From: an uncultured delta proteobacterium
GTDB lineage: Bacteria > Myxococcota_A > Polyangia > Palsa-1104
Direction of reading: 5' to 3'
Assembly (NCBI GenBank): GCA_963785725.1
Contig: CAWAWS010000014.1
Span: 64,001 to 128,000, forward strand
Length of the DNA stretch: 64,000 nt
Position 1 is the first letter of the stretch; every line of letters starts with the position of its first letter. Positions 1-64,000 of the stretch are shown here, piece by piece. The notes under the pieces were generated by a model, which ran no database searches, was not told the DNA's origin, and worked only from the letters and a program-made list of their open reading frames with translations. The position numbers and the translations under genes are program-made.

Positions 1-1221
1 CGCCTTTGCGACGCCCAGAATCTGTTTCACCAGCTGCGTCTCCGGCTCGATCTGCCGTTTACGCAGCCAGTAGATGACGTTCGATTCGCCGCTCATGTGG
101 CCGATCTCGATCTCCTGCTCGCGACCGAACAGGCCCGCCGGCACGCCGGAGTAGATGCGGTCGGCCAAGAACGAGTGGCCCTTCTTCTCGGCCTTGATGA
201 TGGCCGCCGCGTGCACGCCCGTCGCCGTGCGAAACGCATCGGCGCCAATGAGCGGATAGTTGTAGGGAACCGAGACCTGCGTCGCCTTGGCCACGAGCCG
301 ACACAGCTGCAACAGCTTCGTCAGATCGTGATCGGGCAGCTCGCCGAGGAGCTTCAAGTTCATCAGCACCTGGTCGAGCGACGCGTTGCCGACGCGCTCG
401 CCGATGCCGAGCATGGTGCCGTGCGCGCGATCGGCGCCGCACTCGAGCGCGATGATGGTGTTGGTGACGCCGAGACCGCGATCGTTGTGCCCGTGCCAGT
501 CGATGCCGACCTTGACGCCCATCGACGCGACGAAGTTCTTGGTCCACTGGATCAAGTTCTTGATGCCGTCGGGCGTGGCGTGACCGACGGTGTCGCACAA
601 GCACAGCCGCTGCACGCCGTGCTCGATGGCGTTGCGGAACAGCGTCGCCAACATCTCCGGCCGCGCCCGCGTCGTGTCCTCGGTGACGTAGGTGCACGGC
701 AAGCCGTTCTGCACCGCGAGGTCGATCGCCTCCGACGACTTCTTGAGCATGCCGTCGAGCGTCCAATCCTCGGCATACAGGCGAATCGGCGACGAGCCGA
801 TGAACGCCATGACCTCGATCGGCGTCCCCAAGCGCTGCGAGATCTCGACGATGGGCTTGATGTCGTTGACGTGCGTGCGCGCCGCCGCCGCCGGCTTGAT
901 GCGCAGCTTGCTGTCGCGGATCTCGCGCGCGATCTCGTAGACGTCCTCTTGCGCGCGCTTGCCGGCGCCGGGCAGCCCGATGTCCATGTAGTCGATGCCG
1001 ACATCGTTCATGAGGTGAACGATCTTCAGCTTGTCGTCGATCTTGGGGTCGACCACGGACGGACACTGCACGCCATCGCGCAGCGTCTCGTCGAAGAACG
1101 AGATCTTGTGCTTGAAGAGCGACCCGGCGCGCCGTTCGAGCGCGTTCCAGTCGTAGATGATGTCGCTCTCCGTGAAATCCGCAGGCGACTTCGAAAGGAC
1201 GCTCTTGTCGCCCGTGCCCAT
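1..1221 (-). CDS. LeuA-family (DRE-TIM) 2-isopropylmalate/homocitrate/citramalate synthase-like protein; 3' end runs off the window
   Basis: Translated by hand from ATG at 1221 (SD-like GAAGGAG upstream): MGTGDKSVLSK...FFDETLRDGVQCP...LCDTVGHATP...WHGHNDRGLG...GIGERVGNA...GHMSGESNV. These are the DRE-TIM motifs. Absent from the ORF track because no stop lies in the window. Confidence 0.88.
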   Translation of the reverse strand, partial: MGTGDKSVLSKSPADFTESDIIYDWNALERRAGSLFKHKISFFDETLRDGVQCPSVVDPKIDDKLKIVHLMNDVGIDYMDIGLPGAGKRAQEDVYEIAREIRDSKLRIKPAAAARTHVNDIKPIVEISQRLGTPIEVMAFIGSSPIRLYAEDWTLDGMLKKSSEAIDLAVQNGLPCTYVTEDTTRARPEMLATLFRNAIEHGVQRLCLCDTVGHATPDGIKNLIQWTKNFVASMGVKVGIDWHGHNDRGLGVTNTIIALECGADRAHGTMLGIGERVGNASLDQVLMNLKLLGELPDHDLTKLLQLCRLVAKATQVSVPYNYPLIGADAFRTATGVHAAAIIKAEKKGHSFLADRIYSGVPAGLFGREQEIEIGHMSGESNVIYWLRKRQIEPETQLVKQILGVAKA

Positions 1222-1245
1222 CCCGTTCTCCTTCAATCGCGCCGC

Positions 1246-2441
<1,196 letters not shown>

Positions 2442-2465
2442 CTCGATCTCTCCTAAAATGTAGCA

Positions 2466-4460
<1,995 letters not shown>

Positions 4461-4482
4461 GACGTTTCTCGCGCTATATATA

Positions 4483-5154
4483 ATGACCGTGAGCGTCCCG
4501 AGTCCAGTGATCGTGTTGGATTTCGACGGCACGGTAACCGAGAAGGACGTCGGCGACGAGGTGTGCGATCGCTTTGCTCCGCCCGCGTGGCGCGACATCG
4601 ACGCCGCATGGGTACGTAATGAAATCTCGCTACCCGAGGCGCAACGGCGAATGTGGGCGTTGGCGCGCGCCGAGCGTCACGAAGCGCTGGCCTACGCGCA
4701 CGAAATCGGCCATTTGCGCCGCGGCCTCGACGAGCTGATGACGAGCTGCGTCGCGCGCGGCTCCGAGCTGTGGCTGGCGTCGGGCGGCTTCGACTTTTAC
4801 ATCGAGGGCATCTTGGGCGCGCGGCTCGACCGCTTCAGCCGCGTCTATTGCAACCGCGCCCACTTCGCCAACGGCAACATCGCCGTCGAGTTCCCGCACA
4901 CCGCCATCGCCTGCGCCCGCTGCGCCGTCTGCAAAGGCAACGTCTGCGACGCGGCACGCGCCGGCGCCGGCGGCATGTTGCGACCGGTCGTCTTCATCGG
5001 CGACGGCTCGAGCGACCGCTGCGCCATCGGCCGCGCCGACCGGCTGTTCGCCGTGCGCGACTCGATCTTGGCGCGCACGTGCGACGAGCGCGGCGCCGCC
5101 TACACGCCGTTCGACGGGCTCGATGAAGTGACCGCCGCCCTCGCTCTCAGCTAA
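4483..5154 (+). CDS. HAD-IB phosphatase, MtnX-like
   Basis: DFDGT motif I, SGGFDFYI, C..CAVCK, FIGDGSSD. Start ATG 4483 or GTG 4489. Confidence 0.85.
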   Translation: MTVSVPSPVIVLDFDGTVTEKDVGDEVCDRFAPPAWRDIDAAWVRNEISLPEAQRRMWALARAERHEALAYAHEIGHLRRGLDELMTSCVARGSELWLASGGFDFYIEGILGARLDRFSRVYCNRAHFANGNIAVEFPHTAIACARCAVCKGNVCDAARAGAGGMLRPVVFIGDGSSDRCAIGRADRLFAVRDSILARTCDERGAAYTPFDGLDEVTAALALS

Positions 5155-5169
5155 CTTATATCAACAAGT

Positions 5170-6288
5170 TTACATCGAGCAGTCGGTCTCGGTGCAGGTT
5201 TGCTTCGTCGGGTCGCAGCTGAGGCCGCTCGCGCATTCGCCGTCGGCGTCGACGCTGCAGCTGCCGCCGAGGCCCTTTTGGTACGTGCAGGCGCCGTTGT
5301 TGCACCATAAGCCGGCGGCGCAGGCAACGCTCGGGCTGCAGGTGCGACCGGGGCCGGCGACGGTCGGGCCGAGCGCGGCGCAGACGCTGTTGGTGCACGT
5401 TTGGTCGGTGGGGCAGCCGCTGCCGAAGCCGGTGGTGTCGACGGCGCAGGCGCGACCGATGTCGGACCACGCGGCGCACGCGCCGTTGACGCACGTCAGG
5501 CCGTCTTTGCACTCGTCGACGCCGGCGCAGGCGCCGCCGCTGCCGACGCGCGCGGCGCACACCTGCTTCGCGCTGCAGCCGAGCCCGTCGGCGCACGGCG
5601 GCAAGCCGGTGCCGCAGGCTTGTCCGACGGCGAGGCGCGGCGCCGTGACGCACTTGCCGCCGACGCAGGCGAGCGAGAAGGCGCATTGCGTGTCGTCGCT
5701 GCACTTGCCGCCGGCTTCGACGAGCAGCTTGCACGTGCTGGTCATTTCGTCGCAGTAGTGGACGGTCGGATCGCACTCGGTCGACGCATCGGATTGAGTG
5801 TTGAGGCAGCTGTTGCCGGTCGGGGCATACGCGACGCAGTTGCCGCCGCAGCCGATCGGTCCCTGGAGACAGGCGCCGCCGAGGCATTGCACGTCGTCGA
5901 CGCAGGCCTCACCGGACCCGAGCTTGGGCTCGACGATGGCGTGGCAATAGCGGAAGACGTCGGCGTTCGCTTGGTCGACGTTGCACGGCAGACTGTCGAG
6001 CTCGTCGAGGCAGCGTTGCGCGCGGCCGCCGTGGAAGGCGATGGTGTTGTTGGCGAGCGCGGTGTCGATGTCGAGATTGGTGCTCGTCGTCGTGCCGAGC
6101 GGCGGCGCGGCCGGGCATTGCGCGGTCTCGCTGGCGCCGAGCAGGCCGCAGCGGATGACGTAGTCGCAGTAGCGGTTGGCGAGCTGGTCGCGGAAGTCGT
6201 CGTAGCTGGAGGGACCGCCGCAGCCGCCGGCGAGCACGAGCGCGAGGCAGCCGAGCCCCCAATGACGACGATGGCCACGCGCGGTCAT
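5170..6288 (-). CDS. Cys-rich repeat lipoprotein (myxobacterial type)
   Basis: Lipobox-like LAGGC. Many G.xC....C..GL.C..G.C repeats. Confidence 0.8.
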   Translation of the reverse strand: MTARGHRRHWGLGCLALVLAGGCGGPSSYDDFRDQLANRYCDYVIRCGLLGASETAQCPAAPPLGTTTSTNLDIDTALANNTIAFHGGRAQRCLDELDSLPCNVDQANADVFRYCHAIVEPKLGSGEACVDDVQCLGGACLQGPIGCGGNCVAYAPTGNSCLNTQSDASTECDPTVHYCDEMTSTCKLLVEAGGKCSDDTQCAFSLACVGGKCVTAPRLAVGQACGTGLPPCADGLGCSAKQVCAARVGSGGACAGVDECKDGLTCVNGACAAWSDIGRACAVDTTGFGSGCPTDQTCTNSVCAALGPTVAGPGRTCSPSVACAAGLWCNNGACTYQKGLGGSCSVDADGECASGLSCDPTKQTCTETDCSM

Positions 6289-6333
6289 GCCGACAGGGTC
6301 GATCGCGCGCTCGCCAAACGCAAGTGAGGTCCG

Positions 6334-9300
6334 CTACACGCTGACCGACAAACCCAGCGATTGGCGCGCGGCCAGGTAGGTGTCGCCGAGCGCGAAGTCG
6401 ATGAGGTCGTTCTCGGCGCCGGGCGCGCCGGCGGCCATGACGATGCGCACGGCGACGGCGAGGTCGTTGCACAAGACGAGGCCGATGCGGTCGGCCGTGC
6501 GGGCGATGGCGCGGGCGTAGCGCGAGAGGTTGAGCGTCGCCTGCGAGCCGGCCAACACGCGCTCGCACAGCGGCGCCACGTCGCGCACGAGCGTGGGCGC
6601 GGCGGCGCTGATTTGCGCGCGTAATTTCGCGATCTCGCCGTCGCTGTCGTCGACGCGCAGGGACGGCGTGGCCAGCGTCAGCGTCGCCAGCAGCGTCTGC
6701 TTGAGCTGGCGCGCCGGCAGGGCGCCGACGGCGGCGCGGCCGGGCAAGAGGAACGCCAGCGCGCGACCGATGCGGAAGGCGAGCGCCGTCGTGTCGCCGA
6801 GCGCCAGCGCCTGCGGGCCGGCCAGCAGGATGGGCGGCCGCGCGGCGCCGACGTGCGTGTCGGACGCGAAGTCGCCGCGACGATAGACCGGCGGCGCGGC
6901 CACGCCCAGCTGATGCGCGCAGTAGCCGAGCACGCGGCCGAACGACAGCGGCAGCAAGTTGGCGTCGAGCGCGTCGTCGGGCTTGACGCCGAGCGCGGCG
7001 AAGTCGAACGGCGGCTGCCACACGGCGAAGATGCGCGCGAACAGCTGCGACAGATCGCGATCGTCTTCGGGATGGCGCAGCTTGTCGATCCAGGCCGAGC
7101 TGTCGTGAATCGGCGATTGCGCGCGCACCAAGAAGCGTGGGCGATGCCGCTTCAGGTAAGCGTTCGACGTCTCCGAGCCGGCGCCGCGCACGGCCAAGGC
7201 CGCGGCGATGGCGTAGGCGGCGTCCCAGCGCTCGCCGTCGTGGTGCAGCTTGAACAGCGCGCGGCCGGGCTCGGGATCGTCGGGCGTCAGCCGCCACGAC
7301 TCGCGCAGCGCCTGCGACGCCGCTTCCCAGGCGCGCGGATCGTCGGACAACAGGCGCGCCAAGGCGTCGCGCGGCCGCGGATCGTCGGGCGCCAGCTTGG
7401 CCGCGATCTCGTACGCCACCTTCGCCGAGGCTTTGTCGTCGAGGCGCGTGCGGTAGAGCTCGGCCAGCTGCGACCACAACGTCAACGCGCGCTCGACGCT
7501 GTAGGCCTCGTTCAGCCGATGGATGAGCTTGCGATATTGCCGCTCGAGCCGCCGGAAATCGCCGGCGCGCGTGGCCGCCGCCTCGAACGCGGCCAGCGCC
7601 TCTTTGCGCGTCGGCTGCGCGTCGAGCACGTGGGTCAAATGATCGAGCGCGCGCGCGTCGTCGCCGGACGCGACGGCGATGCGGCCGGCGTAATCGTGCG
7701 CGTCGACGTGATCGCGGTCGATGTCGAAGGCGGCGCGCAGCGCGGCCGTCGCGGCGTCGAGGTGCGCCGGACCGCTGCGAAACAGCGCCCAGCCGTACAG
7801 CGCGTGATAGTCGGCCTGATCGGGCGCGACGGCGAGGGCGCGCTCGATGAGCGTGCGCGCGCCGTTGACGTCGCCGGCGGCGAGCTGCGACTTGGCCTTT
7901 TGCGCCAGCAGATCGGCGTCGATGGCTTGCGAAGGCGCGTTCGTCTTCGCCCGCTGCCCGAGCTCGGCGTCGTAGGCGGCGCGCGTGTCCTTCGACGACA
8001 GCGTCTCCAGCGCCGTGCGCCACAGCTGATGCAGCTCCTCGACGCGGGCGTGATCGGGGCCGAGATCGACCTCGCTGAAGCGCTCGAGGCGAAACTTGCG
8101 CGTCCGATCGGCATAGGCGGTCGCGATCTGCGCCGCCGTCGCCTGGCGCTCGACGCCGAGCACTTGATAGTGGTCGCGCCCTTGCGTCGCCAAGTAGGCG
8201 TGCAGCACCTCGGCGCGCAATTCGTCGACCGCGGCGCGCTCGACCAGCGGCGCCAGCGGCGCCAGCGACGGCGACGACGTCTTGGCCCGCGGCGGCGGCA
8301 TCTCGACGACGCCCGACACGTCGTCGGCATCGAGCTCGAGCGGCACCGCCTCTTCGGCGCCGGGGACAGCCGGCGCGCCCGGCACGCGCACTTCCGACGG
8401 CTCGTCGCCGAACAGCTGATCGTACAGGTCGCGATCGGGCGGCCGCGCCGACGATTCGGCGGGCGCGCCGATCGGCAGGTTCTCGAGCGCGAACGGGTCG
8501 GTCTTGTCGCCGCCATGCTGCGGCTCGCGTCGTTCGCCCGCCGCGGGCGCGATCTCGGCCATGCCGCAGGCGAGGAGCGCGTCGACCTGCACCATGAGCG
8601 GCGTCGGATCGGCGACGACGAGCAGCTCCTCCAACAGCGGCCGCCGCTGCAGCGCCGTAAGGCCACGATCGCCGAAGACATGCACGAACGCGTCGCGATA
8701 ACGCTCGGCGCGCGCCGTCAACGCGATGCGGCCGCGCACTTTGGCCAGCGTCTGCGCGATCTCGTCGACGTGCGCCGTCTTGCTGAGGCCGGCGAACACC
8801 AGCCGCGGCGCTTCCACCGGCGTCTGCAGCGACGTCGGCGGCGTCACGCCCGGCTGAAACATCCAGTCGCCGTCGCGCCAGCGCAGCACGTTGGTCACTT
8901 TGGCGCGCATCTGCGCGCCCAGCTGCTTCATGAGGTCGGCGTCGGTCAGCCAGCCGAGCTCGACCATCGCCTGCCCGAGCCGCTCTTGCGACTCTTGCGC
9001 GCGCTTCAACGCCTGCTGATGCCGCTCTTCGTCGATGATCCCGCGCGCGATGAGGAAGTGGCCGAGCGTCTCGTTGCGCAGGTTCGACGTCACCGACACC
9101 GGCACGCCATGCACGAGCGCGATGTCCTTCTTGACCTTGCCGCGCTGTAACGTGAGCAGGCCGGCGGCGCGCTTTTCGTACAGCTCGAGCAGGAGGCGCG
9201 GCGGCGCGCGCTCGGCCATCGAGCCCGAGGCCGCCGTCGCCGGCACCGGCCGCGGCCCCGTCGGCGTCACGTCCGGCCGCATCGGCCGAATCGCCGCGAT

Positions 9301-9714
9301 GGTGACCGAGCTGTCCTTCTTCGGCGGCACGCCCACCATCTTGCGAATCGCCTGCAGCATCTCCTTCACCTGGAACGGCTTGGAGAAGAAGATCGCGCCC
9401 GTCTCCGTCTGCAGACGATTGATGGTCGACTGATCTTTGTAGATGGCGCTGGTGACGATGAGCGGCACCTTCTCGCCGTGCTTGTGCTTGCGCAGCTCTT
9501 TGGTGAACTGGAAGCCGTCGACGCGCGGCATCAACAAGTCGCTGATGACCAGATCGTACGGCCCCTTATCGAGCTGCTCGAGCCCCTCTTTGCCGTCGGA
9601 GGCGAGCACGACCTCGGGCGAACGCCCGGCCAGCGTCGGCTCGTGCGTCAACAGCTGCTCGAGGATGCGACGGATATGCTTGTCGTCCTCGACGACCAGG
9701 ATGCGGAGAGCCAC
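6334..9714 (-). CDS. Response regulator: REC + DUF4388-like + degenerate J-domain + TPR repeats
   Basis: ILVVEDD..DLVISDLLMPRVDG..SKPF (REC). LLLELY...GLLTL...G.P.....LGHFLI...WRDGDWMF (DUF4388-like). DHYQVLGV...RAAYD (J-like). Multiple TPRs. Confidence 0.85.
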   Translation of the reverse strand: MALRILVVEDDKHIRRILEQLLTHEPTLAGRSPEVVLASDGKEGLEQLDKGPYDLVISDLLMPRVDGFQFTKELRKHKHGEKVPLIVTSAIYKDQSTINRLQTETGAIFFSKPFQVKEMLQAIRKMVGVPPKKDSSVTIAAIRPMRPDVTPTGPRPVPATAASGSMAERAPPRLLLELYEKRAAGLLTLQRGKVKKDIALVHGVPVSVTSNLRNETLGHFLIARGIIDEERHQQALKRAQESQERLGQAMVELGWLTDADLMKQLGAQMRAKVTNVLRWRDGDWMFQPGVTPPTSLQTPVEAPRLVFAGLSKTAHVDEIAQTLAKVRGRIALTARAERYRDAFVHVFGDRGLTALQRRPLLEELLVVADPTPLMVQVDALLACGMAEIAPAAGERREPQHGGDKTDPFALENLPIGAPAESSARPPDRDLYDQLFGDEPSEVRVPGAPAVPGAEEAVPLELDADDVSGVVEMPPPRAKTSSPSLAPLAPLVERAAVDELRAEVLHAYLATQGRDHYQVLGVERQATAAQIATAYADRTRKFRLERFSEVDLGPDHARVEELHQLWRTALETLSSKDTRAAYDAELGQRAKTNAPSQAIDADLLAQKAKSQLAAGDVNGARTLIERALAVAPDQADYHALYGWALFRSGPAHLDAATAALRAAFDIDRDHVDAHDYAGRIAVASGDDARALDHLTHVLDAQPTRKEALAAFEAAATRAGDFRRLERQYRKLIHRLNEAYSVERALTLWSQLAELYRTRLDDKASAKVAYEIAAKLAPDDPRPRDALARLLSDDPRAWEAASQALRESWRLTPDDPEPGRALFKLHHDGERWDAAYAIAAALAVRGAGSETSNAYLKRHRPRFLVRAQSPIHDSSAWIDKLRHPEDDRDLSQLFARIFAVWQPPFDFAALGVKPDDALDANLLPLSFGRVLGYCAHQLGVAAPPVYRRGDFASDTHVGAARPPILLAGPQALALGDTTALAFRIGRALAFLLPGRAAVGALPARQLKQTLLATLTLATPSLRVDDSDGEIAKLRAQISAAAPTLVRDVAPLCERVLAGSQATLNLSRYARAIARTADRIGLVLCNDLAVAVRIVMAAGAPGAENDLIDFALGDTYLAARQSLGLSVSV

Positions 9715-9744
9715 GCAATCCCAATTTTATCACGATCGCGCCGT

Positions 9745-11812
<2,068 letters not shown>

Positions 11813-11813
<1 letters not shown>

Positions 11814-12073
11814 CAGTATTCGTCGCCGTCGCAGCCGCCGCCGGGACGGTTCGACTGCTTGCACGGGTCGAACACGGCCTCTTTGGCCTCGCGACCGTCG
11901 CCGCGGATCATGCCGAGCGAAAACTGCTTCTCGACGCGACCGTCGCCTGGGGTCGGCGTCGGCGAGCCGGCGGCGCGCAGGCACAGGTCGCCGCAGCGCT
12001 CACGCACTTCGCCGACGCGCTCCAGCGTCTCCAGGCGCGCCCCGCATTCGCATCGGTATTCGTAGATCGGCAT
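11813..12073 (-). CDS. FmdB-family zinc-ribbon protein
   Basis: [11 protein letters not shown]-terminus. Stop overlaps the oppD start. Confidence 0.75.
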
Positions 12074-12104
12074 CGAGCAATTGTGCGCTGCAACCTGGCG
12101 CCGG

Positions 12105-12983
12105 TCAAAGCGTCGCGAGCAGCTCGTGGGCCCGCGCGTCGTCGGGACGGAGCTGCAAATAGCGGGTCAAATGCGTGCGCGCGGCGTCGTGCTCGCCGTC
12201 GCGGGCGCAGGCGACGCCCAAGTTGTAGTGCGCGTCGGCGAACTCGGGACAGCTCGAGACCACGCGATACCACTCCATGCGCGCCAAGGCCCGCTCGCCG
12301 ATGTCGTCGAGCAGGTTGCCGAGGTTGTAGCGCGCCTCGGGCTGCTCGGGATCGAGCGCCAGCGCCTTTTCGTAGTGCTCGCGCCCTTCGCCGCGTTCGC
12401 CGCGCCGATAAAGCAGGTTGCCCAAGTTGGTGTGCGCCGCGGCCAGCGCCGGATCGCCGGCCAGCGCCTGCCGATAGGCCGTCAATGCCGCCTCTTCGTC
12501 GCCGCGCGCTTCGGCGGCGCCGCCTTCGATGAACCAGCCCCACGGGCTGTCGGCCAGCGTCGTCGCCGCCGTCTCGGCTTTGGGCGGCGTCGGCGCGGCC
12601 AGCTCCGCGACCTGGCCTTCCAACTCCTCGATGGCGAAGTCCATCACCAGCTGGCCCGACAGCGGCTCGAACGCGGCCGTGCCGTCGCTGACGAGCAGCT
12701 TCTCGCCGTCGGAGCGGACGCGCAGCCGCGCCAGCGGACGATCGATGCCCGGCCACTGCGCGCGCAGCGCCTCCAAGTTCTTGCGCGCCCGCTGCAAGGT
12801 CACGCCGCGATCGAGCAGCTCCTTGGCCGTGCGCACGCCGACGAGATCTTGGAACGTGTAGACCGTGCGTCCGCCCGAGCGCTCCGACGGACCGACGACG
12901 CCCGTCTGCGCCCAATAACGCACGCGCGACTCGGAGATGCCGACGATCTGCGCCACGTCGCGCGATGTGTACATCTGCTTCAT
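12105..12983 (-). CDS. MerR-type HTH + TPR protein
   Basis: YTSRDVAQIVGISESRVRYW...YTFQDL, then about 4 TPRs (AHTNLG, ARYNLG, AHYNLG). Start ATG 12983. Confidence 0.85.
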   Translation of the reverse strand: MKQMYTSRDVAQIVGISESRVRYWAQTGVVGPSERSGGRTVYTFQDLVGVRTAKELLDRGVTLQRARKNLEALRAQWPGIDRPLARLRVRSDGEKLLVSDGTAAFEPLSGQLVMDFAIEELEGQVAELAAPTPPKAETAATTLADSPWGWFIEGGAAEARGDEEAALTAYRQALAGDPALAAAHTNLGNLLYRRGERGEGREHYEKALALDPEQPEARYNLGNLLDDIGERALARMEWYRVVSSCPEFADAHYNLGVACARDGEHDAARTHLTRYLQLRPDDARAHELLATL

Positions 12984-13426
12984 TCGTCGACGTCGACGTC
13001 GAGGTAGATGAGCGTTCCCGCCGCGCGGACGCGCACTTCGCCGGCGCGGACTTTGACTGGTCCGTCGCACAGGCGCTGCGCTTCGCGCTCGGCCAGCTTC
13101 TGCACGCGACGCAGCATGCGCGCGTCGTCGCCGATGAGCTGCGCCAGGTGCTCGGTCATGCGCACGTCGCACGGGTCGCGCACCAGCTGCGCCAGCTCGG
13201 CGACGTCGATCGTGACCATCGTCGAGCCGAAGTAGCGCTGCGCGGCCGTCGGCGAGGCGGCGCGCTTGCCCTCGGACAAAATGCGCGCGCGATCGAGCAC
13301 GAGATCGATGGCGGCGACGGACAAGCGCTCGCGGACTTCGCGCTCGAACAAGGTGACACGCTCGGCGCGCGCCATCGGCTTCTTGGTCAGGAGCGCATCG
13401 AGATCGCGCGCGAGCTGCGGCTTCAT
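12980..13426 (-). CDS. Hypothetical protein
   Basis: 148-aa ORF with ATGA overlaps at both ends and GC3-rich codon usage. Confidence 0.7.
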   Translation of the reverse strand: MKPQLARDLDALLTKKPMARAERVTLFEREVRERLSVAAIDLVLDRARILSEGKRAASPTAAQRYFGSTMVTIDVAELAQLVRDPCDVRMTEHLAQLIGDDARMLRRVQKLAEREAQRLCDGPVKVRAGEVRVRAAGTLIYLDVDVDE

Positions 13427-15060
13427 GGAGAGCCGAGCGTACTCGGATCGGCGAGGTGATCGCAATTTAACGACGGCATCGAAAGCAGCTGCCGCGCGCG
13501 TGCCAACGCCGTCTCACGCGCGACGCCGATCGCGCAGGCCTGATGCGCGGCGAGGAACGCTTGCCAGGCGGCGAAGCGCAGCGTCTGCGGCTCGTCGAGC
13601 GCGATCGTCACCGGCACGACGACGGCCTCTTTCGCCAACGCGCGGTCGAGGTCGAGATCGTATTGCACGACGCGCGGCTCACGTGAGACGAGCTGCGCGG
13701 TCACGACATCGCGCGGCCCGAGCAGCGGCGCCAGCTGCGGCTGCTCGTGCACGCGCTCGTCGCGATAGCCGGGATAGGCCAAGAAGTGGCGATGCACGAC
13801 GTCGAGATCCGGCCGCCGGCCTTCGACCGCCGTCAGATACCACAGGCCGAAGATGGTCTGGAAGTCGCTGGTGACGACGAGCGCGCGCGGCGGCGCGGCG
13901 TCGAGGAAGCGGCCGAGCGTGGCGCTGGTGTCGCCGAAGCCGGCGCGCGACCAGCGCGCAAAGCCGCTGCCGCCGCCGATGACGACGCTGACGACGAGCG
14001 CGCCCGCGACGACGCGAGCCGCGCGCGGTCGCTGCGCCGCGGCCGCGATGACGGCCGGCAGCGCGCACGCCAACGCCGCCAGCAGCGCCACGGCCGCTTC
14101 GAGGTAGCCGTAGGCGTCGGGATTGGCGGGATCGAAGCCGACCAGCGCCGGCGTCGCGGCATCGGCGAGCGCGGCGGCGAGCAAGAGGAGCGCCAGCCGC
14201 ACGCGACCGAGGCGCATGAGCACGTACGCGCCGCCGAGCGCCGCCAGCGCGCCGACGAGCCACAGCTCGGCCGCGAGCGCGCCGGCCACGCCCGCGATGT
14301 CGGTCGCCTGCCCGCGCGCCACCGCTTTTTGGAACGCGCGCGCGCTGACGGTCCAAAAGAGGCGCGCGAACGTCGTCGGCGCGCCCCAGTTCACGAGCGG
14401 ATGACGCGCGGCGCGCAGCGGCAAATAACACCACATGGCGAGGCCCAGCGTGGCGACGGCGAGCGCGCGCAGGCTCGTCCGCGCGCCGACGCCGGTCGCG
14501 AACAGCAGCGCCGCCGGCACGACGAACGTCAGCGCCAACAGGTGATGATTCGACAGCGCCAGGCCGGCCGCGAGCGCCGCCGTGTAGACGCGCCGGCGGT
14601 CGCCGGTCTCGTCATAGCGCGCCAATTCGTAGGCCGCCGTGACGACGAGCAGCGCCGACAGCGCGTAGACCTCGGGGCGAACGGCTTGGAAGGCGGCGGC
14701 ATACGAGAGCGCGAACAGGAGGCCGGCCGCGGCGCCGAGGACGTCGTCGATGCGCGCGTCCGATTGCGCCGGCAGCCGCGCACGTCGCGCCACGAGCGCG
14801 CCGAGGCGCGTCGTCTGCGCCGCCGCCGCCGCGCCCGCCAACGCCGACGCCAAGCCGACGCGCAGCGCGACCGATCCGAAGGGCATGAGCGCGCAGGCAC
14901 GCCCGAGCAGCGACGGCAGCGGATGGCCGGGTGGATGCGCGACGCCGAGCCCGAACGCCGCCGCCGCCAACTCCGACGAGTCGAGCCAATAGACATCGGG
15001 CGCCAACCCGGCGACGTAAAAGACGAACGCGACCAGGAAGACGAGGAGCGGCGCCGTTAT
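13423..15060 (-). CDS. DUF2723 (TMEM260-like) GT-C membrane glycosyltransferase
   Basis: LAPDVYWLDSSEL...LGVAHPPGHPL, A.RPEVY, GLALSNH, YLPLRA...NWG.P, many TM segments. Start codon uncertain; ATA at 15058-15060 is a candidate. Confidence 0.82.
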   Translation of the reverse strand: MTAPLLVFLVAFVFYVAGLAPDVYWLDSSELAAAAFGLGVAHPPGHPLPSLLGRACALMPFGSVALRVGLASALAGAAAAAQTTRLGALVARRARLPAQSDARIDDVLGAAAGLLFALSYAAAFQAVRPEVYALSALLVVTAAYELARYDETGDRRRVYTAALAAGLALSNHHLLALTFVVPAALLFATGVGARTSLRALAVATLGLAMWCYLPLRAARHPLVNWGAPTTFARLFWTVSARAFQKAVARGQATDIAGVAGALAAELWLVGALAALGGAYVLMRLGRVRLALLLLAAALADAATPALVGFDPANPDAYGYLEAAVALLAALACALPAVIAAAAQRPRAARVVAGALVVSVVIGGGSGFARWSRAGFGDTSATLGRFLDAAPPRALVVTSDFQTIFGLWYLTAVEGRRPDLDVVHRHFLAYPGYRDERVHEQPQLAPLLGPRDVVTAQLVSREPRVVQYDLDLDRALAKEAVVVPVTIALDEPQTLRFAAWQAFLAAHQACAIGVARETALARARQLLSMPSLNCDHLADPSTLGSP

Positions 15061-15584
15061 TCGAGCTCGTTTTGCGTGAACAGCCCCGAGCCGCCCTGCA
15101 CGCCGTCGTTGGTGCCGGCACAGCTGCGCTGGAAGGTCGAGTAGATGCCGTTGCCGTTGAAGTCGCCCTGCGCGGTCATGTACGAGGTGGCCGACGTGAA
15201 GACGCCGCTCGACGTGTAGGCATACGAAAAATATTGCGGATCTTGGACCATGAAGTCGAGCGCCACCCAGCCGCCCTGCTTCCACTCGGTCGGCTGCGAC
15301 TGATATTTCGTGCCGGCGTTGGCGGTGATGACGGAGAGCGCGGGCACGGCCGGCGCGTTCGTCGGGAACTGGCGGTTCTGGATCGAGCCGTTGATGTCGG
15401 CGTGCTCACCGACGTAATAGGCGACGGCGCCGTCGTACATTTTGCGAATGTTCATCAGCGCCTCGGCGGTCTTGGAGCGGCGCGTGTACTTGATGAAGCT
15501 GGGGATGGCGACGGCAGCCAGCACTCCGATGATCGCGACGACGATCATGAGCTCGATGAGGGTGAAGGCGCGAACTTTGCGCAT
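15057..15584 (-). CDS. Type IVa pilin (PilA-like)
   Basis: MRKVRA|FTLIELMIVVAIIGVLAAVAIPSF prepilin motif with E5 and P22. Mature length 169 aa. Confidence 0.93.
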   Translation of the reverse strand: MRKVRAFTLIELMIVVAIIGVLAAVAIPSFIKYTRRSKTAEALMNIRKMYDGAVAYYVGEHADINGSIQNRQFPTNAPAVPALSVITANAGTKYQSQPTEWKQGGWVALDFMVQDPQYFSYAYTSSGVFTSATSYMTAQGDFNGNGIYSTFQRSCAGTNDGVQGGSGLFTQNELE

Positions 15585-15590
15585 GAGTTT

Positions 15591-15620
15591 ATTGTAAACC
15601 GAATTACACGAAAAATGCAA
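15591..15620 (-). promoter_or_regulatory. Putative sigma70 promoter of the pilin gene (leaderless)
   Basis: Minus strand TTGCAT-18 nt-TACAAT-6 nt-ATG in an AT-rich patch. No SD. Confidence 0.6.
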
Positions 15621-15626
15621 ATATCG

Positions 15627-16481
15627 TCATTGAATCATGACGAAGCGGCCGTCCGGGCCTTCGCCGGCGAGCGCGCGGCTGTTGCCGGCCGAGTCGAGCA
15701 GCGTGATGGCGCGGATGCCTTTGCCGGCCTCGACGTCGAAGACGCCGGCGACGGCACGCTTGCGCTCCTCGACCGACATCGTGTCCCAGCGGCCGTCGAT
15801 GATGGTGGCGGTGAGCGAGCCGCCGCCGGTGCGGCCGTTGCCGAGCTGCAGCGTGCCGGCGACGTCGCTCAGGTCGTAGGTCGACGACGTGTCGCGCGCC
15901 GACAGCCAAATCGAGACGCCGGCGGCGATGAGGCCGACGACCGCCAGCGCCGCCGCGATGCCCATGCGATTGCCGGGCGCGTGCTCGACCTTGGGAATGC
16001 GCGTCGTCGGCACCGCCGCTTCCGGCCCTTGCGCCGCCGTCTCGGCCTCGCGCAGCATCTGCTGGTGCTCGTCTTCGGCCTTCTGCTCGGCCACGAGCGC
16101 CGTCATCTGGTCGATCGCCCGCTGAAAGTCGGCGCGCTGAATGCCGAGCTGGTCGCGCAGCTTGACCTGCTCGCCGCGCGGAATCGCCGTCAGCGCCTGC
16201 GGCATACGCACCGGCACGCCCAGCTCTTTTTCGTAGGCCTTGAAGACCAACAGCGGCGGCGCCACCTCTTCGGCGCTCAATCCCGGCTGCGCGACCAAGA
16301 TCTTCCACACCGGATCGAGGCGGAACTCGCCCTCGCGCCATAGCTCGCCGAACGCGGAGTCAATGACCCCACGCACAGTTTTACTATCGACGACTTGGCA
16401 CACGCGGCTCTTCTCCAAGCACATCATCAGGGCGTCGATCAGCACCCTGCGCTTGGCCGCGACCGCCTCGGCAGACTCCAT
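15627..16481 (-). CDS. Hypothetical single-pass membrane protein
   Basis: 284-aa ORF with a coiled-coil-like middle and one TM (GIAAALAVVGLIAAGVSIWL). Confidence 0.75.
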   Translation of the reverse strand: MESAEAVAAKRRVLIDALMMCLEKSRVCQVVDSKTVRGVIDSAFGELWREGEFRLDPVWKILVAQPGLSAEEVAPPLLVFKAYEKELGVPVRMPQALTAIPRGEQVKLRDQLGIQRADFQRAIDQMTALVAEQKAEDEHQQMLREAETAAQGPEAAVPTTRIPKVEHAPGNRMGIAAALAVVGLIAAGVSIWLSARDTSSTYDLSDVAGTLQLGNGRTGGGSLTATIIDGRWDTMSVEERKRAVAGVFDVEAGKGIRAITLLDSAGNSRALAGEGPDGRFVMIQ

Positions 16482-16540
16482 CCGGGCAGATCATCGCCCT
16501 TGTCAGATTGGGTTGTCAATTTGTGGTAACGTCGCGAACC

Positions 16541-18050
<1,510 letters not shown>

Positions 18051-18053
18051 CCG

Positions 18054-19007
18054 GTGCGCATCCTCGTCGTCATGGATCCGGTCGAGCACCTCAATCCCGA
18101 AGGCGACACGACGCTGGTGCTGATCGAGGAGATGCATCGCCGCGGCCACACGGTCGAAGTGTGCATCGGCGAAGACTTGGAGCTCGAGCGCGGTGAAGCG
18201 GCGGCGGTGGTCTCGACGGTGACGGCGGTCGATCGCGGCGGCTTCCCGTGCATCAAGCTCGAAGGCGGCCATTGGCGTCAGATCGGCGACTACGACTCGG
18301 TCTGGATGCGCAAAGATCCGCCGTTCGACCAGGCCTATTATTTTTACACGCTGATCCTCGAGCAGGCGCGCGGCAAGACGCTGCTCGTCAACGATCCGCG
18401 CGGTCTGCGCGACGCCAACGAGAAGCTCTATATCTTCAACTTCCCGTCGCTGATTCCGCCGACGCGGGTGACGCAGTCGCTGGCCCGGCTGCGCGACTTC
18501 TTGGACGCGCAAGGCGGTCAGATGATCGTCAAGCCGCTCGACCAGTTCGGCGGCGGCGGCGTCTTTCACGTGCGCCGCGACGATCGCAACACGAACTCGA
18601 TCTTGGAGTCGGTGTCGGACGGCGGCAAGCGGCTGGTGATGGCGCAGGCCTATTTGCCCGACGTGCGCCGCGGCGACAAGCGGATCCTGTTGCTCGATGG
18701 TGAGCCGATCGGCGCCGTCCTGCGCGTGCCGCGCGACGACGAGACGCGCTCCAACCTGCACGTCGGCGGCACAGCGGTGCAGACGACGCTCGACGATCGC
18801 GAGCGCGAGATCTGCGCGACCATCGGCCCCAAGCTGCGCGCCGACGGGCTCTACTTCGTCGGCATCGACGTCATCGGCGGCATGCTCACCGAAGTGAACG
18901 TCACCTCGCCGACGGGCATGCAAGAGATCGATCGGCTCGAGAGCTGTAGGCTGGAGACGCGCGTCGTCGACTGGCTCGAAGAGCGCGCGCGGACGATCCG
19001 GCAGTGA
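18054..19007 (+). CDS. gshB: Glutathione synthetase
   Basis: VVMDP, MRKDPPFD, NEKL, KPLD..GG.GVF, GDKRIL, RSNLHVGG, EVNVTSPTG. Confidence 0.95.
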   Translation: MRILVVMDPVEHLNPEGDTTLVLIEEMHRRGHTVEVCIGEDLELERGEAAAVVSTVTAVDRGGFPCIKLEGGHWRQIGDYDSVWMRKDPPFDQAYYFYTLILEQARGKTLLVNDPRGLRDANEKLYIFNFPSLIPPTRVTQSLARLRDFLDAQGGQMIVKPLDQFGGGGVFHVRRDDRNTNSILESVSDGGKRLVMAQAYLPDVRRGDKRILLLDGEPIGAVLRVPRDDETRSNLHVGGTAVQTTLDDREREICATIGPKLRADGLYFVGIDVIGGMLTEVNVTSPTGMQEIDRLESCRLETRVVDWLEERARTIRQ

Positions 19008-20854
19008 CCGCGCCACCAGCCGAAAGCGGCAGCGACGCGCGCAATCGCTACGAGCGGTGGCTGCCGTTGTTGTGGCTGGCGCTGGCGTTCCTCGTGCTCG
19101 GGCCGACGCTGCGGACGCCGGCGCAGTTCGCGTCGTCCTACGATTGGCGGCTGTTCGAGACCTGGATCGAAGCGGGGCGGCGCTCGCTCGTCTGGTACCA
19201 CCAGTTTCCGCTGTGGAACCCGTGGACGTGCGGCGGTCAGGTCTATCTCGCCAACCCGCAGTCGTTGGTCGCCACGCCAACCTTCGCGCTCATCGTCGTC
19301 TTCGGCACGGCGCTCGGCATCAAGCTGATGCTCGTCGCCTATCACTTCTGCGCCTTCGACGGTGAGTATCGCCTCGCGCGCGACTACGGCCTCAGCATCG
19401 CCGCGTCGATCTTCGCCGCCATCCTCTTCGGCTGCGGCGGCTGGCTGGCGCTGCATTACGCCGAAGGCCACGCCACGTTCCTCGGTGCCACGCTCTTTCC
19501 CTACGCGATGTTCTTCTATCGCAAGAGCGTGCAAGCCTCGTCGCCGCCGAGCGAGCAGCGGCCGATCGCCTGGGAATGGACGCTGCCGCTCGGCGCCATC
19601 GCCGCTTGGATCGTCGGCGACGGCGGCACGTCGACGCCGCCGATGTGCATGGTCATCCTGGCGACGCTGGCGACGATCGAAGCCGTGCGCCGCCGCTCCT
19701 TGCGCCCGTTTGCGCCGCTGGTCGTGGCCGGCGCGGTCGCGTTCGCCGTCGGCGCCGTGCGCGTCTTGCCGGCGCTCGAGTTCGCGCTCGACCACCCGCG
19801 CCACCTCTTCGAGACCGACGCCAATACGCCCTGGTTCATGATCCACAACGCTTACACCTGGAAGGGGATCGAGCCGGTCGCCGGCAAGCGCTATTGGTTC
19901 CACGAGTATGGCTGGCGCTTGCCGTGGCTGACGATCCCCTTGTGGCTGTGGGCGGTCGTCGTCAAGCGCGCGCGGCCGCTGTGGATCTTCGTGCTCGTCG
20001 GTGGCGCCATCGTCGCCGGCAGCTTGTGGCCGTTCGGTCCGTGGTGGCTGTTGCATCAGCTGCCGATCTTTCGCGATCTGCGCGTGCCGTCGCGCTACCA
20101 GATCTTCTTCGCCATCGGCTTCCCGCTCTTGTGCGCCTTCGCGCTCGACGATTTACGCGCGCGCGCCTCCGGCTTGGCCGGCGCCAAGCGCTGGCTGCCG
20201 TGGCTGACGGCGATCGTCATCGTGGTCGCGCTGGGCGACGCCTTGTCGTTCGATTGGGAGCGCTGGGGCAAAGTCTTCGACAACAAGAGCGCGCTGGCGA
20301 CGCAAGACACGCCGTTCTATCAGCTCGTCGGCGAGTGGCGCTCGATGATGGCCAACGTCTTCGCCAACCACGGCGCCATCGGCTGCGACGAGGAAGCGCC
20401 GCTGCAGCGCGCGCTCGTGCTCGACGAGGGGCCGAATTTCGCGCAAGCGCGCGTCGACACCGAAGGCGCGGTCACCGCCAACGGGCACGTCGACATCGTC
20501 GGCAAGCCGAACGAGAGCGGCCGCGTGCTCGCCGTGCGCTGGACGCCGAACCGCGTCGAAGCCGACGTCGACCTGAGCGTGCCCGCCGCCGTCAGCGTCA
20601 ACGAGAACTGGAACGAGCACTGGCGCGCGCAAATGGACGGCGTGCCCATCGAGATGGTCCGCGTCGGCCCGAAGTTGGCGCGCGATCACGATGGCGGCCG
20701 CTTGGGCGCGCGCGTTCCCGCGGCCGGCAAGCACACCATCGTCTTCTATTATCGCCCGCGCTCGTTCGTCGTCGGCGCGGTCTTGAGCCTGCTCGCCATT
20801 CCGCTCGCCATCGCCGCCTGGTTCGTCTTGCGGCGCCGTCGCCGAGCGGCTTAG
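19004..20854 (+). CDS. Polytopic membrane protein, YfhO-like / GT-C fold
   Basis: FPLWNPW.CGG...LANPQ, LRVPSRY, C-terminal NENW...W.A...H.IVFYYRP followed by a TM. GTGA overlap with gshB. Confidence 0.72.
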   Translation: MTAPPAESGSDARNRYERWLPLLWLALAFLVLGPTLRTPAQFASSYDWRLFETWIEAGRRSLVWYHQFPLWNPWTCGGQVYLANPQSLVATPTFALIVVFGTALGIKLMLVAYHFCAFDGEYRLARDYGLSIAASIFAAILFGCGGWLALHYAEGHATFLGATLFPYAMFFYRKSVQASSPPSEQRPIAWEWTLPLGAIAAWIVGDGGTSTPPMCMVILATLATIEAVRRRSLRPFAPLVVAGAVAFAVGAVRVLPALEFALDHPRHLFETDANTPWFMIHNAYTWKGIEPVAGKRYWFHEYGWRLPWLTIPLWLWAVVVKRARPLWIFVLVGGAIVAGSLWPFGPWWLLHQLPIFRDLRVPSRYQIFFAIGFPLLCAFALDDLRARASGLAGAKRWLPWLTAIVIVVALGDALSFDWERWGKVFDNKSALATQDTPFYQLVGEWRSMMANVFANHGAIGCDEEAPLQRALVLDEGPNFAQARVDTEGAVTANGHVDIVGKPNESGRVLAVRWTPNRVEADVDLSVPAAVSVNENWNEHWRAQMDGVPIEMVRVGPKLARDHDGGRLGARVPAAGKHTIVFYYRPRSFVVGAVLSLLAIPLAIAAWFVLRRRRRAA

Positions 20855-20856
20855 CG

Positions 20857-21219
20857 TTATCGTTCGGTCGGCAAGCCGCGGCTGAGCCAGTCGCGCCAGC
20901 CGCCGATGAGCGAAAACACGTTCTTGTAGCCCATGCGACGGATGGAATCGCCGGCCAGGATCGAGCGGAAACCGCCGCCGCAGTACAAGATCAGCTCGCT
21001 GTCTTTGTCGGGCACTTTGGCGACGATGTCGCGCTCGATGACGCCCTTGCCGATGTGCTCGGCGCCGGGCACGTGGCCGGCGCGGAATTCATCGTCTTCG
21101 CGCACGTCGATCACCCGCGCGCCGGCGCGGCGCCGCTCTTCGAGCGCCTCGATGCCGATCTCGCGAACACGCGCTTTGGCCTCGTCGACCAAAATCACGA
21201 ACTCTTTCGAATGATCCAT
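20857..21219 (-). CDS. Rhodanese-like sulfurtransferase
   Basis: IDVRE..EF..GHVPGA, LYCGGGFRS, SLIGGW. Start ATG 21219. Confidence 0.9.
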   Translation of the reverse strand: MDHSKEFVILVDEAKARVREIGIEALEERRRAGARVIDVREDDEFRAGHVPGAEHIGKGVIERDIVAKVPDKDSELILYCGGGFRSILAGDSIRRMGYKNVFSLIGGWRDWLSRGLPTER

Positions 21220-21239
21220 TCGATCGATATACTCCCGAG

Positions 21240-22340
21240 ATGACGCCCCTGACACTGGAATTTCTGGAGAAGCTTCCCAAGACCGATCTGCACTGTCACC
21301 TCGATGGCAGCCTTCGCGTGGCGACGATTCTCGATCTCGCCGACAAGCAGAAGGTCAAGTTGCCGGCCGATAACGCCGACGCGCTGTTCAAGCACATCTA
21401 TGCCGGCGAGCGCTGTAAGTCGCTCGACGACTATTTGAAGGCGTTCGACATCACGCTCTCGGTGCTGCAGACCGAGGAGTCGCTCTATCGCGTCGCTTAC
21501 GAATTGGCCGAGGATTGCGCGCGCGAGAACGTGCGTTATCTCGAGGTTCGCTATTCGCCGATGCTGCACACGCAGCGTGGCCTCAAGCTGGCGCCGATCG
21601 TCGAGAGCGTCATTCAGGGGCTGCGCGCCGGCGAGCGCGACTTCGGCGTGCGCTCGGGCGTCATCTTGTGCGGCATTCGCTCGATCGATCCGGCGATGTC
21701 GCTGCGCATGGCCGAGCTGTGCGTCGCGTTCAAGAACCGCGGCGTCGTGGCCTTCGATCTGGCCGGCGCCGAATACAATTACCCGGCGAAAGATCACAAG
21801 CAGGCGTTCCAGCTCATCCTCGACAACAACGTCAACTGCACGGCGCACGCGGGTGAAGCGTACGGGCCGGAGTCGATCGCGCAGGCGATTCACTATTGCG
21901 GCGCGCATCGCATCGGCCACGGGACGCGGCTGCGCGAGAACGGCGACCTCCTCAACTACTTCAACGATCACCGCATCCCGCTCGAGATCTGCCTGTCGTC
22001 GAACATTCAGACGCGCGCGGCGCCGGATTTGGCGTCGCATCCGCTGCCGTTCTTCTTCACCTACGGCTTGCGCGTGACGATCAACACCGACAATCGCCTG
22101 GTGACCGATACGACGGTGTCCAAGGAGCTGTTGCTGGCGCATCAGCAGTACGGCTTCTCGCTCGACGACATCAAGGAGCTCATCATCAGCGGCTTCAAGT
22201 CGGCGTTCTTGCCCTATCGCGAGAAGGCGGATCTGCTGAAGAAAGTGACGCAGGAGCTGTCGCTCATGGTCGAGCCGACCGAGACGCGCAAGAGCCCGCC
22301 GCCGCCGGCCGTCACGGCCGCCGCCAAGCCCGTCAGTTAA
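21240..22340 (+). CDS. add: Adenosine deaminase
   Basis: LPKTDLHCHLDGS, YLEVRYSP, DLAGAE, TAHAGE, RIGHG, CLSSN, INTDN. Confidence 0.94.
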   Translation: MTPLTLEFLEKLPKTDLHCHLDGSLRVATILDLADKQKVKLPADNADALFKHIYAGERCKSLDDYLKAFDITLSVLQTEESLYRVAYELAEDCARENVRYLEVRYSPMLHTQRGLKLAPIVESVIQGLRAGERDFGVRSGVILCGIRSIDPAMSLRMAELCVAFKNRGVVAFDLAGAEYNYPAKDHKQAFQLILDNNVNCTAHAGEAYGPESIAQAIHYCGAHRIGHGTRLRENGDLLNYFNDHRIPLEICLSSNIQTRAAPDLASHPLPFFFTYGLRVTINTDNRLVTDTTVSKELLLAHQQYGFSLDDIKELIISGFKSAFLPYREKADLLKKVTQELSLMVEPTETRKSPPPPAVTAAAKPVS

Positions 22341-22449
22341 CGCAACACGTCGCTCACCCCACATTCGCCCTAAGGCAATCAGGGTTGCCTCGATCCCGAT
22401 CGCCGCGTTACCATTCGTGGGCCGATAACCCGGCGATGGTGTCGCACAC

Positions 22450-23211
22450 GTGATCGACAGCTACCTCAAGATGATCTGGAACTTCTGCTCGCGCATGACC
22501 CTGTCGACGCAGGATGCGCGCGAGGCGACGTTCGAGACCTTCGAGCGCGCCGCGCAGAGCGGCCATCCTCCTGCGGATCCGAAGGAATTGGAGCTGTGGC
22601 TGCTCAAGATCGCGGCCCACGTCATCGAGAAGCGGCTGCCGCCGACGCCGGAAGTCGACTTCGATCTGCTCGACGAGACGCTGCGCTCGGACGCCACGCG
22701 CACGCACGAAGTCTCGTCGCTGACGACGCCCGAGCGCGAGTTTTTGCTGTGGGAGCTGAAGCAAGGCTGCATGACGGCGGTCATCAACTGTCTGTCGCCG
22801 GGCGAGCGCGTGGCCTTCGTCATGTCGTCGGTGATGAGCAAGACCGACGAGGACGCCGCCAAGGCGCTCGGCATCAAGCTGTCGGCGTTCAAGGTCCGTC
22901 TGTCGCGCGCGCGCAAGAAGATCGGCGACTACTTGGCGCCACGCTGCGAGCACGTCGATCCGCGTAATCCTTGTCATTGTCCGTCGCGCATCGGCATCGC
23001 GCTCGCCAAAGGCTTCATCGCGCCGCCGCAGACGTCGGTGGTGCAGCTGCGCGTGCCGCAGCGGCCGTTCGATCAAGAGATCAAGTCGCGCGATTCGAAC
23101 CGGATCTTTCAGACGCTGCCGGAGCCGGAAGTGCCGGCTGAGCTGGTCGAGCAGCTGCGACAGGCGGCGGCGACCGGCGCGTGGACCCCGAAGGCCGTCG
23201 CCAAGAAGTAG
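22450..23211 (+). CDS. ECF sigma factor with Cys-rich C-terminal extension
   Basis: Sigma2-like (IWNFCSRM..DAREATFETF..WLLKIA) and sigma4 (LSPGERVAFVM..AAKALG..FKVRLSRAR), then RCEHVDPRNPCHC. Confidence 0.8.
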   Translation: MIDSYLKMIWNFCSRMTLSTQDAREATFETFERAAQSGHPPADPKELELWLLKIAAHVIEKRLPPTPEVDFDLLDETLRSDATRTHEVSSLTTPEREFLLWELKQGCMTAVINCLSPGERVAFVMSSVMSKTDEDAAKALGIKLSAFKVRLSRARKKIGDYLAPRCEHVDPRNPCHCPSRIGIALAKGFIAPPQTSVVQLRVPQRPFDQEIKSRDSNRIFQTLPEPEVPAELVEQLRQAAATGAWTPKAVAKK

Positions 23212-24428
23212 CGCGCTCGTCTTCCGCGCGCCTCGCCGGAATCGTCGCTGCCGCCGCGCTGTTCGCGGTCGCGCCGCGTGCCGCGTGGGCGCAGATCGCG
23301 CGCGGCTCGACCGTCGTGACGCACACGGCGTGGGCCTCGTGCGCCGGCGACGGCATGGCGCCGCCGCTCGAGCGCGCGGGCGCGGCCGTGCCCTACTCGG
23401 CGCAGCTGTCGGCGTTCGTCGAAGGCTGGGGCGTGCCCTATTCCGGTCGCGACGTGCGGCTCACCGATCTCGACGCCGTCGACGGCAGCAACGTCTACTT
23501 GGCCACCGCGCGCCTCGCCGCCTGCGGACAGCTGCACACCGGCTGGGGCGCGTTCGCGTGGAACTTCGGCTACGAGCCCTACGCGGTCGACGAAGCGGGG
23601 CAGCCCGATCACCGCGAATGGGGACGGCTGACGGCGGCCGAGGTCGGTCTCGCGCCCTTCCGTTGGCTCGTGCTCTCGATCGGCGTGCGTAAAGTCGCCT
23701 TCAGCTTCGGTCACGACGAGCCGGTGGAGATGTTGGAGCTGCCGGTGCGCCCCTATATTTCGCAGTCGGTGGCGCCCGATCGGCGGCTCGGCCTCACCAT
23801 CGACGACGACTTCGGCGTCGCCCACGTCGTCATCGGCCTCTACGAAGGCAACCGCGATCTCTCGATCACCACCCAAGGCGGCTTCCTGTTGGCGGCGCGC
23901 CTCGTCGCCGAGCCGCTCGGTCCCGTCGGCAACACGGTCTCGACGGTGTTCGACCCCGAGTATTGGCGGCCGCGACCGCGCTTCGCCTTCAACGCGTCGA
24001 TCTTGCTGCAATTCGCCGACGGCAACACCACTTACGCGCTGGCGGCCGACGGCGTCTTTCACTGGGGGCCGATCGGCCTCGCGGGCGAGTTCATCTACAG
24101 CTCGGGCACGACCGTGGAGGCGCCGACGCGCTTGGCGCTGCGGCCGGCGCCGCTGCGCGACGGCTTGTACATCGAGGCGGTGGCGATGCTGTGGCGTCCC
24201 TGGATCGAGCTGTCGGCGCGCTACGACTGGATGAACAACGCCGGACAGGCGGGGCAGCAGTTCCACGCCTTCACCGCCGGGGCGACGGTCTATGCGGTGA
24301 AGCAGTATTTGCGGCTGCAAGCGCTCTACACGCACAAGCTGCACTTCGACCTCTTGCCCAATCGCCCCGACATTCAAGACGACGTGCTCCTGTTCGCGGC
24401 GTCGCTGGCGCTCGAGAAGAACTTCTAA
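23181..24428 (+). CDS. Outer-membrane beta-barrel (porin O/P-like)
   Basis: Signal peptide ending AWA|Q, amphipathic strands, PDRRLG, ELSARYD, C-terminal Phe (LALEKNF). Confidence 0.65.
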   Translation: MDPEGRRQEVARSSSARLAGIVAAAALFAVAPRAAWAQIARGSTVVTHTAWASCAGDGMAPPLERAGAAVPYSAQLSAFVEGWGVPYSGRDVRLTDLDAVDGSNVYLATARLAACGQLHTGWGAFAWNFGYEPYAVDEAGQPDHREWGRLTAAEVGLAPFRWLVLSIGVRKVAFSFGHDEPVEMLELPVRPYISQSVAPDRRLGLTIDDDFGVAHVVIGLYEGNRDLSITTQGGFLLAARLVAEPLGPVGNTVSTVFDPEYWRPRPRFAFNASILLQFADGNTTYALAADGVFHWGPIGLAGEFIYSSGTTVEAPTRLALRPAPLRDGLYIEAVAMLWRPWIELSARYDWMNNAGQAGQQFHAFTAGATVYAVKQYLRLQALYTHKLHFDLLPNRPDIQDDVLLFAASLALEKNF

Positions 24429-24503
24429 CCGCGCGTAAGTGGCCGGCCGCCTAGGGGTCTGATAGCGTAAACGGTCGCGGCCAACCGGCCGAATGAGGAG
24501 GCC

Positions 24504-27089
24504 GTGGGCCACGTCGTCGGCATCGATCTCGGCACCACGAACTCGCTGTGCGCGTGCATGCGCGGCGAGCGGCCCGAGATCATCGTCAACGCGGCCGGGC
24601 AGCGGCTGACGCCGTCGGTGGTCGGGCTCGATCGCGCGGGCCGCTTGCACGTCGGCGAGTCGGCGCGGCATCAGCGGCTGGCGCTGCCGGAGCGGACGGC
24701 GGCCGAGTTCAAGCGGCTCATGGGCTCGACGACGAAGCTGCGGCTCGGCGACCGCGAATACTCGCCCGAGGAGCTGTCGGCGCTCGTGCTGCGGCAGCTC
24801 AAAGAGGACGCCGAGCGCCACTTGGGCGCGCCCGTCACCGAAGCCGTCATCACGGTGCCGGCCTACTTCACCGACGCGCAGCGCCGCGCGACGAAGGAGG
24901 CGGGCGAGCTGGCCGGCTTCGCCGTCGTCGAGCGCATCTTGAACGAGCCGACGGCGGCGGCGCTGGCCTACGGGCTCGATCACCTGGACGCCGAGCAGCT
25001 GGTCCTCGTCTACGACTTGGGCGGCGGCACGTTCGACGTCAGCGTGCTCGAGCTGTTCCAAGGCGTGCTCGACGTCAAGGCGGCGGCCGGGAACAACCAC
25101 CTCGGCGGCGGCGACTTCGATCGCCTCGTCGCCGAGTGGCTGGCGAGCGAGTTCGCGGCGGCGCACGGCGTCGACCTGCGCGGCGATCCGCTGGCGCTCC
25201 TGCGACTTCGCGTCGCCGCCGAGGAGGCGAAGCGCGAGCTGTCGACGCAGCTGTCGACGATCGTGCGCCTGCCGTTCGTGGCCGTGCGCGCGGGCGAGCC
25301 GCTGTCGCTGGAGCTGGAGCTGACGCGCGACCAGCTGGAGCAGCTCATCGGGCCGCTGGTGCGCTCGACGCTGCAGCCGCTGGCGCTGGCGCTGCGCGAC
25401 GCCAAGCTCGATCGCGGCCGCATCAGCGACATCGTGCTCGTCGGCGGCAGCGCGCGCATTCCGCTGGTGCGCCGGCTGCTCGGCGAATACTTCGGCAAGG
25501 AGCCGCGCGCGGGCGTGCATCCCGACGAAGCCATCGCGCTCGGCGCCGCCGTGCAAGCGGGCTTGAAAGCGGGCGCGACGTCGTCTGCCATCTCGGGCGC
25601 GCGCGGCATCATGATCACCGACGTCAGCCCGTTCACGCTCGGCGTCGAGGTCTCGTCGAGCCGCGCCGGCGGCATCTTCTCGCCCATTATCCCGCGCAAC
25701 TCGACGGTGCCGATCGCACGCACCGAGGTCTATTCGACGACCGCCGCCGACCAGCGCGTCGTCGACATCAAGGTCTACCAAGGCGAAGCGCGGCTGACGC
25801 GTGACAACACCTTGCTCGCCAGCTACAGCATCGACGGCATTCCGCCCGCGCCGGCTGGTCACGAGAAGGTCGCCATCACCTTCACCTACGACTTGAACGG
25901 CATCTTGAACGTGCGCACCAAGATCGTGTCGACGGGCAAAGAGGCGCAGCTCGTCGTCCTCGAGCCGGCGCGCGCGATGACGCAGGCGATGGCGCGGCAG
26001 CGGCTGGAGCGCGAGTGGGCGCCGAGCGACCGGGAGGCGGCGCTGCTCGAGGTGGTGCGTCGTCCCCGCCACTTCGACGCGCATTATCGGCTGGCCGAGG
26101 CGCACTTCGCGGCCGGCGACGACGCGGCGGCAATCGCAGCCGTGACGACGGCGCTGGCGCTCGGCGGCGACGGCGACGGCAACGCGCGGCGGCTCCTGGC
26201 GCGCGCCTACGATCGCGCCGGTCGCGCCGACGACGCCGAGCGCACGCTGCGCCAGCTCGTCGCCGGCGCGCCCGAAGACGCGGCGGCGCGCGACGACTTG
26301 GCGACGCACTTCGTGACCCGCGGCCGGCTCGACGACGCGCTGGTGCAGTTGGAAGAGGCGGCGCGGCTGGCGCCTGGCGACCCGCGCTGGCGGCGCCAGC
26401 TCGCCGAGCTCTACCGTCGCCAGCGTCTGCTGCCGCAAGCGCGCGCGGCGCTGGCCGCGGCGTTGACGTTGGCGCCCGACGACGCCGCCGTCGCGGCCGA
26501 GCTGCGCGCGTTCGTGCGCGAGGGCGCGGCCGACCCGACCGACGTCGCGCCGGCAATCGGCAAGCTGGGCGTGCTCGGCTGGAGCGCGGTCGGCGGCGCC
26601 GTGTCGCCGCTCGAAGCCGTAGCCGTCGCCGGTCGCGGCCAGCTCGTGTGCAGCGGCAACTTGGGCGCGCTCGGTCGCGAAGCGGCGATGGTGGCGTTCT
26701 CGTGCTTGAAGCTGCTGGCGTCGACGTGGCAGCTGGACGCGCGCATCGCCACGCATGACCTGCACTTGCACTTCGGCGACAGCGACATCGGCAAAGATGG
26801 TCCGTCGGCGGGCTTGGCGCTGTGGTTGGCGGCGGCGTCGGCGCTCATGCAGCGGCCGCTGCGGGCGCAGCTGGCGGCGACGGGCGAGCTGACGCTGCAC
26901 GGCGACGTCAAAGCGGTCGGCGGCGTGCACGAAAAGCTGGTCGCGGCGCGGCTGGCGGGTGTGCGCACGGTGCTGATGCCGCGGCGCAACGCCAACGCGC
27001 TCGGGAAGCTGCCGGCGGAAGTGACGGCCAAGCTCCAGATCGTGCTCGTCGACTCGGTCACGGAGGCGCTGGCGCACGCGCTGGCGTGA
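24504..27089 (+). CDS. Hsp70 (HscC/DnaK-like NBD + SBD-beta) fused to TPR repeats and a Lon (S16) protease domain
   Basis: GIDLGTTNS, TVPAYF, NEPTAAALAYG, DLGGGTFDVS, VGGSARIP, YQGE, FTYDLNGIL; about 4 TPRs; HDLHLH...KDGPSAG...TGELTL.G.V..VGG..EKL. SD GAGGAG upstream. Confidence 0.93.
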   Translation: MGHVVGIDLGTTNSLCACMRGERPEIIVNAAGQRLTPSVVGLDRAGRLHVGESARHQRLALPERTAAEFKRLMGSTTKLRLGDREYSPEELSALVLRQLKEDAERHLGAPVTEAVITVPAYFTDAQRRATKEAGELAGFAVVERILNEPTAAALAYGLDHLDAEQLVLVYDLGGGTFDVSVLELFQGVLDVKAAAGNNHLGGGDFDRLVAEWLASEFAAAHGVDLRGDPLALLRLRVAAEEAKRELSTQLSTIVRLPFVAVRAGEPLSLELELTRDQLEQLIGPLVRSTLQPLALALRDAKLDRGRISDIVLVGGSARIPLVRRLLGEYFGKEPRAGVHPDEAIALGAAVQAGLKAGATSSAISGARGIMITDVSPFTLGVEVSSSRAGGIFSPIIPRNSTVPIARTEVYSTTAADQRVVDIKVYQGEARLTRDNTLLASYSIDGIPPAPAGHEKVAITFTYDLNGILNVRTKIVSTGKEAQLVVLEPARAMTQAMARQRLEREWAPSDREAALLEVVRRPRHFDAHYRLAEAHFAAGDDAAAIAAVTTALALGGDGDGNARRLLARAYDRAGRADDAERTLRQLVAGAPEDAAARDDLATHFVTRGRLDDALVQLEEAARLAPGDPRWRRQLAELYRRQRLLPQARAALAAALTLAPDDAAVAAELRAFVREGAADPTDVAPAIGKLGVLGWSAVGGAVSPLEAVAVAGRGQLVCSGNLGALGREAAMVAFSCLKLLASTWQLDARIATHDLHLHFGDSDIGKDGPSAGLALWLAAASALMQRPLRAQLAATGELTLHGDVKAVGGVHEKLVAARLAGVRTVLMPRRNANALGKLPAEVTAKLQIVLVDSVTEALAHALA

Positions 27090-27101
27090 CGGCGCGACGC
27101 G

Positions 27102-29438
27102 ATGGCCGATCCGACGAGCTTCTACCAGATCTTGGGCGTGGCGCGCGACGCCGACGAGCGGGCGATCAAGACCGCCTACTTCACGCTGGTGCGCAAGCAT
27201 CCGCCGGAGACGCACGCCGTCGAGTTTCAGCGGCTGCGCGAGGCCTACGAGATCTTGTCCAACCCCGAGTCGCGCGCCGAATACGACGCCGTGCCGCAAT
27301 ACGACGCGCATGGCGCGCACGTCGCGGCCAAGCTGCAGGCGGCGACCGAGGCCATCGACGGCGGCGACTGGCCGCGCGCGCAGGCCGAGCTGACCGCCGT
27401 GCTCGACGAGAAGCCCGATCTGCACTTCGCGCGCGATCTATTGGGCATGGCGTTCTTGAACGCGCATCGGCCGGCGGACGCGATGCGCGAGTTCGCCCGC
27501 TTGACCAGCGAGCAGCCACACCATGCCGCCTATCGGCTGCATCAGGGTTACGCGCACTACGCGCAGAATCAGTATCCGCCGGCGCTCGACTGTTATCGCC
27601 AAGCGAGCGCGCTCGATCCGAGCGACGCGCGCGCGCTCGTCGCCAGCGCCGACTGTCTGGTGGCGCTCAAGCAGTACGAGCCGGCGCTGGCGGAGCTCGA
27701 TCGCGCCATCGCGCTCGATGTCACCGTCGATCTGCAGGACTTCGTGTTCCTCATGCGGCGCGTGCAGATTCAGCTCCTGCGCGGCCGCACCGACTTGGCC
27801 GACGCCGAGCTCGACCGCATCGCCGGCGCGCTGCCCGACGACGCCGAGACGCGGAAGTATGTCGCCACGCGGCTGGCCTCGCTGGCGTCGGATCTGTTCG
27901 CGCTCAAGCGCTCCGCCGACGCCAATCGCCTGCTGGCGCGCTGTCGGACGCTCGATCCGTCGCGTAAATCGATGGCCTACACGTTTCCGGCGCGCACGCG
28001 GCTCGGCATCGCGGCGCTGCCGCCGTCGTCGCGCGATTGGCTCGCCGAGCAGGCGCACACGCGGTCGCGCGGCCTATTGCGACAGAATGCCAAGGTCGCG
28101 CCGATCGTCTGGCTCGTCGTCGCGCTCGGGCTGCAGCTGCTGGCGCTGTCGTCGGCGTTCGACGGCGGCGAAGTGTGGAGCTGGCCGCGCAGCCTGGCGA
28201 TGCTGGCGCTGTTGCTGACGGCGCCGCTCGTGCTCGCGTGGTCGATCCGCCGGCTCGTGCACGTCATGCGCAGTCCTTACGGGCGCTATACGATCGTGCA
28301 TCCCTGTCACGTGCTGCAGGTCGACATCGACGACGTCACCGTGTGGCCGCTGGTGAATCTGCACGACGTGGCGCTGACCCATCAGACGTCGAACGGCAGC
28401 TATTCGCACACGCTTTGTAAGCTGAATTTCGCAGGCGCCAGCTGTCAGATCGTCGTGCGCGGGCAACAGCAGGCGATCGATTGGGCCGATGTCGTGCTCG
28501 AGCAGCGCCGCAAAGTGCTCGACCTGCTCGGCATGGGCCTGTTGGAAGCGGAGGAGGGGTTCGACATCGTGCCGCCGGCGCTGCTGCAGCCGTCGCCGCC
28601 GCACGCGTCGTCGCGGCCGGCCGGGCGTGAAGCCGCGCTCGCGTATGCGCTCGCCGTCGTCCTCGGCGCGGCGACGTTCGCGCTGGCGCTGAAGGTCAAC
28701 GGCGGCGCGCCCGAGCGGCAGGCGTGGCGCACCGTCGCCGACAGCGGCAACGCGGCGCGGCTGCGCGGCTACCTCGAGGCCTATCCCGACGGGCCGCACG
28801 GCGACGCGGCGCGCGCGGCGCTGCGTGCGGTCTACGCGCGGACGATCGTTCGGCTGCGCGAGTCGGCGCCGGGCCGGACGACGCTCGGCGGCGCGCTCGT
28901 CGCGGCGCTGGAGACGCTGGCGCGGCACGAGGGCGCGCCGGTGCGGCTCGTCGTCACGCCGACGATCGCGCTCGCCGGCGCCACGCAGCCGGGGCTGGTC
29001 GCGCCGGCGGCGGCGTTCGGCGACGCGGCGCTGCGCAATCGCGCGCTCATGCTGCGCGGCCGGCTGCGCGCGCTCTTGGCGGAGGTCGTCGGGCCGGGCA
29101 CGATCGAGCTCGGCCACGATGACGGAGACGACCGCCAGGGCGCGCCGCTGACGTTCGCGCTCGACTATGGCGTGCGGCCGACGGACGCGCTCTATCACAC
29201 GAAGTCGGGGCTGCCGCGGAGCTTCTGCGGGCTCGAATTCGCGTTCACGCTGACGATGACGGACGATCGCGGACGCGAGATCTACCGCCTGCAGCAGACG
29301 TCGCGGCAGTCGGTTACGGATGTCACGCGGCTGCCGGCGGTCGCCGAGGACGATCTGCTCGTCTACGACCGCATGATGCAAGCGGCGTTCGTCGAGCTGC
29401 TCGATCGGCTGCGCGTCGAGCTGCAGCTCCCGCGCTGA
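27102..29438 (+). CDS. Membrane-anchored J-domain + TPR protein with variant J motif
   Basis: FYQILGV..DA....IK.AY..LVRKHPPE...FQRLREAYEILS.PESRAEYD, then TPRs, about 3 TM segments and a C-terminal extracytoplasmic domain. Confidence 0.87.
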   Translation: MADPTSFYQILGVARDADERAIKTAYFTLVRKHPPETHAVEFQRLREAYEILSNPESRAEYDAVPQYDAHGAHVAAKLQAATEAIDGGDWPRAQAELTAVLDEKPDLHFARDLLGMAFLNAHRPADAMREFARLTSEQPHHAAYRLHQGYAHYAQNQYPPALDCYRQASALDPSDARALVASADCLVALKQYEPALAELDRAIALDVTVDLQDFVFLMRRVQIQLLRGRTDLADAELDRIAGALPDDAETRKYVATRLASLASDLFALKRSADANRLLARCRTLDPSRKSMAYTFPARTRLGIAALPPSSRDWLAEQAHTRSRGLLRQNAKVAPIVWLVVALGLQLLALSSAFDGGEVWSWPRSLAMLALLLTAPLVLAWSIRRLVHVMRSPYGRYTIVHPCHVLQVDIDDVTVWPLVNLHDVALTHQTSNGSYSHTLCKLNFAGASCQIVVRGQQQAIDWADVVLEQRRKVLDLLGMGLLEAEEGFDIVPPALLQPSPPHASSRPAGREAALAYALAVVLGAATFALALKVNGGAPERQAWRTVADSGNAARLRGYLEAYPDGPHGDAARAALRAVYARTIVRLRESAPGRTTLGGALVAALETLARHEGAPVRLVVTPTIALAGATQPGLVAPAAAFGDAALRNRALMLRGRLRALLAEVVGPGTIELGHDDGDDRQGAPLTFALDYGVRPTDALYHTKSGLPRSFCGLEFAFTLTMTDDRGREIYRLQQTSRQSVTDVTRLPAVAEDDLLVYDRMMQAAFVELLDRLRVELQLPR

Positions 29439-29450
29439 ACGAGCCGCCTT

Positions 29451-29627
29451 CTACTCGCGCGGCGTCGCGAACTTGAGCGTCGGCGGGGATTGCGAGTCGA
29501 AGTTGGCTTCGATCGACTCGACCGAGATCACCGTCGTGCCTTCGCACTGCGGGCAATCCTCGATCCCATCCGTCGTCGCGGGCCGGGGCGGCTCGAACAG
29601 GAAGCGGCATTTCGTGCATCGCTCCAT
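29451..29627 (-). CDS. Small zinc-ribbon protein (58 aa)
   Basis: MERCTKC...DCPQC. It is the 3' end of the spurious 29451..30407 ORF; ATG at 29627. Confidence 0.6.
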   Translation of the reverse strand: MERCTKCRFLFEPPRPATTDGIEDCPQCEGTTVISVESIEANFDSQSPPTLKFATPRE

Positions 29628-29695
29628 AGTGACGAAATAGACACGAGGAGCATCGCGACAAGGCGCCGATGTAAGTGTGACGAAGCGGGGAATGC

Positions 29696-30871
29696 CTAGG
29701 CGTCGGCGCGGGCGAGGGCTTGCTGCAGGTCGCCGATGAGATCGTCGACGTGCTCGATGCCGACGCTGATGCGCACGAGGCCGTCGCTGATGCCGAGCTT
29801 CTGGCGGTTCGCGGGCGGGATCGACGCGTGCGTCATGATCGCCGGATGCTCGATGAGCGACTCGACGCCGCCCAGCGACTCGGCGCAGGCGAAGATCTGC
29901 GTCGAGCGCAGCATCGTGCGCGCGCGCTCGAGCGCCGACTGCTTGCCGTCCTTGAGCACGAACGTGATCATGCCGCCGGGGCCGCGCATCTGCTTCTGCG
30001 CCAGCGCGAACTGCGGATGCGACTCGAGGCCGGGATAGATGATCTTGGCCACCGCCTCGTGGCCCTGCAGCCAATTGGCGACCTTCTGCGCGTTGGCGAC
30101 GTGACGTTCCATGCGCACGTGCAGCGTCTTGGTACCGCGCAGTACCATGAAGCAGTCCATCGGCCCGGGCACGGCGCCGATGGCGTTCTGCAGGAACGAC
30201 AGGCGCTCGTAGACTTCGTCGTCGCGCGTGAGCACGGCGCCGCCGACGACATCGGCGTGGCCGTTCAGATATTTCGTCGTCGAGTGCACGACCATGGTCG
30301 CGCCCAGATCCAACGGACGCTGCAGCATCGGCGTCAGGAACGTGTTGTCGACGGCCAGCCAGACTTTGTGCTTCTTGCAGACTTCGGCGACGGCGGCGAT
30401 GTCGCACAGCTTCAACAGCGGATTCGTCGGCGTCTCGACCCAGACGAGCTTCGTCGTCGGCCGCATCGCCTGCGCGAAGGCGTTGGGATCGGTCGGGTCG
30501 ACGTAGCTGACCTCGATGCCCATCTGCTTCATGACGCGCTCGAAGATGCGATACGTGCCGCCGTACAAATCGTCACCGGCGACGACGTGATCGCCGGCGC
30601 GCAGCATGTGGAAGATGGTGGTCGTCGCGGCGCAGCCCGAGGAAAAGGCGAGGCCGTAGCGCGCGCCTTCGAGCGCGGCCAGGTTGCCTTCGAGCGCCTG
30701 GCGCGTCGGGTTTTGCGTGCGCGAGTATTCGTAGCCTTTGTGCTCGCCGGGACCGGCCTGCACGTAGGTCGACGTCATGTAAACCGGCGTCGAGATCGCG
30801 CCCGTCGTCGGATCGGGCGCCTGACCGGCGTGGATGGCGAGCGTCTCTAAGTGCGTCGACTTGGTGTTCAT
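29696..30871 (-). CDS. Cystathionine gamma-lyase/synthase (Cys/Met metabolism PLP enzyme)
   Basis: YEYSRTQNPT, ETPTNP, DNTF, HSTTKYLNGH (PLP Lys), AESLGGVESL. Confidence 0.93.
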   Translation of the reverse strand: MNTKSTHLETLAIHAGQAPDPTTGAISTPVYMTSTYVQAGPGEHKGYEYSRTQNPTRQALEGNLAALEGARYGLAFSSGCAATTTIFHMLRAGDHVVAGDDLYGGTYRIFERVMKQMGIEVSYVDPTDPNAFAQAMRPTTKLVWVETPTNPLLKLCDIAAVAEVCKKHKVWLAVDNTFLTPMLQRPLDLGATMVVHSTTKYLNGHADVVGGAVLTRDDEVYERLSFLQNAIGAVPGPMDCFMVLRGTKTLHVRMERHVANAQKVANWLQGHEAVAKIIYPGLESHPQFALAQKQMRGPGGMITFVLKDGKQSALERARTMLRSTQIFACAESLGGVESLIEHPAIMTHASIPPANRQKLGISDGLVRISVGIEHVDDLIGDLQQALARADA

Positions 30872-30886
30872 CGCTGATTCCTAGTG

Positions 30887-32290
30887 TTAGGCGCGCTTCG
30901 ACGCCAGGTATTCGATCAGATCGATCTTCGTGATGACGCCGACCATCTCGTCGCGCTCGAGCACGCAGACCAGCTTGGCGTCGTTGAAGATGTTGCGCAG
31001 CAAGCGAATCTTCGTCTGCGGTGTGACGGTCGCGTAGTCGGCTTCGACCAATTCGTCGACGGGCACATCCATCGAGCCCGGGTTCTTCAGCAGATAATTC
31101 AGCAGATCGATCTCGCTGACGAGGCCGGCCAAGCGACCGTTGTCGTCGAGCACCGGGACTTGCGAGATGCCGTGCTCTTTCATGAGCACGATGACCTGGC
31201 GCAGCGTGTCGCCGCGCTTGGCGCCGATGATGGCGCGCTGGCGCTGCTTGTGCGCGAGCAGATCGCGGACGGTGCCGAGCGGATCTTCCTCGTCGAGGAA
31301 GCCGTTGGAGCGCATCCACTCGTCGTCGAAGATCTTCGACAGGTACTTCTGCGCCGAGTCGGGCAAAAGGACGACGATGTTCTTCTTCTCGTCGCCGAGC
31401 TGCTCGGCGTATTTGATGGCGCCGGCGACGGCGGCGCCCGACGAGCCGCCGCAGAAGATGCCTTCTTGGCGCACGATCTCGCGCGTCATCAAGAAGCACT
31501 CTTTGTCATCGACGCGCATGATGCTGTCGACGATGCCGAGGTTCATCGTGCCGGGCAAAAAGTCCTCGCCGATGCCTTCGACGTAGTACGAGAACGGCTT
31601 CGTCATGCGGCCGGTCTTGACGTACTCGTAATAGAGCGAGCCGATGGGATCGATGCCGACGCACTGAAAGCCGGGCTTCTTCTCCTTGAAGAACTTGCCG
31701 CAGCCGGAGATGGTGCCGCCGGTGCCCATGCCGGCGACGAAGACGTCGATCTCGCCGCCGGTCTGCTCCCACATCTCCGGCGCGGTCGAGACGTAGTGCG
31801 CCTCGGGATTGGCCGGGTTGTAATATTGGTTCGAGTGGAAGCTGTTGGGCGTCTCTTTGACGAGGCGCTTGGTGACTTCGTAGTAGCTGCGCGGATCTTC
31901 GGGCTCGACGGCGGTCGGGCAGATGACGACCTTGGCGCCGAACGCGCGCAACGACGCGATCTTCTCGACCGACATCTTGTCGGGCATGACGAAGATGCAC
32001 TTGTAGCCGCGGATGGCCGCGACGAGCGCGAGGCCGGCGCCGGTGTTGCCGGACGTCGCTTCGATGATCGTCGAGCCGGGGCTGAGCAGCCCGCGGCGTT
32101 CGGCGTCGCGAATGATGTTCATCGCGACGCGGTCCTTCATCGAGCCGCCCGGATTCAGGTACTCGAGCTTGACGTAGATGTCGCTCTTGACGTGCGCGGC
32201 GACCTTGTTGAGCTTGACGATCGGCGTGTTGCCAATCGCGTCGAGGACGGTGGCGCGAGCACCCTTCATCATGGCGCTATCGGGTATCAC
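30887..32290 (-). CDS. cbs: Cystathionine beta-synthase with C-terminal CBS pair
   Basis: KLEYLNPGGSMKDR, EATSGNTG, GMGTGGT, EGIGEDF, GGSSG, then CBS domains (GISQVPV, GVITKIDL). Start GTG 32290 or ATG 32272. Confidence 0.92.
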   Translation of the reverse strand: MIPDSAMMKGARATVLDAIGNTPIVKLNKVAAHVKSDIYVKLEYLNPGGSMKDRVAMNIIRDAERRGLLSPGSTIIEATSGNTGAGLALVAAIRGYKCIFVMPDKMSVEKIASLRAFGAKVVICPTAVEPEDPRSYYEVTKRLVKETPNSFHSNQYYNPANPEAHYVSTAPEMWEQTGGEIDVFVAGMGTGGTISGCGKFFKEKKPGFQCVGIDPIGSLYYEYVKTGRMTKPFSYYVEGIGEDFLPGTMNLGIVDSIMRVDDKECFLMTREIVRQEGIFCGGSSGAAVAGAIKYAEQLGDEKKNIVVLLPDSAQKYLSKIFDDEWMRSNGFLDEEDPLGTVRDLLAHKQRQRAIIGAKRGDTLRQVIVLMKEHGISQVPVLDDNGRLAGLVSEIDLLNYLLKNPGSMDVPVDELVEADYATVTPQTKIRLLRNIFNDAKLVCVLERDEMVGVITKIDLIEYLASKRA

Positions 32291-32525
32291 GACAAGACGC
32301 TACACGGCAATGCCAAGCTCGTCGGTTACCTCGGCGTTACGCGGGAAAATCGCGACGCAGCGCGTGAGGCCGCGGTCACGCGCGTGACGAGCCGCGGCAA
32401 TCGCCGCCGGCGTGGGTGCGGCTAGGCTTCCGCTGCTTGGGGGCGCGCGTGGCTGCCGAGCGCGTACGGCCGGAATAAACCTCGCGCCGGCGTGGCCCGA
32501 TCCGCGGATGGCCGATTCCGGCGGA

Positions 32526-32566
32526 GCGACGCCGGGCGCACGCACCGCGTGCCCGCCCGGCGTCGC
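32526..32566. repeat. GC-rich inverted repeat / hairpin
   Basis: gcgacgccgggc-gcacgc-acc-gcgtgc-cc-gcccggcgtcgc, just downstream of the 32600 gene. Confidence 0.55.
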
Positions 32567-32599
32567 CGAGTGGGCTACCGCCCAGACCCGCCCGGCGCG

Positions 32600-33091
32600 C
32601 TAGATCTCTTCGTCAGGCTTGTCGCCGAACAGATGCGACATCGCCTTCTCCTCGATGACGTCCTGCATGCGCGCGCCGCCGTAGCGCGCGACGATGCGAT
32701 CGTCATACTCGTCCGCGACGAGCGCCACGTCGTGCACGGTCGCGATCAGCTCCTTCGGATCCATCGAATCGCCGCCCAAGATCGAATGCCCGAACATGAT
32801 GAGGCTGCCTTCGGGCACATAAGCGAACGAGCCGAACCGCAGCTGCCCGTTCAAGATCAAGAGCTGCCGAAACAGGGAGGGCTCGGGCTTGACGCCGGCG
32901 ACGACCTGCGCGACGACGCGGACGAGGGCGCGCTCGTTGACCTTGCCCTTATGCCCCGACGGCACGACGCTGATCATGACGTAGCTCGAGCCCTGCTTGA
33001 CCACGTACAAGTGGTCGTCGACCTTGCGGTAGGCCGGGCTCTTGCCGAGGATCTTCTCGATGTTGATGCAGCTCGCGTCGACGGCGTTCAT
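32600..33091 (-). CDS. YbjN / T3SS-chaperone-like protein
   Basis: YVVKQGS..V.I, LL.LNGQLRFGSF, HSILG..MD..EL...V..VA..ADEYDD...YGG pattern. Confidence 0.72.
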   Translation of the reverse strand: MNAVDASCINIEKILGKSPAYRKVDDHLYVVKQGSSYVMISVVPSGHKGKVNERALVRVVAQVVAGVKPEPSLFRQLLILNGQLRFGSFAYVPEGSLIMFGHSILGGDSMDPKELIATVHDVALVADEYDDRIVARYGGARMQDVIEEKAMSHLFGDKPDEEI

Positions 33092-33140
33092 GGCGGCGAC
33101 GCTAGCACGCGATCGTCGCCGCTGTCAGCAGGCGCGCCTT

Positions 33141-33905
33141 TTAGAACCCGCGCGCCGTCGGTGCCAGCGGCTCCGGCCGTGACAAGTCGCGAATGTCGCG
33201 GCTGGCGTGCACGAACGACGATGCGCCCGGCGCCCACAACGTCACGCCGACGATGAACGCGCTCGCGCCCAGCCAAACGCCGACGCCGCGCGTGGTGCCG
33301 TCGATGCCGTCGGCGCCGCCGTAATAGCCGGTCGCGATGATGCCGCCCAAGCTGAGCGCGCCGCCGATCGAGATGAGCACGATGGCGCGCGTCCGTCGCG
33401 CCCGCGCCTGCTCGAGCCGCACTTCGCGCGGCGGCCCTTGCGGTACCGGCATATACGGCGGCACGCCGTACCACTGCGGCGGTGGCGGCTGCTGCTGCAC
33501 GATGACGGGCGGCTGCTGCTGCCTCGGCGCCGGCGGCCGCTGCGGCAGATCCTGCTGCTTGCGATCGTTCTCCAACCGCGCGCGCAGCTGCGTCTGAAAC
33601 GCGCGATCGTCGTCATTCTGCGGCTGCCCGGCCATCTCGAAATACTTGTCGAAGGCCAGCGCCGCTTCCTGAAAGCGCCCCAGCCGCTCGTACGTGGCGC
33701 CGATGTTGTAATAGAGGTTCGGCGCCGGCAGGATCATGTTCGCGCGCTGATACGACGACAGCGCCGTCTCGTAATCGCCGCGCTCGAACGCCGCTTTGCC
33801 CTCGGAAAATGCGCGCTTCGCGTCATCGATCGGCGCCGCGGCGACGGGAACGGCGACAACGATCACGATCGCGGCGACGGCCCACGTAATTGAACGCACG
33901 GCCAA
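33141..33905 (-). CDS. Exported TPR protein with C-terminal hydrophobic segments
   Basis: Signal peptide, AKRAF.EG..AFERGDY..A, P.LYYNIG..YE.LG, Q/P-rich linker, 2 TM-like segments. Confidence 0.78.
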   Translation of the reverse strand: MAVRSITWAVAAIVIVVAVPVAAAPIDDAKRAFSEGKAAFERGDYETALSSYQRANMILPAPNLYYNIGATYERLGRFQEAALAFDKYFEMAGQPQNDDDRAFQTQLRARLENDRKQQDLPQRPPAPRQQQPPVIVQQQPPPPQWYGVPPYMPVPQGPPREVRLEQARARRTRAIVLISIGGALSLGGIIATGYYGGADGIDGTTRGVGVWLGASAFIVGVTLWAPGASSFVHASRDIRDLSRPEPLAPTARGF

Positions 33906-33956
33906 GAGTTAACCGCGATTGATCTAACGGCGGCAAGAGGTGAAAATGGCAGAGCG

Positions 33957-35735
33957 TTGCGACGTGTGATTCTCATCGCGCTCGGCCTCGTCCTCGTCGG
34001 CCCGGCGCACGCGCAGAGCGAGGACGATCCGAAGTCCTCGATTCAGGAGTGGCCGCCGCGCAAACCGCCGCCGCCGCCGCCCGCGCCGCCGCCGAAGCCG
34101 ACGGCGCCGAGCGCGCCCGCGCCGAGCGCGCCCGCGAATCCCGGCGACATCGCGCCCGCGCCCAACGCGCCGCCGCCCGACGAGCAAACGCCGCGCACGC
34201 CCGACGGCAAAGAGGTCAAGCGGCTGCCGCCGCCCAAGCCGTCGCTGCCGCCGGGCGCGCAGCAGCCGAACATGACCGGCGGCGCGTCGGTGCAGCCGGA
34301 CACGAACGCCGGCACCATCCGCGCCATCGACGTCCCCGCCGGCAAGACGTTCGACCAAGTGGCGCTGCCGCCCGGCACCATCGCCGACGGCAAAGAGGGC
34401 ATGGGCCAACTCGTCGTCGACGTCAAAGTCGTCGACAACACGCGCACCGACAACGAGACCGTGCAGTTCATCGCCGGCGTCAAAGTCGGCATGACGCTGA
34501 CGCCCGAGCTGGTCGAGATCATGCGCGAGCGTTTGAATACCGTAGGCCTATTCAAGAATATCGATATTCATTGGGAAGTATTGCCGACGGGCGGCGTCCG
34601 CATCATCTTGAGCGCGCACGACAAGCTGAGCTGGATCGTGGCGCCGCTGTTCTCGTACTCGACGGGAAACTACGGCGGCGGCCTCGCTTACGCCAACTCC
34701 AACGTCTTCGGCAGGAACAAGAAGTTCCTCGTCCTCGGCGAATATACGACGCAACAGAAACTCTTATTCGTCGCCTTTTTAGACCCGCAGATTCGTAATA
34801 CTCGCTTTTATTATCGCGTCGACGGCTTGGTGCGCCGCGACAGCATCTGGGAATACTCGCCCGAGCACATCGCCAACCCGCGCATCGAGCGCGCCACCGA
34901 CGTCGACACCTTCGGCGCCGCGGCGCTCGCCGGCGTCAACTTCACGCGCCGCTTCAAGATGGATTTGCGGCTCAAGATTTATTACGACAACGTACAAAAA
35001 TCGAGCTGTTACAACACCAGCAACGTCGACGGCTCGGGCACGCCCAACGTCGTCGCCGAGCAGGGCTCGTGCCTCGCGCCGTCGTCCTCGGGCTGGGACA
35101 ACACGTTCACGCTCAGCGCCACCTACGACGGCCGCAGCAACGTCTACGGCGTCTTGCACGGCCTTTTAGTCAACGCGGTTTACCAATATGGCGCCGATTG
35201 GCTGGGCACGCGCTACGACTATCATCTGCTGTCGCTCTACGGCATGTACGCCTGGCGCTTCTTCCACGAGCACAACTTGCTGCTGAAAATGGGCGCCGAC
35301 GTCTTCTTCGACGCGCCCTTCAAGATGGAGGTCGAGACCGGCGGCCCGCTCATGCGCGGCCTCGTCAGCCGCCAATATCGCGGCGACACCGACGTGCGCG
35401 CCACGCTCGAATATTATTTGCCGCTGTTCACGCTGCACGGCCTGTCCGTGCGTCTGCTCGGCTTTTACGACACCAACTTGACCTGGTTCCGCAGCATCCC
35501 CGATCAATCATCGCCGCTAGCGCGCCTCGTCGACCGCGGCAACGGCGGCTTTCGCGACTTTTTGCCGGACACGCCCTCGGGAATCACGCGCGAATCGTGG
35601 CACAACGGCATCGGCGGCGGCATTCGGCTCTATTTGCGCGGCGTCATCCTGCCGCTCCTCGGCGCCGACTTCGCCTATGGCATCGATGGCAACGACTTCC
35701 AATGGTACATTTCGATCGGCTCGACGCTGGACTAG
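33957..35735 (+). CDS. Omp85/BamA-TamA family outer-membrane protein with Pro-rich N-terminus and one POTRA-like domain
   Basis: Signal AHA|Q, RL..VGLFKNI (POTRA), NVFGRNK, MRG..(Y)RGD, GIGGGIRLYL, D.AYG. Confidence 0.8.
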   Translation: MRRVILIALGLVLVGPAHAQSEDDPKSSIQEWPPRKPPPPPPAPPPKPTAPSAPAPSAPANPGDIAPAPNAPPPDEQTPRTPDGKEVKRLPPPKPSLPPGAQQPNMTGGASVQPDTNAGTIRAIDVPAGKTFDQVALPPGTIADGKEGMGQLVVDVKVVDNTRTDNETVQFIAGVKVGMTLTPELVEIMRERLNTVGLFKNIDIHWEVLPTGGVRIILSAHDKLSWIVAPLFSYSTGNYGGGLAYANSNVFGRNKKFLVLGEYTTQQKLLFVAFLDPQIRNTRFYYRVDGLVRRDSIWEYSPEHIANPRIERATDVDTFGAAALAGVNFTRRFKMDLRLKIYYDNVQKSSCYNTSNVDGSGTPNVVAEQGSCLAPSSSGWDNTFTLSATYDGRSNVYGVLHGLLVNAVYQYGADWLGTRYDYHLLSLYGMYAWRFFHEHNLLLKMGADVFFDAPFKMEVETGGPLMRGLVSRQYRGDTDVRATLEYYLPLFTLHGLSVRLLGFYDTNLTWFRSIPDQSSPLARLVDRGNGGFRDFLPDTPSGITRESWHNGIGGGIRLYLRGVILPLLGADFAYGIDGNDFQWYISIGSTLD

Positions 35736-35768
35736 GGTCGCGTCGCACCCTATGATTCTTCGCTCGGT

Positions 35769-37844
35769 ATGCGGTTCTGCCCCTTTTGCGCACAAGAAAA
35801 CCCCGACGATGCGCGCGAATGCGTGCATTGCGGCAAGCGTCTGCCGGCGTCACGCCAGGTCACGAAGCCGCCGGTAGCGGCTAAACCGGGCCCGCCGCCG
35901 CCGCGTCCGGCGCCGCCGCGTCCCGGTCCGCGCGCCGTGACGACCGCGCCGCCGCCGCCGTCACGTGCGCCCGAAGCCTTCGCCGCGACCGTTCCGCCGA
36001 ACACGCTGCCGGCGCTGAAAGATCGGCCGGCGAGCAACGGCCCGCCGCTCAAGTCCTCGCCCGTCGACGCGACGTTGAAGCCGCTGGCCGAGGTCAAGCC
36101 GTCGTCGCTCATGCCGAAGCGGCCCATCGGCGACAGCGAGATGGTGACGGTGACGCGCCCGCCGACGAGCGCGCCGACGGGCACGCTGCTCGGCTTGCCG
36201 GCGCAGGAGATGCCGAGCGCGCTGGTGCCGGCGTCGCCGTCGTCGCGTGACAGCGGCCGGCGCACGACGCAGCCGCAGTCGCTGAAGCTGCCGGGCGGCA
36301 CGCCGGCGCGGCCGCTGCCCAGCTTCGAAGACGACGACGGCGCCACCGAAGTGCACGGCAACGCGCCCGAGCCGCTCGACGATTTGCCGACCGGTCCGAC
36401 GTCGCGCGCCGACGCCCTCGACGACGCCGAGACCAATGCGCGCCCGTCGCCGCCGCGGCGGCCGCAGGATTCGCTGGCGACGCCGGCCAAAGGCCTGCCG
36501 GTGCCGCGACCGCGCAACAACACGCCGCCGCCGATGCCGCCGCCGTCGCCGCAAAAGAGCGGCGCGCGCTCGACGGTGCCGATGCCGTCGACGCGCGAGC
36601 CGGCGCCGCTGCCGCCGCCGCCGGCGGTGCCGCCGCTCGTGCCGAGCTCGCCCTCGTCGCTGATTCAGACGTTGGAGCGGCCGCTGCCGCCGGAAGAGCG
36701 GCCGGGACATCGCGTCAGCAACGACGCCGGCTCGTTCCCGCAGCTCGATCCCGGGCCGACGCCGGCGATTCCGACGCTGGCGCTGCCGCCGATGCCGGAG
36801 CATCCGAGCACGGGGTCGATCATCGACGCCGTGAAGTATCTGCTGCCGCTGGCGAAGGCGATCTGGGCGCGCAAGAAGGCGCAGGATTCGATTCGCGCGC
36901 TGCTGCACGGCGATCAGCGCCTCCTCGACAGCGTCTTGCGCGACTTGGGCCGCGTGGCGCGCGAAGAGGAGCTGCCGGTGCCGGCGCTCGCCGACGAGAT
37001 GCGCCGCGTGCAAGAGCAGGAGGCGCGCCGCGCCAACGCCGAGCGCGAAGCGACCGACGCCGAGACCGCGACGCAGCGCGAGGAAGACCGCTGGCGCATC
37101 GATTTGGGTGAGCGCAACGCCGATCTCGGCCGTCGCGAAGCCGAGCTCAAGGCCACCGACGAAGAGCTGCGGCTCAAGGCGGAAGAGCGGCGCTTGCACG
37201 AGGCCGAGCGCACGCGCATCGAAGCCGAGATTCGCGCCGCCGAGAAGCGCATCAGCGCCGCCGAAGCCAAAGCGGTGAAAGCCGAAGCGACGCCGCCGGA
37301 AAAGGGTGGCGGCGCCAACACGGCGGCGAACATTCGCACCGAAGCGGCCGCGGCCAAGCAGGAGGCGGCGAAGCTGGCGCCGTCACGCGACAACGCGCGC
37401 GCCGCGGCCGAAGCGCTCGACGGGCCGATCGCGCTCTTGACCGAGAAGCTGACCGACGCGCGGGCGACGCTGGCGCAGAAGAAGAAAGAGACGACCGAAG
37501 CGACGAGCACGCACGAGCAGACGCTGCAGGACTTGCAGGTCAAGCGCGAGCGCGCCATCGCCGAGCGCGACTCGGCCGAGCGCGAGCTGACGCAGCGCTT
37601 CGTCACGGCGGGGACGATCTTGAACCTCAATCGCGTCGACCATCCGAAGCTGGCGCCGCTGTTCGCGCGCGTCGACGAGCTCAAGGGCGCGGTCAACGCG
37701 CGCGAAGCGGCGATCGTGCGCCTCGAGGCCGAGCGGCGCGTCTACGATCGCGGCGCCGTGCAAAAAGGCCTGATGACGGTCGGCATCGCCGCCGGCGCGC
37801 TCATCATCCTCGCCATCATCTTGATCATCGTGTTCGCGCGGTAA
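35769..37844 (+). CDS. Zinc-ribbon / Pro-rich / coiled-coil protein with C-terminal TM anchor
   Basis: FCPFCAQENPDDARECVHCG, long Pro-rich linker, E/A/R/K-rich coiled coil, terminal IAAGALIILAIILIIVFAR. Confidence 0.8.
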   Translation: MRFCPFCAQENPDDARECVHCGKRLPASRQVTKPPVAAKPGPPPPRPAPPRPGPRAVTTAPPPPSRAPEAFAATVPPNTLPALKDRPASNGPPLKSSPVDATLKPLAEVKPSSLMPKRPIGDSEMVTVTRPPTSAPTGTLLGLPAQEMPSALVPASPSSRDSGRRTTQPQSLKLPGGTPARPLPSFEDDDGATEVHGNAPEPLDDLPTGPTSRADALDDAETNARPSPPRRPQDSLATPAKGLPVPRPRNNTPPPMPPPSPQKSGARSTVPMPSTREPAPLPPPPAVPPLVPSSPSSLIQTLERPLPPEERPGHRVSNDAGSFPQLDPGPTPAIPTLALPPMPEHPSTGSIIDAVKYLLPLAKAIWARKKAQDSIRALLHGDQRLLDSVLRDLGRVAREEELPVPALADEMRRVQEQEARRANAEREATDAETATQREEDRWRIDLGERNADLGRREAELKATDEELRLKAEERRLHEAERTRIEAEIRAAEKRISAAEAKAVKAEATPPEKGGGANTAANIRTEAAAAKQEAAKLAPSRDNARAAAEALDGPIALLTEKLTDARATLAQKKKETTEATSTHEQTLQDLQVKRERAIAERDSAERELTQRFVTAGTILNLNRVDHPKLAPLFARVDELKGAVNAREAAIVRLEAERRVYDRGAVQKGLMTVGIAAGALIILAIILIIVFAR

Positions 37845-37893
37845 TCGAGCCGCGTGAGCCGTCGTGAGCCCGCGCGGCAGGTTTGCCGACGGC

Positions 37894-38724
37894 TCAGCCG
37901 GTCGCCCGCTGGTTGTCGCGGTCCTTCTTGATGCGCTGAATGTCCGCCGCCGTCTCCTCGACCGCCTTGCCCGTGATGTCGATGACCGGCCACGACGGAT
38001 GCTGCCGAAACACCGACTGCGCGTACGCGATCTCCTGCGCGATGTGATCGCGCGTGCCGTACGACGTATCGGGCGGCATCCCCAGATGCTTCAGCCGCGC
38101 CTGCCGAATCTGCAGCAGCGACTCGCCTTTGATCGTCAGCCCGAAGATGCGCTCCTGATCGATCTCGAACAGCTCGTGCGGCGGCTCGATGCCGAGCACC
38201 AGCGGCACATTGGCGACTTTCAGCCCCTTTTGCGCCAAGAACGTCGAGAGCGGCGTCTTCGACGTGCGCGAAATGCCGACGAGCACGAGGTCGGCCTTCG
38301 GCAGGTTGCGCGGCTCGCGGCCGTCGTCGTTGCGCACGGTGAACTCGACCGCTTCGATGCGGCGGAAATATTCGTCGCCGATCGTATGCAAGAGGCCGGG
38401 GACGCCCTTCGGCTGCGACCCGAGATACGACGACAGCTTCGCCATCAACGTGCCGATGAGGTCGACGGCGTCGACGTTCTCCTCGTCGCACAGCCGGCGC
38501 AGGATCTCGCGATGCGCCGTCGAGACCACCGTAAACACGACCAGCGCCTGCATCTGCTTGGCGCGGTTGACGATGCTGCGCATCTCCGCTTCCAGCCGCA
38601 CGCGCGTGTACATCCGCAGCTGCACCGGCACGTTCGTGAACTGCAAGAGCGCCGCGCGCACGACCTTCTCCGCGGTCTCGCCCGTGGCATCCGAGATGAC
38701 GAAGATGAGGCGCGGCTCGGTCAT
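37894..38724 (-). CDS. ppsR: PEP synthase / PPDK regulatory protein (DUF299 kinase-pyrophosphorylase)
   Basis: ISDATGETA, YFRRIEAVEFTV..DDG, GISRTSKTPLS, KVANVPLV, KAVEETA. Confidence 0.92.
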   Translation of the reverse strand: MTEPRLIFVISDATGETAEKVVRAALLQFTNVPVQLRMYTRVRLEAEMRSIVNRAKQMQALVVFTVVSTAHREILRRLCDEENVDAVDLIGTLMAKLSSYLGSQPKGVPGLLHTIGDEYFRRIEAVEFTVRNDDGREPRNLPKADLVLVGISRTSKTPLSTFLAQKGLKVANVPLVLGIEPPHELFEIDQERIFGLTIKGESLLQIRQARLKHLGMPPDTSYGTRDHIAQEIAYAQSVFRQHPSWPVIDITGKAVEETAADIQRIKKDRDNQRATG

Positions 38725-38766
38725 CGGCTCGCGTTGATGCTAGCATGTCGCCCAGTGAGGCCAGGC

Positions 38767-40227
38767 ATGAAGATGCGCAATCCCCTGTTCGTCGGCCTAT
38801 TCCTCGCGAGCACGACGTTCGCGGGCTGTGGTGGCGACAAGAAGCAAGCAGTGGTGCCGGCAGACATGGCGTTGGCGCGCTCGACGCTGACCGCCGATCA
38901 AGCAGCGGCCCAGCGCGCCAGCTGTACCTTCACGGCCGGCACCGGACCGGGCCTGTCGATCGCGCAAGACGCGCCGCTCGGCAATCAGATCCCGATCGAC
39001 ACCGTCGTCATCGTGATGATGGAGAACCGCTCGTTCGATCATTTGCTGCAGGCGCTGCCGGCCTTCGGTCAGCCCGACGCCGACGTCGCGCCCGCCGACG
39101 CCAGCAACAAAGACAGCGACGGCAGCGTCGTCAACACGTTCCACCTGACGCCGTACTGCTTCGACGATCCCAACCACGGCTGGAAAGAGGTCCACGGCGA
39201 GTGGGACAACGGCGCCATGGACGGCTTCGTCATCTACAACAATTACAACGGCACGCCCGACATTCCCGCCGACGGCAAGCGCGCCATGGGCTACTACACC
39301 GACGCCGATCTGCCGTGGCTCTACAGCGTCGCCAACACGTTCGCGCTCGCCGATCGCAACTTCTCGTCGCTGCTCGGCCCGACGTTCCCCAACCGCGAAT
39401 ACTTGTACGCGGCCACGTCGTTCGGCCACACCGGCAACGCCGTCTTCACCAACGACGAGCCGACGATCATGCAGGCCATGAACAACGCCAACGTCGACTG
39501 GCGCGAGTACGCCACGTCGCTGCCCGGGCTCGAGATCTTCGCCGCCACCTACATCGCCAACATCGACGCGCACCAGTTCCCGATCACGCAGTTCTACACC
39601 GACGCCGCCGCCGGCACGTTGGGTCAGGTCAACTTCGTCGATCCCGACCTCTATTCGAACAACTTCGGCGAGCGTAACGACTTCCATCCGCCGGGCGACA
39701 TTCAAGGCGGCCAAGCGTTCATGCACGACGTCGTCGACGCGATGCTGAAGTCGCCGCAGTGGGCGCACTCGGCGGTCATCCTCACGTTCGACGAGCACGG
39801 CGGCATCTACGATCACGTGCCGCCGCCGCCGGCGTGCGCGCCCGACGACATCCCGGCGCAGCTGAGCCCGGGCGATCCGGCGGGCGACTTCAAGACCTAC
39901 GGCGTGCGCGTGCCGATGATCGTCGTGTCGCCTTACGCCAAGCCGCACTTCGTGTCGCATACGGTGTTCGATCACACGTCGATCTTGCGCTTCATCGAGA
40001 CGCGCTTCGGCATCCCGGCCTTGACCGCGCGCGACGCCAACGCCGATCCGCTGAGCGACATGTTCGACTTCACGACCGCCGCCTTCGCGACGCCGCCCTC
40101 TTTGCCCGCGGCGCCGATCGATCCGACGAAGCTGGCCGACTGCTTGGCGCTCTATCCCGAAGACGGCGGCACCGACGCCGGCGTGGCCAGCGACGGCGGC
40201 AGCGGCAACCCCGACGGCGGCATCTGA
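38767..40227 (+). CDS. Phosphoesterase / phospholipase C family lipoprotein
   Basis: Lipobox FAGC, MMENRSFDH, GPTFPNR, DFHPP, TFDEHGG.YDHV.PP, G.RVP.IVVSP, DHTSILRFIE. Confidence 0.9.
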   Translation: MKMRNPLFVGLFLASTTFAGCGGDKKQAVVPADMALARSTLTADQAAAQRASCTFTAGTGPGLSIAQDAPLGNQIPIDTVVIVMMENRSFDHLLQALPAFGQPDADVAPADASNKDSDGSVVNTFHLTPYCFDDPNHGWKEVHGEWDNGAMDGFVIYNNYNGTPDIPADGKRAMGYYTDADLPWLYSVANTFALADRNFSSLLGPTFPNREYLYAATSFGHTGNAVFTNDEPTIMQAMNNANVDWREYATSLPGLEIFAATYIANIDAHQFPITQFYTDAAAGTLGQVNFVDPDLYSNNFGERNDFHPPGDIQGGQAFMHDVVDAMLKSPQWAHSAVILTFDEHGGIYDHVPPPPACAPDDIPAQLSPGDPAGDFKTYGVRVPMIVVSPYAKPHFVSHTVFDHTSILRFIETRFGIPALTARDANADPLSDMFDFTTAAFATPPSLPAAPIDPTKLADCLALYPEDGGTDAGVASDGGSGNPDGGI

Positions 40228-40272
40228 CCCGCTTGCGCCGCCTGCCAAATGGTGGCGCGTTCGATCCGCGGC

Positions 40273-41517
40273 TTACGCGATGACGGGCAAGCGCAGCGCC
40301 GGCTTCGGCGTCGGATGGGCCGCGCGATAGTCGATGACGCGCGGGCACTCCGGATCGGGCGCCGCCGCGTCGCCGCTGACGTGCAGGCTGACGACGCGAC
40401 AGCCGCCGCGGCACAGCGACAAATAATCGCACGAGCGGCACGGCTCGACCGCCGCTTCGCGCCAACGCCGGAACGGCCCGAACGCGTCGTCGCTCGCCCA
40501 GTAGTCGCCGATGGCGTCGACGCGCGCCGCGACGGGCGGCGCGAAGCTGCACGCGGTCAGCATGCCCGACGCTTTGGCGCCGACGAGCAGATCGCCGCCG
40601 GCGCAGCCGTAAATGGCGAGCCACTGCATCAGCTTGGGCGCGATCTTGTGATGCGTGACCATCGGCGTGTACGAGCAATCGAGCCGCACGCGCAGCCGAT
40701 GGCGCCGCGCCAGGCCGAGTATCAGCGGCACGAGCGCGCGATGTTGCTCGTCGCTGCAGCGCAGTTCGTCGTAGGTCTTGACGCCGCGCCCCGACGGCTT
40801 GAAGCGCAAGAGCTCGATCTCGCGCAGCCGCCGCTGCTTGGCGTAGGCGAACACCTCGGCGAGGCCGGCGAAGCTGCGGCGCGTGATGACGCAGTTGATG
40901 CCGACGTGCTTGGTGACCTTGCGCAGCGCGACGACGGCGCGATCGGCGCGGTCGAAGCCGTCGAAGCCGCGCACCGCCGCGTAATCGGCGCCGACGCCGT
41001 CGATGGACACGTTGATCTGCCCGAATTCGCCGGCGAAGCTGCACAGCCGCGCCAACTCCTCGTCGCCGTAGAGGCCGGACGTCGTCAAGTTGGGGACGAG
41101 CCCGCGTTGTCGCGCGTAGCCGACGATCTCGCCGAGCCACGGCAACAGCGCCGATTCGCCGCCGCCGAGCGCGAGATGGAAGACGCCGCGCGCGGCCAAG
41201 GCGTCGATGGCGCGCATCCAGTCGTCGCGGCCCCATTCGCCGGCGGCGCCCGTCGGCGTCGCGCCGGTGTAGCAGCCTTGGCAGCCGGCGTCGCAGCGGT
41301 TCGTCAGCTGCAAATGCGCCTCGAGCGGACCGGACAGCGGCGGCTCGTTCCAGCCGGCGTCGTCGGCAGCATCGGGCGCGTCCCAGAGCGGGCTTTGCGT
41401 GTGGCCGAGCCGGCGGGCGCGCGCACGGTCGACGAACACCAGCGCCCGCGGCCGCGTCAAATGCACGATGCCGCCGAAACGCTCGTATCGAAAGCTGCGC
41501 GGACGCCACGTCGCCAT
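40273..41517 (-). CDS. Radical SAM / SPASM-domain protein
   Basis: CDAGCQGCY (CxxxCxxC), GGGE, SIDG, SPASM GC.GG...C...CRSC....CRGGC...DPEC. Confidence 0.9.
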   Translation of the reverse strand: MATWRPRSFRYERFGGIVHLTRPRALVFVDRARARRLGHTQSPLWDAPDAADDAGWNEPPLSGPLEAHLQLTNRCDAGCQGCYTGATPTGAAGEWGRDDWMRAIDALAARGVFHLALGGGESALLPWLGEIVGYARQRGLVPNLTTSGLYGDEELARLCSFAGEFGQINVSIDGVGADYAAVRGFDGFDRADRAVVALRKVTKHVGINCVITRRSFAGLAEVFAYAKQRRLREIELLRFKPSGRGVKTYDELRCSDEQHRALVPLILGLARRHRLRVRLDCSYTPMVTHHKIAPKLMQWLAIYGCAGGDLLVGAKASGMLTACSFAPPVAARVDAIGDYWASDDAFGPFRRWREAAVEPCRSCDYLSLCRGGCRVVSLHVSGDAAAPDPECPRVIDYRAAHPTPKPALRLPVIA

Positions 41518-41544
41518 GTGCCGGAAGATAGTAGCATTCGGGAG

Positions 41545-42105
41545 GTGACGAGCGACGACGCCAAGCGGCTGATCGTGCAGCGACGCATCGTGTTCGCGCT
41601 GGTGGCGCTGGCGTTGGCGCTGCTGCTGCTGGTTTTATGGCGCCGTTCGTCACCGCCGCCGCGGGTCGCGATCGCCGGCGAGCGCACGGCCGGCCTCCGC
41701 GTGGCCTGCCGCGGCGACGGCAAGCGCTGCTCGCTCGCCGCCGCGCTGCAGCTGTTCGTCAGCAACGGCGGCCGCTTTCGCCATGTCTTCGCCGTTGGCC
41801 TCGACGATCGGGCGACGATCCATTGGTACTTGCCGCATCCGCCCGATGTCGTCAGCGCGGTGGCGCCGCTCGGCGACGATCGGCCGCTGGGCGCGCCCAT
41901 CCCGTTCGCACCCGAGCATGTGACCGGCAAATTGCGCGTCTATGCGCTCTTTTCGGACGCGCCCGTCTCGGCGCAGGAGGTGACGGCGGCGACGGCGGAG
42001 CTGAAGCTGCAGCAGCGCCCGTGGTCCTTGGCGCAGCTGGAGACGCTGCCGATCGCGCGCACCGACGTGCTGCAAGCGAGCGCGCTCGTCGATATCGTGC
42101 CGTAG
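41545..42105 (+). CDS. Membrane-anchored hypothetical protein (DUF4384-like)
   Basis: TM FALVALALALLLLVLW, then IHWYLP...G.LRVYALFS.APV pattern. Start GTG 41545. Confidence 0.6.
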   Translation: MTSDDAKRLIVQRRIVFALVALALALLLLVLWRRSSPPPRVAIAGERTAGLRVACRGDGKRCSLAAALQLFVSNGGRFRHVFAVGLDDRATIHWYLPHPPDVVSAVAPLGDDRPLGAPIPFAPEHVTGKLRVYALFSDAPVSAQEVTAATAELKLQQRPWSLAQLETLPIARTDVLQASALVDIVP

Positions 42106-43545
42106 TCAGCGGAGCGCGACGGTCGTGCGGTGCCAGTCCGGCGTCGCCCAGCGGCGAAAGCTGACGAAGTTGTCGAGGTGCGCCGCCTGCTTCTCGACGA
42201 CGAGATCGTCGGCGCGCAAGATCTGGAAGCTGCGCGAAATCCACGGCGCCAGCGTGTTCGGCTGACCGAGCGGACCGGTCATGCGCGCCTCGCGGGCGAC
42301 GAGCAGCCGCGTGCCGTCGGGCGACCAGCCGGCGGCTTCGACGTAGCCGAGCTCGGGATCGACCGCCGCCGGCGCCAGCGGACGCGCCGACCAGCCGCTG
42401 CCGCCGCGGCGAATGAGCACGAGCTCGGTCCAGCCCGGCAGCGGCGACTGCGCGATCGTCAGCCCATCGCCGCGCGGCGACAGCTTCAGCGACGCCGGCC
42501 ACACGACGGCGTAGGTGCAATGCGCGAACAGGACGCGTCCCGCCTGCGCCACTTGCACGCAGGTTTCGCCCGGTTTGCCGGCGACGAAATTGACCGCCAG
42601 CGCCTTCATCGCCGTCGCCGCCGGGCGCGCCTCGGCCGCCGCGCGCACCGAGCCGACGCGCACCGCCGCTTCGTCGAACGCGAGCGCGTCGTCATCGGCC
42701 AGCTCGACCTTGTCGACGAGCGCGAGCTCGTGCGCGGCCGCCGCCGCTGCGGTCGCCGCGCCTTTGTCGTCGGACTTGCGGGCGCGCGCATAGGCCAGCT
42801 CCGCCTGCACCGACGCGCGTCGAATGCGCAGCTTGTCGACGAGCCACGCCGCCAGCGCCGGCGCCGCCGGATCGGCCTTGTCGAGCACGTCCGCCTGCCA
42901 CGCGACGAGCGACTCGCGCGTGTTCGCCTGCAGCGCCGGATCGACGCACGCCGGATCGGTCAGGCCGAGCGCCGCGCGCGCTCTGGCCGCCGGCGGCGAC
43001 GGCAGCGCCAGCACCCGCCGAAAGGCCTCGCCGTCGTAGCAGACGCGCGTGCGCCCGCCCTCAGCGAACGACGCGAATTTGACGCCGTAGCTGCCCGCGA
43101 CGTCGAGCTGCGCCGCCAGCGTCGCGTCGTTGGGCCGTGCCCAGCGCGACGACGCGCGCCGGCCCAGCCGCTCGGCCATGACGCCGAGCGCGTCGAAGAG
43201 CTCGCCGCCGACCGCGTTCGCCGGCGCCGCGCGTAAGAACAGCGCCGCATAGCCGATGCCGAGCGCCTCTTGTCCCGGCGTATCGCGCACGAAATCGATG
43301 ACCGCCGCCAGATCGCGCGCGCTCGACTCGGCCACGGCATAGCTGCGCACCTGCGCCGGCCGCACGTAACCGGGCCGCTCGTGACGATGATCGTAGACCT
43401 GCAGCCAACCTTGACGCTCGCCGCGCACTTCCAGCCAATCGCCGGCAAAGAGCTGCGTCTGCCGCGCCGCCGTCTCGCGCGCATCGCTGCGCAGCGGCGT
43501 CGCGTCCTGCGTCACCAAAGCCACGACGAGCGCCAAGGTCAGCAT
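42106..43545 (-). CDS. Exported hypothetical protein with SH3-like N-terminus
   Basis: ALVTQD..PLR...GDWLEVRGER.GWLQVYD...ERPGYV; C-terminal AGWSPDG. Confidence 0.7.
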   Translation of the reverse strand: MLTLALVVALVTQDATPLRSDARETAARQTQLFAGDWLEVRGERQGWLQVYDHRHERPGYVRPAQVRSYAVAESSARDLAAVIDFVRDTPGQEALGIGYAALFLRAAPANAVGGELFDALGVMAERLGRRASSRWARPNDATLAAQLDVAGSYGVKFASFAEGGRTRVCYDGEAFRRVLALPSPPAARARAALGLTDPACVDPALQANTRESLVAWQADVLDKADPAAPALAAWLVDKLRIRRASVQAELAYARARKSDDKGAATAAAAAAHELALVDKVELADDDALAFDEAAVRVGSVRAAAEARPAATAMKALAVNFVAGKPGETCVQVAQAGRVLFAHCTYAVVWPASLKLSPRGDGLTIAQSPLPGWTELVLIRRGGSGWSARPLAPAAVDPELGYVEAAGWSPDGTRLLVAREARMTGPLGQPNTLAPWISRSFQILRADDLVVEKQAAHLDNFVSFRRWATPDWHRTTVALR

Positions 43546-43547
43546 CG

Positions 43548-44822
43548 TTATTCTCCGTCGCTGCCGCTGTTGTTGACGGCCGGCTTCGCCGGCTGCGCTT
43601 GCTCGCCGCGCGCCTGATCCATGCGCTGCCCGATCAACCCGCCCGCGAAAAAGCCGCCTGCTTGCGGCGGCGCGATGATGACCTGGATCTTGTCCGACAG
43701 TTTATCGGCGATCGTCTTCTGAATCAGCAGCGGGTTCTTCTGAATCAGCACCGCCTCGCGCTCCATCTGCGCCGCCGACGCCTTGCCGGTGACGTCGATG
43801 CGCTGCGCGTCGGCGAGCGCCAGCTTCATGCGCGCGTCGGCCTCGCCGCCGGCCTCGATTCGCCGCGCCTCGGCTTCGCCTTCGGCCTGCTTCAAGCGCG
43901 TCACCTTCGACGCTTCGGCCTCGAGCCGGCGCTGCTCGATCTCCTTCTCTTTGAACGGCAGCACGTGCTTCATCGCCTCTTCGCGCGACTTGGCCGCGAT
44001 GATCTCCTCTTGACCCGCCGCCTCCGCCGCCTTCTCGCGCTTGACCTTGTCGGCGTCGGCCATGAGCGACGCCTCCTCGACCTGCTTCGTCTTGAGCTCC
44101 AGCGTGAAACGCATCTTCTCCGACGACAGCTCTTCGGCCAGCAGCGACTCGAGCCCGCGCTTGTAATCCTCGGGCAGATCGACGTTGCCGATGAAGACGT
44201 TGCGCACGACGATGCCGTCCGGCAAAAGGTTCGGCTTCAGCTGCTCCTCGATCTGCTGCTGAATCTCCGCCCGCTGCGTCGAGAAGATCTCGCGAACCGT
44301 GTGCTTGGCGAACGTCCGATGCAAGACGCCGTCGACGACCGGCTCGACCAGCTCGCGCCCGACGTCGGCCGGCAGCTCCTCGGCGACGGTGACGACATGC
44401 GCCGGATCGAGCGCGTAACGAACGGCCACGTCGACGCCGATGCTCAAGCCTTCGACCGTCTGAAACGGCGCGTCGCCGCCCGCGCGCGCCGAGCGCATCG
44501 GCCGGTAGATCTGGTCACGCAGCGGAAAGCGACGCAGCTCGTGCATGAATGGCAACACCAGCGCCCAGCCTTCGTGCACCTGCGACACCTGGCCGGTCAG
44601 GCGATTGACGCGCACGCCGACTTCGCCCGGGTTCACCGTGCGCACCGGCTTGGCCGCGACGAAGCCGATGCCCAGCGTCACCAGCGTCAACACCGCCAGG
44701 ATGCGTCGCCCGCGCTCCGACGACACCATCTCCATCACCCCGAGCAGCGCGGCCCAACAGGTCGCACGGACGAGGTATCCCGTCTTCTTCAGCCGCTCGC
44801 CGATTCGCTTGAGCACTTGCAT
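43548..44822 (-). CDS. SPFH / band 7 / prohibitin family protein with coiled-coil tail
   Basis: TM, V.PGEVGVRVN, TVEGLSIGVDV.VRY, EIFS..R.EI, GI.VR.VFI.NVDLP, AEGEAEA. SD GGAGG. Confidence 0.88.
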   Translation of the reverse strand: MQVLKRIGERLKKTGYLVRATCWAALLGVMEMVSSERGRRILAVLTLVTLGIGFVAAKPVRTVNPGEVGVRVNRLTGQVSQVHEGWALVLPFMHELRRFPLRDQIYRPMRSARAGGDAPFQTVEGLSIGVDVAVRYALDPAHVVTVAEELPADVGRELVEPVVDGVLHRTFAKHTVREIFSTQRAEIQQQIEEQLKPNLLPDGIVVRNVFIGNVDLPEDYKRGLESLLAEELSSEKMRFTLELKTKQVEEASLMADADKVKREKAAEAAGQEEIIAAKSREEAMKHVLPFKEKEIEQRRLEAEASKVTRLKQAEGEAEARRIEAGGEADARMKLALADAQRIDVTGKASAAQMEREAVLIQKNPLLIQKTIADKLSDKIQVIIAPPQAGGFFAGGLIGQRMDQARGEQAQPAKPAVNNSGSDGE

Positions 44823-44848
44823 GGTCGTTGCCTCCGACGCCCGCGTAG

Positions 44849-44865
44849 TGCAGTCGGTGAGCCGT
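44849..44865 (-). promoter_or_regulatory. Putative sigma54 (-24/-12) promoter of the SPFH operon
   Basis: Minus strand acGGctcaccgactGCa (GG-N10-GC), about 26 nt upstream of the ATG. GACAC/GTGTC repeats further upstream at about 44903-44929. Confidence 0.45.
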
Positions 44866-44929
44866 AGCTAAGTGCTCGTAAGGCGTGACTTTGCGGCTGG
44901 GCTGACACAGGCGCGTGTCGCGCCGGACA

Positions 44930-46144
44930 CTAGGCGGCGCGCAGGCCGTCTTCGCGGGCGGCGCCGTCGTCCGACATGCCGTGCAAGCGGCGGCGGCGCG
45001 CGGGGCCGATCGCGATGTGCAGCGCCGTCGCCACGACGCAGACGGCGAAACAGCCGCTCCACAACACGCCCGAGCCGAAGCGGCCGAGCACGAGCGAGCC
45101 CAACGCCGGCGCCAGACACGCCGACGCGCCCCAGGCCATCTGATACGTGCCTTGATAGCTGCCGCGCAGCTGCGCCGGCGACAGATCGGCGGTCACCGTC
45201 GGCGCCACCGGCGAATAGATCAGCTCGGCCACGGTCCAGATGACGACCGTGCCGGCGTACCAAGCGGCGGTGTGGCCGGCGCCGGTGAGCCCAAAGCCGA
45301 CGCCTTGCAGCAGCGCGCCCGCCGCCAACACGTAGGCGCGCCGATAACGATGCACGACGCGAATCGCCAGCGGCTGAAAGAGGACGATCATGACGCCGTT
45401 GATCGCCATCAAGAGCCCGTATTGCGACTCGGGGACGCCGTGGCCGGTCACGTCCATCGGCAAGGTCGAGTTGCCTTGCGAGCCCACGAGCATGACCAAG
45501 AACTGCGCGAACACGTAGATCATGAAGACGCCGTCACGCAGCGGCGCGCGCGGATCCGGTCGTGGGCGCTTGGCCGTCGAGTGGCGCTCGGGATGCGACT
45601 CGGGCACGAAGCGATAGACGATGAGGCCGCAGGCCAGCGTCGTCGCCGCGTCGCCGATGAAGAGCCACGTGAAGCTCAGGCGCGCCAGGAAGCCGGCCAG
45701 CATGGCGGCGCCGGCGAAGCCCAAGTTCACGGCCCAGTAGAGGTAGCCGAAGGCGCGCGTGCGATCGGCGGGCGCGACGACGTCGGAGACGGCGGCGGCC
45801 TGCGCCGGACGGTACAGATCGTTGCAGAAGCCGAGCAGCAGCGTCGAGGCCGCGATGTGCCACGGCGTGCGCGCGAAGCCGAGCTGCAGCATCGCGGCCG
45901 CGCCGAGCGTGAAGCTGGCGAGCATCGTGCGCCGGCGCCCGACGTGATCGGCCAAGTAGCCGCCGACGGGACCGGACGCGAACGAGCCGAGGCCGTAGAG
46001 CATGACGACGAAGCCGGCCTCGGCGATGGTGAAGTGCCGCGCGCGATGCAGATAGAGCGCGAGAAACGTGTAGACGAAGCCGCCCAGGCGGTTGACCAGC
46101 GCCGCCGCCCACAAGAACCAGAAGCTGCGTGGTAGACCGCGCAT
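44930..46144 (-). CDS. MFS transporter
   Basis: GGYLADHVGRR (motif A), R..AFG..YW..NLG, RGSYQG, about 12 TM. Start ATG 46144. Confidence 0.9.
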   Translation of the reverse strand: MRGLPRSFWFLWAAALVNRLGGFVYTFLALYLHRARHFTIAEAGFVVMLYGLGSFASGPVGGYLADHVGRRRTMLASFTLGAAAMLQLGFARTPWHIAASTLLLGFCNDLYRPAQAAAVSDVVAPADRTRAFGYLYWAVNLGFAGAAMLAGFLARLSFTWLFIGDAATTLACGLIVYRFVPESHPERHSTAKRPRPDPRAPLRDGVFMIYVFAQFLVMLVGSQGNSTLPMDVTGHGVPESQYGLLMAINGVMIVLFQPLAIRVVHRYRRAYVLAAGALLQGVGFGLTGAGHTAAWYAGTVVIWTVAELIYSPVAPTVTADLSPAQLRGSYQGTYQMAWGASACLAPALGSLVLGRFGSGVLWSGCFAVCVVATALHIAIGPARRRRLHGMSDDGAAREDGLRAA

Positions 46145-46200
46145 GCTGAGCCGTAGAGGATGAAGGAGCCGCGCGCCGGCGCAAGCGCCAGTGCGCGAAT

Positions 46201-46416
46201 TTACGGTGGATCCAGCTTGGGCGCGCCGTCGCTGGGCAGCCGTCGGCGCGTGCGCAGAAACAGCGACACGATCGGCGTCAGCAGCGCGATCGTGGCCATG
46301 CCGAACAGGAGAAACGTCACGTCCACGCCCAGCGACGACGAGTTGGGGTTGTAGCCCCATTTGACGGCCAAGATGCGGCCACGACGTGCCCTCCAGCGAC
46401 GATATAAGCCGATCAT
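46201..46416 (-). CDS. Possible small membrane protein (71 aa)
   Basis: ATGA overlap with the upstream lipoprotein stop; one TM (VTFLLFGMATIALLTPIVSLFL). Confidence 0.4.
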   Translation of the reverse strand: MIGLYRRWRARRGRILAVKWGYNPNSSSLGVDVTFLLFGMATIALLTPIVSLFLRTRRRLPSDGAPKLDPP

Positions 46417-46862
46417 GGGTCGGCGCTGCAGGTGGCCGCCTGCGACAGGCACTTGTGACACTCGGGCGCTTTGCCGGTGCACGACATGCCTTGGCCGACG
46501 TAGGTGTTGTTGATGCACATCTGACAGGCGGCCGAGGTCGTGCCCATGTCGTCGGTGACGGCGCACAATCCGGCGCCGCCCATGTCGTTCGCCGTCGGGC
46601 AATATTGGCTGAAGCAATTCTGCAGCTCGATCTCCTCGAACGTCGCCGTGGGCGTTGCCATCTGCCGGCAGTTGAAGATGCAGACCGGCGTCGTGCACTT
46701 CTTCTCGCAGTTGTTCAGCGCTTGGCAGTTGTAGGCACCCGCCAAATCGAGCCCGGACAAGTCGAAGATGGGGATCGCCAGATCGGCCGGCATAGTGGCG
46801 TTGAAATCTCCGCTGAGGCAGCCTGCAACGACGAGCACAGCTGCGAGTGAGAACGCTCGCAT
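46413..46862 (-). CDS. Cys-rich lipoprotein
   Basis: MRAFSLAAVLVVAGC lipobox; C..L..C...C....C...C pattern. Start ATG 46862. Confidence 0.75.
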   Translation of the reverse strand: MRAFSLAAVLVVAGCLSGDFNATMPADLAIPIFDLSGLDLAGAYNCQALNNCEKKCTTPVCIFNCRQMATPTATFEEIELQNCFSQYCPTANDMGGAGLCAVTDDMGTTSAACQMCINNTYVGQGMSCTGKAPECHKCLSQAATCSADP

Positions 46863-46879
46863 TCCTCGATGGTAGCGGA

Positions 46880-47377
46880 TCAAACCGAGTCGGAGAAGCA
46901 GGAGTTGAGCGGGTCGACGCAGAGGCCGCACTTGGGATCGGTGACGGTCGGCGGATCTTTGTTGGTCGCCGGATCGACGTCGACGCAGCTGCCGTGCTTG
47001 CCGCCGGTCGGGCTTTGGCCGAACTGCACGCACCACACGCACTCGGACTCGACGTCGCAGGCGCCGCCCGTCGACGTCGCGCCGGCGTCGGGCGGGCCGC
47101 ACTGGTCGTTGATGCAGTCGAAGAGCGCTTGGGCGAGCGTGGCGGCGCGGCTGTTGGCGCGGGCGGCGCACGCGGCTTGCGCGGTCGTGTCGGTGCCGGC
47201 GGCGTTGATGCAGTCGACGAGGCCGCCGCAGGCCAGCGGGCTCGTCATCGTCATGTCGGGCGGGCCGAGATCGGCGTTGCGACGCGTCGACGGGCCGCCG
47301 CAGCCGCCGCCGAGGACGAGCCAGCCGCCAGCGAGCAGGAGCCTTCCGAGCGTTCCGACCCTTGCCGTCGTCGTCAT
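46880..47377 (-). CDS. Cys-rich lipoprotein
   Basis: MTTTARV...LVLGGGC lipobox-like; CGGLVDC...LFDCINDQC. Start ATG 47377. Confidence 0.7.
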   Translation of the reverse strand: MTTTARVGTLGRLLLAGGWLVLGGGCGGPSTRRNADLGPPDMTMTSPLACGGLVDCINAAGTDTTAQAACAARANSRAATLAQALFDCINDQCGPPDAGATSTGGACDVESECVWCVQFGQSPTGGKHGSCVDVDPATNKDPPTVTDPKCGLCVDPLNSCFSDSV

Positions 47378-47490
47378 CTGACTCCGCCCCAACAGGCCGT
47401 GGGCTGCGCAGTAACGCGCCCCTCGATTTTTACGACTGGGAAGGCAGCGCGTAAAGCGAAAAGCCGCGTGCACGTGCTACACAATCGGCC

Positions 47491-48777
47491 GTGGCCTCGG
47501 TGGTCTATCAAATCTTCGTCGCCGCGTTCGGTGGGCTCGATGGCGTCGCCGCACATTTGCCGCACGTGCGCGCGCTCGGTGCCGACGCGGTCTATCTGAC
47601 GCCGCTATTTTCGGCGCCGTCGGCGCACAAATACGACACGACCGACTTCGATGTCGTCGATGCCGGCTTCGGCGGCGAAGCGGCGTTCCAGCGCGTCGTC
47701 GCCGGCTGTCGCGCGCACGGCCTCGGCCTCATCCTCGACGGTGTCTTCAACCACGTCGGCGCCGGCCACCGTTGGACGCACGAGCATCCGAGCTGGTTCA
47801 GCGGCAGCGATTGGCGCGGCTTCCCGTCGCTGCGCGAGCTCGACACGACGCAAGCGGAAGTCCGCCGCGTCTTGTGCGACGTCGTCGCCGGCTGGACGCG
47901 CCGCGGCGCCAGCGGCTGGCGGCTCGACTGCATGAACGATCTCGGCCCGCGCTTCGCCGAGGAATTGGCGACCGCCGCGCGCGACGCCGGCGCCCGCGAC
48001 GGCGTCGTCGGCGAGATCATGGCCTATCCCGCCGGCTGGGTGAGATCGGGAAGCGCGCTCACCGGCGTGATGAACTATTGGCTACGCGCCGTCGCCCTTC
48101 AGCTCGCGCACGCGACCTCGCCGGCGACGCTGCTGCAATACGCCCTCGATCGCTTGGCCGCCGAGATGCCGGCCGACGTGTTGGCGCGCTCGTGGACGCT
48201 CATCGGCTCGCACGACACGACGCGCGTCGCCACCGCGCTCGGCTCGGAAGCGGCCGTCGACGTCGCGCAGGCGCTCATGTTCACCTATCCCGGCATGCCG
48301 ATGATCTACTACGGCGACGAGATCGGGCAGCTCGGCGGCTCCGATCCCGACTGTCGCCGGCCGCTGCCGCCGTCATCCGAGTGGAATCTGCAGCGGCTCG
48401 CGCGCACGCGGCTCTTGTGTCGCCTGCGGTGCGAGCATCCGGCGCTGACGAGCGGTCGTTACGTGCCCTTGCCGCAGCCGGGGACCGACGTCATCGCCTT
48501 CGCGCGCATCCCGCAAGAGCCGGCGCAGACGCTGATTTTCGTCGCCAATGCCAGCCCGCGCCCGACGCAGACGACGCTGTTCTTGCCGCTCGCGTTCGGC
48601 TTCGATGCGCTGCCGCTCGTCGACCAGCTGGGCACCGTCCCGGAATGCGCGCTGCACGAAGGCACGCTCCGGCTGACCCTGCCGCCGCACGGCGCCGTCC
48701 TCCTGGCCGCGCGCGACGATCTGCCGGGCGGCTACCGCTTCTTCAAGCCGTCGCTCGTGCTAGATTCCGCCGCGTGA
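47491..48777 (+). CDS. GH13 alpha-amylase family (cyclomaltodextrinase-like), compact
   Basis: YLTPLF...HKYDT.DF, LDGVFNH, GWRLDC (nucleophile), VGEI (acid/base), SHDT, PMIYYGDEIG, DPDCRR. Confidence 0.88.
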   Translation: MASVVYQIFVAAFGGLDGVAAHLPHVRALGADAVYLTPLFSAPSAHKYDTTDFDVVDAGFGGEAAFQRVVAGCRAHGLGLILDGVFNHVGAGHRWTHEHPSWFSGSDWRGFPSLRELDTTQAEVRRVLCDVVAGWTRRGASGWRLDCMNDLGPRFAEELATAARDAGARDGVVGEIMAYPAGWVRSGSALTGVMNYWLRAVALQLAHATSPATLLQYALDRLAAEMPADVLARSWTLIGSHDTTRVATALGSEAAVDVAQALMFTYPGMPMIYYGDEIGQLGGSDPDCRRPLPPSSEWNLQRLARTRLLCRLRCEHPALTSGRYVPLPQPGTDVIAFARIPQEPAQTLIFVANASPRPTQTTLFLPLAFGFDALPLVDQLGTVPECALHEGTLRLTLPPHGAVLLAARDDLPGGYRFFKPSLVLDSAA

Positions 48778-51080
48778 ATCGCATCGTCCACTGGCTCGCC
48801 GGCACGGCCGAGAAGCGGATCGCGCTGGCGCTCCTCTGCCTGTGCGCGATGATCTACATCCCGCTCGCAGGCACCTACGGCATGTGGGATCCGTGGGAGA
48901 CCCACTACGGCGAGATCGCGCGTCAAATGGCGCATCGCAACGACTGGGTCAGCTTGTGGTGGCCGGGCTCGCCGCTCGATCGCTCCGAGGTGTTCCACAA
49001 GCCGGTGCTGCACTTCTGGCTCATGGCGCTGTCGATGAAGCTGTTCGGCATCGAATGGGGCCACTCGCCGCCGACGGAGATGGTCGACGGCTGGCGCGTC
49101 GAGTGGGCGGCGCGCCTGCCGAACATCTTCCTCTCGCTGGCGGCGATTTGGAGCGTGTGGTCGCTGGTGTCACGCCTGGCCGGCCGGCGCGCCGGCGCGC
49201 TGGCCGCGCTCATTCTGGCGACGTCGACGCAGTGGGCGCTCATCACGCGCCAAGCCATGACCGACATGCCGTTCGTGGCGCCGATGACGATCGCGCTGGC
49301 GCTGGCCGGCCTCGCGCTCCTCGGCAGCGACGAGGAGTTCACGACGCCGCTGCCGCGCCGCGAATTTACACTCGGCGGCTTCGCGTTCAGCTATCCGATG
49401 GCGCCGGCGTTCACGGCGTTCATGGCGCTCTTCGTCATCAGCGTCATTCCGCAGCTGATCGTCATGTCGATCCAAGTCAGCTGGATCGCGATCCTGTTCA
49501 ACTATCGCATTCGCATGATCGGCCTCGTGCCGATGCTGCCCTATTTCATCGTGTTTCTCGTCGGTGTCTGGTGGTGCGCTCGCGCCGTCAACCGCCGCCA
49601 GCTCTACCTCTTCTCGGCGTACCTGCTCGGCGCCATCGCCTGTCTCGCCAAAGGTCCGGCCGGCATCGCGCTGCCCGGCCTCGTCCTACTGCTCTATCTG
49701 CTCGTCGCCGGGCGCTGGCGCGACATCATCTTCGCGCTCGAGGTGCCGCGCGGCACCGTGCTCTTCATCGCCTGCGCGTTTCCTTGGTACCACTCGATGC
49801 TGATCCTGCACGGCGCGCCGTTTTGGCGCGAGTTCATCGGCGACAACTACGTCAACCGCGCCGCCGGCCGCCACGGCGATCGCGGCACCTTCGAGTATTA
49901 CCTGCAGTACATCGGCTACGGCATGTTCCCGTGGTCGGGCCTTGTCACGGTCGCCGGCGCGCTCTCGTTCACGAAGCTGCGCGAGCGGTCGGTGCGCGCG
50001 CAGCTGGCGGCGTTCGCCATCGTCTGGTTCCTCGTCGAATTCTCGACGGTGTCGCTGGTCAACACCAAGTTCCACCACTACATCCTGCCGGCGCTGCCGG
50101 CGCTGGCGATCTTGACCGGCCTCTTCCTCGACGATCTGCTGCGCGCGCCGACGCGCGGTCAGCTGTGGGGGCTCGCCCTCATCGCGCTGCCGCTGACGTT
50201 CCTGGCCGGCCGCGACCTGGCCGCGTTCCCGCCGCGCATCGGCTGGATGTTCAACTACGACTACGTCAACATGCCCGGCACCGGCCGTCCGTGGCCGACG
50301 GTGGCGCTGTTCGGCGACCGCTACGAATACGGCACGCAGATCCTCGTCTTCAGCGCCATCGCCGCGCTCGCCGTCGCGGCCTTGTGGTGGTCGTCGTGGC
50401 GCACGCGCGAGCTGGCGACATCGACCGAGCTGCCCGATCGCGCCGAGACCGCCGCGCCGCAGCGCTTTGCCGGCCCGCTCTTGATCGCGTTCGGCCTGAC
50501 GCTCGGCATCGGCCTCCTCCTCGGCCCGTCGACGGAGCACGGCCTCGCGCCCACGATCGGCCGCTGGGCCTGGATTTGGCCGACGATTCTCATGCTCGGC
50601 TGGCTGGTCGCCTTCGCGCGGCTGTTCGTGCGCACGTCGCCGGGCGCGCGCTCCGTCGCGCTGTGGGTGGTCGCCGCCGTCGCCGTCGGCTGGAGCGGGT
50701 TCGCGCTCGACAAGATCCTCGTCGAGACCTCGCCGCATTGGGCGCAAAAGCACGTCATCGCCGCCTATTACGCCAATCGCAAGCCCGGAGAGCCGCTCAT
50801 CGCCTGGCAGCTCTATTGGCGCGGCGAGAACTTCTACTCGCGTAACGAGATCTACGACGAGTCCAAGCCGCTGCTCGAGAAGACGGTGTTTTTGGGCGAT
50901 CGCAACGGCGAGCGCATGCAGGACTATTTCAAGACACACAAAGGGCTGCGCGTCTTCTTCGTCGTCGAGCGGGCGCGCTTCGAGACGTTGCGGCAGCTCT
51001 TGCCCGATTACGCGCGTCCGACGCTGACCATCGTCGATCAGTCGAACAACAAGCTCTATCTCGCGTCCGCGCAGCTCTAA
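48774..51080 (+). CDS. ArnT / GT39-like (GT-C) membrane glycosyltransferase
   Basis: WDPWETHYGEIARQM, F.KPVL.FW, ARLP, RQAMTDMPF, LAKGP.G, TKFHHYILPA. GTG 48774 overlaps the GH13 stop. Confidence 0.87.
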   Translation: MNRIVHWLAGTAEKRIALALLCLCAMIYIPLAGTYGMWDPWETHYGEIARQMAHRNDWVSLWWPGSPLDRSEVFHKPVLHFWLMALSMKLFGIEWGHSPPTEMVDGWRVEWAARLPNIFLSLAAIWSVWSLVSRLAGRRAGALAALILATSTQWALITRQAMTDMPFVAPMTIALALAGLALLGSDEEFTTPLPRREFTLGGFAFSYPMAPAFTAFMALFVISVIPQLIVMSIQVSWIAILFNYRIRMIGLVPMLPYFIVFLVGVWWCARAVNRRQLYLFSAYLLGAIACLAKGPAGIALPGLVLLLYLLVAGRWRDIIFALEVPRGTVLFIACAFPWYHSMLILHGAPFWREFIGDNYVNRAAGRHGDRGTFEYYLQYIGYGMFPWSGLVTVAGALSFTKLRERSVRAQLAAFAIVWFLVEFSTVSLVNTKFHHYILPALPALAILTGLFLDDLLRAPTRGQLWGLALIALPLTFLAGRDLAAFPPRIGWMFNYDYVNMPGTGRPWPTVALFGDRYEYGTQILVFSAIAALAVAALWWSSWRTRELATSTELPDRAETAAPQRFAGPLLIAFGLTLGIGLLLGPSTEHGLAPTIGRWAWIWPTILMLGWLVAFARLFVRTSPGARSVALWVVAAVAVGWSGFALDKILVETSPHWAQKHVIAAYYANRKPGEPLIAWQLYWRGENFYSRNEIYDESKPLLEKTVFLGDRNGERMQDYFKTHKGLRVFFVVERARFETLRQLLPDYARPTLTIVDQSNNKLYLASAQL

Positions 51081-51086
51081 CGCGCG

Positions 51087-52217
51087 TCAGCGTTCCGGTC
51101 CCCACTTCAGCGTCTCGACGACGAGGTCGGTCAACCCGGTCGTCTGCACCGCGAGGAACATGAGGCAGACGACGGCGGCGGCCAGCGCCAGCGCGCGCCG
51201 CCAGCGCTCGCCGCGGCTCATCGGGCCGCGCTCGAGCCGCGCCGGCAGGCCCGCCGCCGACAGCCAGACGATGAGCCCGCCGCCGACGGCCAAGATCGCC
51301 GTCGCGGCGCCGATGAGCCGATTCTCCGTCAGCGCCGCCAAGACGAACAAGAGCGCCACCGGCGCGTAATAGAGCAGCTCCGTCGGCCACGTCAGCAGTC
51401 GGCGCAGCGGTCGAATCGCCCGCAGCTGGAGCGCGAAGAAGAGCAGCAGATAGATCGTCGCCACCGTGACGCCGGCGCTGCGCGCGATCCACAGCAGCGA
51501 ATCGGCGAGCCCTTCGGCGCCCGACGAGCGCGCCAGCGGATCCGCCGACGCCGACAGCTGGCGATAGAGCGCGCGCGCCGCGAACGGATGGCCGTGGCCG
51601 AGCAGCAGATCGGCGCGCGCCTTCTTGCACCGCGGCGCGAACTCGGTGGCGGCGAAGCGCGTCTCGCAGGCGACGAAGGCGGCGTTGGCGCGCGGCTCGT
51701 CGTGCGCGTCCAGGTAGGCCTGGCCGAGCCAGAAGAGCGCGCGGTCGGCGAGCGCGAAGTCGGCGTGCGCGGCGAGCAGTCGCTCCATGCGCGCCCGGGC
51801 GTCGGCGTTGGCGTGCGCGCCGGCGCTGCCGATGATCGCGTCGTATTCGCGCAGCGGCGCCTCGCCCGTCGCCAGCGATTGGCCGAGAAAGTCGGCGCGC
51901 GTGCGGGCGCGGCGCGACAAGCGGCTCGTCGGATATTTCGCGGCCACCTCTTCGTACAGCCGTCGCGCCCGCGCCGGATCGCTCAGCCGCTCCTCGGCGA
52001 CGACAGCCGCTTCGAAGAGCGCGTCGGCCGCGAACGAATCGGCCGGCAGCTCATGCCCGAGCCGCTCGAGCGCGGCCGCGGCGCCGGCGTAATCGCCGCG
52101 CGCTTCCGACGCCGTCGCCGCCGCGAACTGCTGCTGCCCGCTGTCGGCGAGCGCGATCGCGCCCGATCCGCCGATGACGGCAGCGGCGACGGCAGCAGCG
52201 ACGACGGCGGCGCGCAT
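51087..52217 (-). CDS. Exported TPR (BamD/CpoB-like repeats) protein with C-terminal TM bundle
   Basis: Signal ALA|D, A.DALF.AA, YP.SR, ADRALFWLG, about 4 C-terminal TM segments. Confidence 0.75.
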   Translation of the reverse strand: MRAAVVAAAVAAAVIGGSGAIALADSGQQQFAAATASEARGDYAGAAAALERLGHELPADSFAADALFEAAVVAEERLSDPARARRLYEEVAAKYPTSRLSRRARTRADFLGQSLATGEAPLREYDAIIGSAGAHANADARARMERLLAAHADFALADRALFWLGQAYLDAHDEPRANAAFVACETRFAATEFAPRCKKARADLLLGHGHPFAARALYRQLSASADPLARSSGAEGLADSLLWIARSAGVTVATIYLLLFFALQLRAIRPLRRLLTWPTELLYYAPVALLFVLAALTENRLIGAATAILAVGGGLIVWLSAAGLPARLERGPMSRGERWRRALALAAAVVCLMFLAVQTTGLTDLVVETLKWGPER

Positions 52218-52229
52218 GCCGCGAGGATA

Positions 52230-52772
52230 CTACGCGACCGCGGCGCGCGCCGCGGCGTCGAGCGCGGCGAGCGTCGGATGGTCGCCGCCCGAGGTCGACA
52301 CGTAGCGCCAGACTTCGCTGCCGTCGCGCCGAATGGCCGCCGCGCCGCCGAGCTGCCACGGATCGCCCATCAGCTTGCCTTGCCGATGCTTGAGCGCGAT
52401 CTTGAGCCCGCGCAGCCACGTCGCCGGCTTCAGCATCGTGTCGACGAGCGAGCGGTGAAAGCCCATCGCCCGATAGGTCACGCGCCGCTGATCGGACAAG
52501 ATCGGCAGATCACCCGTCTGCAGGAGCTCGGCGAAATGGTGCGCCTCTTCGGGCGTGCCGTTGCCGATGACATACGGCGAAACGCCTAGCGCGCGTATCG
52601 CTTCGACGTGGGGCCGAAACTCGGCCACCTGCTGCCGGCAGAACATTCAGCCAAAATGGCGCACCCACAAGATCAGCGCCGGCCGTTCTTTCCACAGCTC
52701 GCGCGCCGAGAAGCCGTGGCCGCGATCGTCGCGCAGTTCGGCGCCGGCGAGCTCGTCAGGGACGCGCGTCAT
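52230..52772 (-). CDS. Peroxiredoxin-like (AhpC/TSA-2, SelL/SelU-related) selenoprotein with UxxC motif
   Basis: ATG 52772: MTRVPDEL...LILWVRHFG-TGA(52647-52649)-MFCRQQV...SD..R.TYRAMG...GDPWQLGG...DHP. 180 aa if TGA is read as Sec. Confidence 0.88.
52608..52628 (-). promoter_or_regulatory. Putative bacterial SECIS element
   Basis: Minus strand GU-GGCCGA-GUU-UCGGCC-cc-AC hairpin. The loop starts with G, 26 nt after the UGA. Confidence 0.7.
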
Positions 52773-53803
52773 GTCACGAACGGTAACACGCCGACGCTGT
52801 CGCCGGGCTGCACGCCGAGCTGCCGCATCGTCGCTTCGGGCAGGCCGACGTCGCCGCCTTCGAGCCGAAACTGCGAGCCGGCGGCGGCGAAGTGGGGCGC
52901 GCGGTCGCGCTCGACCGACACCAGGCCCGTCGGCGCGGCGTCAGCCTCGAGCACGTCCGCGAGCGCCACGACGCGCGCCATCTGCGACGCCTGCACCAGC
53001 GTGATGTTGTCGGTCTTGGCGATGAAGTGCGGCCCGCCGTCGAACGGATCGATGCGATTGGCGTACTCGAAGCCGATGCGCCGCAGCATCTTCTCGACGC
53101 CTTTGGTCTCGGGTCCGACTTGGCCGACGAGCCCTTGCACCGAGAACGGCAACAGCGAGATGTAGATCGAATCGGCGGGAAACAAGGAGCGAATGAACTC
53201 TTTGTTCGACTGCGACAGCCGATCCGCCTCTTGGTAGCTCATGCCCGTGAAGTGGCGGCCGAGCACTTCCCACAAGGGCGACGTCCCGTCCTTTTCGAGC
53301 GGCGGCAAGAGCTCCGACAACACCTCGTCGCGGAACTTGGTGCGGTGCAGCCCGATATACAAAAAGCGGACATACGACAGCCACTTGCCGAGCGCGACCG
53401 GATTGCGGCGATAGCTCGGATGGAGCACGAGCCCGCCGATCTCCGTCGGGCCGTTGTAGTTGTAGCCGATGCGCAGGACCTTGTGGATGAAGTGCTTGTC
53501 GAGCGACTCCGAGTAGCGCTCGTCCTGCATGACGTCGTAGAAGATGTGCGGCGCGCGGCGCGTCCCGTGCTGCGCGTGGATCATCGACGTGCCGATGATG
53601 CGCTTCTCGGTCTCGTCGATGAGCACGAACAGGTACTCGCGCTTGAAGACGTCGAGCTGGCCGTTGAACGACTTGCGGCTGTGCTCGATCAGCTCCTCGA
53701 GCACGTCGCGGTCATTGGGCAGATTGACCGTGTTGAGGTGCGCCGCGACGGCGTGCAGCCCCTCCAAGTCGTCGGGGAAGACCTCGCGAATGGTAAAAGG
53801 CAT
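52769..53803 (-). CDS. astA: Arginine N-succinyltransferase
   Basis: NLP.DR..L, YLFVL.D, G.TEIGGL.LHP.YR, SPLWE.LG.HF.GM.Y.EAD, D.FDGGP. Confidence 0.85.
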   Translation of the reverse strand: MPFTIREVFPDDLEGLHAVAAHLNTVNLPNDRDVLEELIEHSRKSFNGQLDVFKREYLFVLIDETEKRIIGTSMIHAQHGTRRAPHIFYDVMQDERYSESLDKHFIHKVLRIGYNYNGPTEIGGLVLHPSYRRNPVALGKWLSYVRFLYIGLHRTKFRDEVLSELLPPLEKDGTSPLWEVLGRHFTGMSYQEADRLSQSNKEFIRSLFPADSIYISLLPFSVQGLVGQVGPETKGVEKMLRRIGFEYANRIDPFDGGPHFIAKTDNITLVQASQMARVVALADVLEADAAPTGLVSVERDRAPHFAAAGSQFRLEGGDVGLPEATMRQLGVQPGDSVGVLPFVT

Positions 53804-53827
53804 GCTCTTCTCGACGGAGAACGCAGC

Positions 53828-54757
53828 CTACACCTGGCCTGCGGGCCAGGCAAGCGGAGCGCCGCCGTCGCTCGGCCACAGCGGAACCGGCGTCGCCGCC
53901 GGCAAATTCACGAGGTCGACGAGGAAGCGGCCGAGCGAATCGAGCAGCGGCGGCATCAGGTGACGCGGCTGCAACAGATAGCTGTAGTTGATGATCTTGA
54001 TCGGCGGTCGTCCCGCCGTCGTGCGCCGCGCGTTCTCTTGGTCGATCCAGTCGAGGATGTGCGGCAGCGCGATGACCGTCGCCCCTTGAATGTCGTGAAA
54101 GAGCACGATCGCGCGCCCCTTCAGCGTCAGCAAATGCTTCTCGACGTAGGCTTCGATCTTGGGCGCATTCTTCACTCGCCAATCTTGCGGATCGATGTCC
54201 CAGCCGATCGGCTTGATGCCGAGCCCGTCGGTGACCGCCTTGAGCTGCGGGCAATGCGCGCCGTACGGCGTACGAAACAGCTCCGGCCGCTGCCCGGTCG
54301 CGTCCTCGATCAGCTTGGCGTTGCCTTCGATCTCTTGCCACGCCTGCTTGATGTAGAAGTGGCCGCACAAAAAGTAATGATGAATCGTATGGTTACCGAC
54401 TGCGTGGCCGCGCTTCATCTCTTCGCGCAGGAGCGCCTTCGACTTCTCCGCGGCCGCCGAATTGCCCTGCAAGTGCGAGCCGAGCACGAAGAAGATCGCC
54501 TTGATGTTGTGCTTGTCGAGCGTGTCGAGCACCGTCGGCGTCTTGTCGATCGCCGGCCCGTCGTCGAAGGTCAGTAGGATCTCGGGCGACGTCTCGGGCG
54601 CTTTCGGCTTGGGCGCGGGCGCTTCGGCCGCTTGCGTTGGCGCGGCGACAGGTTTGGCGGCGCTCGCGACCTTCGTGTGCGCCGGTTTACGCGCGTGCGC
54701 CGTCGCTGCAGCGACGAAAACGAGCACAAAGCTGAGTCTGAGAACGAACGCGCGCAC
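53828..54757 (-). CDS. Polysaccharide deacetylase (CE4/NodB), exported
   Basis: Signal AHA|R, LTFDDGP, GH.VGNHT.HH, FRTPYG, W.ID..DW, IVLFHD. Confidence 0.9.
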   Translation of the reverse strand: MRAFVLRLSFVLVFVAAATAHARKPAHTKVASAAKPVAAPTQAAEAPAPKPKAPETSPEILLTFDDGPAIDKTPTVLDTLDKHNIKAIFFVLGSHLQGNSAAAEKSKALLREEMKRGHAVGNHTIHHYFLCGHFYIKQAWQEIEGNAKLIEDATGQRPELFRTPYGAHCPQLKAVTDGLGIKPIGWDIDPQDWRVKNAPKIEAYVEKHLLTLKGRAIVLFHDIQGATVIALPHILDWIDQENARRTTAGRPPIKIINYSYLLQPRHLMPPLLDSLGRFLVDLVNLPAATPVPLWPSDGGAPLAWPAGQV

Positions 54758-54824
54758 GAAGGTTCAAGCTACCACTCGAACGCTATGTGGCAACTTCGAG
54801 AATCGTTTTGTGCGCGACGACCGG

Positions 54825-55333
54825 CTAGAACGGAATGTCGTCGTCGCCGCCCGACGGGAACGAATCGCCGCCCGACGGCTCGCCGCCACCGCCGCCGCCG
54901 CGCGGAGCGCCGCCGCGCGAGCCGCCGCCGAAGCTGCGACCGCCACCGCCGCCGCCGCCGGTCCACCACCTTCACCGCCGGGGCCGCCGCCAGGTCCGCC
55001 GCCGCCGAGGAACTGGATCGTGTTGGCGACGATCTCGGTCATGTATTTCTTTTCGCCCGTGTTCTTGTCGTCCCACGAGCGCGTCTGCAAGCGCCCTTCG
55101 ACGTAGACCGAGCGGCCTTTGTCGAGGTATTGCGCGCAGTTCTCACCGGTCTTGCCCCAAGCGATCACCTTGTGCCACTCGGTGCGCTCCTGCTTCTGCT
55201 GCTGCTTGTCGGTGAAGGTCTCGTTGGTGGCGATTCGCAGCTCGCACACCGCCTGCCCCGACGGCAGATACTTGAGCTCGGGCTTGGCTCCGAGGTTGCC
55301 GATGATGATCACCTTGTTCACGCTGGCGGCCAT
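54825..55333 (-). CDS. ssb: Single-stranded DNA-binding protein, frameshifted in its Gly-rich tail
   Basis: [35 protein letters not shown]. The acidic tail [11 protein letters not shown] (stop at 54825-54827) is in another frame; one base is missing near 54960. Confidence 0.93.
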
Positions 55334-55426
55334 GCTGGCAACATGCTCCCACCGCCCCATCCGGTCAAGTGTTCAGTGTAATCAAAAGGGCGGCGACGCG
55401 CGACGTCGTCTGCTACGGTCGCTGCC

Positions 55427-56219
55427 ATGTTCCGAGGCCTCCGCATCGCGGTCGTGATCCCGGCGTTCAACGAGGAATTGAAGGTGGCGCGAACGGTTCG
55501 TGACGTGCCGGCGTTCGCCGATCACATCTTGGTCGTCGACGACGCGTCGCGCGACCGCACGTTCGTCGAGGCGGCGCGCGCGCACCGACGCGGGCTCGAG
55601 GTCTTGCGCCATCCGCGCAATCGCGGCGTCGGCGCGGCCATCGCCACCGGCTATCGGCGCGCGCTACAGCTCGGCGTCGACGCCGCGGTCGTCATGGCCG
55701 GCGACGGGCAGATGGCGCCGGCCGACCTGCCGGCGCTTGCTCGCGCCCATCGTCGACGGCAGCGCCGACTACGTCAAAGGCAACCGCTTCGCGCGCGGCG
55801 ACGTCTGGCGCGTCATGCCGCCGGCGCGCTTGGTCGGCAACATCGCGCTCTCGCTCGTCACCAAAGTCACGAGCGGCTATTGGCAGCTCTTCGATTCGCA
55901 GTGCGGCTACACCGTCGCGTCGGCGCGCGCGCTCGGCGTCATCGACGCCGCCGGCCTCTTTCCGCGCTACGGCTATCCCAACGATCTCTTGGCGCGGCTG
56001 CACGCGGCCAAGCTGCGCGTGCGCGACGTGCCGGTGCGCGCGGTCTATGGCGACGGTTGGCGCTCGGGGATTCGGCTGTCGACGGTCGTCTATCCGATGT
56101 CGTACGTGCTCGTGCGCTCGTGGCTGCGGCGTTTGTTGACCGACCAGCCGCAGCCGGCGACGACGACGACGACCGCCGCGACGCCGGCCGCCGCCGATTC
56201 GTGCGCCTCGGCGTCCTGA
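55427..56219 (+). CDS. GT2 glycosyltransferase (polyprenol-phosphate sugar synthase-like), frameshifted near 55738
   Basis: VVIPAFNEE, VVDDAS.D.T, N.GVG, MAGDGQM, then (other frame) DYVKGNRF, DSQCGY. Confidence 0.87.
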
Positions 56220-57283
56220 CGACGTCGTATCCGCGCCACGACGGCGACGCGGCAGGCGCGTTCGTCGCCGGCTTTTGCCGCTGGCTGGCCGCGCGCGTCG
56301 GCGACGTCGACGTCCTGTGCGCCGACGGTGCGCGCGCGCTCTTCGCCGACGGCGGCGCGCCGGCCGGCCTCGAGCGCGGTCGTTGGGGCGAGGCGTTGAC
56401 GTTCTCGGCGCGCCTGGGGCTCGAATGCTTACGGCGCGTAGGTGAATGGGACGCCGTCGTGTCGCACTGGCTCGTCCCGTCGGCGGCCATCGCCGACGTC
56501 TGCGTGCGGCAGCGACGGCATGTGGCGATCGCGCACGGCTCCGACGTGCGGCTCTTGCGCCGGCTGCCGGGCGGCGCGCGGCTGGTCCGTCGCATCGCGC
56601 GGCGCGCCGATCTCGTCTACGTCGCCGACGCGCTGCGCGTGCCCGGCGCGCCCGGCCGCGTCGTGCCGATGGGCCTCGACGTCGCGCCGATCGTCGCCGC
56701 CACCGACGCGATCGCGCGGGCACGCGCTCGTCGGGCGCTGGCCGTCGAAGATGAATTCGTCGTCGCGTTCTTGGGTCGCCTCGTCGCCGTCAAAGGGTGC
56801 GATCTGCTGATCGATGCGCTGCCCGCGGGCGCGACGTTGCTCGTCGCCGGCGCTGGCCCCGAGCGCGCAGCGCTGCAGGCGCGCGCGGCCGGTCGGCGCG
56901 CCATTCGCTTCCTCGGTCACGTCGCGGGCGCGGCCAAGCTGCAGCTGCTCGCCGCCGCCGACGTGCTCGCCATTCCCTCGCGCGACGACGGCGCACCGAC
57001 GGTGGCGTTGGAGGCGCTCGCCGCCGGCCTGCCCATCGTCGCCACGCGCGCCGGCGGCCTGCCGGAGCTGCTCGACGCGCGCACGACCCGCTTCGCCGAC
57101 GCCACCGCGTCCGCGCTCGCCGCCGCGCTGACCGGGCTTCGCGATGACGCGCCATTGCGTGCGCGACTGGCGGTTGCGGCGCGCGCACTCGCTTCCACGC
57201 ACGATTGGGCACACGTCGGTCCGGCGTTATGGGGCGATACGGGAGCGGAAGTAGGCGGTTGCGTCCGTGTTTTCCCTGTGTGA
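56201..57283 (+). CDS. GT4 glycosyltransferase
   Basis: GTG 56201: RLGVLTTSYPR...AG.FV, SHWLVP, HGSD, GRLV..KG, ADVL..PS...P.VALEALA.GLP.VA...GG. Confidence 0.87.
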   Translation: MRLGVLTTSYPRHDGDAAGAFVAGFCRWLAARVGDVDVLCADGARALFADGGAPAGLERGRWGEALTFSARLGLECLRRVGEWDAVVSHWLVPSAAIADVCVRQRRHVAIAHGSDVRLLRRLPGGARLVRRIARRADLVYVADALRVPGAPGRVVPMGLDVAPIVAATDAIARARARRALAVEDEFVVAFLGRLVAVKGCDLLIDALPAGATLLVAGAGPERAALQARAAGRRAIRFLGHVAGAAKLQLLAAADVLAIPSRDDGAPTVALEALAAGLPIVATRAGGLPELLDARTTRFADATASALAAALTGLRDDAPLRARLAVAARALASTHDWAHVGPALWGDTGAEVGGCVRVFPV

Positions 57284-57297
57284 ATAATTTTACAGGG

Positions 57298-57867
57298 ATG
57301 ACGACCTCGACAGACTGTGACGTCACCTTCGTCGTGCGCGCCTTGGACGACGAGGAGCGCGTGGGGCACTGTCTTCGCCGCATCGCCGCCTATTTGTCTG
57401 CGCACGAGCTGCGCGCCGAGATCCTCGTCGCCGACGAAGGCTCGGGCGACAACACGGTCGCGGTCGCGATCTTGTTGCGCCGGCAAATCGGCGAGATCGT
57501 TGTCGTTCACTCGACGCCGGGCAACGGCTTGCACGACGCCTGTCAGCGCGCCCGCGGCCGCATCGTCATCTGCGCCGACGCCCGCATCGACGCGCCGTTG
57601 GCGGCGCTCGGTTACGCGCTCGGCCGCTTGCGCGACGGTCGTGATGTCGTCGCGCTCGGCGGGCGTTATCTCGTGTTCCGGCGCACGTTGGCGTGGCGCG
57701 CGTTGCCGGCGTTGATCGGCCGGCGCGACTTCGTGGCGGTCGAGCGCCGTTTCGTCCGCCGGGCGCGTTCGCTCGGGCTCGCCTGTGCCGTGACCAAGCG
57801 CCCGGTGGCTCGACGCAGCTGGCGTCGCCTCTTCGCCGCGTTTCTGCCGCAAACGACGAACCTTTAG
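57298..57867 (+). CDS. Short GT2-like protein (degenerate)
   Basis: DVTFVV.ALDDEERV, EILVADEGS.DNT, ARGRI...DA. Confidence 0.65.
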   Translation: MTTSTDCDVTFVVRALDDEERVGHCLRRIAAYLSAHELRAEILVADEGSGDNTVAVAILLRRQIGEIVVVHSTPGNGLHDACQRARGRIVICADARIDAPLAALGYALGRLRDGRDVVALGGRYLVFRRTLAWRALPALIGRRDFVAVERRFVRRARSLGLACAVTKRPVARRSWRRLFAAFLPQTTNL

Positions 57868-57929
57868 TCCGCCTGAGTCTTGCGGGCGGTTGGCTAGCAC
57901 GCGACCTCGGGCGATGCTAAATTGGGCGG

Positions 57930-59006
57930 ATGAACCTGCTCGCGACGCCGGGAACGATCCTGCTCGCCATCCTGGCGTTAGGGGTGCTCATCATTGTCCA
58001 CGAAGGCGGCCACTTTCTCGTGGCGCGGCTGTCGGGGATGCGGGTGGACCGCTTCTCGATCGGCTTCGGGCCGGTGCTGTGGAGCGTCAAGCGCGGCGAG
58101 ACGATCTACCAATTCGCCGCCGTTCCGCTCGGTGGGTACGTACAGATTGCCGGGCTGAACCCGGGCGAAGAGGGCATGACGGCGGACGATCCGCGCGCCT
58201 ATCCCAATCGCCCGGTGTGGCAGCGGCTGGCGACGATCTTCGCCGGGCCGGGCACGAACTATCTGTTCGCGGTGTTGCTGCTCCTCGGCATGTTCTTCGC
58301 GTGGGGCGTTCCCGGGCCGGGCAAGTCGCCGGTGGTGGGCGAGCTCGTCGAAGGTAAGCCGGCGGCGGCCGCGGGTTTCCAGCCGGAGGACGAGATTGTC
58401 GCGGTGTCCGGGACGGCGGTCAAAGACGTGGCCGACGTGCTGCCACTGGTGAACGCGTCGAAGGGGCAGCCGATCAGCGTCGACATTCGCCGCGCGGGCC
58501 AGCCGATGACGTTGAAGGTGACGCCGCAACTCGACGGCGGTGAATATCGCATCGGCGTGCAGCTCGACGTGACGACGATCTGGGAGCAGGTGCCGGCCGG
58601 TCAGCGCGTCGAACGGGCGCTCGTGTATCCCATCGAATATTCGCGCTTCGTCCTGCACACCATGGCCGAGGGCGGCATCAAGAACATCGTCAAGCATGGC
58701 TCGGGTCCGGTCGGCATCGTCAAAGAGATGCGCAAGCGGATCGAGAACGGGCCGCGCCAGGCGTTCATGGTCATCGCGCTCATCAGCATCTATCTCGGCC
58801 TGTTCAACCTGTTGCCGCTGCCGGGGCTCGATGGCGGGCGCTTGGCGTTTCTGGCGTGGGAAGCGATCTCGCGGCGGCGTGTGAATCAGCGCATCGAAGC
58901 GACGATTCACATGGTCGGCGTGCTCTCGTTCTTGACGCTCATCGTCTTCATCACCTTCAAGAACGACCTGCACTTCGGCAAGATCCTCAGCTTGTTTCAT
59001 CGGTAA
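57930..59006 (+). CDS. rseP: RIP metalloprotease RseP (M50) with PDZ domain
   Basis: HEGGH, FSIGFGP, PLGGYV, AGP..N, PDZ, FNLLPLPGLDGG. Confidence 0.93.
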   Translation: MNLLATPGTILLAILALGVLIIVHEGGHFLVARLSGMRVDRFSIGFGPVLWSVKRGETIYQFAAVPLGGYVQIAGLNPGEEGMTADDPRAYPNRPVWQRLATIFAGPGTNYLFAVLLLLGMFFAWGVPGPGKSPVVGELVEGKPAAAAGFQPEDEIVAVSGTAVKDVADVLPLVNASKGQPISVDIRRAGQPMTLKVTPQLDGGEYRIGVQLDVTTIWEQVPAGQRVERALVYPIEYSRFVLHTMAEGGIKNIVKHGSGPVGIVKEMRKRIENGPRQAFMVIALISIYLGLFNLLPLPGLDGGRLAFLAWEAISRRRVNQRIEATIHMVGVLSFLTLIVFITFKNDLHFGKILSLFHR

Positions 59007-59683
59007 TGCGCAAACGTCCGGGACCGGTCGGTCGTCGCGCGCGGCGCCCGTCAGAGCTTCCGGGCGACACCAAAGAGCAGATTCTCGCCGTCGCCGAGGA
59101 GCTCTTCGCGCAGAAGGGGTTCGCGGGCGTGCGCACGCACGAGATCGCCGAGCGCGCGGGCGTCAACAAGGCGATGATTTACTATTGGTTTCAGTCGAAA
59201 GAGCAGCTCTTGCGCGCGGTCTTGCAGAAGATCTTGTTCGAGCTCATCGCGCTGTCGCAGGAGATTTTGGCGCGGAAGCTGCCGCCGCCGCAGGTGCTCG
59301 AGGAGTTTTATCGCGGCTTCTTTTATTACGTCGCGCGCCATCGCAATTTCTCGCGGCTGACGACGATGGATCTCGGCTCCGAAGGCGGCTATTTGCGCAC
59401 GATGTTCGAGAGCTTCTTTCGCCCGCTGTTCGATCGCGGCGTGAAGTTCATCGACACGGCCGTGGCGCGCGGCGAGCTCAAGGCCGTCAATGCGCGGCAG
59501 CTCCTGATTACGATCTACGGCATGACGATCGCCTATTTCGCGGACGCGAATCAGGTGGCGCTGTTGTACGGCGTCGAGGATGCGCTCGACGAGAAGCTGC
59601 TCGCCGAGCGGCTGCAGGCGAACCTCGATTTCATCTTCGCGGCGGTCGGCGGCAAGCGGACGCCGGCGCGGTCGGCGTCGTGA
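59006..59683 (+). CDS. TetR/AcrR family regulator
   Basis: ILAVAEELFAQKGF.G....IAERAGVNKAMIYYWF.SKEQL. ATG 59006 overlaps the rseP stop. Confidence 0.92.
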   Translation: MRKRPGPVGRRARRPSELPGDTKEQILAVAEELFAQKGFAGVRTHEIAERAGVNKAMIYYWFQSKEQLLRAVLQKILFELIALSQEILARKLPPPQVLEEFYRGFFYYVARHRNFSRLTTMDLGSEGGYLRTMFESFFRPLFDRGVKFIDTAVARGELKAVNARQLLITIYGMTIAYFADANQVALLYGVEDALDEKLLAERLQANLDFIFAAVGGKRTPARSAS

Positions 59684-59873
59684 TGACGCGCAACCCGTGC
59701 TCGTTGCAGGCGCTGCATGTGGGGGCGCACGTCGGCGCTGCGAGACCAAGCCCGCTATAAACCAATCACGCTGTTGCGCGATCCACCCCTGGCCGGCCCG
59801 ACGGAGCTCCAGCGCCCGCGGGCACAGCCCGCCCGGGCGCTTCCGCCGCACGCCGCAACCACGAGCTGACCGC

Positions 59874-59962
59874 CCGGCGCCGCTAAGCCGCGGTCGACCA
59901 ACCGACCGGCGCCGCTAAGCGTCGGGCCGACCGGCGCCGCGCCGCCGCCGCCGCCGCCGCCG
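59874..59962. repeat. Short direct repeats plus GCC microsatellite in an intergenic region
   Basis: ccggcgccgctaagc twice (59874 and 59906), a partial third copy, then about 7 GCC units. Confidence 0.5.
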
Positions 59963-59969
59963 CGCGCCC

Positions 59970-60866
59970 CTACGGATCATCCGTCGGCGTCGGCGCCGCC
60001 CGTCCGGCCGGGCGCGACGCCGCCAGCCACGCCCCCCAGCCGACGCCGGCGATGGTCACGACCGCGCCCACGATCGCCGTCGGCCCCGACCGCTCGCCGT
60101 ACAACAGCCGGCCCAGCAGCAAGGTCGCGACCGGCGTCAGCTGAAACAGCACGCCCGCCGCCGCCGCCGGCAGATCGCGCAAGGCCTGCGTCATCATCAG
60201 CTGCGCCGCCACCGCCGTCACGCCCATCGCCACGAGCAGCGGCCAGTCGCGCGCCGCCGGCGTCACCCACTGTCGCGCCGTCGGAATCCCGGTAAACAGC
60301 GCGCCGAGCAGACAGAAGGCGCAAAAGATCTCCCACGCGCCGTCGGTCTTGCGCACCTGCCGAATCGTCGCCACCGCCGCGCCCGACAGCACCGACGACA
60401 GGATTCCGACGAGCGGCCAGCCGCCGAGCACGGTCGCGCCCGGCGGCGCGCGGCCGACGATGACGAGCGCCACGCCCGCCGTCGTCACGACGAGCGCCAC
60501 GAACGTGCCGGGCCCGATCGCTTCGCCGAGGAACAGCCAGGCAAAGAGCGCGGTAAACACCGGCGCCGTGTAGTTCAAGAGCGTCGCCAACCCGACGTCG
60601 AGGTGCTCGATCGCCAAGAAGTAGCAGAGCACGGCCGTGCCGCCGAAGAGGCCGCGCAGGAAAAGGCCGCGCCAGTTGTGCGGTCGCAGCCTGAGGCGCG
60701 TCGCCGCCAACGCCACCGCCACCAAGCCGCAGATGAAGCGCACGAACGCCACTTCCGGCCCGGGAATCCGCGACGCCGACGCCTTGGCCAAGAGCGCCAT
60801 GACGCTGAACAGCAGCGCCGCCGCGGTCATGAGCGCCGTGGCGACGGCGGCCGGCCGGCGATTCAT
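59970..60866 (-). CDS. DMT/EamA family transporter
   Basis: EVAFVRF, RGLFG, ATLLNYTAPVF..LFA.LFLGE; two EamA repeats. Confidence 0.9.
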   Translation of the reverse strand: MNRRPAAVATALMTAAALLFSVMALLAKASASRIPGPEVAFVRFICGLVAVALAATRLRLRPHNWRGLFLRGLFGGTAVLCYFLAIEHLDVGLATLLNYTAPVFTALFAWLFLGEAIGPGTFVALVVTTAGVALVIVGRAPPGATVLGGWPLVGILSSVLSGAAVATIRQVRKTDGAWEIFCAFCLLGALFTGIPTARQWVTPAARDWPLLVAMGVTAVAAQLMMTQALRDLPAAAAGVLFQLTPVATLLLGRLLYGERSGPTAIVGAVVTIAGVGWGAWLAASRPAGRAAPTPTDDP

Positions 60867-61578
60867 GTTACTCGTAGGCGCGATGTTGGCGCTCCTGTTG
60901 CTCGTGCTCACTCGCGACGGCGTCATTCATCGGCTGCAAGACGGGCGCGAGCAGAGCATACAAGCGGCGCCGCAGGCCAGCGCCGTCGCCACGCTCGCGG
61001 ACGGTCGCGTCGCCGTGCTCGCCGGCGCGCGGCTGACGATCGCCGCCGACGGCGCCGCCGCGCGCAACCGCACGATTCCCGGCCACTTCGGCGACGTCAA
61101 GGCGCTCGCCGGCGGTCGCGCGTTGTGGGCGCTCGTCGGCGACGGCGCCGTGCGCATCGACGTGTCGAGCGGGCAGCGCGAGCGCGTCGTCACGTTGCCG
61201 CGCGCCCATCGCCTCGCCGTCGATCGCGCCGGCGACGCGCTCTTCGTCGAGGCCGACGGCGTCATCGTCGAGGCCGGCACGTCGCGCAGCTGGCGCGTGC
61301 CCGGCCGGCCGATCGCGCTCGCCGCCGCCGCCGGCAAGCTATGGATCGCGACGAAGGAGGGCCCGCTGTTCGAGATCGATCGCGCGACCGCGAGCCAACG
61401 CGACCTCGGCCTCGGCAACTGGTTTGGCACGCTCGGCCTGGCAGCGACCGCCGACGGCCAGCTGTTCGCGGTGACAGTCGCCGGCAAATTGTGGCGCATC
61501 GACCCGCAACGACGTGAAAAAACGATCGTGAGCATGGACGGCTGGCAAGGCGCGATCGATATCGCAGTCTTACGCTAA
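60865..61578 (+). CDS. Exported hypothetical protein, beta-propeller-like
   Basis: Hydrophobic N-terminus and repeated LA...G.L(F/W)...G.L..ID blades. Start ATG 60865 or 60883. Confidence 0.6.
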   Translation: MLLVGAMLALLLLVLTRDGVIHRLQDGREQSIQAAPQASAVATLADGRVAVLAGARLTIAADGAAARNRTIPGHFGDVKALAGGRALWALVGDGAVRIDVSSGQRERVVTLPRAHRLAVDRAGDALFVEADGVIVEAGTSRSWRVPGRPIALAAAAGKLWIATKEGPLFEIDRATASQRDLGLGNWFGTLGLAATADGQLFAVTVAGKLWRIDPQRREKTIVSMDGWQGAIDIAVLR

Positions 61579-61590
61579 ACTCGGAACCTC

Positions 61591-63707
61591 GTGGGACGCG
61601 CGCAGAAACATACCGGCGAGCAGCTGGAATTCATCGAAGGCAGCGCCGCCGAGATGGACGAGCGGCTGGCCGAAATCTTGAGCCGCATGCCGACCGATCC
61701 CGGCGTGTACCTCATGAAGGACCGCAAAGGCCGCATCATCTACGTCGGCAAAGCGGCGAATCTGAAGCTGCGCGTGCGCCAGTATTTCAATCGCACCGAC
61801 ACGCGCGATTTCGTGCCGCTGCTCGGGCGCATCCTCGGCGACATCGAGACGGTCATCACCAACAACGAGAAAGAGGCGCTGCTCCTCGAGAACAACCTCA
61901 TCAAGCAGCATCAGCCGCGCTTCAACGTCAAGCTGGCGGACGACAAGAACTTCCTCGTCTTGCGGCTCGATCCGAAGGCGCGCTATCCGCGGCTCGAGGT
62001 CACGCGCCGCATCGGTCAAGACGGCGCCAAATATTTCGGGCCCTATCATTCGGCGTCGAGCTGTCGGGCGACGCTGACGGTGGTCAATCGCCACTTCAAG
62101 CTGCGCACCTGCACCGACGCGGTCCTGAATTCGCGGCGCCGCCCGTGTCTGCAATATCAGATCAAGCGCTGCGACGCGCCTTGCGTGTATCCGATTCCCG
62201 ACGAGGAATACGCCAAGCAAGTGCAAGACGTGGCGCTCTTTCTCGAAGGCAAGGACGACGAGCTGCTGAAGCGCTTGAGCGGCCGCATGCGCACGCGCGG
62301 CGACTGACGAGCAGTACGAGATCGCCGGCGCCGTGCGCGATCAGATTCGCGCGCTCGAAAAGACGCTGGAAGAGCAGCGCGTCGTCTCGCACGACATGCG
62401 CGATCAGGATGTCTTCGGCCTCTATCGCGAGGGCGAGCTGGTCGAGATGGTCGTGCTCAGCATTCGTAACGGCAAGCTGCTCGGCCGGCGCAATTTTTCG
62501 CTCAAGGGCCAGGAGTTTCCGACGGCCGAGATCTTGTCGTCGTTCGTGTCGCTCTATTACGAGCTGGGCTCGTTCATCCCCGACGAGGTCCTGCTGCCGG
62601 ACGCGGTCGAGGACGCCGCGGTGAAGGCCGAGTGGCTCACCGAGAAGCGCTCGGGCACGCCGACGGCCGACGACGCGCAGACCAAGCGCGCACCGCGCAA
62701 AGTCGAGGTCATGGTGCCGCAGCGCGGTCAGCGGCACGATCTCATCATCCTCGCGCAGAAGAACGCGGCGTCGTCGTTCGTCACGCGGCGCGACAAGTCG
62801 CGCGACACCGAAGCGGCGCTCGTGAAGCTGCAGCAGCGGTTGAGCTTGAAGCGGCTGCCGAAACGCGTCGAATGCTTCGACATCTCGCACATTCAAGGCA
62901 CGGCGACGGTGGCGTCGATGGTCGTGTTCTTGGACGGCGAGCCGGCGAAGGCGGAGTACCGCACGTTCAAGGTCAAGAGCGCGACGAACGACGACTTCGC
63001 GTCGATGTACGAAGTGCTGTCGCGCCGCTTTCGCCGCTCGAAGACCGCCGACGACAACGTGCAAAAGAAGGGCTGGGTCGTGCCCGATTTGCTGGTCATC
63101 GACGGCGGCAAAGGGCAGCTGTCGACCGCGGTGGCGGCGTTGAAGGACGCGCAGATCGATCTCGGCATGAACGGCATGGACGTCGTGTCGTTGGCCAAGG
63201 AGCGCGAGGACGAAGGCGGCGAGAAGCAGCCCGATCGCGTGTTTCGCATGAACGCCAAAGATCCGATCAAGCTGCGCGCCAACACGTCCGAGATGTTCCT
63301 GCTGTCGCGGATTCGCGACGAGGCGCATCGCTTCGCCGTGACGTTCCACAAGAAGCTGCGCCGGCGGCGCACGCTGCGTTCGGCGCTGGAAGACGTGCCG
63401 GGCGTCGGTCAGAAGCGCCAGCGCGAGCTGCTCAAGCACTTCGGCGCCATCAAGAACGTGCGCGTGGCGACGGTCGAGGAGCTGCATGCGCGCGCCGGGA
63501 ATGACGCGCGCGGCGGCCGAGGCGGTCGTGCGCTACTTCCGCGGCGAGGGCGAGCTCTTGCCGAAAGCCGAGGGCGAAGCGACCGCCGAGCCGCGCGACG
63601 ACGTGGCCGAAGACGCCGCCGCCCAAGAATTGGCGCAGCTGGCCCCGGACGAAGCCGGCGCAGCGACGGAAGACGACGCGGTCTCGGCGATTGACGAAGA
63701 AGAGTAG
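61591..63707 (+). CDS. uvrC: Excinuclease ABC subunit C, two +1 frameshifts
   Basis: [83 protein letters not shown], HhH. Breaks near 62296 and 63485. Confidence 0.95.
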
Positions 63708-64000
63708 GCTGCCGCCGATCGTCATCTGGTTCGGCGTCGTGTCGCTCTTGACCGATGTCGGCACCGAGATGATCTATCCGCTCTTGCCGCTGTTCTTGGC
63801 CGACGTGCTGCACGCGCCGCGCACGTTCATCGGCGCCGTCGAAGGCGCGGCCGAGGCGACGGCGTCGCTCTTGAAGCTGGTGTCCGGCCGCTGGAGTGAT
63901 CGGCTGCGGCGGCGTAAGCCGTTGACGGTCGCGGGTTACGGCTTGTCGTCGCTGGTGCGGCCGCTCGTCGGTCTGGCGCTGCAGCCGTGGCACGTGCTGG
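63691..64000 (+). CDS. MFS transporter, 5' part (runs off the window)
   Basis: TTG 63691: ...VSLLTDVGTEMIYPLLPLFL...IGAVEG.AE..ASLLKLVSG.WSDR..RRKPL..AGY. Confidence 0.85.
   Translation, partial: MTKKSRLPPIVIWFGVVSLLTDVGTEMIYPLLPLFLADVLHAPRTFIGAVEGAAEATASLLKLVSGRWSDRLRRRKPLTVAGYGLSSLVRPLVGLALQPWHVL

Follow-up and report, generated by a model that had tools for sequence, protein, structure and literature searches.

To the best of our knowledge, the ATP-dependent proteases of bacteria run on AAA+ motors, and Hsp70 chaperones aid degradation only indirectly. In eukaryotes, the TPR protein CHIP, which is a ubiquitin ligase, docks on the acidic tail of Hsp70 and routes clients to degradation. Bacteria also possess specialised Hsp70s, among them HscC of Escherichia coli, for which, together with DjlB/DjlC, a role on membrane proteins has been proposed (PMC8215388). 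In the absence of ATP, a Lon domain can still degrade unfolded substrates processively (PMC3391209). The HscC-like proteins and the myxobacterial derivatives of DnaK are described as largely unexplored in a 2026 review (PMC13580251).

Here we analyze an operon within a window of 64,000 nt from an uncultured delta proteobacterium (GTDB Myxococcota_A; Polyangia; Palsa-1104; contig CAWAWS010000014.1). A preliminary description had proposed that this operon encodes a new chaperone-protease system, consisting of an Hsp70-TPR-Lon fusion and a dedicated membrane J partner. All the domains are already known, and the novelty lies in the system as a whole, resting on its inferred function. A search of open-licence papers found no description of an Hsp70-TPR-Lon system; such architectures may be listed in Barriot et al. 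2020, which deals with the J proteins of bacteria and is cited in PMC8215388.

Results

Domains of the fusion protein

The fusion gene (P0001; 24504..27089, + strand) has a GTG start and encodes 861 residues in a single frame. A Pfam scan of the frame matched HSP70 (PF00012, E 1e-163), TPR models at residues ~517-668, and Lon_C at residues 680-860 (E 3e-45); it gave no AAA family match, and the frame has no room for an AAA+ module. Pfam, alignment, and the structural model, which has four TPR helix pairs and a cap, confirm the order first read from the DNA, namely Hsp70 nucleotide-binding domain (NBD), linker, and SBD-beta, then four TPRs, then a Lon domain. The "strong" Shine-Dalgarno sequence of the preliminary description was overstated, because the SD-like GAGGAGG (24495..24501, +), recognized by sequence, ends only 2 nt 5' of the GTG. 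Scans for promoters and terminators gave results at chance level.

The NBD (24504..25601, +) retains the catalytic and allosteric residues of DnaK; the equivalents of D8, K70, R71, E171, D194, T199, D201, P143, R151, and R167 are invariant in an alignment of Hsp70s. Other features of the superfamily are likewise present, including a hydrophobic linker (GIMITDVSPFTLG, from residue 368), SBD-beta, and a DnaK fold match, and the model fits ATP-docked DnaK (7kzu) with an rmsd of 2.9 over 534 columns. When aligned with DnaK and HscC of E. coli, the fusion Hsp70 shows deletions at DnaK 76-101 and near D211 as well as an insertion in L1,2, all of which PMC8215388 lists as HscC marks. The 76-101 deletion is a weak mark alone, because many DnaKs also have it. 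These indels are common to the operon Hsp70s and E. coli HscC, and the HscC-like character suggested earlier is supported. On the tree, the operon Hsp70 tentatively groups with HscC rather than DnaK (SH-aLRT 100, with HscC as a single long-branch reference). The scores miss the cut-offs of the housekeeping DnaK equivalogs of NCBIfam (570 bits vs 648; 566 vs 823), and separate DnaK-like genes are present in G000. By these sequence measures, and by its lack of a distal lid, the fusion Hsp70 is not the housekeeping DnaK.

The linker, SBD-beta with its L1,2 insertion, and a short lid-helix stub span 25605..26015 (+; residues 368-504). SBD-beta and the NBD are conserved to a similar degree (72% and 71%). 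The helical lid had been reported as missing; this is true of the distal lid, which is gone together with the acidic tail of the unfused relatives, but not of the whole lid, because a short helix stub (residues 491-504) follows SBD-beta. There follow a remnant first helix and four TPRs with their cap (26031..26522, +; residues 510-673), where a Lys-Arg pair of the family has become Leu-Leu and ~190 residues from the middle TPR region of the stand-alone TPR-Lon are missing.

The protease domain (26541..27083, +) is of the LonA type. Its catalytic Ser768 (26805-26807) lies in the motif KDGPSAG and Lys811 (26934-26936) 43 residues further on, and the two align with S679/K722 of E. coli Lon, exactly as first proposed. 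The dyad is kept in 162/162 family rows (redundant rows included), and within TPR-Lon the protease domain is the most strongly conserved portion, with a mean identity of 63% vs 39-47%. The LonA equivalog TIGR00763 is missed, at 148 bits vs a cut-off of 608.

Assembly integrity and other fused proteins

A chimeric assembly of Hsp70 and Lon parts is ruled out by contigs from independent soil runs, which bridge both junctions. The Hsp70-TPR junction is covered by record 2 of X1 (25930-26174, 5 differences) and record 18 of X3 (25879-26224, 36 differences), and the TPR-Lon junction by record 19 of X3 (26388-26666); these are contigs rather than reads, and a relationship between run X1 and the source sample is possible. 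Furthermore, four independent proteins (P0003, P0004, P0093, and P0198) have the same fusion, giving five with P0001. Between P0001 and P0004, identity reaches 87% for the NBD and 85% for Lon, which on sequence grounds indicates that the fused clade is maintained. P0004 and P0269 sit on equal-sized contigs, as do P0003 and P0270, which suggests that the J gene is kept in those fusions. A metagenome scan with the junction region (8/64 parts) returned one locus, an unfused operon. The apparent fusion at L060 was rejected, since its frame encodes no sensible sequence from one domain to the next; it looks like a frameshift fusion in one assembly.

The membrane J protein

The next gene starts 12 nt past the stop of the fusion gene and encodes a J-domain/TPR membrane protein (P0002; 27102..29438, +; 778 residues) with DnaJ and TPR matches in Pfam. 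The membrane-bound J partner with TPRs that had been described is thus present, but its J-domain (27120..27287, +), which has a short loop of the DjlB/DjlC type, carries PPE instead of the HPD motif (residues 34-36, nt 27201-27209). HPD is absent from all 23 J-domains aligned, with PPE in most rows and PPD and xPE as variants. The J fold itself is supported by PF00226 (54 bits, above the cut-off) and by the helices of the model. The change of His to Pro could mean weak or no stimulation of Hsp70, and we count it against the mechanism proposed below.

The TPR array (27315..27953, +; residues 72-284) is followed by three hydrophobic segments, which hydropathy places at residues 332-350, 364-382, and 512-530. 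From hydropathy, the model, and flanking charges, the region 28095..28691 (+) probably comprises a TM hairpin (residues 332-382), a conserved β-rich domain (residues 395-477) predicted to be cytoplasmic, and a third TM segment (residues 512-530). The C-terminal α/β domain (28707..29420, +) is predicted to be periplasmic, has no Pfam match, and, with a mean identity of 24%, is among the most variable parts of the system. Fold searches with the complete J-protein model found TPRs only; the Atlas matches scored under 0.9, which leaves a PH-like fold as a guess.

A conserved three-gene operon

The fusion is real, but it is an exception, a point that the preliminary description had missed. To judge from gene content and order, the conserved myxobacterial unit is a three-gene operon encoding an HscC-like Hsp70, a stand-alone TPR-Lon, and a J-TPR-three-TM protein, and the fusion is a rare derived state. 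In one scan, the J gene lies directly downstream of TPR-Lon in 38/38 loci. Sufficient DNA upstream was available for 34 of them, and in 33 of these TPR-Lon is immediately preceded by Hsp70; locus L038 has no Hsp70 within 2.4 kb. The intergenic gaps are mostly -4 to +14 nt, and the locus is syntenic within lineages, inherited in place. Among 121 Corallococcus-family genomes, the same 23 carry both TPR-Lon and the J membrane domain, and cultured Corallococcus strains have the unfused operon. Gene neighbourhood and co-occurrence thus uphold the claim of a dedicated J partner, and co-occurrence, translational coupling, and repeated fusion (see below) that of a functional coupling between Hsp70 and protease. 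The arrangement is not rigid: the J gene is relocated in 5/12 loci read, where Hsp70 and TPR-Lon remain together, a fourth and fifth membrane gene are often present, and an extra gene for an exported, TM-anchored TPR partner occurs in 23/39 loci. One clade of three loci retains Hsp70, with its acidic tail, and J in the absence of TPR-Lon, so Hsp70-J has a use independent of Lon and the tail does not serve Lon solely.

The system is found in 8/14 for the window's family and, as counted by the J membrane domain, in 18/301 at class level. A phylum-wide search gave 2 true members in 401, but was too insensitive to estimate prevalence, because only three candidates were scored per genome. Amino-acid change in the operon of the window's lineage is 3-4 times that between sister species (dN about 0.20-0.28 vs 0.07), a rise that fits relaxed selection as well as retuning. 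A scan of neighbours found no conserved target gene adjoining the operon; a possible CalpS-like target, the ECF-like sigma gene found upstream (22450-23211), was dismissed, because apart from one metagenome locus it was seen next to no loci outside the window's own group. The Lon-less clade, L038 with no near Hsp70, the raised dN, and the missing target gene are likewise counted against the mechanism proposed below.

Repeated fusion and a putative docking pair

Fused proteins fall at three separate places on the Lon tree, and the AU test, run on a subset of 41 rows, rejected a single origin (p-AU 2.6e-9). There have been at least three separate fusion events. In all five fused proteins, the join lies just past the first lid helix. 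An acidic-tailed C-terminal bundle, present in each of the 30 unfused operon Hsp70s aligned, is absent from all five, and an N-terminal Arg of TPR-Lon, found in 59/59 stand-alone rows, is lost from all five, by substitution where the helix is retained. That both were lost at each fusion suggests that the bundle with its acidic tail and the Arg form a docking pair, which would have been replaced by a covalent link. A complex prediction for the stand-alone TPR-Lon with the SBD and C-terminal bundle of Hsp70 scored 0.17 (mark 0.32) and was counted neither way on binding.

Discussion

We tentatively propose, as a reading that falls a little short of probable, that the fused form of the Hsp70/TPR-Lon/membrane J module would act at the inner membrane as a protease that Hsp70 gates and a signal triggers; the topology of the J protein is taken from hydropathy and a model. 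An envelope cue would be sensed by the periplasmic domain of this protein, joined in many lineages by the TM-anchored TPR partner, upon which the PPE-type J-domain would stimulate its cognate HscC-like Hsp70 only. Hsp70 would then hydrolyse ATP and trap either a specific client or the protease itself. TPR-Lon, docked on the C-terminal bundle of Hsp70 in three-gene operons or covalently fixed at the lid hinge in the fusions, would need no motor itself to cut the client once it is exposed. We predict that the module serves to degrade one target or a few in a regulated manner rather than for bulk turnover, because operon-bearing genomes keep an ordinary LonA (5/5 checked, and G000).

The same machine could instead serve in conflict, sensing attack by phage, predator, or non-kin at the envelope and triggering protease-driven dormancy or death. 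The patchy spread would suit such a role, as would the variable periplasmic domain with its dN/dS of about 1.0-1.2 (a rough estimate) in the window's lineage, the loss or replacement of the middle gene in one clade, a retron-like RT next to one locus, and genes resembling those of RNA repair next to others; multicellular bacteria are also enriched in NTP-gated chaperone conflict systems (PMC7159879). However, PADLOC at 1e-10 matched just 6/100 flanking or accessory proteins, and five of these matches are generic or partial. A Pfam scan of 149 neighbours returned mainly housekeeping genes, the locus is inherited in place, and 34 viral loci and 57 plasmid records yielded no family member, their matches covering the Lon domain only. 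The anti-phage option raised in the preliminary description therefore finds little support, and we regard a conflict role as unlikely.

Constitutive quality control, in which Hsp70 would be the unfolding motor in place of AAA+ and feed misfolded or stalled membrane proteins to Lon, would agree with the role attributed to HscC and DjlB/DjlC, the ATP-independent processivity of a Lon domain, and an SBD-beta as conserved as the NBD. It is improbable, however, given that 98 of the 121 related genomes searched do without the system, that the carriers keep LonA, and that a large variable periplasmic domain and an exported TPR partner exceed the needs of bulk turnover.

We know of no proteolytic role for the Lon domains of RadA and BrxL. 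By analogy, Lon could here function without being driven by Hsp70, either as a scaffold or as an autonomous peptidase, with the fusions as tolerated deletions in a packed operon, but, although abutting or overlapping genes fuse easily (as apparently at L060), dN is raised in the window's lineage, and one clade dispenses with TPR-Lon, this is distinctly unlikely in view of the invariant dyad, the maintained fused clade, and the fact that chance in-frame fusion need not drop the same bundle three times, nor an invariant Arg in parallel.

If the gated protease is real, the coupling of a dedicated Hsp70 to a Lon that lacks a motor would be a new design for regulated proteolysis. It would offer a concrete, testable output for HscC-like proteins and myxobacterial DnaK derivatives, and the fusion, being one chain, lends itself readily to experiments on whether a protease can be driven or gated by an Hsp70 cycle. 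It may be, though we stop just short of expecting it, that myxobacteria have here energy-dependent proteolysis of a fourth kind. Its ATP-driven step would come from a dedicated Hsp70 and not from an AAA+ ring, a periplasmic cue would reach this Hsp70 through a receptor-like J protein, and an acidic tail would hold TPR-Lon as eukaryotic Hsp70 holds CHIP, chaperone and protease having been repeatedly welded into one chain.

Comparison with known systems

The protease domain is nearest to structures of LonA (endopeptidase La, S16; 7p6u, E 1e-35), with the same Ser-Lys dyad and spacing. Unlike LonA, however, TPR-Lon and the fusion have a TPR array in place of the N-domain and AAA+ module, the family forms a separate clade on the Lon tree (SH-aLRT 100), and its loop before the Ser motif and its GGxHEK motif diverge. 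LonC likewise has a Lon domain working without its own ATPase (PMC3391209), but combines a degenerate AAA-like chamber with a LonB-like site, has no Hsp70/J partner, and resembles the family weakly (E 3e-6). In CalpL-CalpT-CalpS, a motor-less CRISPR-associated Lon domain is fused to a regulatory domain and activated by a signal; here the trigger would be the J/Hsp70 cycle, and no conserved anti-sigma gene was seen. BrxL of BREX gave a weak Lon-domain match (E 1e-17), far under the cut-off, and the family has no AAA/MCM part. Pfam scans of the protein and its neighbours, and PADLOC, found no SAVED domain, no BREX ATPase domain, and no CRISPR or BREX context.

E. coli HscC with DjlB/DjlC is similar in that a specialised Hsp70 is encoded beside a membrane J protein, and the Hsp70 indels and the short J loop are common to both. 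The operon Hsp70 differs in keeping the GrpE-signature region (DnaK 290-295; 4/4 operon Hsp70s aligned), which is shorter in HscC, and the operon J protein in having PPE rather than HPE and three TM segments, TPRs, and a predicted periplasmic domain rather than a tail anchor. The HscC locus has no protease gene, whereas here there is a protease gene or a fused protease. The analogy with Hsp70-CHIP lies in a TPR protein held on an acidic Hsp70 tail, a docking that is putative in the present case; CHIP is a ubiquitin ligase, whereas here the TPR protein itself bears the protease.

Architecture of the fusion gene

The reading frame at 24504-27089 runs stop-free through 861 residues. Its product, P0001, matches the Pfam models HSP70 (E 1e-163), TPR across approximately residues 517-668, and Lon_C at residues 680-860 (E 3e-45), and the same scan found no AAA family. 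In the AlphaFold model (mean pLDDT 88), the nucleotide-binding domain (NBD) and SBD-beta are followed by a single short helix of the lid, then by four TPR pairs and their cap, and last by the protease domain; the Hsp70 portion matches ATP-docked DnaK. Ser768 (26805-26807) and Lys811 (26934-26936) are spaced 43 residues apart, and in alignment they fall on E. coli Lon residues S679 and K722. The J gene (27102-29438) starts 12 nt beyond the fusion gene; its product combines a J-domain with TPRs and has three hydrophobic segments. These results bear out the preliminary description, which had claimed Hsp70, TPR, and Lon in one frame, a dyad spaced as in E. coli Lon, the absence of an AAA+ module, and a J-domain/TPR/transmembrane (TM) partner 12 nt downstream; its "strong SD", by contrast, is an SD-like run only 2 nt from the start, and the J motif is PPE rather than HPD. 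The chimeric assembly that it had considered is countered by assembled contigs: among the four of nine listed runs that were compared, contigs of two runs from different studies bridge Hsp70-TPR gap-free, and one contig bridges TPR-Lon. An antisense open frame of 1438 codons over the Hsp70 gene (23109-27425, minus strand) was taken as a high-GC shadow frame.

The fusion derives from a three-gene operon

The single-chain gene is the derived state of what is otherwise an operon of three genes. With the TPR-Lon half of P0001 as the query, the 120 matches listed of 138 comprised 26 ordinary Lon proteins and 94 members of the TPR-Lon family that lack AAA+; of these 94, just 3 carry an Hsp70. At this chromosomal site, close relatives have separate genes for a full Hsp70 (~595 aa), TPR-Lon (~540 aa), and the J protein. 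Across species-representative genomes, 79 loci were obtained, 38 with TPR-Lon family genes and 41 with other Lon genes. The J gene lies directly downstream of TPR-Lon in 38/38 of the former, and Hsp70 directly upstream in 33, the contig ending too early in four and the gene being absent in one (L038), with intergenic gaps mostly of -4 to +14 nt. The expected Hsp70 position in L038 is occupied by two small genes (L038:1917-2467), presumably resembling a toxin-antitoxin pair, the larger without a Pfam match at 1e-5.

A fourth gene follows the J gene in 23 of 39 loci (L038:6530-8377, L039:11023-12918, L040:9709-11481, and 20 more), encoding ~600 residues with an N-terminal TM segment, a beta region, and TPRs, the last being the only named family. 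Upstream of the Hsp70 gene, 15 of 39 loci (L051:4690-5142, L042:2589-3080, and 13 more) encode a small two-TM protein that starts MIIFG or MVIFG and has no significant Pfam match. Neither gene was found in the window's genome. A four-gene version also occurs in another family of the same class (L168 in genome G269), in surrounding DNA of apparently lower GC.

Repeated fusion and a candidate docking pair

Independent homologues of the fusion exist: with P0001 there are five fused proteins (P0001, P0003, P0004, P0093, and P0198; P0003 and P0198 are partial), which branch at three distinct positions in the tree of Lon domains, and a single fusion origin is rejected (p-AU 2.6e-9, for a 41-row subset of a 179-residue domain). 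The junction always falls just past the first lid helix. Unfused Hsp70s have a low-complexity linker and then a short helical bundle with a terminal acidic L(F/L)(E/D)Lx tail, which is present in 30/30 aligned proteins and, among 119 further relatives, in 106 by the strict pattern and in 8 as near variants, 5 being truncated. Stand-alone TPR-Lon proteins have an N-terminal Lys-Arg motif, with Arg in 59/59 aligned rows; 106 of 117 proteins have the full pair. All 5 of the fused proteins have lost this Arg; P0001 and P0093, of separate origins, retain the first helix with the Lys-Arg pair substituted. We infer that the acidic Hsp70 bundle and the basic first helix of TPR-Lon may dock together and become dispensable after chain linkage, although retention of the acidic tail in three loci lacking TPR-Lon runs counter to this pairing.

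Protease, chaperone, and J-protein components

The protease domain of the TPR-Lon family looks intact and active in its sequence, with Ser and Lys kept in 162/162 family rows (redundant rows counted). It is the most conserved portion of TPR-Lon and forms a separate clade in the tree; the nearest structures are LonA. Ordinary LonA is also present in the window's genome and in 5/5 carrier genomes checked, so TPR-Lon is not a substitute for housekeeping Lon. Immediately upstream of one dnaK gene, the window's genome has a canonical lon (G000:C6:336526-338828).

The chaperone half is HscC-like by alignment, in keeping with the HscC-DjlB/DjlC parallel drawn in the preliminary description: it retains the DnaK catalytic residues and has three indels in common with E. 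coli HscC (features as given in PMC8215388), but lacks the GrpE-signature deletion of E. coli HscC. In the tree it falls beside HscC, on a long branch. The J-domain has a short J loop in common with DjlB/DjlC, and Pro replaces His; a large J-domain survey, in the sections available, sets non-HPD variants aside and discusses only HPE (PMC10410713). From hydropathy, the charges flanking the segments, and the model, the J protein is predicted to have its J-TPR part in the cytoplasm, followed by a TM hairpin, a conserved beta domain that is also cytoplasmic, a third TM segment, and finally a domain in the periplasm. Mean identity over 23 J-protein rows is 61% in the J-domain, 45% in the beta domain, and 24% in the periplasmic domain. 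Relatives of the membrane/periplasmic part without J and TPR, an unnamed membrane-protein family, occur at four loci (L164:6307-8133, L165:5956-7665, L166:996-2987, and L167:11-1909), and the J-domain therefore seems to have been acquired by a membrane module. Orphan second J-TPR-TM copies lie apart from the operon in four genomes (L184-L187).

Distribution and evolution

Carriers have myxobacterial or unplaced deltaproteobacterial record titles, except for one that names Comamonas; the proteins of that record cluster with those of Corallococcus. Occurrence is patchy. In the Corallococcus family, 23 of 121 genomes encode TPR-Lon, and these same 23 encode the J membrane domain; the system is present in 8/14 other genomes of the window's family and, scored by the J membrane domain, in 18/301 genomes of the class. 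In 12 loci read from the 23 carriers, the J gene is adjacent in 7 and has moved in 5 (6-15 kb off in three, on a different contig in two), where Hsp70 and TPR-Lon stay paired.

Three loci of related families have Hsp70 and J genes without TPR-Lon (L161:5933-10300, L162:5353-9902, and L163:2868-8088), L163 having a small Zn-ribbon/TPR-like gene (218 aa) in the middle slot. Their Hsp70s make up a single clade inside the Lon-bearing ones, which points to loss of TPR-Lon. The window's operon is, on tree evidence, inherited in place, its Hsp70 being sister to same-group orthologues. Identity to the sister species is 86-92% for flanking genes, 54-77% for the operon, and 30-34% for the periplasmic domain. 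By simple counting at high GC, and hence roughly, dN of the operon is 3-4x that among the sisters with similar dS, and dN/dS of the periplasmic domain is ~1.0-1.2 in the window's lineage. This fast change may reflect retuning or relaxation. The fused clade is conserved, with 85-87% identity in Lon and NBD.

Genomic neighbourhood

The proximity to defence islands envisaged in the preliminary description had little backing among the neighbours scanned. Leaving eight redundant loci aside, 149 neighbours within 3.5 kb were chosen out of 239 called genes; most are housekeeping in a Pfam scan, and PADLOC gave 6 matches among 100 flanking/accessory proteins, one of them convincing, a retron-like reverse transcriptase. 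L050 has such a gene (3240-4604) immediately before the operon. The Lon domain itself has only a partial BrxL match in PADLOC, and the viral and plasmid collections searched gave matches over this domain only. In loci from two taxonomic families, RNA-repair-like genes (Thg1 with an AAA_33 kinase; HD-AAA_33 with an RNA ligase) lie upstream of the operon, at L042:981-2436, L045:2382-3618, L055:841-2452, and L039:611-4349. In the window, 22450-23211 encodes an ECF-like sigma factor whose C-terminal extension is Cys-rich and which shares synteny with the operon across the window's group, and a 415-aa ORF rich in alternating aromatic strands (23181-24428), without a Pfam or NCBIfam match, may encode an outer-membrane barrel.

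Proposed mechanism and relation to known systems

From the observed gene coupling, dyad, and fusions we infer all functional steps, and tentatively favor a signal-triggered, Hsp70-gated protease: an envelope cue would reach the J-domain, the J-domain would prompt Hsp70 trapping, and the tethered Lon domain would then cleave. Neither step would require new chemistry, since, in the accessible parts of the sources, a Lon domain without ATP processively cuts unfolded proteins (PMC3391209) and a signal gates the Lon domain of CalpL to cut one target (CalpL preprint). A conflict role for this same machinery is possible given the patchiness and the fast-changing outer domain, but with mostly housekeeping neighbours we consider it unlikely; constitutive membrane quality control appears equally improbable. 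Least probable is a Lon domain that is uncoupled or a scaffold, with the fusions tolerated.

The open-licence literature searched held no description of the architecture, in line with the novelty first claimed, though a listing in a table is possible. In the available text, a study of M. xanthus Hsp70s mentions no Lon link (PMC8265645), an account of Hsp70 in other conflict systems uses "Lon" as a whole word zero times (PMC7159879), and a 2026 review regards HscC-like and myxobacterial DnaK derivatives as mostly unexplored (PMC13580251). The system is real and conserved, and apparently undescribed to date. It is not a member of LonA, DnaK, CalpL, or BrxL, and perhaps represents an Hsp70-driven class of regulated protease.
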